Shown here: in pieces, positions 1-18,874 of the stretch
Layout of the letters: every line of letters begins with the position of its first letter
How positions within the stretch are numbered: position 1 is the first letter of the stretch
Source of the DNA: Rotaria magnacalcarata
Taxonomy: Eukaryota
NCBI GenBank assembly: GCA_965140935.1
Contig: CBCSLL010001102.1
Coordinates: forward strand, 25,393 to 44,266
Reading direction: 5' to 3'
DNA length: 18,874 nt
Notes under the pieces: model-generated
Told to the model about the DNA's origin: nothing
The model's database searches: none
The model's input: the letters and a program-made list of their open reading frames with translations, nothing else
Translations under genes and position numbers: made by a program

Positions 1-118
1 CAGGTTACCATAAAAAATCTCAGGGCAGGGTGTACACAAATGTCTACAGGGCAGGGCAGGATCAGGTTGCAAAATTTTTACAGGGCAGGTTACAGGTTAC
101 AAAAATGTTGCACCCTGC
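1..118. repeat. Cluster of short G-rich repeats: CAGGGCAGG three times and CAGGTTAC three times, ending in a partially inverted copy (caccctgcag); truncated by the window edge
   Basis: Direct reading of repeated 8-9-mers in the first 118 nt. GC content is above the local background. Confidence 0.5.
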
Positions 119-227
119 AGTGCTCTAGATGATTGATTAACTAGTCCTTCTAATCTTTTCACAAACGTATACTATATAATAGCTGTACTCATGTATTGGT
201 AAATAGTGTTCATACGTATATAGCGGT

Positions 228-248
228 GTATATATATATATATACATA
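228..248. repeat. (TA)n microsatellite
   Basis: gtatatatatatatatatac read directly. Confidence 0.8.
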
Positions 249-1339
249 TGCACTCATATTAGAAATTTTGCGTATTGTGTGAAGGATCGAAATTAAAATA
301 AAAAATCTCTCTCACTCTAAATTCAGCCATTCGTTATCTGTCAATTAACTCTGATGATGAGAAATGGATTCAGTTTCTACAATAACTGTAATCGACCATT
401 TAATAAACGTCATTATTAGTCATATTTCATTTAGCGACACAACTAGCTAAAGCAGCAATTATGCTTGTTTCGATTCATTAGGAAAAGTTACTTGATCTGG
501 TTGAGATGTGATTTGCTTTAGAAAAAACTAAAATTATCGTCAGATTCAATGATGTCGCTGAAGTACTCTGAAAGAAAGTAACAATCAACTGAAATGGCTT
601 TTCCTCTCGTTGCTTGTTTTTCTACAGAATTTTATTCAAAATAATATTGCGAGAAAGAACATCATTAATTTAAAAGGGCTTTTCTTTTTAAATTTTCAAA
701 CATTAGTTCGCATGGCTTAACATCGTCGAATTGATATTTATTAGCATTGTGATTGCATTTATCTTATTTGCTTTTGGTGCAGTGATATTTGTTGCAAGTC
801 AAAGAAGTGTTGACAACGCTTACATTATGGCTCCGACAATAATTATTGTCATAGAAGCCATATTACTGTTTTCTTATTTCGCTGTAAAAGCAAGTCTTAT
901 TTCTGTTTCAATTTTTTAATATAATTACTTTAATTCATTTTCAGACGTTTATCGTCAAATATAGTTTCAAATTGGCACGAATCATTAAAGCTAATAAACA
1001 GTTCATCACTCAAAAAGTCTAATTCTTCTTCTTTACTAAACTGTCATATGTTTCATTTGATCTACGTAGTATTCAATTTTATTCTGTAATATTAGCTAGA
1101 ATACTTTTTTCTCTCAGTAAATTGAAATAAATGTAGTATTATAATAATGAAATTATATGTCACGAAAAGAGGAGTATACTCTCGGTGAAAGAAATATTAA
1201 AACCATCGATCAAATCTAACGGCATTAATGAATTAGACTTATCTTCTTATGATAAAAAAATGCTTTATATCTGTTGAGAGTACTTGCCGTACATTCGATT
1301 GCAATTTCAGCAAGAAACATTCTGAACACGATGTACGAA

Positions 1340-1705
1340 TGCTAACTTAGAGATCTGCGTGACCAAAGGAAAAGGAAATTCTTCGATAATAGTTTCCACG
1401 GTGGATGTGAAAAAATAATTCTGTTTCGTGTTTTCTACTCGGAATTTTAAGCTCTTCAAAGTGACACTAAATAGTCGAGGATACAATCGTCTATGATGGA
1501 GAAAACTGCGGCGCATTCGTCACGACCGGTCGCGACAAATGTGCACCAGTTTTCTTCATCATAGATGTGTCATTTTGAAGAACTTAACATTGTGAGTAGA
1601 AAACATCAAGCAGAATCATTTTTTCATATTCACCGTGGAAATTGTTATCGAAGAATTTCCTTTTTCTTTGGTCACGACGAAATGGTTACGTAGATTTCTA
1701 ATGCT
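1340..1705. repeat. Long imperfect palindrome (hairpin-forming inverted repeat, foldback-like), centred on gaccggtc at about 1523-1530
   Basis: Left arm 1358-1470 (cgtgaccaaaggaaaaggaaattcttcgataat...ctgtttcgtgttttctactcggaattttaagctcttcaaagtgacac) is the reverse complement of the right arm 1560-1679. The central segment cgtcacgaccggtcgcgac is itself palindromic. Flanks (tgctaac, agatctctaa/agatttctaa) partly extend the symmetry. Confidence 0.75.
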
Positions 1706-2393
1706 AACACAACAGAAGTGAGATGTCAGTTGAATTATTTTACGAAATGCTTAAACATATGATCATGTACAGCGAATAGATGATTTTTTTTACTAAAATC
1801 TAAGAAAAATGAAGTGATGACATCTATTAAACATCGTTGTATCATGATGTTTTATTCGTTTTCGAACAATTACAAACTTCATAAATACAATGAGTTTAGT
1901 TTTAGGCTCCGTCGACGCTCACCATCATACCAACATCCATACTCTAAAAATGATTACGTTAGCAAGAATTCAGTGAAAGAAAATATTGTTATCGACGACC
2001 AATATTTTTGTTTATATTACTGTAAAATATAACGGAAATCTGATGATTTTAGTATTCTATTCCTCATCTATATGAGATCACAAAATTTTTTATGTCAAAC
2101 AAAAATCATTTGCAACGCACAGCAGCATGCAAGTGGATCATTGAAAATTGAATTCATCATTAGAATTTAACTAAAGGTAAATTCTAACGCAATGCCAACG
2201 CCTTATGAGGATTAAACAATATTTTATACAACATGGAAATTATTTGTTTTTGAATTTGGCGGCATGGATCACCTGTCGTGGTGTCAGTTACTCTTAAGTA
2301 GATGTGTAATCGCAAGATCGTTTATGGAATGAGCTTCTAGTAAAAACTTTGCCAAATCAAAACACGATCTGCATCTTTTATTGAGCACAATAT

Positions 2394-3241
2394 GTAGGGT
2401 AAGTTACCCTAACAACAACACTAAAAAAATGACACGACTTGATTGATTCGGTGTACATATATTTTATATCCGACTGAAATTATTCTTACATGTGCATAAT
2501 CCTTGGAGTGTCCTCTTTCGAATGGTGAAACAACCACCCTTAACTGAGCTGTAGTGACTGAGAAAGCAGCGGTCTAAGAAAAGAACCTGTATCTGCTGTT
2601 GTTAGGATTCATTTTCCTAGTAGCAACGCTTAGCTATTTTTTGAGTATAATAACGGCGCATCATTATGAAAATAATGTCAGAGAATTTATTCATAAATAG
2701 CATATCTATTTATAATCGTTGTATAGGAACGATAACAAACTCAACTAGTTGAGTGTTGTTATTGGGGTGAAAAAATAGTTGGTTGTTGTTATTAGGGACA
2801 AAATTTCTTTTTCGATTTTAGACCTTCTTGTTTAAGAAAATTTATTTCACTCAAACTAACAACGAGTTTTCATGAATCTTTGGTCAATAAGAGAGATCGA
2901 CACGCTCTACAAAATTGCTACAGACATCTCTCGTGTATCTCTTATAAGAAATGTGAAAAAAACGTTTTTTTTTCTTGAAAAAGATAAATTTCCTTGAACT
3001 TTTTTAGTGTTGCTATTAGGGAAATGAACCATAACAACAGCAGATGCAAGTTTTTTTCGTAGACCGCTGATTTCTCAGTCACTACAGCTCAGTTAAGGAT
3101 GGTTGTTTCACCATTCGAAAGAGGACACTCCAAGGATTATGCACATGTAAGAATAATTTCAATCGGATGTAAAATAGATGTACACCGAATCAATCAAGTC
3201 GTGTCATTTTTTTAGTGTTGTTATAGGGTAACTTACTCTAC
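2394..3241. mobile_element. Foldback / MITE-like non-autonomous element: about 235-bp inverted arms (2394-2632 and 3007-3241, roughly 95% identical) around a 374-bp core carrying degenerate subrepeats of the arm-terminal motif (gttgttattaggg / ttataggg)
   Basis: The reverse complement of 3007-3241 aligns base by base with 2394-2632: gtagggtaagttaccctaacaacaacactaaaaaaatgacacgacttgattgattcggtgtacat...agcggtct...ctgctgttgttaggattcatttt. There is no ORF inside and no obvious target-site duplication. Confidence 0.6.
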
Positions 3242-3976
3242 CGGTTACTACACTGTAAAAAAAGTCATCATCCTATCGACTATACATACATGTAGCTTTC
3301 ACACATTAAACATAGCGCGTGTGCATTTCTTGAAACAAACTGAGCTATACATACGTATATCCACACTTCTAGGGTTAATTTTTTTCTAAAAAAAGTTAGT
3401 CATAATCAGTAAGCGTGAATGCGTGTTTATTCAATTAACCTCAGCTTGAAGTCTATTTTTTTTTCATCGAAGAATACAAAATATTCAAGAGTTTCTTGAT
3501 TAAAATAAGATAAGTATTAGATGATAGTCATTCGGAAATAATTGAAGCCGGTTAGAATCAGTTCTCAGAGATTAGTACGATCAATACCGACGAGTAAATG
3601 TTGAATGAACGGATGCCATGATGAATCTCTCAATTCTAATTGTCTACAATAGATACCATTACGTTGGCACGCCTGCTGATAGAATTCGATTGCCTGTTTT
3701 ATTTTTCCATTCATGTTAGCCGGTAAACAGTTGCAAAGATTGATCTTAATGATAGAAGAGAAAGTTGAATGAAGAATGAAAATACCGAAAAAAGAAATCG
3801 AATCACTTTGATTTGTTCAATACTAGTTAACATTTCAAACATATTCTGTTGTAATGATTGTGTTTTAAGAAAGAGCCACAGAAGAATGACACCAGTACCA
3901 ATCAAACGAAGAAGTTCGTTGCGCACATTCAAAGCTAATAAAATAAAATTCGTTTTTCTATACATCAATATGAAAA

Positions 3977-6926
3977 TCATCGAATATTACCGAGTGAATT
4001 AAAACCTTGTTCACGCAAATAATGTTCAAGACGATTAAAAATTTCACAATCGATATGAAGTACATCAGCTAACTGTTTATTCAATATAAATGAACCATCC
4101 TGTATTTGAATTCAATAAAAAACAAAAAATAAGTGCCGTAAATGATAATTTATACTACCTCATATTGAAGTTGCATAATCGCTTCAATCATAGTTTTTGT
4201 AGATTGAACATCTTTGAGCTTACCAAGAAGTGTATCATCGATTGTTTTACCTAAATTCATGAATTATCATAGTTTCTTTTGAGAATACTAACAAGACATC
4301 GACGAACCTAACGTAGTAGCAAGTTCACCCGAAAAATTATGTATTACAGTTTCGGTTTGGCCGTCAAGCTAACAAAATGAACAACAACAGAACAATCGAA
4401 TTACAACAAAATGATACGCTACGCACTGTGTACAATGGATCCTCAGGCTTGCGATCATAAACTGCAAAATAGAAAGAATTAAATATCATTTTTTTTTTGA
4501 AACACTGACCAGATTTAGCTTGGAAGTCTGCATCGCTTTGGACATAAGCAATATGTCGTTCAATGTCATCTACTGACGATCCTAGAAAAGTTTAAAATAT
4601 ATTTAAAGATCAAATGAAAACAAATCGAGTAATTAACGTACTTGCGACATCACCAGGGTTGATACTAATGGATGCTTTGGCACCTGAACGTGCTTCTTCG
4701 GCATCAACTCGAATTATACCATTCGCATCGATCTCCATTCTAATAGCTATTTCGAGCGTCTGAGCAGCAAAGTTACGTGTTAGGCCGCTCAGACACAGTT
4801 CTCCCAACAGTAGCTAAAATAGAAAAAAAACACTATAGAATGAAGTTTATCCATTTAGTTCACGACATACATTGTATTTTGTCAGATTATGTTCGCCTTC
4901 AAATACGCGAATAGAAGCTGTCGTTTGATAGGCATAAGCATTGGTGAATATTGAATAAAATTGAGTTCGCGTTGGAATCGTTGTATTACGACGAATAAGT
5001 ATGTGCATGCGACCGTGAGTATCTTCTACACCCAAGCCCAGTGCACAGACATCGAGGAGTAATAGGTCGTGGATGGATGCTTGTGATGTCACCTCAGCTT
5101 TGGTTGCCCTGTGAGAGATCAGCTTTTATTTTTATTATCATTTAAAATAATTTCACAAATAACGATTAACGATTAACATTTAACCGTTGCGCATATCTGT
5201 GAAATCTTACAGTACTTACGTTCTTCGTTGTTTTTTCTTTTTACGTGACATCATATGTAAGTCTGTACTTTCTGATTCGGCGTTTTGCATATCACTCTCA
5301 TCAAAGCCTCTCTAGAAGCGAGTGAAAGTTTTGCAAAAATATTGCATACTCAGTTACATACTTCAGCCACTTTGAACGCTTGCTTCATTGACGTATTCAT
5401 TCTTTTGCATGAGGTATCAGATAAGGTACTCATGGGAGCTTTCGGTTGTAGTACCTGAGCTGCCTGCATGTAGTAGCCACTACTACTACTACTATCACAA
5501 ACTGCTACAGATGCTTGCTTTGATGACGATGATGAAAATGAAGGAGAAAAAAGGTTTTTAAAATAATCTAGGCCAGATGACGATATTGGTGAGATACCTA
5601 GAATATATAAATTTATGCAACTATCAATCGATCCACAAGAATAATATGTTGAACTATGATAAATTATATTACTACCATAGATAAAGTAATGAAATATCGT
5701 GATCTTTTAGATTTGCGTTATTATATTTATCATATGTCTACTGAATGAAGATAAAGCTAAGATGATTGCATATCACTTGGAGACAGTGTTTCTTTAGAAA
5801 ATATTGTCTACCTGGCTTTGGTATGGAGCGAAGATGATTGCATAAACTACAGTCTACTATTATAAAAAATAGATTTAGAATTTTTTTAACTATAATTTTT
5901 CGTGATTATTTTTTGAATTTGTCTTAGGAAACTACATTATTTACAAAGGTATTACACATCTATTCAGAAACGACAGGTCTAATAGTAAACTACTGCAAAC
6001 TATCCACCGCATATTCATTATACATATAGCTTGCATTTATGAAATACAACATTATTTACATTTTGTATTCCGAGCTGTGCTTTGTATTTCAATAGGACAA
6101 CCAATAAGAGCAATCCTACGAAAAGCTAACTATATACTACGAAATATACCATAGACTTCTAATGGACGCAACCGATTCAAATATATTATGGCTACAATGA
6201 AACTTCAGGAGTAACATAAATCGAGGAAATGATACTGATTGCGAAAGAGAAGTAGTAGAAGTAGCGGCTTTTGCCATTTCTAGATATCGTAAGTTCATCG
6301 ATGATAGAAAATGGCAATGCCGAGTACAGAAATTAGTATTATTCTATTTGTGACTCACCAGCTGCTGATTGAGAATTCATTTGTGATGCCATATTCAGAA
6401 AAGTTGCGTTGTTATTATTGGTGTTGTTTATTATTTGATCTGCTGCATCCTTCCTTAGATTTGATGCATTAGCATTCATAAACATATTCTGAAGCTGTTC
6501 ACTAGTACCAGGGGCTGCCATATCAGAATAGGGCTTTGATGTATCCATTGAGGATGTCGGCGAAGAGAAAAGGTTTGATATTAAACCTCTATCTCTCAAT
6601 ATAGATCTCTTTTCTGCAAATTGTTGTCGGTATACCAGTAGCTGTTGCCGCTGCTGCTGCGGTGGTAGCGGTGGTGGTGACATTCTCATTGACAGTGGCA
6701 TTGGCGGTGGTGGCGGTGGTGGTAGTAGTGGTGACATTGACGTTGGCATTGGCGGTGCCGCTGATACTGACATTCTCATTGACATTGGTATTAGTGGTGC
6801 TGGCGGTGGTGATGACATTCTCATTGACAGTGCCATTGGCGGTGGTGGCGGTGGTGGTAGTAGTGGTGACATTGACAGTGCCATTGGCGGTGCCGCTGAT
6901 GATGACATTTTCATTGACATTGGCAT
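3977..6926 (-). CDS. Gene 2 (10 exons, 562 aa): N-terminal Pro/Met/Ser-rich tandem-repeat and Q/N/S-rich low-complexity region joined to an Hsp70-type substrate-binding domain (SBD-beta plus helical lid). No Hsp70 nucleotide-binding domain is present. Exons on the minus strand: 6359-6926, 5362-5597, 5220-5311, 4871-5108, 4642-4813, 4510-4581, 4427-4461, 4308-4368, 4159-4250, 3977-4099 (stop included)
   Basis: All junctions are canonical GT-AG with consistent phases, and the total of 1689 nt is 3 x 563. Translation of 4871-5108: ...TATKAEVTSQASIHDLLLLDVCALGLGVEDTHGRMHILIRRNTTIPTRTQFYSIFTNAYAYQTTASIRVFEGEHNLTKYN. Translation of 4642-4813: LLLGELCLSGLTRNFAAQTLEIAIRMEIDANGIIRVDAEEARSGAKASISINPGDVA. 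Translation of 4510-4581: RSSVDDIERHIAYVQSDADFQAKS. These align with the Hsp70 SBD (HSPA8-like DLLLLDV...KRNTTIPTK...VYEGER...LLG.FEL.GIPPAPRG.PQIEVTFDIDANGIL.V.A.DK.TG....ITI.NDKGRLSKE.IERMV). Introns are 38-63 nt, except the 761-nt first intron. The 3' lid exons are less certain. Confidence 0.7.
4642..4813 (-). CDS. Gene 2 exon 5: remainder of Hsp70 SBD-beta (LEIAIRMEIDANGIIRVDAEE...ISINPGDVA)
   Basis: ORF 4610..4807. Acceptor ttttag|CTACTG at 4813, donor GCAA|GTACGT at 4642. Confidence 0.75.
4871..5108 (-). CDS. Gene 2 exon 4: start of Hsp70 SBD-beta (DLLLLDV...RRNTTIPT...VFEGE)
   Basis: ORF 4847..5092 extended upstream to the acceptor ctctcacag|G at 5108. Donor AAT|GTATGT at 4871. Confidence 0.75.
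6359..6926 (-). CDS. Gene 2 exon 1: ATG at 6926; Pro/Met/Ser-rich repeats, then a Q-rich and N/S-rich low-complexity tail, ending at a G|GTGAGT donor
   Basis: ORF track 6339..6926 (MPMSMKMSSSAAPPMALSMSPLLPPPPPPPMALSMRMS...QQQRQQ...NNTNNNNATF...SQSAAG). The donor GTGAGT at 6358 splices in phase to 5597. No in-frame stop lies between the upstream acceptor-like ttaatag at about 6990 and the ATG. Confidence 0.6.
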
Positions 6927-6948
6927 TGGTGGTGCTGGCGGTGGTGGC
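6679..6948. repeat. Coding tandem duplication: 2 x 135 bp (each made of two ~67-bp subunits), encoding 45-aa repeats MSMRMSSPPPAPLIPMSMRMSVSAAPPMPTSMSPLLPPPPPPP on the minus strand
   Basis: gacattctcattgacagtg[g/c]cattggcggtggtggcggtggtggtagtagtggtgacattgac... recurs at 6679 and 6814. All three minus-strand frames and one plus-strand frame are open only because of the repeat (ORFs 6589..6966 and 6662..7006 are artefacts of it). Confidence 0.85.
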
Positions 6949-7080
6949 GGCTGAGATGCTTGCCAAGATTCACTTGATGATGGAAGTAGTGGAACTATTA
7001 ATATGAATCAAGGTGAATGTTTTTATATCTCGAATAGAAATAATGGGCTGTAGTAAAATCTGGGCTCGCAGCAGCCTTTC

Positions 7081-7161
7081 AAAAATATATAGGAATATAT
7101 GGGAATTGTTAGACCTCAAATATATAGGATCGTCCTCGGACATATAGGAAATATATGGGAC
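7081..7161. repeat. Cluster of three ATATAGGAA(A)TATATGGGA-type motifs in direct orientation, about 55-bp spacing
   Basis: aaaaatatataggaatatatgggaattg ... aaatatataggatcg ... catataggaaatatatgggacgc. Confidence 0.6.
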
Positions 7162-8221
7162 GCTAATATTTCGTTTAAAAATAACTAAGCATGTAAAAAT
7201 CACTACTACAGAATGGTAGGTGATGTTCTTATAACGTACCTCGACTCACCCAAATAAAAATACAGCTTTGTTATGAAAAACAGTAGTATGGCAGTATTTT
7301 ATACAAAGAAGAAATAATTTATGTTCGGTTAACCTTCGACTATTTCACAGCTACATGCAAGGAGAAAACAGGTGAAATCGGATTCTTTTTGTTGATTTTC
7401 CTTTTGATTTTTCTAATTTTAAACCAACTGATTTTAAGCGAAGAAACTCAGAAAAAATTTTTAAAATTGAAAAAATCGGAAAAATCCAAAGAAGCAAAAA
7501 GCAGCCCCATTTCAACTGTTTCACTCTCGATTAACATTTTCAAGCACAAAGATTAAAAATTTTAGCATTCTCATTGATTTGTCTGATGTTTTTCATTTTC
7601 ATTTTTGATTTAAATCAAAAAGTCAGTTTTTCCTCCCTTGCCGACATATCATAAAAATATTATAAAATTGATTGAGATAAAGATCACAAAAATACTTTCT
7701 TTTAATGTAAAGCAACAATCGATATCTTTTGTCAAGACTATTATAATTTCTAACAGTCTCAGAGCTATATAATCGAAATGGATACATATTTAAAGCACAG
7801 CAAAATAATCGGTTTAGTAAAAGATAATCGATGCATTGGTAAAAGTTTTCTTCGTTTCTGATGCTACTTGAAAATAAACATCACCGTTTCTAGTACTGTC
7901 AAACATAGTAGAATCACTTTCTAGCTGTATCTTTCTTTTGTCTTAATATCACTTTTTTTGAAACAAAATTCATCACAAATATTTAGATTAGCATGCACTC
8001 TTTCACTGTTTATTGCAATAAATACTGACGAAACACATGCAAATCTATACATTGGTGTTGAATTTTTTCTTTTTTAAGTGATATTAAGATAGAAAAATTT
8101 AAAGAAAATATTGGCCTTAGTGCTTTATATTATGATATGAACGCCGCTGATAATATTTAAACAACATGCTAGGCACTTATTTGAAGGAAATATGGTTCTT
8201 TCCACAATAATCTTTAATTTT

Positions 8222-8304
8222 TTGAAAAATATAGGAATATAGGAAAAAAGCTCAAAATATAGTCTATTATAGGACTAACTTGAAAAATATAGGAAATATA
8301 GGAG
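8222..8304. repeat. Second cluster of the same motif (TTGAAAAATATAGGAA(A)TATAGGA twice, plus a degenerate copy), same orientation, 1.14 kb from the first cluster
   Basis: ttgaaaaatataggaatataggaaaaaag ... aatatagtctattataggac ... cttgaaaaatataggaaatataggaggac. Confidence 0.6.
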
Positions 8305-8874
8305 GACTGCGATGCCAGAGTAAAATGTATTCGGATAAATTAAGAACGATTTGGTAGCGTAGCTCCTTTATGACTACCATTTGAAACTCACATATATTAT
8401 TTTGCTTCCCTAAGCGAATGCAAACTATATATAAAGTAAAAACTCTTTCGTAGTGTTTCACAAAAGATCTGCATACATCTAGAGCATCTACTTCCCGCTA
8501 GAAATGAAGACAGAATGCTATAGGCTTAACTTCAAATATCACCTGTAGTTGTTGTACTGGTATGGCTCATATGATAAAGCGGTGTTGACATAGCAGATTT
8601 TGATGAGCTTTGACATCGTTCCAATGGTTCTGAAATGCGATAAAAATTAGACATTAGCATGTCAGAAGCACCCCTACGTGGTTGTAGAGGCATCGTGGAT
8701 GGTGCAGCAAATGACTCTGTAAAGAGATTAAAGAATATAGAGAAATAAGCTGGAAGCTAAGAATAATCTCACGTAAACTTCGCCCTGTCCTCTTTTCGTT
8801 CATTTCTTTTTGAGGAATTTCCTTTAAATTTTGCTTCAATTCTGATTTCGAAAGTAAATAAAATAAAATAGATT

Positions 8875-11110
8875 TCATAAATCGTTTATCTGTACAGTAC
8901 TTTTATTGATCTTTGAATTAGGTATAGGATAACTCGTCGGAGGAGACATCCGTGTGTCCGTGAATCGAGCAGTTCCAAAATCGCCGCCGCCGCCGCCGCC
9001 GCCGCCACCGGTAGCGTCCATAGTCGACTTGCCCCTCATTGAGTCACTCTTTCTATATTTCTCTAATGGCTCTGGTTTCAAATCACTTGATTTCTTCGAT
9101 GATATTTTCATTTCAAGGTTTTTTGCTAAAAATACAATCAAACATGAACTTCATGATATTGCTACTTATCGAAATATTAAATAGTCTATTCATTACTGAT
9201 AGAAAAGTGGTAGTATTCAATGACGTAAGCTTCTTCTTTCTTTGTGAAATATAGTTGCTTTGCACTGTCAAGTAGAGATTTAGATAAATATTATAATGCT
9301 GGGTTCGATATAATAAGAATAGTCCATATATATCAATCGCCATTAAATGAATAAACTGGCATATTCTTGCAATGATCAAAAAACTTTTCTTCTCTCGAGA
9401 CATCTTGATACTAAGATGGTGATATAAAAGTATCCCGGATACTTTCTTCAATAATTGATTAGTACTTATGTATTCTTCTTGGAATCAACGCGTATCGAGA
9501 TTTTGTAATTTACTCATTCAAGGAAACTTTACTTTCAAAGGCTATCTAATAATTATCTGAATGTCTACTAATGTTCCATAGCTATCGATAGGAAAACAGG
9601 AATGCCATATATCTGTCTATTGTGATTTCCTTTTCCTTTTTGACAATCAGATAGATATATTCGCTTTTTGAATGTTTTGATGACTAATGTCTAGTTGAGG
9701 ATGCGGGTTAACTCTTCCGAACTATAATTCTTTATGGTACATGTAAAATCTGGAGTTCACTAACAATAGATAAATCAGTTTGTTTGGACGAATTTATTGA
9801 TTCCGAAAATAAGTTCTAATCGTCCCTAACATAAGAGTTACAAAAATATTAAAATAATGAGAATATCACGAAAAATTTCACTTCTCCTAGTTTGTGTTAA
9901 TTGAGCTCCTTAAAAACAATTGAAACAAACGCTATTTCGTGAGTATTATTATAGTGCCTTTTGATGATTATAAAAGTTGTATTACTTACTAAAATTGATA
10001 TAGGAAGACTCATCCATAGTGTCTAACATACTGAAATCGAATCCGGAGTAGAGATCAACGTCTGATTCTGTCGACTGTAACTGTTGCGATTCTGACGGCA
10101 CTTCAACTGAAGGAATATTCTCTAAAAACGAATGCAATACATTCAACCATGAGTACAAGCACATAATCTAAGTGCTTTTTGAAAAGCAAAACATTATTAA
10201 AAAAATGATCTTTCTCTAGTATTATATTCAAAGCTTCCTATTTTCATATTAATCATGAACAAAAACACTTAATACTGCATAGTTATATTTTTCTACAAGA
10301 AATCAGTAGTATATTTTGGTTCTTTAATCGGTATTTAAGTTGCGTAGTTAATTACACTGTAAATTGACTTGGTTTTGAACATCATTCTTATACTCAAGCA
10401 GTATTTTATTCCTTTTATTTTGTTTTTTTAAGTACTCCAGAAATGCAGCAAGGATGTAATTAATATATTATAACTTAGAGTTATTCATATACAATGTACA
10501 ATATATCTGATAAAGTTCATGGAATACAAACGTGTAAATTTCTACCCTACATATTTTAAGCCTGCCTTTAGATCATGTTTCACAGATGTTGAATAACTTA
10601 CCACATCTAGAATAGGATGCGCCGCCATCGTCGAACAAACTGAATCCCATATCCTCGCCTTCATCTTCTAACGCAATCGATTTTGACGGCAGTTCAATTG
10701 AACTCGTTAGTATAGGTATACGCATGGATTCTAAAATTAAGAAGAGAAAATTTTAACGAACAATAGAAATAAATAATATATAGCGTTTTGAAAAATTCAG
10801 CATTAAAATATTTTACTCTCTACTACGACATCCAAAGTCTCTTCTGTCTGAAGTAAATATTGGGCAATGAATTTCAATATATATCTATTGATATATTATC
10901 TGTAGTAAATCTAATAAAAGCCGTGAGTTTCACACGTGTCTCAATTTCTACCATATATACATTAACCTTCTTTGGATACCATATTTCGCAAAATTTGCAT
11001 AACTCACCAGATACAGTACAATCGATGTCGTACAACAGGCCGGAGTCCAAATCCCCCTCGTCGCCGTCCTCGAATGCAGACAATTTTGATGGTAGTACGA
11101 CAGAATTCAT
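8875..11110 (-). CDS. Gene 3 (4 exons, 204 aa): small acidic protein with three tandem paralogous exon modules, each carrying a ribosomal-P-stalk-tail-like acidic/aromatic motif, followed by a Lys-rich segment, a Gly9 tract and a C-terminal tail. Exons: 11008-11110 (ATG), 10602-10730, 9990-10121, 8875-9125 (stop included)
   Basis: Exon 1: MNSVVLPSKLSAFEDGDEGDLDSGLLYDIDCTVS, donor G|GTGAGT. Exon 2: (E)SMRIPILTSSIELPSKSIALEDEGEDMGFSLFDDGGASYSRC, acceptor ttaattttag and donor G|GTAAGT. Exon 3: (E)NIPSVEVPSESQQLQSTESDVDLYSGFDFSMLDTMDESSYINF, acceptor tcgtttttag and donor A|GTAAGT. Exon 4: (T)KNLEMKISSKKSSDLKPEPLEKYRKSDSMRGKSTMDATGGGGGGGGGDFGTARFTDTRMSPPTSYPIPNSKINKSTVQINDL*. All exon ends are in phase 1 and the total of 615 nt is 3 x 205. 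Exon 4 being terminal, and there being no extra exon inside the 864-nt intron, is less certain. Confidence 0.55.
8980..9006. repeat. (GCC)n / (CCG)n trinucleotide tract, encoding Gly9 of gene 3 on the minus strand
   Basis: cgccgccgccgccgccgccgccaccgg. GC-rich microsatellite in an AT-rich context. Confidence 0.8.
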
Positions 11111-11598
11111 TGCCAACTTATACCTCACTGCTAAAATCGAATAGAGAAAGTTTCAAACAAAACTAGATACAAATAACTGATGCAATTTAAAAAAAAGCTA
11201 AGGCTATAAAAGGAATCGATTGTCTTTATGATTGTTGAACTGTTTTTTTTCCCATAAAGCAGACATGACTAGATGGAACTGGGCGATCTGGTTTGAAATA
11301 TTAATACGGGAGCTGTTTGATGGAGGCTTCTTAGAAAAAAACAGTAGTTCCTGCTTTTTATATAAATTTGTTGAAAACTGTTTTAGCCAAGAAAAAGAAA
11401 GAAATTTTCTATGAATTTCATTTGAAAAAGCTGTTATCATACTATTGGTACGGTGAAATTGTGAAGCATGATGAAACTTCTAATATGGTAGAAGAGAAGA
11501 TCCATCATGTCTCAACTTATGAATTTTAATCTCATATTAACGTTTGACAGGATTCAAATTCATTCGCTCACGCTGCTATAGAAAATCTCTCACGAAAA

Positions 11599-11754
11599 AT
11601 GCATCACTTGCCTGATGAAGAAGCCTCGTTATCACCAAATGAGTCCCAGCACACATCATCTGCATCCGCTGATTCTTCTGATGTTGACGCAGTTGACAAT
11701 CGTTTTCTGCAAGATGTAGGCATCTCTAAAAGCAAATGCAGAATATTTCGATGA
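11599..11754 (+). CDS. Diverged, inverted (plus-strand) copy of the gene-3 module: 51-codon ORF MHHLPDEEASLSPNESQHTSSASADSSDVDAVDNRFLQD(VGISKSKCRIFR*). It may be the first exon of a paralogous plus-strand gene (possible donor CAAGAT|GTAGGC at 11716) or a decaying duplicate
   Basis: Protein and nucleotide similarity to module 3 (PSESQQLQSTESDVDLYSGFDF versus PNESQHTSSASADSSDVDAVDNRF). It lies head-to-head with gene 3 exon 1, about 490 bp away. Confidence 0.3.
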   Translation: MHHLPDEEASLSPNESQHTSSASADSSDVDAVDNRFLQDVGISKSKCRIFR

Positions 11755-12755
11755 GAAATACAATTGCTGGATAATTATAACTCAGCTTGCTGTTCGTCGA
11801 ATAATTTGTTGCTCAATCTTTCGTTTAAAAAAATCTCGTTTTACTTTGGATTTGGGTAAAAATGAGAAGGTTTATTTGTAAGTGTCCTGTTACAATTTTT
11901 AATATTTTATTATTTGAATCAATCAAAACAAGAACTGAGATGTTTCCTACCGGCATATTTATTAAATCTGCTTAAGTTTCAGCTGAAATGAATAAGGATG
12001 TAGAAAATGATTTTCATGTCACTCTCACCCTTCAACACACTGTCTTTCAACATAAAAGTCTAATATGTGTATAGTGTATTAATTACCTATATCAATACGT
12101 GACTTTTTATCCTTTTGTGATGATGAAAGTTCGATACGATCTATGCATTGGTTTTGTTCGACTATCTGAACAAGAAATATTAACTTTTGTAGGAGTCCGA
12201 AAATCAGAAATGATTTTATTAAATTACCGAATCGGACATGTTGAGTGCCAACTGTTTTAATCTAGCTATTGATTGACTACATTCCAATAGATTAAGATCT
12301 AGTAAAACAAGATAAAAAATATTACTTGGAAGAAAAAAATTGTTTTTTTTCACACTCTACAATTGCGACGTTTAACAAAATTCATATAAAATGAGTAACG
12401 ATCTTCATTACTATGAATGTTTACCTTCTCGATTTCATTTAATCTCAATTGCAAACATAAACTTTACTAATATCCATTGTTCATCTAGAGGTCATACATT
12501 CTGATTAGAGCAAAATTGAATATTAATATAGTATTGCTATCTCGCATGTTTTCCAGATTATTATACTACTCTAAACTCTTTCTATCCATTTAACAGCATT
12601 GTCAAAGAACAACCGATTGATCGAGTGAGAGAAAACTAACAACTAGGGTAATGAATTGTTTTTTAAATTATCTGTGACATTCAGAATATCTAAGCACTAT
12701 TTTATTGTCATTTTTTTCCTTCACGAATACGATCGAGTTCTTAGATTTATTGTTA

Positions 12756-15700
12756 TCACTCAGTTTTTTCAGTAATAGTTTCACAGCAGCGTTGGTACCG
12801 CAAAGAGCGTACTATATATAAAAATAGAATCACTGAGATGCTGTAACATGCTTAGACTATAAAAATCAATCTCTTCTGTCTTTTTCTCTCGATTGTAAAT
12901 TAAAAACTCTTCTTACCATCATCTTCCAGGAATTCTTTCATTCTAGAGAAATAATAACAAGTGTTGTTTTCGAATTCAATCTTTCTGCTTTGTTACATAC
13001 TCTTCGTTCGTTGTGATCCTTAAATTGTTTGCTGCACATCGTTGTTCTAATGCTTGTCGTTCTTCTGTTGTCGCGCTGAGCATCTCATTCTTTATATCTA
13101 TTTTATAATTTTTTGAAATAATAATTCTTTTAATTTTTATTCTCACTGAATCAACATACCGTTTCGCATTTTATCTTCAAGTTCATTTGCTTTATCACGT
13201 TCATTTAATGAATGACGATATGTACGTATAATAGACATCATCATGTCGAATTTAGCATCACCACCTGCTCGATAGGAGATTTTCTTACAAAGTTTTTCAA
13301 TATCAACAACCGATTCTTTTTTGCCAAGAATCGATGCACTTTCAAGTGAAACACGACCATCGATTAGTTTCTGTTTAATTAAAGCCAAATTTGATTTATC
13401 ACCATCCCATTCTATGTATGGTAATATATCGACATCTCGATCAAGCATAACATCGATGAGACGAACGCCTAACATTGAACAAAAAAATCTAGTTATCATA
13501 GAATATGAGTATTCTACCAACCTGGTTGGAGAGTCGACTGATCTGTTTTGGCATCACGTTCTTCAATGGCAACAAAACTCGTATATGGACTGACAACAGA
13601 ATAATTAATACTCAAATCTATGAGATCTTGTTTACATTGAATTTTAATCAATTCGTTTTCGCTTTCGTCTTCATGTAATATTCCGTTTTCATAATCGTCA
13701 ATTATCGCCCGTGCGGTTAGACAATGTAGAATACGTCCTCTAGTTGTTGTCATTGGACTACTGAATACAGTAGTGACAAATTCTTGCCCATCGATAGTCG
13801 CCGTTAATGTTGCTTTATGGCAATTATGAATAAATCGATAGACGCTGAGTCGCATTCCATCGAACAAAGATCGAATCATTTTTGGTGCTTGCATATTGAA
13901 TTTTTGTCCTTCGTCCAAACCACCATGCCAATCAATCGATATGCTCGTAACACATGGTTGTCGGGTATGTTCGAGAATCTCCAATACTTTTGTTTTCCAC
14001 TTCGATCGATAGTTCGAATCGAATATTGTTACTAGACCACCTCCTCGTATCCCACGAGTTAACTGTTTCAGCCCATGTTTGTTAGCAACATTTCCAATTG
14101 AACATGCAAATAAACGATCACAGCGCATAGTTGATCGATGTTCAAGTAGAGCAATAATCGAATTAACATCATGGATATGTCCATCAGATAAAAGAATAAA
14201 TTGGCGACCCGATTTCGACGACGATACAGATGGTAGCAATGAATATCGATGAAGAACTGCTAACAAATCTGTATTACCACGATGAATAAGTGAATGCTAG
14301 AATATAAGAATTTCATTACAAAACAAAACTCATCTCAAACACAAAAAATACCAACCAGAACAAAATGTTTGGCTTTATCTAGGTTCTCTTTTGTAGTTAG
14401 TGTTGAAATTGGAAAACATTCATCATTATCTAAATAGTTCAAATTTCAATAGTAGGCAAAATAATATGGTTGACTATCATCGTATTACCTGATCCAAAAG
14501 TAACTACATTGAAATATGTATTTTTATTATCAACTTTCAAATGAGTAAGAAATAAATGAGCTAACTGTTTAGCTTGTTGAACATGACTACCATCCATTGA
14601 ATTCGATACATCGACAATGAAAATAATTTCAACTGTTTCGTTCGACATCGATAATGTTTCGAATCTTGGATAAAAAGTAAGTAAACATGCTTCAGAATCG
14701 CGATTGTTCGATGTCGTTGTTCCATTGTCATCATCTAATGTCCATGTTTCATTTGATATTCGAGGTAAATTAGCACTTTTAAGTGTTACCGAAAGAACAA
14801 AATCTCGATCGAGTAAAACATTATCGACAAGTTCGACCATGGCCATACAATCGGTCAGTTTTCGACGAAGACGATGTGTCGGCGAAAACAATTTGATTAT
14901 TTCATAGGGCATTCGAATAGATGTTTTAAAACTGAATTCGACTTTTTCATCAACAATATCAATAGATCGTACAGTCGATTGATCTTTTGTTTCAATGGCT
15001 TGTTTCGATTGCCATGAAGCCATTTTTGCTGGAAGTCGAAAGATAATATCACCATTCTCGATTTCTAATTCGGCAACATAGGTTATTTTGATAATGACTT
15101 CATTGTTGGCTGGTAAGTTACCAACAGCTACGCTGAATACTTGAGCCTGCTCCTGATGCATCAAATAGGCACCGTGACCTTTTTCGATTGCTTCTCGATA
15201 TTCTTGTTTGGCTTGTTCTTTCTCTTTGACTACACCTTTAATAATTTTATTATTGATATGTGCTTCAAAACCACATACAGTTGAATTTTCATCAAGTGGA
15301 AACACATATTTAGCTTCAATAGGTATTGAACTCGTATTATGATAGACTTGATAGAGAACAACCTTATCGATGAAAACAAAACAGGATGTGTTAGTTGATC
15401 AAAGTAATAGCTATAATTACTTCAACTGTAGCATCGACGATTTGAGCTCGAATATGAAATGATTTCAGTGGTACAAGTTTGCCCGATGATGGGCATACTA
15501 AGCCATAGTCTTGTTCGGCTACTTCAATAATTTCATCGTCAATTGTCAAAGGAACTTCGACTAGAATTTCGTAGATAACCTAGCTGAATTTTATTAGAAG
15601 ATAAAGAATCATTATTACCATGTTCACTGAGTTTCAATGCATGTTGCTCATGATGAACAACGGGTAAACGTTCCAGTGCAATATTGATATTATCATTTGG

Positions 15701-18197
15701 TATCCATGAAACTTCCACAATGTAGAGTAAACGTTGTTGATCGAGTTGATAAATTGCATATTCATTATCCTATTTCAATAGAAATCAGATTTTTTATTCC
15801 AACATTTAGCATGTTGGTATAAGTGACACTGATCCGACAATTTCGTATCTAGTTTTATTGAAAATAATGAATACAAAGATATAGGACACAATGTCAAATA
15901 TTGATCTCTCTCTTTTTTCTATTGTATTGCCACGACATTCATGGCTACTTGTTCACAACTATTTTTCTTCATATTTTTATCAAATATTTGTTGAAACTCT
16001 GGCAGTGATACACGATAAAAGTGCTTTCCACAAGCATTCGCGAATGTAATATTATCAGACATAATACAAGCAAACTACTTACGCTAAACATGGAACGATT
16101 TTCTTCCGTTCGTTTGACACCATGCGTACTATGAAAACCATCAGGAGGTTTGGTGATTGTCGGTGAAAATGAATAATAATTAGCTGATTCACCGAGGGCG
16201 ACTTGACAAACACATAGTAGTCGGCGACCTGGTCGCGTTGTGCTAGCTGTCGTATATTTTAGCGACGTAGAAACAGAATCAGAAAAGTAAATTCCGTAGC
16301 CAAGACAACCAATATCAGTACGCACCACACCTAATTCTTCAACTACCATTTTTGGCATGGCCAAACCACTGAATGCATACATTCACACAATAGATATTGT
16401 CTCGAGAGAAAGATGAATAGTTTACCGTGAAAGAATTCCAAGAAAATTGGCATATTTTGATCCGTGAAATAGTTGCTGTTGATTTGATAGTGATGTTCGA
16501 AAGTTGAGTGCATCTGTTTGTTTGGCTACGCTGAATATTTGATGAATAACGATTTTTTCACCACTAACGAACAGAGAGAAACCGATAATTGTGAAATCAA
16601 AATTCAATTCAACTCACTTATCTGTTGACGATTGAATATGTTCAGCAACATTCATAAATTCAGGTGTTGAACTATCGACTATTTCAATATGACAGTTCAA
16701 TGCTCGATATTTTGCTTCAATTGGAGCTTTAGTATTCCAATTGGTTAGTTCATTGACTGTGAGCATATCTCGAAGTAACTAAAAGAGCAAAGTGTTCAAT
16801 GAAATTATTAAAATAAATCGACATACCTGACATAAGTCAATTTTTTCAGTTAGTGCTCGACGATTTTTTACGAGGTCAACCTTATACTCCGCACGATGAG
16901 GAATAAGTGAATAGAAACGAAGTGCAGCAGCAGGATCATTAGTTGACTTGAGTTCAAGTAGTGCAGCCTCAGCTTCAATGATCTGTTCAGTAGTTTGAAA
17001 TAAAACTTAATTGGAATACATAAAAGAAAATGAATATATGCGTACAGTTTTGAGAGTAATCGATTCAGGTAATACGCTCAATATTTTATTCAAATCACCA
17101 ATCGATTCTAACCAAATCGATTCAATTAATTGGCATACGTTATCGTCGAGTATTTGTGTATCAATACGATTAGCAAATAAAGACTAAAAATATTTTATTT
17201 AGTATTGAAAATAAAACTTCCTAATTAATATCATTGGCTTACACGTAGTAATAGTTTTGATCCCAATTTATCTGGTAACATTTCACGAATTCGTGTTACA
17301 CGTGGCATTTTAGCTATTCGATAATAGTATGATGCAAACAGTTGTTGTTGTTCGTTGGGTTCATCACCGAATGCATATTGTATCAATACTCTATTATCTT
17401 GCTTTTGTCCTTGTCTTACAATAGTCTGCTTTTCGTATCGAAACCGTAATCGATAATCAGTCATTGTTCGATCAAAGTATTGTTCCGGAATAACTTGAAG
17501 TTCAAGTACGAAAAATACCTCTGAATTGTCATTAGTTTCCTATGAAAAATAAATACAATAGAAGCACATTAAAGCGATAAAAGAATAGAATTTTACTTTG
17601 AAAATGGCCCACTTCGCTATTTCACAATGTGTCAATTCATCAAAACGAGGTAAATCAACATCGTCTGCATTCCATAGTTTGATTTTATTCAAATCAAATC
17701 GATTAGCTTTAATGCTAGTTGCTTGAGATCCTAACAAGGAACGATGTACGACATCAATCAAAACACAAGAGCAAATATATGATACCTGCAACGGAAATAG
17801 TGCCTGTTTTTGTAAAATTCTCCTGATCTTCAACTGATTTGACAATAAATTTGCTAATGTCAATTGGTGTTTGACCCGCCTGTAAACGCCGACATTCATA
17901 TACATATTCAACATTGACCAATGGCAAGCCAAGTTGCTTTGCACGACGGACTTTGTAGCTATCGAAATTATTCGTAACCAATATGTAGTCAGTCTAGAAC
18001 AAATTCTATTAAGACAGCATTTTATGTAGAATAGAAGAACAACGTACACTAGCAGTAAGTATATATGAAATATGTGCTTGCTGTTCTCGTAAATAGTTGA
18101 TCAAGTCTTGTTTAGCCTTGAATCCTATTTCACGACCGAGCTCGAGTACAATTGTTTTACCATTGAATGGCGATAAAAGTGTGGCAGATACACTCAT
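12756..18197 (-). CDS. PARP4: Gene 1 (18 exons, 4170 nt, about 1389 aa): PARP4 / vault poly(ADP-ribose) polymerase-like protein with BRCT - PARP helical plus catalytic domain (H-G-S, Y and NEY catalytic residues) - VIT - vWA - C-terminal tail. Exons: 18048-18197, 17786-17993, 17597-17730, 17243-17539, 17046-17183, 16827-16982, 16618-16778, 16426-16563, 16083-16368, 15619-15769, 15421-15560, 14489-15362, 14356-14429, 13522-14296, 13160-13468, 13001-13097, 12917-12942, 12756-12811
   Basis: Every junction was read as GT-AG with consistent phase, and the exon sum is divisible by 3. BRCT: NGKTIVLELGREIGFKAKQDLINYLREQQA... and TDYILVTNNFDSYKVRRAKQLGLPLVNVEYVYECRRLQ. PARP signature: QQQLFHGSKYANFLGILS|RGLAMPKMVVEELGVVRTDIGCLGYGIYFSDSVSTSLKY...RRLLCVCQVALGE...KPPDGFHSTHGVK...|DNEYAIYQL. 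VIT: VEVPLTIDDEIIEVAEQDYGLVCPSSGKLVPLKSFHIRAQIVDATVE|VVLYQVYHNTSSIPIEAKYVFPLDENSTVCGFEAHINNKIIKGVVKEKEQAKQEYREAIEKG. vWA: EIIFIVDVSNSMDGSHVQQAKQLAHLFLTHL...NVVTFGS...DLLAVLHRYSLLPSVS...ILLSDGHIHD...YSVVSPYTSFVAIEER. The last three small exons (12756-13097) are the least certain. The gene symbol reflects domain architecture, not a database hit. Confidence 0.8.
13522..15362 (-). CDS. PARP4: PARP4-like exons 12-14: VIT domain and von Willebrand factor A domain (14489-15362, 14356-14429, 13522-14296)
   Basis: ORFs 14439..15305 and 13514..14266 extended to acceptors cgataag|GTTGTTC (15362) and tattctag|CATTCAC (14296). A 74-nt micro-exon at 14356-14429 keeps the frame (...NVVTFGS|DNDECFPISTLTTKENLDKAKHFVL|HSLIHRGNTDLLAVLH...). 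Confidence 0.7.
15619..16563 (-). CDS. PARP4: PARP4-like exons 8-10: PARP catalytic core (H-G-S motif, donor-loop Tyr, catalytic Glu in NEYAIY), exons 16426-16563, 16083-16368 and 15619-15769
   Basis: ORFs 16422..16607 and 15969..16382 are joined by the CG|GTAAAC donor and cattcag|T acceptor to give ...GILSRGLAMPK.... Donor AGC|GTAAGT at 16083 and acceptor gaaatag|GATAATGAATATG at 15769. Confidence 0.8.
17786..18197 (-). CDS. PARP4: PARP4-like exons 1-2: N-terminal BRCT domain (spans one 54-nt intron at 17994-18047)
   Basis: ORFs 18009..18197 and 17754..17981. Donor AGT|GTACGT at 18048 and acceptor ttgttctag|ACTGAC at 17993. Confidence 0.75.
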
Positions 18198-18295
18198 TTT
18201 TTTGTGTCTAAAAATTTAGTAAATTTTTATCTTGTTTTCAAGTCGAATAGAAAACTAAAATAGAATTTTCTGCTGTAGTCTGACTACATACTCAT

Positions 18296-18310
18296 CGTTT
18301 ATAAATGCGA
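18296..18310 (-). promoter_or_regulatory. TATA-like element (TTTATAAA) about 105 nt upstream of the PARP4-like ATG. A strong acceptor-like aaatttttag sits 10 nt upstream of the ATG
   Basis: Plus strand cgtttataaatgcgagc reads TATAAA on either strand. Position only; not verified. Confidence 0.25.
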
Positions 18311-18700
18311 GCATTTTATTTCTGATGACTAATGCGGTTATTTATTATTTTAGCGAAAGAAAAAGAGAAAATAGGTTATAGACTTCAGATTTTGCTATTT
18401 TTCTTTATGATTCTACACACTTCGCACGTGTTGTGTTATTGCACAAGCTGTCGTAACACGTATATTATAGGAATTTAAGCATGTTGTGCATCAGAACCTG
18501 GCTACACAATTTACGATAGATGCCATTACCAATCTAAAATGTCGGCTGGTTAAATATTTACAAATTTTACAGTGAAATACATTCTCAACAAGTAAAATGT
18601 CAAGAACTATGTAATGTAGACTATGAGTATGATTAGAAAAGCCAATAGAATTCACCAATGAACTCCTTCAGCGAAATGTGAAGCATTTAATATATGGAAG

Positions 18701-18874
18701 TGGCTATGTACACTCAGGTGCACATAGCCATGTGGCTATATGCACTTGAGTACACATAGCCAGTTGGCTATATACACTTAGGTGTACATAGTCGCATGAC
18801 TATGTGCACTCAAGTACATATAGCCGACTGACTATGTACACCTAAGTGTGTATAGCCAACTGGCTATGTGCACT
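18701..18874. repeat. Tandem array of alternating inverted 13-mers (TGGCTATGTGCAC / GTGCACATAGCCA) with 2-4-nt spacers. It consists of about 5.5 hairpin units of ~31 bp, each internally palindromic, and runs off the window edge
   Basis: tggctatgtacac tcag gtgcacatagcca tg tggctatatgcac ttga gtacacatagcca gt tggctatatacac ttag gtgtacatagtcg catg actatgtgcac tcaa gtacatatagccg ac tgactatgtacac ctaa gtgtgtatagcca ac tggctatgtgcact. Confidence 0.85.

Follow-up and report, generated by a model that had tools for sequence, protein, structure and literature searches.

The analysed DNA, referred to below as the window, is an 18.9-kb stretch of the genome of the bdelloid rotifer Rotaria magnacalcarata. 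It is AT-rich (~33% GC) and carries intron-containing animal genes on its minus strand, namely a PARP4-like gene (~13000-18200), in which Pfam recognizes PARP, VIT and VWA domains, followed by an Hsp70-fragment gene (~3590-5130; Pfam HSP70). Their closest protein relatives, at 78-87% identity, are found in the bdelloid rotifers Rotaria sp. Silwood2 and R. sordida and in metagenomic and Logan contigs. The order PARP4-like to Hsp70-fragment gene is kept in five related rotifer contigs (L001, L002 and L024-L026), and the alignment of the window with these contigs is confined to the two genes. The spacer between them (gene limits 12995-18518 and 3480-5130) is several kilobases longer in the window and holds an insertion at 7060-8318. 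A GC-rich (50%) tandem repeat with a 135-nt unit, present in 2.1 copies at 92% identity, lies at 6661-6946 within long open reading frames on both strands, and it may be a repetitive coding exon.

Transposons are abundant in this neighbourhood. The insertion at 7060-8318 (within 7052-8326) is a 1.26-kb non-coding element flanked by a perfect 8-bp duplication, AGTAAAAT. It has terminal inverted repeats, CTGGGCTCGCAGCAGCC / CTGGCATCGCAGTCC (also readable as CTGGGCTCGCAGCAGCC / GGACTGCGATGCCAG), together with subterminal ATATAGGAA(T)ATA motifs, and it looks like a non-autonomous transposon of the hAT type. An 848-bp foldback-like element occupies 2394-3241; its 237-nt arms are 93% identical, its termini (TAGGGTAAGTTACCCTA) are each a mini-palindrome, and an internal motif, GTGTTGTTATTRGGG, is repeated, while no flanking duplication was seen around it. 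The minus strand of positions 1-117 reads CAGGGTGCAACATTTTTGTAACCTG followed by repeated CCTGCCCTG motifs, and this segment looks like the terminal and subterminal part of a transposon that the edge of the window truncates. At the opposite end, 18700-18874 consists of palindromic tandem units of 32/64 nt (GGCTATGTGCACT...AGTGCACATAGCC) which run past the end of the window and resemble the arm repeats of Foldback-type elements.

The subject of this work is a palindrome near the left end of the window. A search for inverted repeats found two outer arms of 110 nt each, 1358-1467 and 1567-1676, which are 87% complementary, and an inner pair of 38 nt, 1490-1527 and 1528-1565, with 84% complementarity and a spacer of 0 nt. 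In a gapped alignment, both pairs merge into a single interrupted palindrome of 319 bp (1358-1676), with a left arm (1358-1527) starting with CGTGACCAAAGG and a right arm (1528-1676) ending with CTTTGGTCACG. The symmetry point lies at 1527|1528, within cacGACC|GGTCgcg, and the self-complementary centre that had been noticed previously is thus confirmed as GACC|GGTC at 1524-1531. The alignment covers 149 positions, with 128 matches and 21 mismatches (16 transitions and 5 transversions), which corresponds to an arm-to-arm complementarity of 86% and a Kimura two-parameter (K2P) distance of 0.16. The preliminary description spoke of a 340-bp near-perfect palindrome with arms at 1358-1470 and 1560-1679; the palindrome is real and these coordinates hold to within a few bases, while 'near-perfect' was an overstatement. 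The emphasis then placed on the instability of such structures is likewise weakened by an arm divergence of ~14%.

The two arms are not fully symmetrical. A 21-nt stretch at 1468-1488 is confined to the left arm and has no partner in the right one, and a 15-nt segment at 1677-1691, ACGAAATGGTTACGT, occurs only at the right end, is unpaired in the predicted folds and holds a degenerate second copy of the motif CGTGACC. Beyond this right-only segment the inverted repeat resumes in the form of terminal repeats, TTAGAGATCT at 1347-1356 and AGATTTCTAA at 1692-1701, which pair with each other in the minimum free energy (MFE) folds and are complementary at 9 of 10 bases. The complete unit therefore comprises 355 bp, from 1347 to 1701, and its plus strand is taken here as the one on which the arm mismatches are mostly of the G:U type.

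As had been predicted, the whole segment folds into one long hairpin. The MFE of the DNA is -116.7 kcal/mol, compared with -37.4 +/- 4.5 kcal/mol for shuffled sequences (z = -17.8; 0 of 100 shuffles were as good), and the plus-strand RNA reaches -211.6 kcal/mol (z = -26.8), with no shuffle folding as well. A low-stringency blastn search revealed no further copies of the palindrome within the 18.9-kb window and agreed with the earlier statement that it is unrelated in sequence to the 848-bp element at 2394-3241. Tandem Repeats Finder reported no tandem repeats within 1340-1705; only the short CGTGACC motif (GGTCACG on the other strand) recurs.

Immediately outside the terminal repeats lies a pair of perfect direct repeats, AATGCTAAC, at 1338-1346 and 1700-1708, a putative target-site duplication. 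The right repeat overlaps the last two bases of the right terminal repeat, and since the element ends in the same two bases with which the flanking repeat begins, the length of the duplication is 7, 8 or 9 bp, depending on where the element is considered to end. A direct 9-mer repeat abutting two points 354 bp apart, with a tolerance of +/-3 nt, occurs at 18 of 18374 window positions (p ~0.001). Both this duplication and the true ends of the unit at 1347 and 1701 were overlooked in the preliminary description, as was the strand asymmetry discussed below.

Downstream of the orthologous Hsp70-like gene, none of the five related rotifer contigs contains the palindrome or any similarity to its arms, and from this comparison of sequences we conclude that the window copy is a lineage-specific insertion. 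One of these contigs, L024, has a unit of its own just downstream of the Hsp70-like gene, a 255-bp segment (11812-12066) with 38-nt terminal inverted repeats (89%), whose sequence is unrelated to the palindrome of the window.

A second copy was found through a public protein record. The element is non-coding, as its longest open reading frame (69 aa, in the left arm) has no real homologue. A word-based protein search returned nothing for it, and HMMER, run against 1.84 billion representative proteins, gave a single match, P0133 (E = 3.8e-9). This match was rejected as a real protein, since three in-frame TGA codons had been translated as Trp. P0133 is a 173-aa 'hypothetical protein' encoded at 772-1293 of a low-GC, eukaryote-like contig, and it is an artefact whose reading frame spans both arms of a palindrome. 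The earlier opinion that the frame at 1307-1516 (minus strand) is not a gene is accordingly upheld.

The contig in question, ERZ12298644 scaffold_165630_c1 (here L027), and its twins L028 and L029 come from a single metagenomic locus (32% GC) that was recovered in several samples. Positions 932-1311 of L027 match window positions 1344-1703 on both strands in blastn, and the L027 copy (934-1309) is itself palindromic. Homology between the copies begins at the left terminal repeat and stops at the right one, and these limits coincide exactly with the termini that the window sequence by itself had indicated; neither blastn nor tblastx detected similarity between L027 and the window flanks outside the element. 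Two loci thus share identical boundaries within unrelated surroundings. Of the four ends that the two copies have between them, three show the sequence YTAGAGATCT or TTAGAAATCT.

Comparison of the copies also shows which peculiarities are old. The right-end-only segment is conserved at the same position in L027, as ACGGATTAGTCACCT, so that the asymmetry is a feature of the family and not a private insertion, and the common ancestor must already have been this asymmetric palindrome. In turn, the 21 nt found at 1468-1488 of the window are present in both arms of L027, which means that the right arm of the window copy lost them. The L027 copy has its own 23-nt deletion and ~22 extra nucleotides at its centre, including a 6-nt AAAATT spacer; given this spacer and extra sequence, the spacerless centre of the window copy is not ancestral.

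In both copies, inspection by eye shows CGTGACC at the outer ends and again next to the centre (window 1358-1364, 1520-1535 and 1670-1691; L027 946-952, 1085-1121 and 1279-1298). At the right end of both copies, and to the left of the centre in L027, the motif is doubled with a ~15-nt period. It is possibly a binding site for a protein.

Visual inspection revealed no recognizable target-site duplication around the L027 copy. That locus is repeat-rich, with a ~340-bp unit in 1440-1780 bounded by GGCGGCGGAACG / CGTTCCGCCGCC, and a short GT-rich hairpin (L027 1310-1375) directly adjoins the palindrome, possibly the reason why no duplication is seen.

The search for more members of the family relied on an nhmmer profile built from the four arms, used in place of a covariance model as the alignment exceeded 400 columns. 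The profile matched window positions 1348-1527 on the plus strand and 1680-1528 on the minus strand, and it revealed no additional copy in 230 kb of compared sequence. A metagenome scan with a 20-mer common to both window arms gave 21 matches, all of them attributable to chance (20-32 nt, with no second arm); this 20-mer is absent from the L027 copy and hence not conserved in the family. Scans of the bacterial/archaeal and viral contig collections with two degenerate 24-nt patterns gave no match. The family is known from only two independent copies, one per locus, and the target-site duplication from the window copy alone.

These data bear on two explanations in which the palindrome is not an element at all. 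The first is an assembly or amplification artefact, that is, a chimeric inverted join or a collapsed read. Apart from the general risk raised in the preliminary description, nothing speaks for it, and it can practically be dismissed. An artefactual inverted join would give identical arms; here they are ~14% diverged, with 21 of 149 positions differing, mostly by transitions, and with two indels of 21 and 15 nt, so the palindrome is not an assembly artefact. A similarly asymmetric palindrome with the same right-end segment also recurs in independent metagenome assemblies from several samples. The concern about an assembly collapse is in this way answered without recourse to long reads.

The second explanation assumes that the sequence was never mobile and that, following a DNA break, fold-back (snap-back) priming at a short natural palindrome, GACCGGTC, produced a local inverted duplication on the spot. 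In favor of this scenario, double-strand breaks are frequent in bdelloids, the window holds a single copy of the unit, and its spacerless centre sits on an 8-bp self-complementary sequence. Hairpin-mediated foldback inversions have been documented in yeast, and they resemble the rotifer palindrome in being inverted duplications centred on a short natural palindrome (PMC7467729). The yeast events are rearrangement junctions on the scale of chromosomes, whereas the rotifer unit is bounded, 355 bp long and provided with terminal inverted repeats and a flanking duplication, and it occurs at two loci that are unrelated. Fold-back priming produces neither a flanking 9-bp direct repeat nor terminal inverted repeats. 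It is also contradicted by the L027 copy, a homologous palindrome which shares both ends and the right-end asymmetry of the window copy in unrelated flanks, and whose spacer and extra central sequence indicate that the spacerless centre is not ancestral. We regard this origin as very improbable.

Taken together, the discrete ends with their terminal inverted repeats, the duplication that flanks them, the homologue found in unrelated surroundings and the absence from the syntenic sites lead to the interpretation that 1347-1701 is a copy of a small, non-coding, almost wholly palindromic, foldback-type (MITE-like) family of non-autonomous DNA transposons in a bdelloid, to which we assign a probability of about 0.65. 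The element shows several traits of a MITE: it is small (355 bp), it has no coding capacity, and it ends in inverted repeats, with arms inverted throughout. Among the origins proposed in the preliminary description, the foldback element is the one that agrees with the terminal repeats, the 9-bp flanking repeat and the occurrence of a homologue with identical ends elsewhere, at an unrelated locus. A palindromic-amplification breakpoint and a hairpin-ended transposon remnant lack support, as the unit is small, complete, bounded and old. There are also observations that sit less easily with the transposon interpretation, as the L027 copy shows no recognizable duplication, neither an autonomous partner nor a transposase was found, a spacerless centre is unusual for MITEs, and an excess of G:U mismatches on one strand is unexpected under a purely DNA-level, cut-and-paste life cycle.

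According to the transposon interpretation, a transposase acting in trans would recognize the TTAGAGATCT termini and perhaps also the repeated CGTGACC motif. Insertion would occur at a staggered cut, whose repair would duplicate (AA)TGCTAAC, and the predicted pre-insertion (empty) site reads ...CACGATGTACGAATGCTAACACAACAGAAG... / ...GTACGAATGCTAACACAACAG... What keeps the arms alike would be either exchange between them, through gene conversion within the molecule or repair templated by the hairpin, or else selection on pairing. Read-through transcription of the plus strand would yield a double-stranded RNA stem of ~150 bp, a natural substrate for RNA interference.

The TA duplications of Tc1-mariner elements, including Made1 as a mariner derivative, and the TTAA duplications of piggyBac do not fit this element. 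Its duplication length would fit P/Galileo-like (7-8 bp), hAT (8 bp) and Mutator/Foldback (9 bp) elements, with which it is compatible without discriminating among them. The TAGAG terminus fits the hAT rule, 5'-YARNG-3', and this resemblance was rejected as too weak to be used for classification of the superfamily.

The arms of this family have changed together. Within a copy they are 86% (window) and 83% (L027) identical, compared with 74-78% between copies. Among 126 ungapped columns, 11 show a site pattern that sets the two arms of one copy apart from those of the other copy, compared with 3 and 0 columns for the two remaining groupings (p ~7e-4), and RNAalifold, applied to the two sequences, found 13 base pairs changed on both sides between the copies. 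Such co-changing arms could reflect either gene conversion between the arms or selection on pairing, and two sequences cannot separate these causes.

The mismatches that have accumulated between the arms are strand-biased. On the plus strand of the window copy, 12 of them are of the G:U type and 4 of the A:C type. The homologous strand of the L027 copy serves as a replicate, with 14 and 4, respectively (combined 26 v 8, p = 0.003). The bias is visible in the predicted RNA structures as well, where the plus strand is favored in both copies: the MFE is -211.6 vs -178.9 kcal/mol in the window and -191.5 vs -163.9 kcal/mol in L027 (gaps of 33 and 28 kcal/mol), while the gap between the DNA folds of the two strands is only 6.7 kcal/mol. 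Counted in the MFE folds, G:U pairs number 15 on the plus strand and 4 on the minus strand in the window, and 15 and 5 in L027. As a control, the neighbouring 848-bp element showed no clear bias (G:U vs A:C 9 v 5 in the whole alignment, 7 v 5 in the arm at 2394-2630), and a regional mutational asymmetry was rejected as the cause on this ground.

Changes that could be polarized, i.e., those in which a single arm differs from the other three, comprise on the plus strand 11 A>G, 1 T>C, 4 C>T and 5 G>A. CpG decay was rejected as the source of the mismatches, as only ~4 of 11 G/T sites lie in a CpG context and the CpG observed/expected ratio of the whole window is 1.09, with no CpG depletion. Editing by ADAR was rejected as the source of the A>G changes, as the 11 sites show no neighbour preference (5' C4 T3 G2 A2; 3' T5 A3 G2 C1).

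The same sites bear on a further alternative, in which the hairpin was copied through RNA by SINE-like retroposition, with A-to-I editing of the double-stranded RNA before reverse transcription leading to A>G changes on the sense strand. The ratio of 11 A>G to 1 T>C on the plus strand is what this scenario would predict, and target duplications of variable length are compatible with retroposition. It is nevertheless hardly credible, even less so than fold-back priming, as the A>G sites lack the ADAR preference and number only 11, and as the element ends in inverted repeats and carries neither a poly(A) nor a simple-repeat tail.

A more substantial competitor is that the copies belong to a family of long hairpin RNA loci (hpRNA/endo-siRNA precursors or another structured RNA), transcribed from the plus strand and with the stem under selection, whose mobile origin is possibly ancestral while any constraint today would act on the RNA. 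The G:U asymmetry, replicated in two independent copies, speaks for it, as do the preference of the RNA folds for the plus strand next to nearly equal DNA folds, the distribution of G:U pairs in these folds, the 11-13 pairs changed on both sides and the lack of a clear bias in the neighbouring control element. Additionally, Argonaute and RNA-dependent RNA polymerase (RdRP) families are greatly expanded in bdelloids (PMC7943196). A stable plus-strand hairpin, as required of hpRNA and microRNA loci, is also predicted here.

Against the hairpin-RNA explanation, the double changes are equally well explained by gene conversion between the arms, which is usual in inverted repeats, and there are two sequences only. 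Selection on pairing would favor A>G and C>T changes alike, and C>T changes (4) are not above G>A changes (5). The element matches no Rfam family: an E-value search of positions 1-4000 with Rfam 15 gave noise only (MIR5998 at 24.5 bits vs a gathering threshold of 180), and no tRNA or known RNA family was found. It is not conserved at the syntenic position in relatives, and T6 runs in both arms speak against a Pol III unit. On balance, we hold this explanation to be doubtful. The same tentative standing applies to its mobile variant, an hpRNA gene spread by transposition, in which the plus-strand hairpin RNA would feed the expanded bdelloid RNA interference and the stem would be kept by compensatory change. 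What the one-strand G:U excess hints at, as a lead and not a result given two copies, is that a single-stranded form of the plus strand, most plausibly RNA, is or was relevant.

Several known systems help to place the element. Made1 of the human genome is a nearly perfect palindromic MITE of 80 bp, derived from Tc1/mariner and the source of mir-548, and it has been reported to be processed from both strands (PMC1784062). The rotifer element shares with it a small, non-coding body, two inverted arms with a tiny loop, a stable hairpin predicted in case of transcription, and a flanking target duplication, which in the rotifer is putative. It differs in length (355 vs 80 bp), in duplication (7-9 bp vs TA), in its asymmetric right end and in the G:U bias of one strand, and no parent autonomous element is known for it. 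Another example of nearly palindromic MITEs is provided by the Caenorhabditis elegans repeat families listed as 'PAL' in Repbase.

Foldback elements are similar in other respects. Galileo, a foldback-like member of the P superfamily, makes 7-8-bp duplications (PMC4168063), while Tm1 of root-knot nematodes, a Mutator/Foldback element, makes 9-bp duplications, has MITE-like members of <0.5 kb without a transposase, and has arms that within one copy are on average 93% alike (PMC3169594). The rotifer element resembles Drosophila Foldback, Galileo and Tm1 in its very long inverted arms, its putative 7-9-bp duplication and the similarity of the arms within a copy. Unlike them, it has no middle domain, its placement does not rest on transposase homology, and Tandem Repeats Finder detected no tandem sub-repeats in its arms, which is why we do not file it under Foldback, Galileo or Tm1. 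The target consensus of Galileo, GTANTAC, is not matched by the rotifer TGCTAAC.

A similar architecture, a long and almost completely paired inverted repeat on which Dicer would act, is found in Drosophila hpRNA loci and in plant microRNA genes derived from MITEs or inverted duplications (PMC3086885, PMC3237417); in the rotifer element, wobble is tolerated on one strand specifically. The rotifer element is set apart from them in that its RNA hairpin is a prediction from sequence and in that it is not conserved at the syntenic site. Neither blastn within the window nor a protein word search found a target gene resembling the arms.

The rotifer palindrome is thus real, old and bounded, and it most likely represents an ordinary kind of element, a small non-autonomous transposon that lies between genes. 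Bdelloid genomes contain many diverse transposon families of low copy number, and a survey of eight species, using a separate program, classed <1% of unclassified repeats as MITEs (PMC7943196). Earlier gene-scale 'palindromes' in bdelloid assemblies were partly suspected to be scaffolding errors (PMC7953838); the present case indicates that kilobase-scale clusters of hairpins in bdelloid intergenic DNA can be real, old insertions rather than assembly faults. Less ordinary are the arms that changed together and the G:U wobble tolerated on one strand only. If the G:U excess and the co-evolving arms hold genome-wide, they would suggest that hairpin RNAs carried by transposons feed into the unusually large Argonaute and RdRP repertoire of these asexual animals.

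Follow-up and report, generated by a model that had tools for sequence, protein, structure and literature searches.

A non-autonomous element with long terminal inverted repeats in Rotaria magnacalcarata, a probable relic of a TA-inserting DNA transposon family

An 18,874-nt stretch of the genome of the bdelloid rotifer R. magnacalcarata (the window) contains, at positions 2394-3241, two long arms in inverted orientation separated by a short core. The preliminary description of this locus, made from the letters alone, saw in it a Foldback or hairpin MITE element; occurrence in a single copy, with no relatives elsewhere and no small RNAs, would have made it a local inverted duplication with no history of transposition. 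The locus raises two questions, whether the inverted repeat is a mobile element and, if so, to which group of elements it belongs.

The inverted repeat and its genomic setting

A repeat search of the window detected ungapped arms at 2414-2630 and 3006-3222 (217 nt, 94% complementary), extended by an 18-nt terminal pair, 2394-2411 and 3224-3241. Gapped BLAST joined these segments into a single 237-nt alignment of 2394-2630 with 3241-3006, with 92.8% identity (E = 4e-98), and the core between the arms was found to occupy 2631-3005. Two inverted arms of ∼235 bp had been described, with a length that agrees with ours and an identity (∼95%) that was set slightly too high; the core, previously given as 374 bp, is present and measures 375 nt. 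Between the two arms of this copy there are 17 differences; one of the outer motifs has a 1-nt indel, and the terminal position is G/A between arms. Folded as single-stranded DNA, the region reaches −283 kcal/mol versus −76.5 ± 5.2 kcal/mol for shuffled sequences (z = −39.8).

Comparison with relatives (see below) moved the ends of the element from 2394 and 3241 to 2397 and 3238; G2394 and C3241 are flank bases that pair by chance. The element and its immediate borders are as follows.

2397-3238, no strand: whole element (842 bp), a non-autonomous DNA transposon copy bounded by long inverted repeats and delimited by the aligned termini of ∼36 related loci
2397-2630, minus strand: left arm (terminal inverted repeat), pairing with 3006-3238 at 92.8%; match to the family arm profile with nhmmer E = 6.5e-73
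3006-3238, plus strand: right arm (terminal inverted repeat); match to the family arm profile with nhmmer E = 4.3e-73
2395-2396, no strand: TA at the left end, putative target-site duplication
3239-3240, no strand: TA at the right end, putative target-site duplication

The longest stop-free stretch in the element has 60 codons and no Pfam family was matched at the cut-off, in agreement with the earlier statement that it has no coding capacity. Being non-coding and non-autonomous, the element must be mobilised in trans, as had been proposed. Self-BLAST of the element against the window revealed no further copy in these 18.9 kb; scans of the window for tRNA genes and Rfam families also found none.

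Long ORFs of the bacterial kind are absent from the window. An Hsp70-like gene has its last recognisable exon ending near 3974, and the element is situated ∼720 nt downstream in ORF-poor sequence, which makes the intergenic position originally assigned to it reasonable. The Hsp70-like exons match sequences of Rotaria sp. Silwood2, Rotaria sp. Silwood1 and R. sordida. Farther away, minus-strand exons encode VIT, vWA and PARP domains that are 79-87% identical to proteins of R. sordida, Rotaria sp. Silwood1 and metagenomes; the identity to Didymodactylos carnosus is 60%. Three orthologous or ohnologous loci, from Rotaria sp. Silwood2, R. sordida and an ENA contig, are 71-77% identical to the window at the DNA level, and their homology to it stops at ∼3551. 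An empty site was found neither at the three Hsp70/PARP4 loci nor at L042 and L043, where homology ends before the element.

Several other features of the window were recorded. The Hsp70-like gene (3974-5101, minus strand) is short and has the substrate-binding domain only; its match over the joined exons to Rotaria gene models (108-217 aa) is only 46-58%, and it could be an Hsp70 paralogue that is truncated or divergent. On the minus strand, 12910-18476 holds a PARP4 (vault PARP)-like gene in several exons, among them those for the PARP catalytic, VIT and vWA domains; its DNA identity to several rotifer contigs is 73-85%. One bdelloid PARP4 contig shares an ENA/JGI sample series with L005. 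The adjacency of PARP4 and Hsp70 is kept in L002, where the gap between the two genes is ∼1.6 kb; in the window the gap is 8 kb and holds a GC-rich island (6339-6946, minus strand; 50% GC versus ∼32% elsewhere). The island includes a 195-aa ORF rich in Pro, Met and Ser (MSMRMS...PPPPPPP) and a 135-nt unit in 2.1 copies (92%). At 18700-18874, a tandem array of a palindromic 32/64-nt unit (GTGGCTATGTACACTyAAGTGTACATAGCCAC-like; 2.7-5.3 copies, 72-76% match) runs off the window end; it could represent a satellite or the terminal part of a different element.

Related loci and the anatomy of the arms

The query that worked was the stop-free translation of the right arm (3063-3212), used as a protein in a HMMER search. 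The search returned short ‘proteins’ that are translations (spurious ORFs) of related elements. The closest relative, P0172 (66% aa identity), is collinear with the window: its path leads through three tandem ‘CCYxGQ’ units (translations of GTTGTTATyAGGGAC) to the core and then to the right arm. A profile built from these translations (alignment A3) retrieved 14 ORFs, while a degenerate-pattern scan of metagenome contigs produced 33 loci. The nhmmer arm profile matched all of these metagenome loci (33/33), plus L004-L006 and L040-L041. In total, the protein and metagenome collections contain ∼36 related loci, which fall into ∼20 subfamilies at 90% identity; the arms of the window copy are 60-74% identical to all other arms. 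An exact 21-mer from the arm had no match in metagenome contigs, being too strict a query for a family so diverged. Viral contigs contained no relatives of the arm alignment or of the L027 transposase fragment (see below), and prokaryote genome contigs contained no relatives when the arm alignment was used as query. The family is represented by the bdelloid-rotifer genome studied here and by environmental assemblies.

Both arms are kept in several relatives. In L004, arms at 7992-8225 and 8584-8818 (99% identical) enclose a 358-nt core, and from end to end, through the core as well, the locus aligns with the window element at ∼70% nt identity (alignment A4); the core therefore belongs to the element and is not captured host DNA. 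Two inverted arms were also seen in L010 (88% identical), in L009, and in L012 and L026, where the left one is cut at the contig edge. L014, which is the same as L020, is a two-armed copy of 3.4 kb; its ends share ∼800 nt and it has tandem repeats inside, without an ORF.

These loci bear directly on the reading of the repeat as a palindrome or inverted duplication that arose in situ, through replication fold-back or break repair, and never moved. Such an origin would agree with the presence of one copy in the 18.9-kb window and with the three related Rotaria loci, which have no counterpart of window positions 1-3550. It does not account for two arms and a core, homologous throughout, occurring in unrelated flanks of other assemblies, nor for sharp termini conserved across ∼20 subfamilies. 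We consider a local duplication extremely unlikely for the window copy; at the family level, the recurrence of the same architecture in unrelated flanks rules it out.

Some of the relatives had peculiarities of their own. The interior of L014/L020 (L020 1884-2207) is a minisatellite with a 33-nt unit, translating as ‘NHLNKNKINLSQ’, in at least six repeats; the copy number varies between metagenome samples. At L007, an NHL-repeat host gene (527-1019) is located where the left half of the element is expected, with the core and right arm left, so that this locus is either half an element or a truncated copy. At L009, the flanks beyond both arms (1-73 and 1460-1532) are identical and inverted over at least 30 nt, as a result of an assembler fold-back artefact or of the element being placed within a larger palindrome; L009 was left out of flank counts. 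Finally, P0164-P0168 are giant predicted proteins (833-4536 aa) with up to 24 weak repeats of ‘FFSETIAPRRTGPGSFERARRALYAHIFFVQIG’, which resemble the arm translation (FS.T.A..R....FER....YAH....IG). Each repeat matches with 2-8 bits and significance comes by summation; these proteins may contain a distantly related repeat in another organism, or the likeness may be due to chance.

One candidate for a conserved arm peptide, ‘TADFS...PFERGxSKDY’, was rejected. In the family consensus a stop codon falls in the sole frame that seemed conserved: an in-frame TAG is located just upstream of the peptide, without a conserved start. One codon within the block is variable at all three positions, and the database holds just those copies that chance to be open.

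The motif GTYGTTATTAGGG occurs in six copies within the element. With at most three mismatches allowed, GTYGTTATTAGGGA has 12 matches in the window, a number reached in 0 of 200 shuffles; half of the matches (6/12) are within the 842-bp element, on the minus strand at 2406 and 2614 and on the plus strand at 2755, 2785, 3009 and 3217. The degenerate sub-repeats quoted in the preliminary description were found again, at 2785-2797, 3013-3023 and 3221-3231. The motif copies and conserved blocks are arranged as follows.

3208-3238, plus strand: outer motif copy of the right arm (TTTTTTAGTGTTGTTATAGGGTAACTTACTC), putative outer transposase-binding site; mirrored at 2397-2428
3000-3042, plus strand: inner motif copy of the right arm (AGTGTTGCTATTAGGGAA), then an inverted half-copy (CCATAACAACAGCAG), putative inner binding site; mirrored at 2594-2630
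3110-3143, plus strand: the most conserved block of the arm (ACCATTCGAAAGAGGACACTCCAAGGATTATGCA), near-invariant in 32 arms; mirrored at 2493-2526
3058-3077, plus strand: second conserved arm block (TCGTAGACCGCTGATTTCTC), with a TAG stop by which a conserved reading frame is excluded
2746-2799, plus strand: two tandem 30-nt core units with one motif each (GTTGTTATTGGGG, GTTGTTATTAGGG)
2732-2762, no strand: small palindrome, an internal centre of symmetry (self-complementary at 93.8%), at the junction of a degenerate inverted motif copy and the first tandem unit
2800-3005, plus strand: one-sided core block, homologous to the L004 core and to L027 1440-1635, the sub-terminal region between the arm and the transposase gene

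The outer motif of the right arm is a direct repeat of 3000-3024 (88% over 25 nt). The motifs at 3000-3024 and 3208-3231 have the same orientation, are 208 nt apart and are mirrored in the left arm; this arrangement is kept in 32 arms, across which GTYGTTATTAGGGAAA is among the best conserved blocks. Motif-to-motif order and spacing are nearly gap-free in all subfamilies. Given that the arm alignment is nearly gap-free at 60-75% identity, the spacing is constrained.

Conservation equal to that of the motifs, or higher, was observed in TCGTAGACCGCTGATTTCTC and in ACCATTYGAAAGAGGAnnnTCCAAGGATTATGCA. The latter is the consensus of the ∼34-nt invariant block at 3110-3143 (ACCATTYGAAAGAGGA...GGATTATGCA), near-invariant in contrast to the rest of the 32 arms, which elsewhere are 60-75% identical. 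We infer a cis-acting role for this block.

The motif exists in two variants, GTCGTT and GTTGTT (10 versus 9 elements), and with one exception all copies within an element, the inner one with its inverted partner as well as the outer one, have the same variant. Such covariation in sequence would fit co-evolution with one binding protein; alternatively, it may come from a single ancestral split. In the core, the number of tandem motif units in relatives ranges from 3 (P0172) to 7 (the extra copies of L027). The translations P0172, P0174 and P0171 span the core block 2800-3005, and L004 has a pair analogous to the 2732-2762 palindrome (8211-8254 and 8332-8375). The left tip (TAGGGTAAGTTACCCTA) looks palindromic because its terminal GAGTAAG adjoins the inverted motif.

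A transcript through the element would form a ∼235-bp duplex, and blocks within the arm are more conserved than a mere spacer would be. Both observations would be expected of a host-exapted hairpin-RNA or small-RNA locus, or of another structured RNA gene, for which transposition was secondary. Set against this are the lack of a Rfam match, the decay of the window arms to 92.8%, the existence of copies in unrelated flanks and the consensus fold of 20 arms, which is weak (−8.9 kcal/mol) and pairs only the motif with the inverted motif, on which ground a conserved RNA structure in the arm was rejected. We judge an exapted RNA locus very unlikely. Incidental siRNA from a transposon hairpin is compatible with a transposon copy as the main explanation. 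Judged by the fold potential, siRNA production from the ∼235-bp duplex of a transcript is plausible.

Termini, target site and candidate transposase

Aligned on the profile, 32 distinct termini have the form ...GTYGTTATTAGGGAAAnnGACT(C/G), then TA, and conservation stops after the TA. The pattern in short is ...TTAGGGAAAnnGACT(C/G)TA, or ...GTTGTTATTAGGGAnnTTGACTG followed by TA, with divergent flanks beyond; L016 has a 1-nt shift relative to the other termini at the TA. In about half of the subfamilies the end reads ...GACTG before the TA (that is, 5′-TA followed by CAGTC, the classical Tc1/pogo tip), and in the others ...CTC. The window's own termini are GAGTAAG and GGGTAAG, not CAGT; the flanks adjoining its TA are GCACAATATG on the left and CCGGTTACTAC on the right.

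No direct repeat longer than TA was found at the four complete copies whose flanks are independent (the window copy, L004, L010 and L014). Since nothing past the TA is repeated in these copies, duplications of 3 bp (TWA), 4 bp (TTAA), 8 bp and 9 bp are excluded. Near-identical ends (at least 90% identity) with three different flanks each were observed in three subfamilies (L023/24/27, L029/30/33 and L009/13/15), which indicates at least two insertions in each. From these alignments we infer that TA is probably the duplicated target, while it may also be a part of the repeat and not a duplication.

The tips invite comparison with a piggyBac-type MITE, which would have CCCTAA...TTAGGG ends at TTAA. 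CCCTAACAAC and GTTATAGGG do resemble the CCC...GGG ends, and TTA and TAA adjoin them. However, conservation in the family extends 10-13 nt past CCCTAA/TTAGGG, to ...GACTCTA; no copy has TTAA on both sides, and the TTA and TAA of the window are mirror images, not direct repeats. A piggyBac origin is hardly credible on these grounds.

The sole coding link was found in L027 (Ga0116226_10148328), a single 2.4-kb contig that ends before the catalytic domain and does not reach the other end of the element. Inward from its terminus, L027 contains an arm (1635-1877), the core block, seven further motifs in the same orientation (1150-1400) and a minus-strand ORF with a start near 707, ∼930 nt inside the inner end of the arm. 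The ORF matches HTH_psq (E = 2.5e-5, 24 bits versus the Pfam cut-off of 20.4) and, weakly and below cut-off, HTH_Tnp_Tc5 (Tc5/CENP-B HTH; E = 0.037) at ‘ISRHWLKDFLKRNK’; the sequence ‘IWNVDESGF’ is located at the contig edge. As far as the predicted domains go, their order is that of pogo-type transposases. A pogo-like transposase of the L027 type is the probable trans-acting partner, an assignment made with moderate confidence because no second coding link was found; physical adjacency is no proof that the gene is a member of the element. The interiors of L007, L013, L016, L023, L031, L032 and L014/L020 contained host genes, tandem repeats or nothing, and no transposase; a comparison of the L027 fragment with PDB sequences gave no informative match. 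L023 and L027 are 96.6% identical over the terminal 840 nt only, which fits repeats of ∼840 nt in that subfamily.

With the termini and the linked ORF at hand, the Foldback label can be assessed. In Drosophila, FB arms are arrays of 10/20/31-bp tandem repeats and insertions are flanked by 9-bp target duplications. A member of this superfamily would be expected to have arms made of tandem sub-repeats, a 9-bp target-site duplication and mobility by an FB4-type transposase or by recombination. The element does fold back through its long arms and repeats the terminal motif internally, and the number of 30-nt units varies among relatives. Foldback-like elements are reportedly present in bdelloids. 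One such insertion was tentatively described there (PMC2861651). Yet each arm has two motif copies with 208 nt of unique conserved sequence between them, tandem units are confined to the core and TRF detected no array in 2394-3241. The four complete copies have TA only, without a 9-bp duplication, the termini read ...ACTG (or ...ACTC) before TA, and the linked ORF is psq/CENP-B-like, with a pogo-like N-terminus, not FB4-like. What survives of the Foldback/hairpin MITE description is a non-coding transposable element whose terminal inverted repeats are long and whose terminal motif recurs internally; Foldback as a family label is not supported, and membership in that superfamily is highly improbable.

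We conclude, with a probability of about 0.8, that 2397-3238 is an old, internally deleted, non-autonomous copy from a family of cut-and-paste DNA transposons inserting at TA (IS630/Tc1/mariner/pogo). The placement in this superfamily is suggested by the TA flanks, the tips and the linked fragment, and most likely the family belongs on the pogo side.

In the mechanism that we propose, members of the family would be cut and pasted into TA dinucleotides, as in IS630/Tc1/mariner/pogo. The ends would be the long inverted repeats, ∼235 nt here and up to ∼800 nt in relatives, in which a 13-16-nt motif (GTYGTTATTAGGGAAA) is repeated in the same orientation at the very end, ∼208 nt inside and in further tandem copies deeper. 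These motifs would serve as binding sites for a transposase supplied in trans, probably a pogo-like one with psq and CENP-B-type helix-turn-helix domains. The transposase would pair the two ends and cut at the outer sites, as at the IR/DR ends of Sleeping Beauty.

The window copy itself is probably immobile now and an inactive relic, because its arms are 7% diverged, an outer motif carries an indel, a terminal base is changed and a transposase is absent; arms of apparently young copies are 99-100% identical. It appears to be decaying without evident effect on neighbouring genes.

A further and more tentative suggestion, which we regard as possible and rather doubtful, is that the family is an undescribed pogo-like lineage that independently acquired IR/DR-like multi-site ends together with an extra cis-acting function of the arm. 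In such a lineage, repeats of up to 0.8 kb would combine an outer site with a palindromic inner one and as many as 7 sites in tandem. Candidates for the extra cis function would be an ordered-synapsis checkpoint, a host-factor site or an inward-facing promoter.

Comparison with known systems

DNA transposons of bdelloids are diverse and make up ∼2.5% of the genome; MITEs were detected apart from the RepeatMasker annotation of transposable elements and account for <1% of unclassified repeats, and many repeats in bdelloid libraries are left unclassified (PMC7943196). For annotation, our analysis replaces an odd ‘foldback’ with a defined repeat that has exact ends (2397-3238, flanked by TA). The arm profile recognises a diverse, possibly unclassified, DNA-transposon family in bdelloid-like sequence.

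Stowaway-like and other mariner-derived MITEs are similar to the element in being non-coding and flanked by TA, in their mobilisation in trans by a transposase of the Tc1/mariner superfamily and in their hairpin potential. Typical MITEs, though, are 100-400 bp long; with 842 bp and structured arms of 235 nt, the element exceeds them in size and complexity and is of borderline size for this class. Drosophila FB elements, too, can fold back, vary in internal repeat number and have non-coding short forms; unlike them, the family has neither tandem-array arms nor a 9-bp duplication.

In pogo, Tigger and Fot1 elements, the inverted repeats are short (∼20-70 bp) and each end has one site. The likeness to this group consists in TA flanks, ends in ...ACTG before TA in many subfamilies, non-autonomous deletion derivatives and the order of predicted domains in L027 (HTH_psq, then Tc5/CENP-B-like HTH, then ‘(N)xDE(S/T)G’). 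The difference is in the repeats, which are 235-800 nt long in our family and contain many sites.

Sleeping Beauty has IR/DR ends, each with two sites, which ensure that synapsis comes before any cleavage beside the outer sites; integration occurs at TA (PMC5224488). Tc1-like elements of this type (Sleeping Beauty, Tc3, Minos, Bari3 and Paris) have in common with our family the TA flanks, repeats of ∼200-250 bp and an outer and an inner site in the same orientation; the extra one-sided motif copies seen here are comparable to the half-DR enhancer of Sleeping Beauty (PMC5224488). This match is structural and, on our side, comes from sequence. There are four points of difference: an inverted half-site accompanies the inner site, relatives have repeats that reach ∼800 nt and as many as 7 additional sites in tandem, the terminal bases in the window are GAGTA and not CAGT, and the linked fragment encodes a predicted psq plus CENP-B-type HTH, unlike the PAIRED-like transposase (PAI+RED, DD34E) of Tc1 and Sleeping Beauty. 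The element would thus work like an IR/DR transposon, but we do not file it as a member of that group because the linked transposase is not PAIRED-like. If the family does prove to be pogo-like with IR/DR-style ends, it would provide a useful comparison for the ordered-assembly model of Sleeping Beauty transposition (PMC5224488).

Follow-up and report, generated by a model that had tools for sequence, protein, structure and literature searches.

The DNA analysed comes from Rotaria magnacalcarata, a bdelloid rotifer, and all gene parts in the window, the whole 18.9-kb stretch, lie on the minus strand. A PARP4 model built by hand comprises 36 exons with a CDS of 7,098 nt and encodes a protein of 2,365 residues. 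Its introns are all GT-AG, the phases are consistent and there are zero internal stops. The order of the domains is BRCT, (WGR/HD), ART, VIT, vWA, a disordered linker, an Hsp70 substrate-binding domain (SBD) and a carboxyl-terminal MVP-interaction domain (MVP-ID). The coordinates are collected in Table 1.

Table 1. Features of the PARP4 locus of R. magnacalcarata, in positions of the window.
Feature	Residues	Coordinates	Strand	Evidence
Whole PARP4 (vault PARP) orthologue		3565..18197	-	Exon model, Pfam, collinearity, human PARP4 match
BRCT	9-84	17892..18173	-	Pfam; ATG at 18197, within exons 1-2
PARP catalytic domain, H-Y-E triad present	401-559	15761..16661	-	Pfam, human PARP4 alignment
VIT and vWA, ITIH-like region	626-748 (VIT), 898-1054 (vWA)	14042..15504	-	Pfam
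Post-vWA conserved part of ITIH-like region	1055-1363	12942..14041	-	tblastn vs L001, L005, L012
Disordered-linker exons (~640 aa), long introns between	1364-2004	5220..12941	-	Exon chain, phases
Exon 25, with Pro/Met-rich 45-aa tandem repeat		6359..6994	-	TRF, open frame, P0387 junction
KKKKQRR basic patch	1997-2003	5222..5242	-	Sequence reading
Hsp70-derived module	2005-2188	4333..5107	-	Pfam, 1ckr match, AF2/Foldseek
SBD-beta		5071-4658	-	Part of Hsp70-derived module
Helix A		4645-4538	-	Part of Hsp70-derived module
MVP-interaction domain (MVP-ID/MINT)	2203-2365	3568..4233	-	Profile match to human PARP4

The gene was identified by sequence as an orthologue of PARP4, the vault PARP. Residues 219-1256 match residues 202-1218 of human PARP4 with E=7.6e-191, continuously through residue 1218, whereas the matches to PARP1/2 are far weaker (~1e-20). 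The PARP4 catalytic fragments 8sx1 and 8swy match at E=6e-61 and 8e-46, respectively. Pfam recognized PARP (E=1.3e-25), VIT (E=1.1e-36) and VWA_3 (E=2.6e-12), while the BRCT assignment is marginal, although above threshold (E=1.1e-4, 22.8 bits vs. a cutoff of 21.3). The H-Y-E triad aligns with that of human PARP4 (LFHGS/LLHGS, GIYFSDS/GIYFSDS and DNEYAIY/DDEFVVY), and the VIT/vWA region is 79-93% identical to the loci of Rotaria sp. Silwood1/2.

The initial annotation had described the 3' part of this locus as a stand-alone gene for a 562-residue protein, a Pro/Met-rich amino end joined to an Hsp70 SBD. The ten minus-strand exons on which that protein was based were recovered, all bounded by AG/GT, summing to 1,689 nt and translating into 562 residues. 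However, the sequence upstream on the same strand encodes the BRCT, PARP, VIT and vWA domains, and both ends of the proposed gene had to be moved. The stop at 3977 is a read-through of the donor 3991/3990 into the intron. All orthologues splice past this donor (...EQGFNSL/ALNVRNE...), and two further exons, 3934-3807 and 3744-3565, complete the MVP-ID, so that the gene ends at 3565 and the protein in ...GIDRTNL. The proposed start, an ATG at 6926, is internal: the frame stays open upstream of it as far as an AG acceptor at 6994, which makes the exon 68 nt longer. The exon opening at 6994 follows on the upstream exon 8716-8543 with matching phase (junction 8543/6994, phase 1).

It was considered whether the locus might hold two genes instead, a PARP4 ending at 8532 and, beside it, a stand-alone LC, SBD and MVP-ID gene driven by a separate promoter within the 1.5-kb gap between 8542 and 6995. 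The public annotation of R. magnacalcarata does split the locus there, with the 609-residue model P0242 starting at ~6773 and an upstream model of 1,688 residues (L009) ending at the read-through stop at 8532. LC-SBD-MVP-ID models of 600-800 residues also exist in R. sordida and Silwood1. Moreover, in R. sordida (L010) and in copy 1 of Silwood2 L004, the 5-12.8 kb preceding the SBD contain no PARP, VIT or vWA coding sequence, so stand-alone SBD-MVP-ID paralogues or isoforms may exist in these two rotifers. Against two genes at the present locus, such a split would leave the PARP4 without its defining vault-docking domain, encoded on that strand 5 kb further downstream. From each candidate ATG the open frame extends upstream as far as a good AG acceptor whose phase matches that of the preceding donor, and another public model from the same species, P0387, makes the 8543/6994 junction. 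The models of Adineta ricciae and Didymodactylos carnosus run through without a break, and at the A. ricciae locus there is no space for a promoter. Furthermore, the split models are automated predictions that also cut conserved domains, for example at the L001 boundary, which falls inside the post-vWA region. Two adjacent genes are therefore considered unlikely. All parts probably form one transcription unit, in which the predicted 8543/6994 junction would span an intron of 1,548 nt, and a short isoform may arise from an internal promoter.

The linker (~640 residues) is composed of 17% S, 10% P and 7% M. It holds three acidic phase-1 exons (11130-11008, 10730-10602 and 10121-9990) as well as the first three exons of the 562-residue model, and seven of the ten successive junctions between the vWA domain and the Pro/Met exon are in phase 1. 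By tblastn the linker has almost no cross-species conservation. Human PARP4 also carries a long disordered linker (PMC10450202). The 45-residue repeat reported previously is genuine, with a period of 135 nt, 2.1 copies and 92% matches at 6661-6946 (TRF). The proposal that a Pro-rich tail serves for SH3/WW docking was not borne out, because there is no dedicated tail in the data and the stretch falls within the long disordered linker. The basic patch KKKKQRR was seen directly before the SBD, as had been noted, and may be a nuclear localisation signal. The P-stalk-like EDMGFSLFDD was considered as a candidate SLiM with a conserved function, but no claim is made for it, since the search pattern matched only in R. 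magnacalcarata.

The Hsp70-like part was analyzed with profiles, solved structures and models. Pfam HSP70 matched the full protein at E=2.9e-24 over profile positions 369-552 and, when run on the 562-residue model, at E=2.3e-25 over only positions 369-557 of 599. The rat Hsc70 SBD (1ckr) matches at E=2.9e-22. The top matches among solved structures are the SBDs of Hsc70, BiP and Hsp70, with 35-40% identity to Hsc70/BiP; human PARP4 is not among the matches of this search. The AF2 model of the SBD has a pLDDT of about 90 and superposes (Foldseek) on the isolated SBDs of BiP, Hsp70 and DnaK with an rmsd of 2.0-2.8 Å over ~140 residues. The Hsp70-derived module comprises the DLLLLDV linker, SBD-beta, helix A, the start of helix B and a rotifer-specific VYDRKPEDPLY. 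Judged by similarity, the source of the SBD was an Hsp70 of the eukaryotic cytosolic/ER type.

The ATPase domain (NBD) was sought by tblastn on both strands of the whole window with two full-length Hsp70s, the database sequence P0249 and an HSPA8 sequence. Only residues ~387-543 match, at window positions 5077-4619, and residues 1-386 match nowhere in the window, in agreement with the earlier statement that the locus has no ATPase domain. A helical lid and EEVD were also looked for. The alignment with Hsc70 and DnaK ends shortly past helix A and there is no EEVD, while AF2 predicts a single 12-residue helix, followed by low-confidence coil. Thus, the initial annotation was right about the inter-domain DLLLLDV before the SBD and the missing EEVD, and the SBD that it recognized is genuine. 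However, it had assigned the carboxyl-terminal ~300 residues to SBD-beta plus lid, whereas the Hsp70-like part has only ~135-185 residues, and the last ~165 residues of its model, taken for a helical lid, are mostly the MVP-ID of PARP4.

The substrate pocket appears mostly conservative. In DnaK numbering, F426, I438 and I472 are retained, I401 is kept as V or I, and V436 is replaced by A; of the arch residues, A429 is kept and M404 becomes T/I. Two residues are inserted in loop L3,4, with a NAYAYQ motif specific to bdelloids, and the block FTNAYAYQTTATIRIFEGEH is nearly invariant in five aligned bdelloid sequences. Peptide binding by the SBD is putative. The altered loop residues, the nearly absent lid and the degenerate or truncated SBD of some D. 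carnosus paralogues speak against it, and the SBD could instead have a structural role or mediate protein interactions, with a new specificity.

The rate of evolution was estimated by NG86, using only tblastn blocks free of intron stops. The dN/dS of the SBD was 0.12, with a dS of about 1.1 against Silwood1, and is similar to that of the PARP domain (0.10). The SBD evolves under purifying selection. It is therefore very improbable that the Hsp70-like piece is an inert, decaying fragment, either a processed pseudogene or a relic of exon shuffling. Decay would explain the missing NBD and EEVD and the nearly absent lid, and some D. carnosus paralogues do have a truncated or degenerate SBD (P0248, P0016 and P0399). 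However, in addition to the low dN/dS, several exons are spliced into an intact frame, long invariant blocks are common to Rotaria, Adineta and Didymodactylos, and the fold is predicted with confidence. The earlier view that this is not a pseudogene is upheld by the dN/dS and by conservation in three bdelloid families.

The carboxyl-terminal domain was identified with a profile built from nine rotifer C-termini, which matches residues 1575-1706 of human PARP4 at E=6.3e-9, the sole significant match in a search of the PDB. A Pfam search of the R. magnacalcarata C-terminus did not report PF26156; the family is recorded on the orthologues P0002, P0004, P0009, P0241, P0242 and P0392. AF2 predicts a helical domain with a pLDDT of 87-96. 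The PDB matches listed by Foldseek are Hsp70 SBDs, and the MINT domain is not among them. Of the three human MINT residues in contact with MVP that were checked, S1614 is kept and two differ (K1618 to N and R1689 to Q). In human, MVP repeats 3-5 are the docking site for the MINT domain of PARP4 within the cage (PMC12280208), and vault docking of the rotifer PARP4 is assumed by analogy. Several MVP genes are present in A. vaga, where they are induced by radiation and rehydration (PMC10809525). When Rotaria MVP was sought with a human MVP sequence, only vertebrates were among the 120 matches listed.

The same architecture was found in other bdelloids. The initial annotation had proposed a search for orthologues, and the SBD arrangement is indeed kept across bdelloids, although as part of the larger PARP4, with several of the models being 600-800 residues long. 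P0387 runs from the vWA through the SBD to the MVP-ID, and its domains include vWA and HSP70. Its linker exons are those of the 36-exon model except for 11130-11008 and 9125-8901, and its 8543/6994 junction (TTTT/VPLLPSS) is identical. Models from A. ricciae (P0392, 2,063 residues) and D. carnosus (P0396, 2,098 residues) each carry vWA, HSP70, PARP and VIT. The A. ricciae gene (L012) is collinear with the R. magnacalcarata model from residue 2 to 2364. It is compact, with about 7.75 kb for a CDS of 6.2 kb; the introns of its sequenced 3' half measure about 50-70 nt, and its neighbours lie on the opposite strand. Another A. ricciae model, P0243, starts in the post-vWA sequence and continues into the SBD. 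The Silwood1 and Silwood2 loci have the parts in identical order on one strand. The SBD was fixed in the bdelloid PARP4 before Rotaria, Adineta and Didymodactylos split. The second locus from the same species (L009) is 99.6-99.9% identical to the window and is thus uninformative on exon vs. intron divergence.

Bdelloids are known for their foreign genes and many of the matches are labelled 'DnaK' by JGI, but a chimeric assembly or a bacterial DnaK fragment gained by horizontal transfer is scarcely conceivable, and a bacterial origin of the SBD was rejected, since the arrangement recurs in independent assemblies of six species and the SBD scores 80-83 bits against cytosolic Hsc70/BiP vs. 61-66 bits against E. 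coli DnaK/mitochondrial Hsp70, has motifs of the cytosolic type (DLLLLDV and, in the case of D. carnosus, ITDDKGRLT) and is interrupted by spliceosomal introns.

The best explanation as a whole, with a probability of about 85%, is that the region first annotated is the 3' third of a single PARP4 gene, in which an Hsp70 SBD with a putative clamp function precedes the MVP-ID. Human and vertebrate PARP4 likewise have a BRCT, a PARP1-like catalytic domain with H-Y-E, VIT, vWA, a long Pro/Ser-rich disordered linker and a carboxyl-terminal helical MVP-interaction domain. In contrast, human PARP4 lacks an Hsp70-like domain (PMC10450202), while in the bdelloid protein an SBD of ~150-185 residues separates the linker from the MVP-ID, and the length is 2,365 rather than 1,724 residues. 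In one fish PARP4, PARP, VIT, VWA and PF26156 are present and PF00012 is absent. The architecture is kept across bdelloids and absent from human PARP4, and no description of it was found in searches of the literature on PARP4 in rotifers, on PARP4 together with Hsp70 and on NBD-less Hsp70 fusions.

The bdelloid SBD shares with canonical Hsp70s (HSPA8/Hsc70, BiP and DnaK) the DLLLLDV linker, the eight-stranded SBD-beta sandwich and helix A. Unlike them, it has no NBD, no helical bundle and no EEVD, its lid is reduced to helix A and a few turns, and it is embedded in an unrelated enzyme. Few natural cases of an Hsp70 SBD kept without its ATPase are known. HSPA13/STCH is a stand-alone protein that has kept the ATPase domain and is missing the SBD. 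It is also half an Hsp70 retained in evolution, but the truncation is the opposite of that in bdelloids.

The best reading of the arrangement is an ATP-independent peptide clamp tethered beside the vault-docking domain, a function suggested by the domain content. The MVP-ID would dock the bdelloid PARP4 on the inside of the vault shell, like its human counterpart, and if it does so the adjacent SBD would also lie inside the vault. There the SBD may clamp short hydrophobic peptide segments in extended form, independently of nucleotide. Because the protein has no NBD, ATP would not drive opening of the clamp, and the nearly absent lid could not latch it, so that peptides would bind and leave passively. 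Near the catalytic domain, the clamp may retain vault cargo, or targets of ADP-ribosylation, by their unfolded or exposed segments. Alternatively, it may bind hydrophobic motifs of PARP4's own linker in cis and so regulate its reach. A related arrangement has been engineered, in that a module fused amino-terminal to the PARP4 MINT is packaged into the vault lumen as cargo of recombinant vaults (PMC12280208). As in the bdelloid PARP4, the module stands directly before MINT. However, these fusions are artificial, whereas the bdelloid arrangement is natural, and its module, a predicted chaperone clamp, would be packaged into rotifer vaults.

PARP4 is the sole vault enzyme, and the function of vaults and the selection of their cargo are still open (PMC12280208). 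An SBD adjoining the vault-docking domain in a whole animal class suggests a testable class of cargo or substrates, namely extended hydrophobic peptide segments. In bdelloids, MVP and many PARP genes are induced after desiccation and irradiation (PMC10809525), which makes the bdelloid PARP4 a candidate link between vaults, ADP-ribosylation and protection of the proteome. A bolder and rather doubtful suggestion is that the vault is a chaperone-bearing compartment, in which the lumenal SBD would capture damaged or unfolded proteins, or specific clients, by their exposed hydrophobic segments and present these to the adjacent ADP-ribosyltransferase in the response to desiccation and radiation. Each vault would then carry multiple clamps if several PARP4 molecules dock, and the possible stand-alone SBD-MVP-ID paralogues of R. 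sordida and Silwood2 would bring the clamp without the enzyme. Irrespective of its role, a natural SBD without an ATPase can show what the clamp does alone. Finally, in most Rotaria assemblies the public annotations break the PARP4 locus into pieces, which should be merged.

Part of the initial annotation held. Its ten minus-strand exons (6926-6359 to 4099-3977) had AG/GT borders throughout and, at 1,689 nt in total, translated into 562 aa. The Pfam match of this product to HSP70 (E=2.3e-25) was confined to profile positions 369-557 of 599, which represent the linker between the domains plus the substrate-binding domain (SBD). The best-ranking relatives of known structure were SBDs determined in isolation, those of rat Hsc70 (1ckr, E=2.9e-22), BiP and Hsp70-1A, with 80-83 bits for the best, above the 61-66 bits of E. 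coli DnaK and mitochondrial Hsp70. When two full-length Hsp70s (P0249 from the database and an HSPA8) were compared with the window by tblastn, the ATPase domain (NBD) found no match on either strand, and the sole match was between window 5077-4619 and Hsp70 residues ~387-543. In view of the Pfam, structure and tblastn results, the finding stands that the locus encodes a genuine Hsp70 SBD but lacks an NBD. The 45-aa Pro/Met repeat was also genuine (2.1 copies, 135-nt period, 92% matches). Its copy number varies among R. magnacalcarata assemblies; the database protein P0387 has one unit less, and the alignment of the window with the R. magnacalcarata locus L009 is interrupted over the repeat and then resumes.

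The 3' end had been misplaced. The closest database proteins were from bdelloid rotifers (Rotaria, Adineta and Didymodactylos), several of them with both PF00012 and PF26156 ("PARP4 MVP-ID C-terminal domain"), and all run on as ...EQGFNSL|ALN(I/V)RNELLRLIGTG...IEQIK|..LC...NGIYC.QLEL..SW... Because this continuation needs a donor at 3991/3990, the stop at 3977 was an intron read-through, and the window continues into two further exons. The C-terminus of P0242, an R. magnacalcarata protein (609 aa, CAF1250372.1) with 99% identity to the window, was exactly as re-modelled. A profile of nine rotifer C-termini matched human PARP4 residues 1575-1706 (E=6.3e-9), with no second significant match; this MINT/MVP-ID domain is bound to the vault shell in structures 9bw6/9bw7. 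The C-terminal ~300 aa had been given to Hsp70, but on this profile match the last ~165 residues are the PARP4 vault-docking domain and only about 135-185 are Hsp70-like.

At the 5' end, an ORF list of the whole window placed segments coding for BRCT-like, PARP-catalytic, VIT and vWA sequence on the strand of the SBD. A gene model was built from conservation with the loci of Rotaria sp. Silwood1 and Silwood2 and by looking for splice sites from one conserved block to the next, the poorly conserved middle being read by eye. It runs from 18197 to 3565 in 36 exons (CDS 7,098 nt, 2,365 aa), with GT-AG introns throughout and no internal stops. Residues 219-1256 matched human PARP4 202-1218 with E=7.6e-191, as against about 1e-20 for PARP1/2, and alignment to human PARP4 showed that the H-Y-E catalytic triad is kept. 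The ATG at 6926, taken earlier as the start, is internal in this model: its exon opens 68 nt further upstream, at an AG acceptor at 6994, and is spliced to exon 8716-8543 in phase 1. From the vWA region to the Pro/Met exon all ten junctions were in phase, seven of them phase 1. The proposal of an Hsp70 that stands alone, lacks an NBD and begins with Pro-rich sequence was thus a misreading of a PARP4 gene drawn too small at both ends.

Features of the locus and of related bdelloid loci (window coordinates unless stated)
Feature	Position	Strand	Source or remark
BRCT	aa 9-84 of 2,365-aa model	minus	Pfam
PARP	aa 401-559 of 2,365-aa model	minus	Pfam
VIT	aa 626-748 of 2,365-aa model	minus	Pfam
vWA	aa 898-1054 of 2,365-aa model	minus	Pfam
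HSP70	aa 2005-2188 of 2,365-aa model	minus	Pfam
Two further exons	3934-3807, 3744-3565	minus	window continuation matching bdelloid C-termini
Pro/Met repeat	6661-6946		
Linker exons	11130-11008, 10730-10602, 10121-9990	minus	consecutive, phase-1/phase-1
Intron 24	6995-8542		1,548 nt
Palindrome	7933-8097		in intron 24
33-nt direct repeats	7123-7155, 8268-8300		in intron 24
Inverted repeat	2414-2630 / 3006-3222		217 nt, 94% complementary, 375 nt between arms
32-nt unit array	18701-18874		reaches window edge
Second PARP4-like gene	L001 14497-21144	same as first copy	Rotaria sp. Silwood1
SBD+MVP-ID copies	L010/L011 1-12800; L004 1-5100		R. sordida; Silwood2

That the locus is a PARP4 gene of this identity and 36-exon structure is considered highly probable (roughly 85%). 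That all its parts form one gene is judged from comparative evidence. L009 has 99.6-99.9% identity to the window. The partial P0387 (1,294 aa), a second public model of R. magnacalcarata, runs from the vWA through the exons of our model to the SBD and MVP-ID, uses the same TTTT|VPLLPSS junction and is without exons 20 and 23 only, both phase 1-1. PARP, VIT, vWA and HSP70 are united in single models in A. ricciae (P0392, 2,063 aa; UniProt "Poly [ADP-ribose] polymerase") and D. carnosus (P0396, 2,098 aa). The A. ricciae gene, 6.2 kb of CDS within 7.75 kb and with neighbours on the opposite strand, is collinear with our model over aa 2-2364. In the L008 allele of this gene, the ~1.4 kb from the post-vWA exon to the SBD is occupied by ORFs with 50-70 nt introns. 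Annotation breaks in the Rotaria locus fall at long introns or even within conserved domains. Possibly, some SBD+MVP-ID copies are stand-alone 'vault-targeted SBD' paralogues, as PARP/VIT/vWA exons were not detected within the 5-12.8 kb upstream of the SBD in R. sordida (L010/L011) and one Silwood2 copy (L004); these may also be copies with much longer introns. An internal promoter may also lie inside intron 24, where public annotation divides the gene. A transposon insertion may have lengthened this intron.

In the AlphaFold2 model of P0242 the SBD-beta sandwich was confident (pLDDT about 90). After it come a single helix, equivalent to helix A of the lid, then 25 residues modelled at low confidence, and finally the MVP-ID, which is entirely helical and again confident (pLDDT 87-96). 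The helical lid described initially is nearly absent, and alignment similarity to Hsc70/DnaK fades soon past helix A. By Foldseek, the sandwich superposed on the SBDs of BiP, Hsp70 and DnaK at 2.0-2.8 A over ~140 residues, with 34-40% identity. The pocket was aligned with Hsc70 and DnaK, the Hsc70 row being consistent with the PDB alignment. In DnaK numbering the pocket reads I401 to V/I, F426 to F, V436 to A, I438 to I and I472 to I, and the arch M404 to T (I in most rotifers) and A429 to A. The bdelloid block FTNAYAYQTTATIRIFEGEH is nearly invariant. The DLLLLDV linker and the D. carnosus ITDDKGRLT, close to canonical ITNDKGRLS, point to a eukaryotic Hsp70 of cytosolic/ER type as the source. 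The SBD exons gave dN=0.13, dS=1.08 and dN/dS=0.12 against Rotaria sp. Silwood1, and the PARP catalytic exon a dN/dS of 0.10. The data thus show the order of the domains and an SBD conserved under purifying selection, with no NBD and its lid almost gone.

The MVP-ID would, as in human PARP4, anchor the bdelloid protein within vaults. Judging from Hsp70 biochemistry, ATP cannot open an SBD that lacks an NBD, and the missing lid leaves no latch; the rotifer SBD would passively bind hydrophobic segments in extended form. Each particular role proposed for this clamp is rated clearly less likely than not. The preferred one is that the tethered clamp would keep client or cargo segments close to the ADP-ribosyltransferase or, alternatively, would bind PARP4's own ~640-residue linker in cis.

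Human PARP4 is described as BRCT-WGR-HD-ART followed by an ITIH-like region (VIT, vWA), then a long disordered stretch and, at the C-terminus, a helical MVPID (1570-1724); unlike in the bdelloid protein, no Hsp70-like domain is reported (PMC10450202). One fish PARP4 in the database likewise has PARP, VIT, vWA and PF26156 without PF00012. Human MINT docks inside the cage onto MVP repeats 3-5 via S1614, K1618, Q1682 and R1689 (PMC12280208). Of these residues, the rotifer alignment retains S1614 but has N for K1618 and Q for R1689, so docking is plausible rather than established. The bdelloid A. vaga has several MVP genes and many PARP genes that are induced when the animals are irradiated or rehydrated (PMC10809525). 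No description of an Hsp70 domain in PARP4 or rotifer PARPs came up in full-text searches, and the SBD-bearing architecture appears solely in automated database entries. The locus is best read as a bdelloid-specific PARP4 variant, undescribed in the searchable literature, in which an Hsp70 SBD adjoins the vault-docking domain.

Acidic-hydrophobic motifs of a related kind (...LPSK..A.ED.GE.D...) are encoded by all three linker exons. In the middle exon the motif is EDEGEDMGFSLFDD, a near match to the ribosomal P-stalk C-terminal tail DDMGFGLFD; a pattern search retrieved R. magnacalcarata only. Other bdelloid PARP4 paralogues (P0399 of D. carnosus, 1,849 aa; P0124, L005 and L006 of Rotaria sp. 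Silwood1/2) have further modules inserted in the linker: one combines part of a 14-3-3 domain with an SBD that has degenerated, and others bear EF-hand pairs. The linker seems to be a domain-capture hotspot. PARP4 is tandemly duplicated in Rotaria, since a second PARP4-like gene of Silwood1 starts, in the same orientation, ~3 kb beyond the MVP-ID of the first. The PARP/VIT exons of this second copy have 93% identity to the window, against 62-80% for the first. The inverted repeat, ~350 nt downstream of the PARP4 stop codon, resembles a mobile element of the foldback or TIR type. The units of the 32-nt array, ~500 nt upstream of the start codon, are mutually palindromic, with arms of 61-76 nt that are 74-85% complementary.

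Follow-up and report, generated by a model that had tools for sequence, protein, structure and literature searches.

An acidic module-exon array, one module resembling the ribosomal P-stalk tail, most likely in the linker of a vault PARP (PARP4) gene of the bdelloid rotifer Rotaria magnacalcarata

In human PARP4, the vault PARP, long disordered regions lie between the folded domains, and a MINT domain forms the C-terminal anchor (PMC12280208). In bdelloid rotifers, the PARP and MVP gene sets are enlarged and react to desiccation and radiation, and MVP genes have been reported in Adineta vaga (PMC10809525). Two further described systems, the Hsp70 family and the ribosomal stalk proteins P0, P1 and P2 with their conserved C-terminal tail, offer points of comparison for the locus considered here.

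The window, that is, the whole stretch of 18,874 nucleotides of Rotaria magnacalcarata that was analysed, holds a PARP4-like gene, all parts of which lie on the minus strand. In the initial annotation, four exons in the middle of this stretch were read as a small soluble protein of 204 amino acids with three tails resembling those of the P proteins and a poly-Gly hinge. Homology, reading frame and comparison with related loci indicate that these module exons are most likely part of the flexible linker of a bdelloid vault PARP gene and not a small free protein. It is also rather likely that the modules are symmetric phase 1-1 cassette exons inside one large R. magnacalcarata PARP4 orthologue.

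A PARP4-like locus with an Hsp70-type domain, probably one gene

Comparison with human PARP4 (PDB 11jf, 9bw6, 9bw7 and 8swy) reveals catalytic, VIT-vWA and MINT homology in collinear order in three parts of the rotifer locus (human residues 451-543, 658-923 and 1576-1703), together with a long disordered region between vWA and MINT. The PARP catalytic, VIT and vWA exons make up the 5' part of the gene (13160-16382, minus strand, with further upstream sequence to about 18200), where Pfam identifies PARP (4.7e-13), VIT (6.6e-26) and VWA (1.9e-6). Among PDB sequences, human PARP4 was the only match of the catalytic piece at E<=1e-5 (residues 451-543, E=1.7e-20), and the VIT-vWA piece matched human PARP4 658-923 (E=2.4e-54), its sole other match being ITIH4 (E=7e-4). 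At the opposite end, a frame that stays continuous across eight introns of 48-62 nt takes the C-terminal exons (3565-4461, minus strand) through a MINT-like (vault-anchoring) domain to the final stop. A phmmer search of the whole PDB matched their spliced product to human PARP4 residues 1576-1703 (E=2.1e-4), and pairwise BLASTP aligned the two at 27% over 130 aa (E=3e-7).

Minus-strand splicing from 13553 to 3565 can join 22 exons across 21 introns, with agreeing phases, into 1,180 codons with 0 internal stops, the splice sites of this model having been selected by reading frame and conservation. Starting in the vWA exon, the frame passes through the modules and the Gly9 exon, then a Pro-rich exon, then the Hsp70-type substrate-binding domain and the MINT-like domain, before it ends at the stop at 3565. 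Most junctions of this single-gene frame are spanned by the NCBI models P0002, P0042, P0053, P0051 and P0052. P0053, from a related Rotaria, fuses the C-terminus of the vWA domain with modules of the same kind. Against a single gene stands the NCBI annotation of Rotaria sp. Silwood1, which divides the locus among three models, one for PARP-VIT-vWA, P0053, and one for HSP70.

Two minus-strand exons, A (13097-13001) and A2 (12942-12917), bridge the gap between the vWA exon, whose donor at 13160 is in phase 1, and the module array, which is likewise in phase 1. They are conserved in all loci, and P0002, P0042 and P0053 splice them as ..KM.N/D..ATTEERQ. Exon B, of 81 nt in the Silwood1 locus (L009), is degenerate in the window, so some local decay has happened; because it measures 52 nt here and is in the wrong phase, it was excluded from the gene model. 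Beyond the modules and the Gly9 exon, linker exons 5 (8841-8773) and 5b (8716-8543), each phase 1-1 and separated by a 56-nt intron, follow on the same strand. The R. magnacalcarata model P0052 uses the junction RTGRSL/QSFAAP there, on a contig (L011) that is 100% identical to window positions 9006-8387. The Pro-rich linker exon (6359-6994, minus strand; 636 nt, phase 1-1) contains a 135-nt tandem repeat, and linker exons 6 (5597-5362) and 7 (5311-5220), also on the minus strand, complete the linker. The phase-2 end of exon 7 joins the first exon of the substrate-binding domain, a junction shared by L009.

The Hsp70-type substrate-binding domain (4510-5108, minus strand; exons 5108-4871, 4813-4642 and 4581-4510) matches Pfam HSP70 (PF00012) at E=1.8e-24 over profile positions 370-510 of 599. 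Like members of that family, it has a well-preserved beta-sandwich and a DLLLLDV interdomain linker. Unlike them, it has no nucleotide-binding (ATPase) domain, the Pfam match beginning at profile position 370 and the sequence upstream of 5108 being a low-complexity linker; it also has only the start of a lid and no EEVD, and it is embedded in a PARP4 chain. The initial annotation had placed a separate Hsp70 gene, consisting of this domain alone, 2 kb from the modules, but the exons begin at 5108, 3.8 kb downstream, with no start codon of their own. Neither the first of them nor exon A of the related locus L005 contains a Met, and both are therefore internal exons. The substrate-binding-domain exons thus appear to belong to the same gene as the modules. 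Two domains would then make up the C-terminal part of the rotifer protein, the Hsp70-type substrate-binding domain first and the MINT-like vault-anchoring domain after it. Human PARP4 differs in this respect, since the rotifer linker holds the Hsp70-type domain directly before the MINT-like domain, in addition to the array of acidic motif exons and the Pro-rich repeat exon.

The module exons and their relatives

Three open, GT-AG bounded and paralogous exons, each phase 1-1 and on the minus strand, form the core of the array. M1 (type 1; 11008-11130, 123 nt, ..VRYKLAMNSVVLPSKLSAFEDGDEGDLDSGLLYDIDCTVS) lies between the acceptor gattttag/ and the donor /gtgagt. M2, the P-stalk-tail-like type 2 (10602-10730, 129 nt, ..IELPSKSIALEDEGEDMGFSLFDDGGASYSRC), has orthologues in L009 and in a second related locus, L007, and M3 (type 3; 9990-10121, 132 nt, ..VEVPSESQQLQSTESDVDLYSGFDFSMLDTMDESSYINF) has orthologues in five loci. 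At the local base composition, the joint chance of open frames in all three is about 6e-5. Self-blastn paired the units of M1 (11194-10866) and M2 (10795-10462) over 341 nt with 64% identity (E=2e-26), and those of M2 and M3 with E=2e-5; in both matches the duplication units extend into the intron flanks. The earlier reading of three paralogous coding modules is borne out by these figures. A candidate fourth module exon, M0 (11612-11725, minus strand; 114 nt, phase 1-1, EMPTSCRKRLSTASTSEESADADDVCWDSFGDNEASSS), has an open frame, a ttttag acceptor and the AG/GCAAGT donor of a GC-AG intron. It is weakly similar to the other modules (z 2.3-3.6; tblastn E=0.59) and is the least certain part of the gene model. 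Together, modules 1-3 have a pI of 4.05, a net charge of -23 and 27 Asp and Glu among 120 residues; searched as part of the 204-aa model, they matched no Pfam family.

The triple-module architecture recurs in part: several modules are also present in two other Rotaria-like genomes, whereas four more distant loci have one. L009 carries three (u1 of type 2, u2 without an assigned type, and u3 of type 3), the first two of which are included in P0053, and L007 shows types 1 and 2 (v2 and v1, respectively); all three types are retained in the window. M1 and its orthologue v2 are identical at 16/35 amino acids (pS 0.74, pN 0.44), and M2 and u1 at 20/35 (pS 0.83); v1 retains MGFSLFDD at a pS of 0.90. 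Exons orthologous to M3 were found in L002, L003, L005, L006 and L009 (tblastn E 2e-5 to 6e-4). For every module pair compared, pN was below pS, and M3 and u3 gave a dN/dS of 0.40, a figure that comes from about 35 codons with saturated dS in protein-guided alignments. The short string RMSPPTSYPI, considered as an orthology anchor to L002, was not collinear and was set aside as a chance or repeated motif.

A derivation of the module from a calmodulin EF-hand exon was suggested by the FSLFD string and by calmodulin exons at the module position in paralogues L004, P0042 and P0051. It was ruled out because the calmodulin exon junction is in phase 0 and the module junctions are in phase 1. On reading the sequence, the loop positions of DDGGASYSRCEN also fail to match the EF-hand loop DxDxDGxIxxxE.

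All module exon lengths are divisible by three (114, 123, 129 and 132 nt in the window; 117, 123 and 141 nt in L009; 120 and 135 nt in L007), and dropping any single module leaves the reading frame intact. The introns that flank the modules measure 277-1548 nt, as against 48-62 nt in the rest of the gene. A conserved intronic element lies immediately 3' of M2 (10502-10601, minus strand), with a counterpart after M1 (10908-11007). Across three genomes, the first 100 nt past the donor are 65-73% identical for most pairs among M1, M2, u1, u2 and v1, and 55-62% for the remaining pairs; the flank stays conserved while synonymous sites in the exons are saturated (pS 0.6-0.9). These features resemble those of tandem symmetric cassette exons in disordered regions, which share lengths divisible by three, equal phases, duplication of exon plus flank, and flanks more conserved than synonymous sites. 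M0-M3 are thus probably cassette exons subject to alternative splicing. Docking/selector RNA pairing, which would make their splicing mutually exclusive, was also looked for, but only AT-rich chance inverted repeats and no such pairing came to light; the conserved flank yielded no consensus RNA structure, and no Rfam family was matched anywhere in the window.

The array most likely arose from a single ancestral module, of type 3, through tandem duplication that included the intron flanks, followed by divergence into three sequence types. The modules would belong to the long, disordered stretch that tethers the PARP-VIT-vWA head to the C-terminal part, and the number of copies displayed would be set by exon duplication and probably also by cassette splicing.

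P-stalk likeness and functional readings

In each module, which has the form of a short linear motif, an acidic run precedes a plug of alternating hydrophobic residues, Phi-x-Phi-[S/G]-Phi-Phi-D, often together with an (A/E)-S-S-Y element. An acidic run with a small number of bulky hydrophobic or aromatic residues, set in disordered sequence, is likewise the design of acidic-hydrophobic short linear motifs, such as those resembling acidic activation domains or binding ear/appendage domains. No known class of such motifs suits every module copy, the comparison having been made by sequence reading alone; clathrin box, LIR, FFAT, DxxLL and B56 motifs, compared by eye, likewise failed to suit all modules. 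We infer that the motifs could dock into a hydrophobic pocket with basic flanks, which might belong to another protein or to the substrate-binding domain next to them.

A rival idea holds that the modules are cis pseudo-substrates, with the cores LDLSFLD, MGFSLFD and GLLYDID filling and gating the protein's own Hsp70-type groove. Alternating hydrophobic residues would fit an extended strand lying in such a groove, the substrate-binding domain is well preserved and has no ATPase domain to drive release, and the window, L002, L003, L006 and L009 each have both module and domain. However, classical Hsp70/DnaK sites prefer basic rather than acidic flanks, contrary to what the modules offer, and paralogues of the L004 type retain the domain while calmodulin replaces the module. 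Cis gating is therefore considered unlikely.

The likeness of the middle module to the P-stalk tail lends itself to a different reading. The tail of ribosomal P0/P1/P2 (..EESDDDMGF[G/S]LFD) is a known docking peptide, and the type-2 module shares its acidic run followed by MGFSLFD, with 24 residues alignable for the L007 copy. The M2 string DMGFSLFD is identical to the wheat P1 tail, an eight-residue identity with plant P1/P2 tails, and the motif persists across relatives as EDMGFSLFDD in the window, EEMGFSLFDD in L007 and DMIGFDYFDD in Silwood1. The complete pattern, an acidic run plus MGF[G/S]LFD, is present in M2 and v1, partly present in u1, and absent from M0, M1, M3, u3 and v2. Among composition-preserving shuffles, 0 scored as high against the P tail as M2 or v1, and 3/1,000 as high as u1; by the same test, the likeness of M1 and M3 does not rise above what composition explains. 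All five PDB matches of the L007 copy (5/5) were P1/P2 tails (best E=0.0083 over 24 residues), whereas the P tail matched the window copy at E=2.7, behind a PDZ protein. Resemblance of the middle module to a P-stalk tail, as first proposed, is therefore sustained in the comparison of sequences, at a significance best called borderline; the extension to three such tails was overstated.

The PARP4 gene structure would also accommodate a type-2 module (EDMGFSLFDD; peptide EDEGEDMGFSLFDDGG) that is a true P-stalk tail mimic and brings a reader of that tail (eEF2, eEF1A, GCN2 or a ribosome-inactivating toxin) to the vault or to the ADP-ribosyltransferase. Retention of MGFSLFDD in two species despite saturated synonymous sites, with IGFDYFDD in Silwood1, speaks for such mimicry alongside the shuffle scores, the plant 8-mer and the L007 matches. 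Unlike the tails of P0/P1/P2, the rotifer motif is not at a free C-terminus (GGASYSRC comes next in the exon, and more than 800 codons follow), and it has neither the P-protein N-terminal dimerisation domain nor an Ala/Gly hinge. P-likeness is confined to a single module out of three or four, and the 204-aa model does not match Pfam Ribosomal_60s (PF00428) at E<=1. A profile of the four window modules, run against 1.84 billion representative sequences, recovered no P proteins and only two repetitive junk proteins. A match of 8-10 residues is, on its own, liable to mislead: a metagenome scan for [MI]GF[SD][LY]FDD returned 384 matching stretches, and the 10-mer MGFSLFDDGG also occurred there, by chance, in an unrelated phage-like ORF. 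The two sole metagenome "relatives" proved to be phage-like tail-fibre ORFs with NAMGFSLFDDGGSGY and were judged chance matches. The paralogy of the modules to an ancestral module that is not P-like points to drift or convergence as the source of the likeness, and true mimicry is regarded as quite improbable. Of the earlier proposal of a stalk-tail mimic or decoy, what remains is the conserved likeness of the middle module, as one internal motif of a large enzyme and not three free C-terminal tails.

It is very unlikely that the acidic, Ser/Tyr-rich modules serve mainly as cis ADP-ribose acceptor sites. Asp and Glu are common PARP acceptor residues, and their abundance, the conserved S-S-Y element and the presence of an ADP-ribosyltransferase domain in the same chain would suit an automodification region. 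However, the best-conserved part of the modules, the hydrophobic/aromatic pattern, would be left unexplained.

Boundaries of the 204-aa model

Exons 11110-11008, 10730-10602, 10121-9990 and 9125-8875 do splice in phase 1 at GT/AG boundaries to give the 204 amino acids originally quoted, including Gly9. Whether they constitute an independent gene, running from ATG 11110 to stop 8875 and encoding a soluble acidic mimic or decoy, turns on its two ends. The ATG is internal to the M1 exon because that exon has its own phase-1 ttttag acceptor at 11131, 20 nt upstream with the frame open. At the other end, the exon that had been read through to the stop at 8875 is a basic linker exon 4 of 225 nt, phase 1-1 (8901-9125, minus strand), which includes Gly9. 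Its donor, AAAA/GTACTG, aligns at equal position and phase with G/GTAATG in the six related loci L002-L006 and L009, and the stop (8877-8875) falls within the resulting 59-nt intron (8842-8900, minus strand), beyond which the exons are in frame and conserved.

This donor is weak in the window, and the stop lies 24 nt further on; given the in-frame ATG in M1, this species could conceivably make a short product. An AATAAA at about 8907-8902 and large introns that leave space for an internal promoter are likewise consistent with a separate gene. Against it, P0053 ties the modules to the vWA C-terminus, and the orthologous modules of L006, L002 and L005 are without Met, their neighbours on both sides being coding exons packed closely together, with introns of about 60 nt. 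The 204-aa model, moreover, found 0 matches at E<=0.01 in 5.8 billion clusters and only a sub-threshold DUF6429 in Pfam. An independent 204-aa protein is accordingly very unlikely, and the exons fit instead into the 1,180-codon PARP4 frame. As to the poly-Gly hinge, Gly9 is encoded by a (GGC)n microsatellite (8982-9010, minus strand; TRF period 3, 9.7 copies), and poly-Gly is absent at this site in the orthologues L005 and L009. On this comparison, Gly9 is a recent microsatellite and not a designed hinge.

That M0, M1 and M2 are untranslated, decaying relics in an enlarged intron, with M3 the sole exon in use, would fit the unusually long introns, the decay of exon B, the weak similarity and GC donor of M0, and the absence of the module exons from gene predictions in R. 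magnacalcarata, but this is most improbable in view of the open frames, lengths in multiples of three, intact splice sites and conserved intron flanks, the protein-level conservation of types 1 and 2 in L007 and L009 (pN below pS), and the inclusion of u1 and u2 in P0053.

The assignment of the modules to a PARP4 linker makes this locus a case in point of how gene predictors break up long genes rich in disordered sequence. The boldest reading would be that a vault-resident bdelloid PARP4 uses the conserved internal P-stalk-tail copy on its tether to capture P-tail readers such as eEF2 or eEF1A (or GCN2), either for its diphtheria-toxin-like ADP-ribosyltransferase domain or for vault sequestration under stress. 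This is a long shot; if true, cells would here control translation factors in a way that parallels what toxins do. A PARP4 orthologue with an Hsp70-type peptide-binding domain in its vault tether and with a conserved array of acidic motifs, one of them P-stalk-like, would in any event represent an architecture so far undescribed, and the defined linear motifs in its tether would provide concrete baits for partners of PARP4 or for vault cargo.

Acidic module exons

The window is AT-rich (G+C about 32%) with eukaryotic introns. The initial annotation described a free soluble acidic protein of 204 residues, encoded on the minus strand by four exons (11110-11008, 10730-10602, 10121-9990 and 9125-8875) from an ATG at 11110 to a stop at 8875. 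The GT/AG bounds and phase-1 joins of these exons are borne out, and their exact translation, including a run of nine glycines (Gly9), is reproduced. The proposed paralogy of the three acidic modules, M1 (11130-11008), M2 (10730-10602) and M3 (10121-9990), holds in DNA as well as in peptide. When the window is compared with itself, 11194-10866 matches 10795-10462 (64% over 341 nt, E=2e-26) and 10911-10552 matches 10304-9944 (E=2e-5); because both matches run on into flanking introns, units of exon plus intron were duplicated in tandem. At the base composition of the window, an open frame of 41-44 codons has a chance of about 0.04, and M1, M2 and M3 jointly about 6e-5. Given duplication at the DNA level and frames open beyond chance, the observation of three acidic module exons is real. 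Together the three have a strongly acidic composition, with a pI of 4.05 and a net charge of -23; exon 4 is basic.

A weaker fourth candidate, M0 (11725-11612, minus strand; EESADADDVCWDSFGDNE), is phase 1-1 and bears a weak likeness to the modules; its donor at 11612/11611 is the AG/GCAAGT consensus of a GC-AG intron. Gly9 is encoded by a (GGC)n coding microsatellite at 8982-9010, and no such run occurs in the orthologues examined (L005 and L009); the repeat is therefore likely to be of recent origin and variable in length. On the minus strand of the window, M0-M3 and the linker exons 4, 5, 5b and Pro all begin and end in phase 1, and linker exon A2 ends in phase 1. Duplication, loss or skipping of such exons is therefore frame-neutral.

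Probable integration of the modules into a PARP4-like gene

Eight syntenic loci (L002-L007, L009 and L010), taken from genomes of related bdelloids and from metagenome contigs, were compared, with shared order counted where the contig is long enough (L005 and L007 end before its far part). They present PARP-VIT-vWA, the small, conserved exon A (..ATTEERQAL..), A2, linker exons, at least one acidic module, an exon-4 orthologue, exon 5, further linker exons and an Hsp70-type substrate-binding domain. In the window, the PARP, VIT and vWA domains lie in large upstream ORFs on the strand of the modules, and their nearest relatives are Rotaria proteins. The 620 bp of R. magnacalcarata contig L011 agree fully (100% identity) with window 9006-8387, which places the window in that species or a nearly identical one.

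The donor of the vWA ORF at 13160 (AAC G/GTATGT) leads in frame into exon A (13097-13001), which joins A2 (12942-12917); since A2 ends in phase 1, it is compatible with any module acceptor. Two NCBI gene models from other Rotaria (P0002 and P0042) use the same vWA-A-A2 joins, and a third, P0053 from Rotaria sp. Silwood1, extends the vWA C-terminus by exons A, A2, B and C and then by two modules, ..KDEDYDMIGFDYFDDGMSTASYS.. and ..DDEDDDHGLDIFGDYTPATSYS... Exon A of L005 contains no Met. The first exon of the initial annotation has its own strong phase-1 acceptor (gattttag/) at 11131, across which the frame is open, so the ATG at 11110 is not required as a start. Its stop codon falls within a 59-nt intron (8900-8842) whose donor and acceptor align in position and phase across L002-L006 and L009. 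The exon-4 donor is AAAA/GTACTG in the window, G/GTAATG in L004, L005, L006 and L009, and G/GTAAAA in L002 and L003. Beyond this intron, R. magnacalcarata has an annotated model of its own, P0052, that covers exons 8841-8773 and 8716-8543 with the junction RTGRSL/QSFAAP. Further downstream, the phase-2 donor of exon 7 (AGAAC/GTAAGT) leads in frame into the exon at 5108 that encodes the substrate-binding domain, and Silwood1 has this phase-2 junction too. With splice sites selected by us, 22 exons and 21 introns (20 GT-AG, one GC-AG) yield 1,180 uninterrupted codons from 13553 to a stop at 3565, and the frame survives omission of any module combination. Introns next to the modules exceed the other introns of the gene 5-25-fold in length. 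The Silwood1 annotation divides the locus into three models.

A free 204-residue protein is unsupported, as its exons fit a larger frame, its stop is intronic and gene models from related Rotaria connect modules of this kind to the vWA C-terminus. A short product starting at 11110 is conceivable in the window species, where the exon-4 donor is weak, but nothing positive speaks in its favour. We consider it likely that the gene is a PARP4 with cassette exons, and on this reading the module exons would lie inside a larger gene.

The catalytic ORF matches human PARP4 451-543 (E=1.7e-20), the sole PDB matches at E<=1e-5, and the VIT-vWA ORF matches PARP4 658-923 (E=2.4e-54), with ITIH4 as PDB runner-up (7e-4). 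The correctly spliced C-terminal 189 residues match PARP4 1576-1703 in a PDB-wide search (E=2.1e-4) and pairwise by BLASTP (27% over 130 aa, E=3e-7); the human C-terminal sequence was confirmed against PDB entry 11jf_P. This region of PARP4 is the MINT domain, an anchor inside the vault (PMC12280208). The same overall reading would make the window gene a PARP4 orthologue. Given collinearity with PARP4 and its vWA and MINT ends, the modules would therefore sit in the disordered vWA-MINT tether. In these rotifers the tether would also include an Hsp70 substrate-binding domain that is well preserved (Pfam E=1.8e-24); it lies immediately before the MINT-like domain, and the two are joined across eight introns of 48-62 nt. 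To our knowledge, this combination in PARP4 has not been described. The substrate-binding domain (5108-4510, minus strand) lacks an ATPase domain and its own start codon, with no Met ahead of it in the 5108 exon in the window species, and shares the frame of the MINT-like domain encoded within 4461-3565.

An orthologue of linker exon B at 12811-12760 (minus strand) is 52 nt long and in the wrong phase, vs 81 nt in L009 (YACYKLHFKGLAKTQRLEKMRNIMAS); it was probably lost or is skipped in the window species. The Pro-rich exon (6994-6359, minus strand; phase 1-1, same linker frame) has a G+C of 0.50 against a background of 0.32. Within it, a unit of 135 nt is repeated in tandem (2.1 copies, 92% match, 6661-6946), and compared with L002 and L006 the exon seems to have grown greatly. 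Silwood1 holds a vWA-only PARP4-like fragment without the downstream synteny (L001, 10430-11923) and another stretch of PARP catalytic sequence that shares 85% identity with the window (L009, 22882-23165). These extra copies fit the expanded, stress-responsive PARP family that bdelloids possess alongside MVP genes (PMC10809525). In L004 (11546-12220), P0042 (Rotaria sp. Silwood2) and P0051 (R. sordida), calmodulin (EF-hand) exons occupy exactly the acidic-module position, and the NCBI models merge them with the PARP4 linker of these paralogous loci. Their phase-0 junction rules them out as module homologues; they could be truly fused to the linker or belong to a gene nested within it.

Conservation and possible regulation of the modules

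The multi-module layout is not confined to the window, as L009 (Silwood1) has three modules (117, 123 and 141 nt) and L007, a metagenomic relative, at least two (120 and 135 nt), all phase 1-1 with GT-AG introns. A single module, ..ELPLKSQESEDEQDELDLSFLDCMAESSYLEF.., occurs in the more distant loci L002/L003, L005 and L006. Three sequence types can be traced across species. Type 1 comprises M1 (LPSKLSAFEDGDEGDLDSGLLYDID) and L007 module v2 (PLPSMAAKKEAFLLEDDEWGDDIDLLDS), with no clear L009 member (u2 fits no type clearly), and type 2 comprises M2 (EDEGEDMGFSLFDDGGASYS), v1 of L007 (ESEDEEMGFSLFDDD) and u1 of L009 (DEDYDMIGFDYFDDGMSTASYS); both are absent from single-module loci. Type 3 comprises M3, L009 module u3 and the single-module loci. 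Each module comparison gives a pN lower than pS, and pS is close to saturation: M2 and u1 share 20 of 35 residues (pS 0.83), M2 and v1 give pS 0.90 and pN 0.40, and M3-u3 gives a dN/dS of 0.40. Drawn from small samples and protein-guided alignments, these values lend support but do not decide the question.

Roughly the first 100 intron nucleotides that follow M1, M2, u1, u2 and v1 (window 10908-11007 and 10502-10601, minus strand; L009 12920-13019 and 13501-13600; L007 16173-16272) are 65-73% identical in most pairs and 55-62% in the rest, among paralogues and across the three genomes. After type-1 and type-2 modules, this flank is conserved more than exon synonymous sites. It yields neither a consensus RNA structure nor an Rfam match, and may be a splicing-regulatory element. 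Regulated cassette exons are classically recognised by symmetric phase together with conserved intron flanks, and from these two features we infer alternative inclusion of the modules.

Resemblance to ribosomal stalk tails and candidate functions

The modules had been proposed to end in motifs like those of ribosomal P-stalk tails. By shuffling, this stands for the middle module and its type but not for M1 or M3: likeness to the tail sequence EESDDDMGFGLFD exceeds composition for M2, v1, u1 and, with a 13-mer, u2, is marginal for single-copy type-3 modules, and is explained by composition for M0, M1, M3, u3 and v2. More simply, type-2 modules, being paralogues of modules that are not P-like, would owe their likeness to convergence or drift under a design of "acidic run plus hydrophobic plug". 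Functional mimicry of the P-stalk by type-2 modules appears improbable. In its favour, besides the shuffling result for M2, v1 and u1, M2 and the wheat P1 tail have the 8-mer DMGFSLFD in common, and all five PDB matches of the L007 orthologue are P1/P2 C-termini (best wheat P2, 24 residues, E=0.0083). However, window M2 itself reaches a P1 tail only at E=2.7, below a PDZ protein; its motif is internal, unlike the tails of P1 and P2; the modules do not match Pfam Ribosomal_60s; and a module profile retrieved zero P proteins from 1.84 billion sequences. Moreover, among 384 pattern matches in a metagenome scan, the 10-mer MGFSLFDDGG occurred in an unrelated phage-like ORF, at about chance expectation. 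The phage- or bacterium-like tail-fibre ORFs concerned (L012 1098-1148 and L013 1759-1809; NAMGFSLFDDGGSGY) have 10 consecutive residues in common with M2, an identity judged to be chance and a warning of how little short identical strings weigh. The mimic hypothesis is nevertheless clearly testable.

Gene context, duplication, conservation of three motif types and the acidic, low-complexity nature of the modules are observed. The modules could be short linear motifs for docking that the PARP4 tether displays, with exon duplication raising their number and cassette splicing probably setting their dose. They might be read in cis, through their alternating hydrophobic cores, by the neighbouring Hsp70 substrate-binding domain that has no ATPase; other candidates are P-tail readers, for example eEF2, and vault cargo. 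Alternatively, the modules may form an ADP-ribose acceptor region. A lineage-specific PARP4 variant, with an enlarged, motif-bearing linker and one conserved P-tail-like motif, describes the finding better than a small soluble protein with three P-stalk tails.

What the first reader, a model, noticed from the sequence alone, without database searches (positions are those of the whole stretch)
18701..18874. Array of alternating inverted 13-mers (tandem hairpins) about 500 bp upstream of the PARP4-like start, continuing beyond the window
The unit is TGGCTATGTGCAC alternating with its reverse complement, with 2-4-nt spacers. Every ~31-bp unit is a perfect mini-hairpin and every junction is also palindromic, so the whole array is one long quasi-palindrome. 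This is not a CRISPR array (there are no unique spacers) and not a simple satellite. It could be a hairpin satellite, a recombination or replication-slippage hotspot, or an array of binding sites for a dimeric factor just upstream of the gene's TATA-like element.
Basis: seen in the sequence. Interest (0 to 1): 0.5.

Follow-up and report, generated by a model that had tools for sequence, protein, structure and literature searches.

The report
Repeat-built end of a Mutator-like transposon
The "tandem hairpin" array is the outer tip of a cut-and-paste (Mutator-like, foldback-type) transposon that landed about 500 bp upstream of a bdelloid rotifer PARP4-like gene, so it is an ordinary mobile-element end and not a special control element of that gene.

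Summary
The array is real. Window 18701-18874 holds 11 alternately inverted 13-mers (consensus TGGCTATGTACAC) with 4-nt loops, 2-nt junctions and a 32-bp period. It runs off the window end. The hairpins are imperfect, with 1-4 mismatches of 13.

The array is not specific to the PARP4-like promoter. The two closest PARP4-like loci available lack it. The same structure, a 5-bp tip GGAAG followed by 3 to 10 arms, forms 13 termini in 9 other rotifer or rotifer-like contigs.

Three complete copies have long inverted terminal repeats and 9-bp target-site duplications matching 9/9, 8/9 and 6/9. They encode a MULE / ZSWIM1-3 RNaseH-like transposase. Arm number differs between the two ends of one element (3 vs 7, 9 vs 7, 3 vs 8).

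Arms keep their sequence individually. Hairpin partners are no more alike than any other two arms, and the linkers vary freely. This fits reiterated transposase-binding sites, as shown experimentally for the mosquito MULE Muta1, better than a selected hairpin structure.

Verdict: the left tip of a foldback-type MULE whose body lies beyond the window. It is a new member of a known kind, of low interest. The one odd feature is that the arms differ only by transitions (17:0).

The parts
18687..18695 (.). Presumed left copy of the 9-bp target-site duplication (TTAATATAT). This is host DNA immediately outside the element tip.
   Evidence: Inferred only. Complete family copies have 9-bp duplications directly abutting GGAAG: L023 TATTCATAA/TATTCATAA (9/9), L021 TTTACAGTA/TTTACAATA (8/9), L010 ATTATTTAA/ATTAAAGAA (6/9). 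The window's other end lies outside the window, so this cannot be verified here.
18696..18700 (+). Terminal motif GGAAG, the outermost 5 bp of the transposon's terminal inverted repeat.
   Evidence: GGAAG directly precedes the first arm in the window and in 11 of 13 other termini: L004, L008, L009, L010 left and right, L019, L020c, L021 left and right, L022, and both ends of L023. Sequence outside it is unrelated between loci.
18701..18874 (+). Subterminal repeat array: 11 arms of 13 nt in alternating orientation, with 4-nt loops, 2-nt junctions and a 32-bp period. It is cut off by the window end, and the element interior lies to the right.
   Evidence: The architecture is the same as in the terminal inverted repeats of complete MULE copies L010, L021 and L023.

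Best explanation
Window 18696-18874 is the outer part of one terminal inverted repeat (TIR) of a foldback-type Mutator-like DNA transposon (MULE) of Rotaria-type bdelloid rotifers. It inserted about 500 bp upstream of the PARP4-like gene, and the rest of the element lies beyond the window end. The element has a 5-bp tip (GGAAG). Next comes a variable number of 13-bp motifs arranged head-to-head and tail-to-tail with 4- and 2-nt linkers. Inside that is roughly 170 bp or more of unique TIR sequence, then a gene for a MULE / ZSWIM1-3 RNaseH-like DDE transposase with an N-terminal ZSWIM3_N-type DNA-binding domain. Transposition makes 9-bp target-site duplications.

Inferred mechanism: each 13-mer is a transposase-binding site, and a head-to-head pair suits a dimer. 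The reiterated sites load several transposase molecules on each end, which promotes synapsis, cleavage at the GGAAG tip and excision. This is what was shown experimentally for the 12-bp subterminal repeats of the mosquito MULE Muta1. Arm number changes by slippage or unequal exchange in 32-bp steps.

Shown here: the shared architecture, the TIRs, the target-site duplications, the transposase domains and the copy-number variation. Inferred: that the window copy has the same interior, and that the arms bind transposase.
For: (1) The array is not a conserved gene element. L001 and L002 are PARP4-like loci whose VIT-VWA exon product is 85-88% identical at protein level, with 73-78% nucleotide identity in exons. 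They align with the window only up to the ATG region and have no array or tandem repeat upstream.

(2) A metagenome scan with the two-arm pattern found low-GC contigs L004, L005, L008, L009 and L010 carrying the same arms. All but L005, which starts inside its array, show the same GGAAG boundary, followed by conserved inner sequence.

(3) L010 is a complete deleted copy at 733-2423 with inverted ends. Its internal truncated ORF hits ZSWIM1-3_RNaseH-like (5.5e-9) and ZSWIM3_N. Homologues of that ORF are Rotaria proteins with MULE domains.

(4) Loci fetched through those homologues carry the same termini. In L019 (Rotaria sp. Silwood1) and L022 the array lies about 800-850 bp upstream of the transposase gene. 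L021 is a full copy of about 4.8 kb with ORFs hitting PF21056 (1.1e-30) and MULE PF10551 (9.3e-14). L023 is a full copy of 4,969 bp.

(6) Arm counts are 3 to 10 in the other termini and at least 11 in the window. They differ between the two ends of one element: 3 vs 8, 9 vs 7, and 3 vs 7.

(7) Arms are conserved as individual motifs while loops and junctions vary freely. Hairpin partners differ by 2.92 mismatches on average, against 2.46-2.76 for other arm pairs, so there is no compensatory maintenance of pairing.

(8) Published analogue: the Muta1 TIR is a 10-bp terminal motif plus 9 x 12-bp subterminal repeats with 3-4 bp linkers. A natural non-autonomous copy has 3 and 7 repeats. More repeats give more transposase binding, a repeat is required for cleavage, and more repeats raise excision frequency (PMC5499845). 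Tm1 of Meloidogyne is a Mutator/Foldback family with variable ~14-bp TIR repeats and 9-bp target-site duplications (PMC3169594).
Against: Only 179 bp of the element lie inside the window. The inner TIR, the transposase gene, the second end and the target-site duplication of this particular copy are unseen, so it could be a solo or truncated end or an expanded array. The window's array is already longer (at least 11 arms) than any other terminus examined. No transposase-DNA binding data exist for this family. The alternating orientation differs from the direct repeats of Muta1 and Tm1, so the analogy is by architecture only. The strict transition-only variation of the arms is not explained by the binding-site model alone. 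The window's exact genome was not found in the databases, so no empty site or allele could be compared.
Confidence: 0.85

Rival explanations
1. TE-derived satellite. The array began as the TIR repeat of the MULE but has expanded here, beyond the window, into a long tandem array that no longer functions as a transposon end. A precedent is the satellite of Drosophila virilis that arose from the foldback transposon Tetris.
For: The window has the highest arm count seen (at least 11, and still running at the window end). TRF also finds a 64-bp higher-order period, scoring 194 against 114 for the 32-bp period. A precedent appears in the title and abstract listed (PMC4079207).
Against: All 13 other termini have only 3-10 arms followed by unique inner sequence. 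The window array starts with the intact GGAAG tip exactly as functional-looking ends do. Arm divergence within the window array is as high as between copies, so there is no sign of recent homogeneous amplification.
Confidence: 0.08
2. Host cis-regulatory or structural element of the PARP4-like gene. On this view the array holds binding sites for a host dimeric transcription factor or insulator, or is a cruciform-forming promoter element selected for that gene.
For: The array lies 499 bp upstream of the ATG. The motif is palindromic and reiterated. The folding energy is strong. MULEs are known to insert near the 5' ends of genes, which could secondarily affect expression (own knowledge; the abstract of PMC10401008 listed mentions preferential insertion near host genes).
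Against: The array is absent from the two closest PARP4-like loci. The same array occurs at unrelated loci, always as the end of a transposon. Hairpin partners show no compensatory conservation.
Confidence: 0.03
3. Source of hairpin RNA or small RNA. Read-through transcripts of the quasi-palindromic array would fold into long dsRNA and be diced into siRNAs or piRNAs that silence the transposon family.
For: Arms of 76-77 nt are about 80% complementary. There are many sub-threshold matches to repeat-derived miRNA precursor models on both strands (best 55.5 bits).
Against: No Rfam family reaches its gathering score (55.5 vs 101). The hits are symmetrical on both strands, as expected for any palindrome. 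No expression data are available. This would be a by-product of the TIR structure, not an alternative identity.
Confidence: 0.04

Closest known systems
Muta1, an active MULE of Aedes aegypti classed as a 'type 2 foldback' element (PMC5499845)
   Same: MULE transposase. 8-9 bp target-site duplications. The TIR is a short terminal motif plus about 9 copies of a 12-13 bp subterminal repeat separated by 2-4 bp linkers, a period of roughly 16 bp. Differences lie mostly in the linkers. Non-autonomous copies have unequal repeat numbers at the two ends: 3 and 7, as in L023, with L010 close at 3 and 8.
   Different: Muta1 is described as having tandem subterminal repeats and a 10-bp palindromic terminal motif, GGGTCTACCC. 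Here successive repeats alternate in orientation, giving 32-bp palindromic units, and the tip is the 5-bp non-palindromic GGAAG. The TIR also continues about 170 bp beyond the array. Relatedness of the transposases was not tested.
Tm1, a Mutator/Foldback family of root-knot nematodes (PMC3169594)
   Same: Composite TIRs built from a variable number of short (~14 bp) repeats. The TIRs of one element differ in length. 9-bp target-site duplications. The family includes MITE-like deleted derivatives plus transposase-encoding copies. The host is an asexual invertebrate.
   Different: Tm1 repeats are direct. Tm1 has asymmetric 7-bp terminal motifs outside the inverted repeat. Its transposase is of the Phantom subclass, and the clade of the rotifer transposase was not determined.
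Drosophila Foldback (FB / FB-NOF) elements (own knowledge; cited as refs 43-46 in PMC3169594)
   Same: Long TIRs made of short tandem repeats (10/20/31 bp) whose number varies between copies and ends. Strong fold-back potential.
   Different: FB arms are hundreds to thousands of bp long and built of direct repeats. Many FB copies have almost no central region. Here the arrays are 50-180 bp and the repeats alternate in orientation.
En/Spm (CACTA) subterminal 12-bp TnpA-binding motifs (own knowledge, not tested here)
   Same: Reiterated 12-13 bp protein-binding motifs occur in both orientations near the transposon ends. Inverted (tail-to-tail) pairs are bound as dimers.
   Different: A different superfamily with CACTA termini and 3-bp target-site duplications. 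The motifs are irregularly spaced rather than in a strict 16/32-bp register.

Membership tests
Mutator-like elements (MULE superfamily) | Encodes a DDE transposase with the MULE domain | tested here: met
   Met for the family. L021 ORF 1759-2733 hits PF10551 MULE at 9.3e-14 and PF21056 ZSWIM1-3_RNaseH-like at 1.1e-30. The L010 internal ORF hits PF21056 at 5.5e-9. L019 and L022 genes are annotated MULE/PF21056. The window copy's interior lies outside the window.
Mutator-like elements (MULE superfamily) | Target-site duplication of 8-11 bp, typically 9 | tested here: met
   L023 TATTCATAA/TATTCATAA, 9/9. L021 TTTACAGTA/TTTACAATA, 8/9. L010 ATTATTTAA/ATTAAAGAA, 6/9. Not testable for the window copy because only one end is visible.
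Mutator-like elements (MULE superfamily) | Long terminal inverted repeats (about 100 to several hundred bp) | tested here: met
   The L021 ends align through the array plus 171 nt of inner sequence at 94%. L010 inverted pair I1 is 83 nt at 96%, plus the arrays. The L023 ends are alike through the arrays and inner sequence.
This rotifer MULE family (window copy as a member) | Terminus is GGAAG followed by YGRCTATRYRYAC arms in alternating orientation with 4-nt and 2-nt linkers | tested here: met
   Window 18696-18874 parses exactly like the other termini.
Foldback-type transposons (type 2 foldback sensu PMC5499845) | TIR composed of subterminal short repeats able to form secondary structure, with copy number variable between ends and copies | tested here: met
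   3 to at least 11 arms per end. The two ends of one element differ: 3 vs 8, 9 vs 7, 3 vs 7. Fold z = -11.5.
Foldback-type transposons (type 2 foldback sensu PMC5499845) | Subterminal repeats bind transposase and enhance cleavage and excision | not testable with these tools
   Shown only for Muta1. It needs gel-shift and excision assays for the rotifer element.
CRISPR array | Identical direct repeats separated by unique spacers of similar length, in a prokaryotic or viral genome | tested here: not met
   The repeats alternate in orientation, and the gaps between them are only 2-4 nt. The window is an intron-containing animal locus.
Rfam RNA families (miRNA precursors and others) | Score at or above the family's gathering threshold | tested here: not met
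   The best match is mir-5014 at 55.5 bits against a gathering score of 101. Hits occur on both strands and all are below threshold.
Helitron / HUH-type elements with terminal hairpins | No TIRs, no target-site duplication, a Rep/helicase gene and a single 3' hairpin | tested here: not met
   Family copies have TIRs, 9-bp target-site duplications and a DDE MULE transposase.
Satellite DNA | Long (kb-scale) head-to-tail arrays that are not bounded by transposon structure | tested here: inconclusive
   The other 13 termini have 3-10 arms and then unique sequence. The window array is cut by the window end at 11 arms, so its full length is unknown.

The most novel reading that the evidence does not exclude
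The strictly alternating head-to-head / tail-to-tail arrangement, together with variation that preserves purine/pyrimidine identity (YGRCTATRYRYAC; 17 transitions and 0 transversions in the window), could reflect a distinct recognition mode for a MULE transposase. Candidates are dimers reading DNA shape on palindromic sites, or binding to extruded cruciforms. Alternatively it could reflect a repeat-targeted deamination-type mutational process acting on transposon ends in bdelloid rotifers.
Probability: 0.1. Interest if true: 0.45.

Novelty: new member of a known kind. Interest (0 to 1): 0.2.

Why it matters
Mainly for annotation. The feature should be masked as a DNA-transposon end (MULE, foldback type) and not treated as a promoter element, satellite or RNA gene of the PARP4-like locus. 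It adds a clearly delimited MULE family to the known mobile elements of Rotaria-type bdelloids. One copy has a perfect 9-bp target-site duplication, which suggests recent mobility. That is of modest interest because transposon activity in these asexual animals is debated. The alternating-orientation repeat array is a neat natural variant on which the Muta1 result, that subterminal repeats drive transposase loading, could be tested. An insertion 500 bp upstream of a gene could affect its expression, but nothing here shows that it does.

Tried and rejected
1. Conserved promoter element. I fetched the two closest PARP4-like loci (L001, L002). There was no motif and no tandem repeat, and homology stops at the ATG region. 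Rejected.

2. CRISPR-like array. Rejected on anatomy and on the eukaryotic context.

3. Known RNA family. An Rfam E-value scan of 18200-18874 gave only sub-threshold, strand-symmetric miRNA-precursor hits. Rejected.

4. Selected hairpin or cruciform structure. I tested whether hairpin partners match better than other arm pairs. They do not: 2.92 vs 2.46-2.76 mismatches. Not supported.

5. Metagenome hits L003/L011 (44% GC, a different CGGCCGTATAGCCATTATAATA repeat) and L006/L007 (a single palindrome in prokaryote-like contigs) were judged chance matches to the degenerate pattern and set aside.

6. The Rotaria socialis locus of P0124 (L012-L018, the same locus in 7 assemblies) has a MULE-like gene but no arrays within 6 kb. 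It was not useful for defining ends.

7. P0121 could not be located.

8. The 2005 PNAS paper on bdelloid DNA transposons is not held in the library. I could not check whether this family was already described. Full-text searches found no description of it.

9. No 100% match to the window's PARP4-like exon exists in the protein collection. The window could therefore not be extended directly.

Full report
**Observation**

The last 174 bases of the window (18701-18874) consist of a 13-nt motif repeated 11 times in strictly alternating orientation. The layout is forward arm, 4-nt loop, reverse arm, 2-nt junction, giving a 32-bp period and 5.4 units. The window ends inside the array.

The degenerate arm TGGCTATRTRCAC (up to 1 mismatch) occurs 9 times, all within the array. 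Shuffled sequence gives 0.04 expected. Because loops and junctions are both short, the whole stretch is a quasi-palindrome: arms of 76-77 nt are 79-80% complementary. As single-stranded DNA it folds at -61 kcal/mol, z = -11.5.

- The unit is 32 bp, not about 31.
- The five complete hairpins carry 1, 2, 3, 4 and 3 mismatches of 13, so they are not perfect.
- A 5-bp motif, GGAAG (18696-18700), precedes the first arm and turns out to be part of the feature.

**Context**

The window is an intron-containing animal locus with about 32% GC. On the minus strand lies a PARP4-like gene with PARP catalytic, VIT and VWA domains. Its ATG is at 18197-18195, 499 bp from GGAAG.

The VIT-VWA exon is 85-88% identical to proteins on ENA contigs and to Rotaria sordida, Rotaria sp. 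Silwood1 and Didymodactylos proteins. The source is therefore a bdelloid rotifer of the Rotaria type. No identical protein is in the collection.

**Is it an element of the gene?**

It is not. I fetched the two closest PARP4-like loci, L001 and L002, which share 73-78% nucleotide identity with the window in exons. Homology with the window stops at the ATG region. Neither locus has the motif or any comparable tandem repeat upstream.

**Where else is it?**

One scan of metagenome contigs with the two-arm pattern YGRCTATRYRYAC-N4-GTRYRYATAGYCR returned nine contigs. Four are unrelated chance matches: L003 and L011 carry a different repeat at 44% GC, and L006 and L007 carry a single palindrome in prokaryote-like DNA.

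The other five (L004, L005, L008, L009, L010; 29-35% GC) carry the same arms in the same register. All but L005, which starts inside its array, are preceded by the same GGAAG. After 3-8 arms comes conserved non-repetitive sequence. DNA outside GGAAG is unrelated between contigs. That is the signature of a dispersed element's terminus.

**What the element is**

L010 contains a whole copy (733-2423). It has GGAAGTGGCTATG... at one end and ...CATAGCCACTTCC at the other, with arrays of 3 and 8 arms. Its internal truncated ORF matches ZSWIM1-3_RNaseH-like (5.5e-9) and ZSWIM3_N. The homologues of that ORF are Rotaria proteins carrying MULE transposase domains.

Loci retrieved through those homologues show the same ends:

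| Locus | Source | Structure |
|---|---|---|
| L019 | Rotaria sp. Silwood1 | GGAAG + array 845 bp upstream of the transposase gene |
| L022 | NCBI assembly GCA_905250075.1 | GGAAG + 7 arms 814 bp upstream of the transposase gene |
| L021 | ENA ERZ25068043 | Full copy of about 4.8 kb; 9 and 7 arms; ORFs hit PF21056 (1.1e-30) and MULE PF10551 (9.3e-14) |
| L023 | ENA ERZ25069412 | Full copy of 4,969 bp; 3 and 7 arms |
| L020 | ENA ERZ25069412 | Nested copies |

- L023: TATTCATAA / TATTCATAA (9/9).
- L021: TTTACAGTA / TTTACAATA (8/9).
- L010: ATTATTTAA / ATTAAAGAA (6/9).

Long TIRs, a 9-bp duplication and a MULE DDE transposase together define a Mutator-like element. TIRs built from short repeats of variable number define the foldback type.

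The window therefore shows the outermost 179 bp of one end of such an element, with its interior to the right of 18874. TTAATATAT (18687-18695) is the presumed target-site duplication copy. This last point is inferred, not verified.

**How the array most likely works**

Three observations bear on mechanism.

First, arms are conserved as individual motifs. Positions 2, 4-7 and 12-13 are nearly invariant across 91 arms, while loops and junctions vary freely.

Second, an arm is no more similar to its hairpin partner (2.92 mismatches) than to its junction partner (2.58), to its same-orientation neighbour (2.46) or to distant arms (2.76). Pairing as such is therefore not being maintained by compensatory change.

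Third, arm number varies from 3 to at least 11 and differs between the two ends of the same element.

This matches the experimentally studied MULE Muta1. Its 145-bp TIR is a 10-bp terminal motif plus nine 12-bp subterminal repeats with 3-4 bp linkers. A natural non-autonomous copy has 3 and 7 repeats. Added repeats increase transposase binding, a repeat is required for donor cleavage, and more repeats raise excision frequency in yeast (PMC5499845).

I therefore infer that the 13-mers are transposase-binding sites, with head-to-head pairs suited to a dimer. They would load multiple transposase molecules on each end, and array length would drift by slippage in 32-bp steps. Binding itself is untested for this family.

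**Comparison with known families**

The closest described relatives in kind are Muta1 and Tm1. Tm1 is the Mutator/Foldback family of Meloidogyne, with a variable number of ~14-bp TIR repeats and 9-bp target-site duplications (PMC3169594). From general knowledge, Drosophila FB elements are also close. The reiterated, bidirectional TnpA motifs of En/Spm are a functional parallel.

The rotifer family differs in three ways. The repeats alternate strictly in orientation, giving 32-bp palindromic units. The tip is short and non-palindromic. About 170 bp of additional unique TIR lies inside the array.

Foldback-like DNA transposons have been mentioned for bdelloids (PMC2861651). I found no description of this particular family in the searchable literature. 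The key 2005 paper is not held.

**Rivals**

- A satellite that grew out of the TIR repeat cannot be excluded for this copy, because the array is still running at the window end and is already the longest seen. However, the intact GGAAG tip and the behaviour of 13 other termini argue for an ordinary end.
- A host regulatory role is not supported by conservation.
- Production of hairpin RNA or siRNA is possible as a by-product. No Rfam family passes threshold, and the hits are strand-symmetric.

**Unexplained**

Within the window the 11 arms differ by 17 transitions and no transversion. Pooled over 91 arms the ratio is 157:14, although the degenerate search pattern favours this outcome. In contrast, non-array TIR and inner sequences of the same elements give about 1.8:1, summed. 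Against that background, 17 of 17 has a probability of roughly 5e-4.

Either recognition tolerates only changes that preserve purine/pyrimidine identity, or a deamination-type process acts on these repeats. I could not distinguish the two.

**Verdict**

It is the repeat-built terminus of a foldback-type MULE transposon inserted upstream of the PARP4-like gene, a new member of a known kind. Interest is low (0.2).

Noticed in passing
window 18701-18874; also arms in L004-L023: Arms differ almost only by transitions: 17:0 in the window and 157:14 pooled (with an ascertainment caveat). They keep the pattern YGRCTATRYRYAC. Non-array TIR and inner DNA of the same elements shows about 1.8 transitions per transversion.
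   Followed up: partly
L021 4232-4636 (+): The ORF at the 3' end of the MULE coding region has a weak, sub-threshold match to the Ulp1 protease / Peptidase_C48 domain (E = 0.0026, 18.1 bits vs cutoff 20.7). This recalls the Ulp1-carrying MULEs of plants (own knowledge).
   Followed up: no
L020 5268-10242: Nested insertion. A second family member (about 6944-10242) sits inside the truncated transposase region of another copy. It has one very homogeneous array of about 10 arms and an opposite end with a single hairpin. Its left tip reads CCATA instead of GGAAG, and its inner sequence (GGCAGAGTKGTAACCGGTCC) differs from the other subfamilies.
   Followed up: partly
L012-L018 (Rotaria socialis assemblies), gene at 6001-6894: A MULE/ZSWIM-like gene (P0124) sits at the same locus in seven assemblies, with no hairpin arrays within 6 kb on either side. 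It may be a decayed or domesticated copy.
   Followed up: no
L002 2664-4014; L023 3563-4465; L020 1-608: Other DNA-transposon genes lie close by. A Tc5/pogo-like gene (HTH_Tnp_Tc5 + DDE_1) is upstream of the PARP4-like paralogue. A mariner Transposase_1 gene is near the L023 MULE. A DDE_3 gene is in L020.
   Followed up: no
window 6661-6946: A 135-bp tandem repeat (2.1 copies, 92% matches) rich in TGG/GGT triplets lies in a locally GC-rich (about 41%), strongly GC-skewed segment. Overlapping ORFs occur on both strands. It may be a glycine-rich coding repeat.
   Followed up: no
window 8982-9010: A (CGC)n triplet run of 9.7 copies lies inside short ORFs that encode poly-Gly or poly-Pro depending on the strand.
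   Followed up: no
L010 72-720: The L010 MULE copy is inserted at the edge of a 165-bp tandem repeat with about 4 copies at 83-87% identity.
   Followed up: no
L003 4352-4530 and L011 1540-1710: Unrelated 44%-GC metagenome contigs carry a different tandem array (units like CGGCCGTATAGCCATTATAATA). It matched the degenerate two-arm pattern by chance.
   Followed up: no
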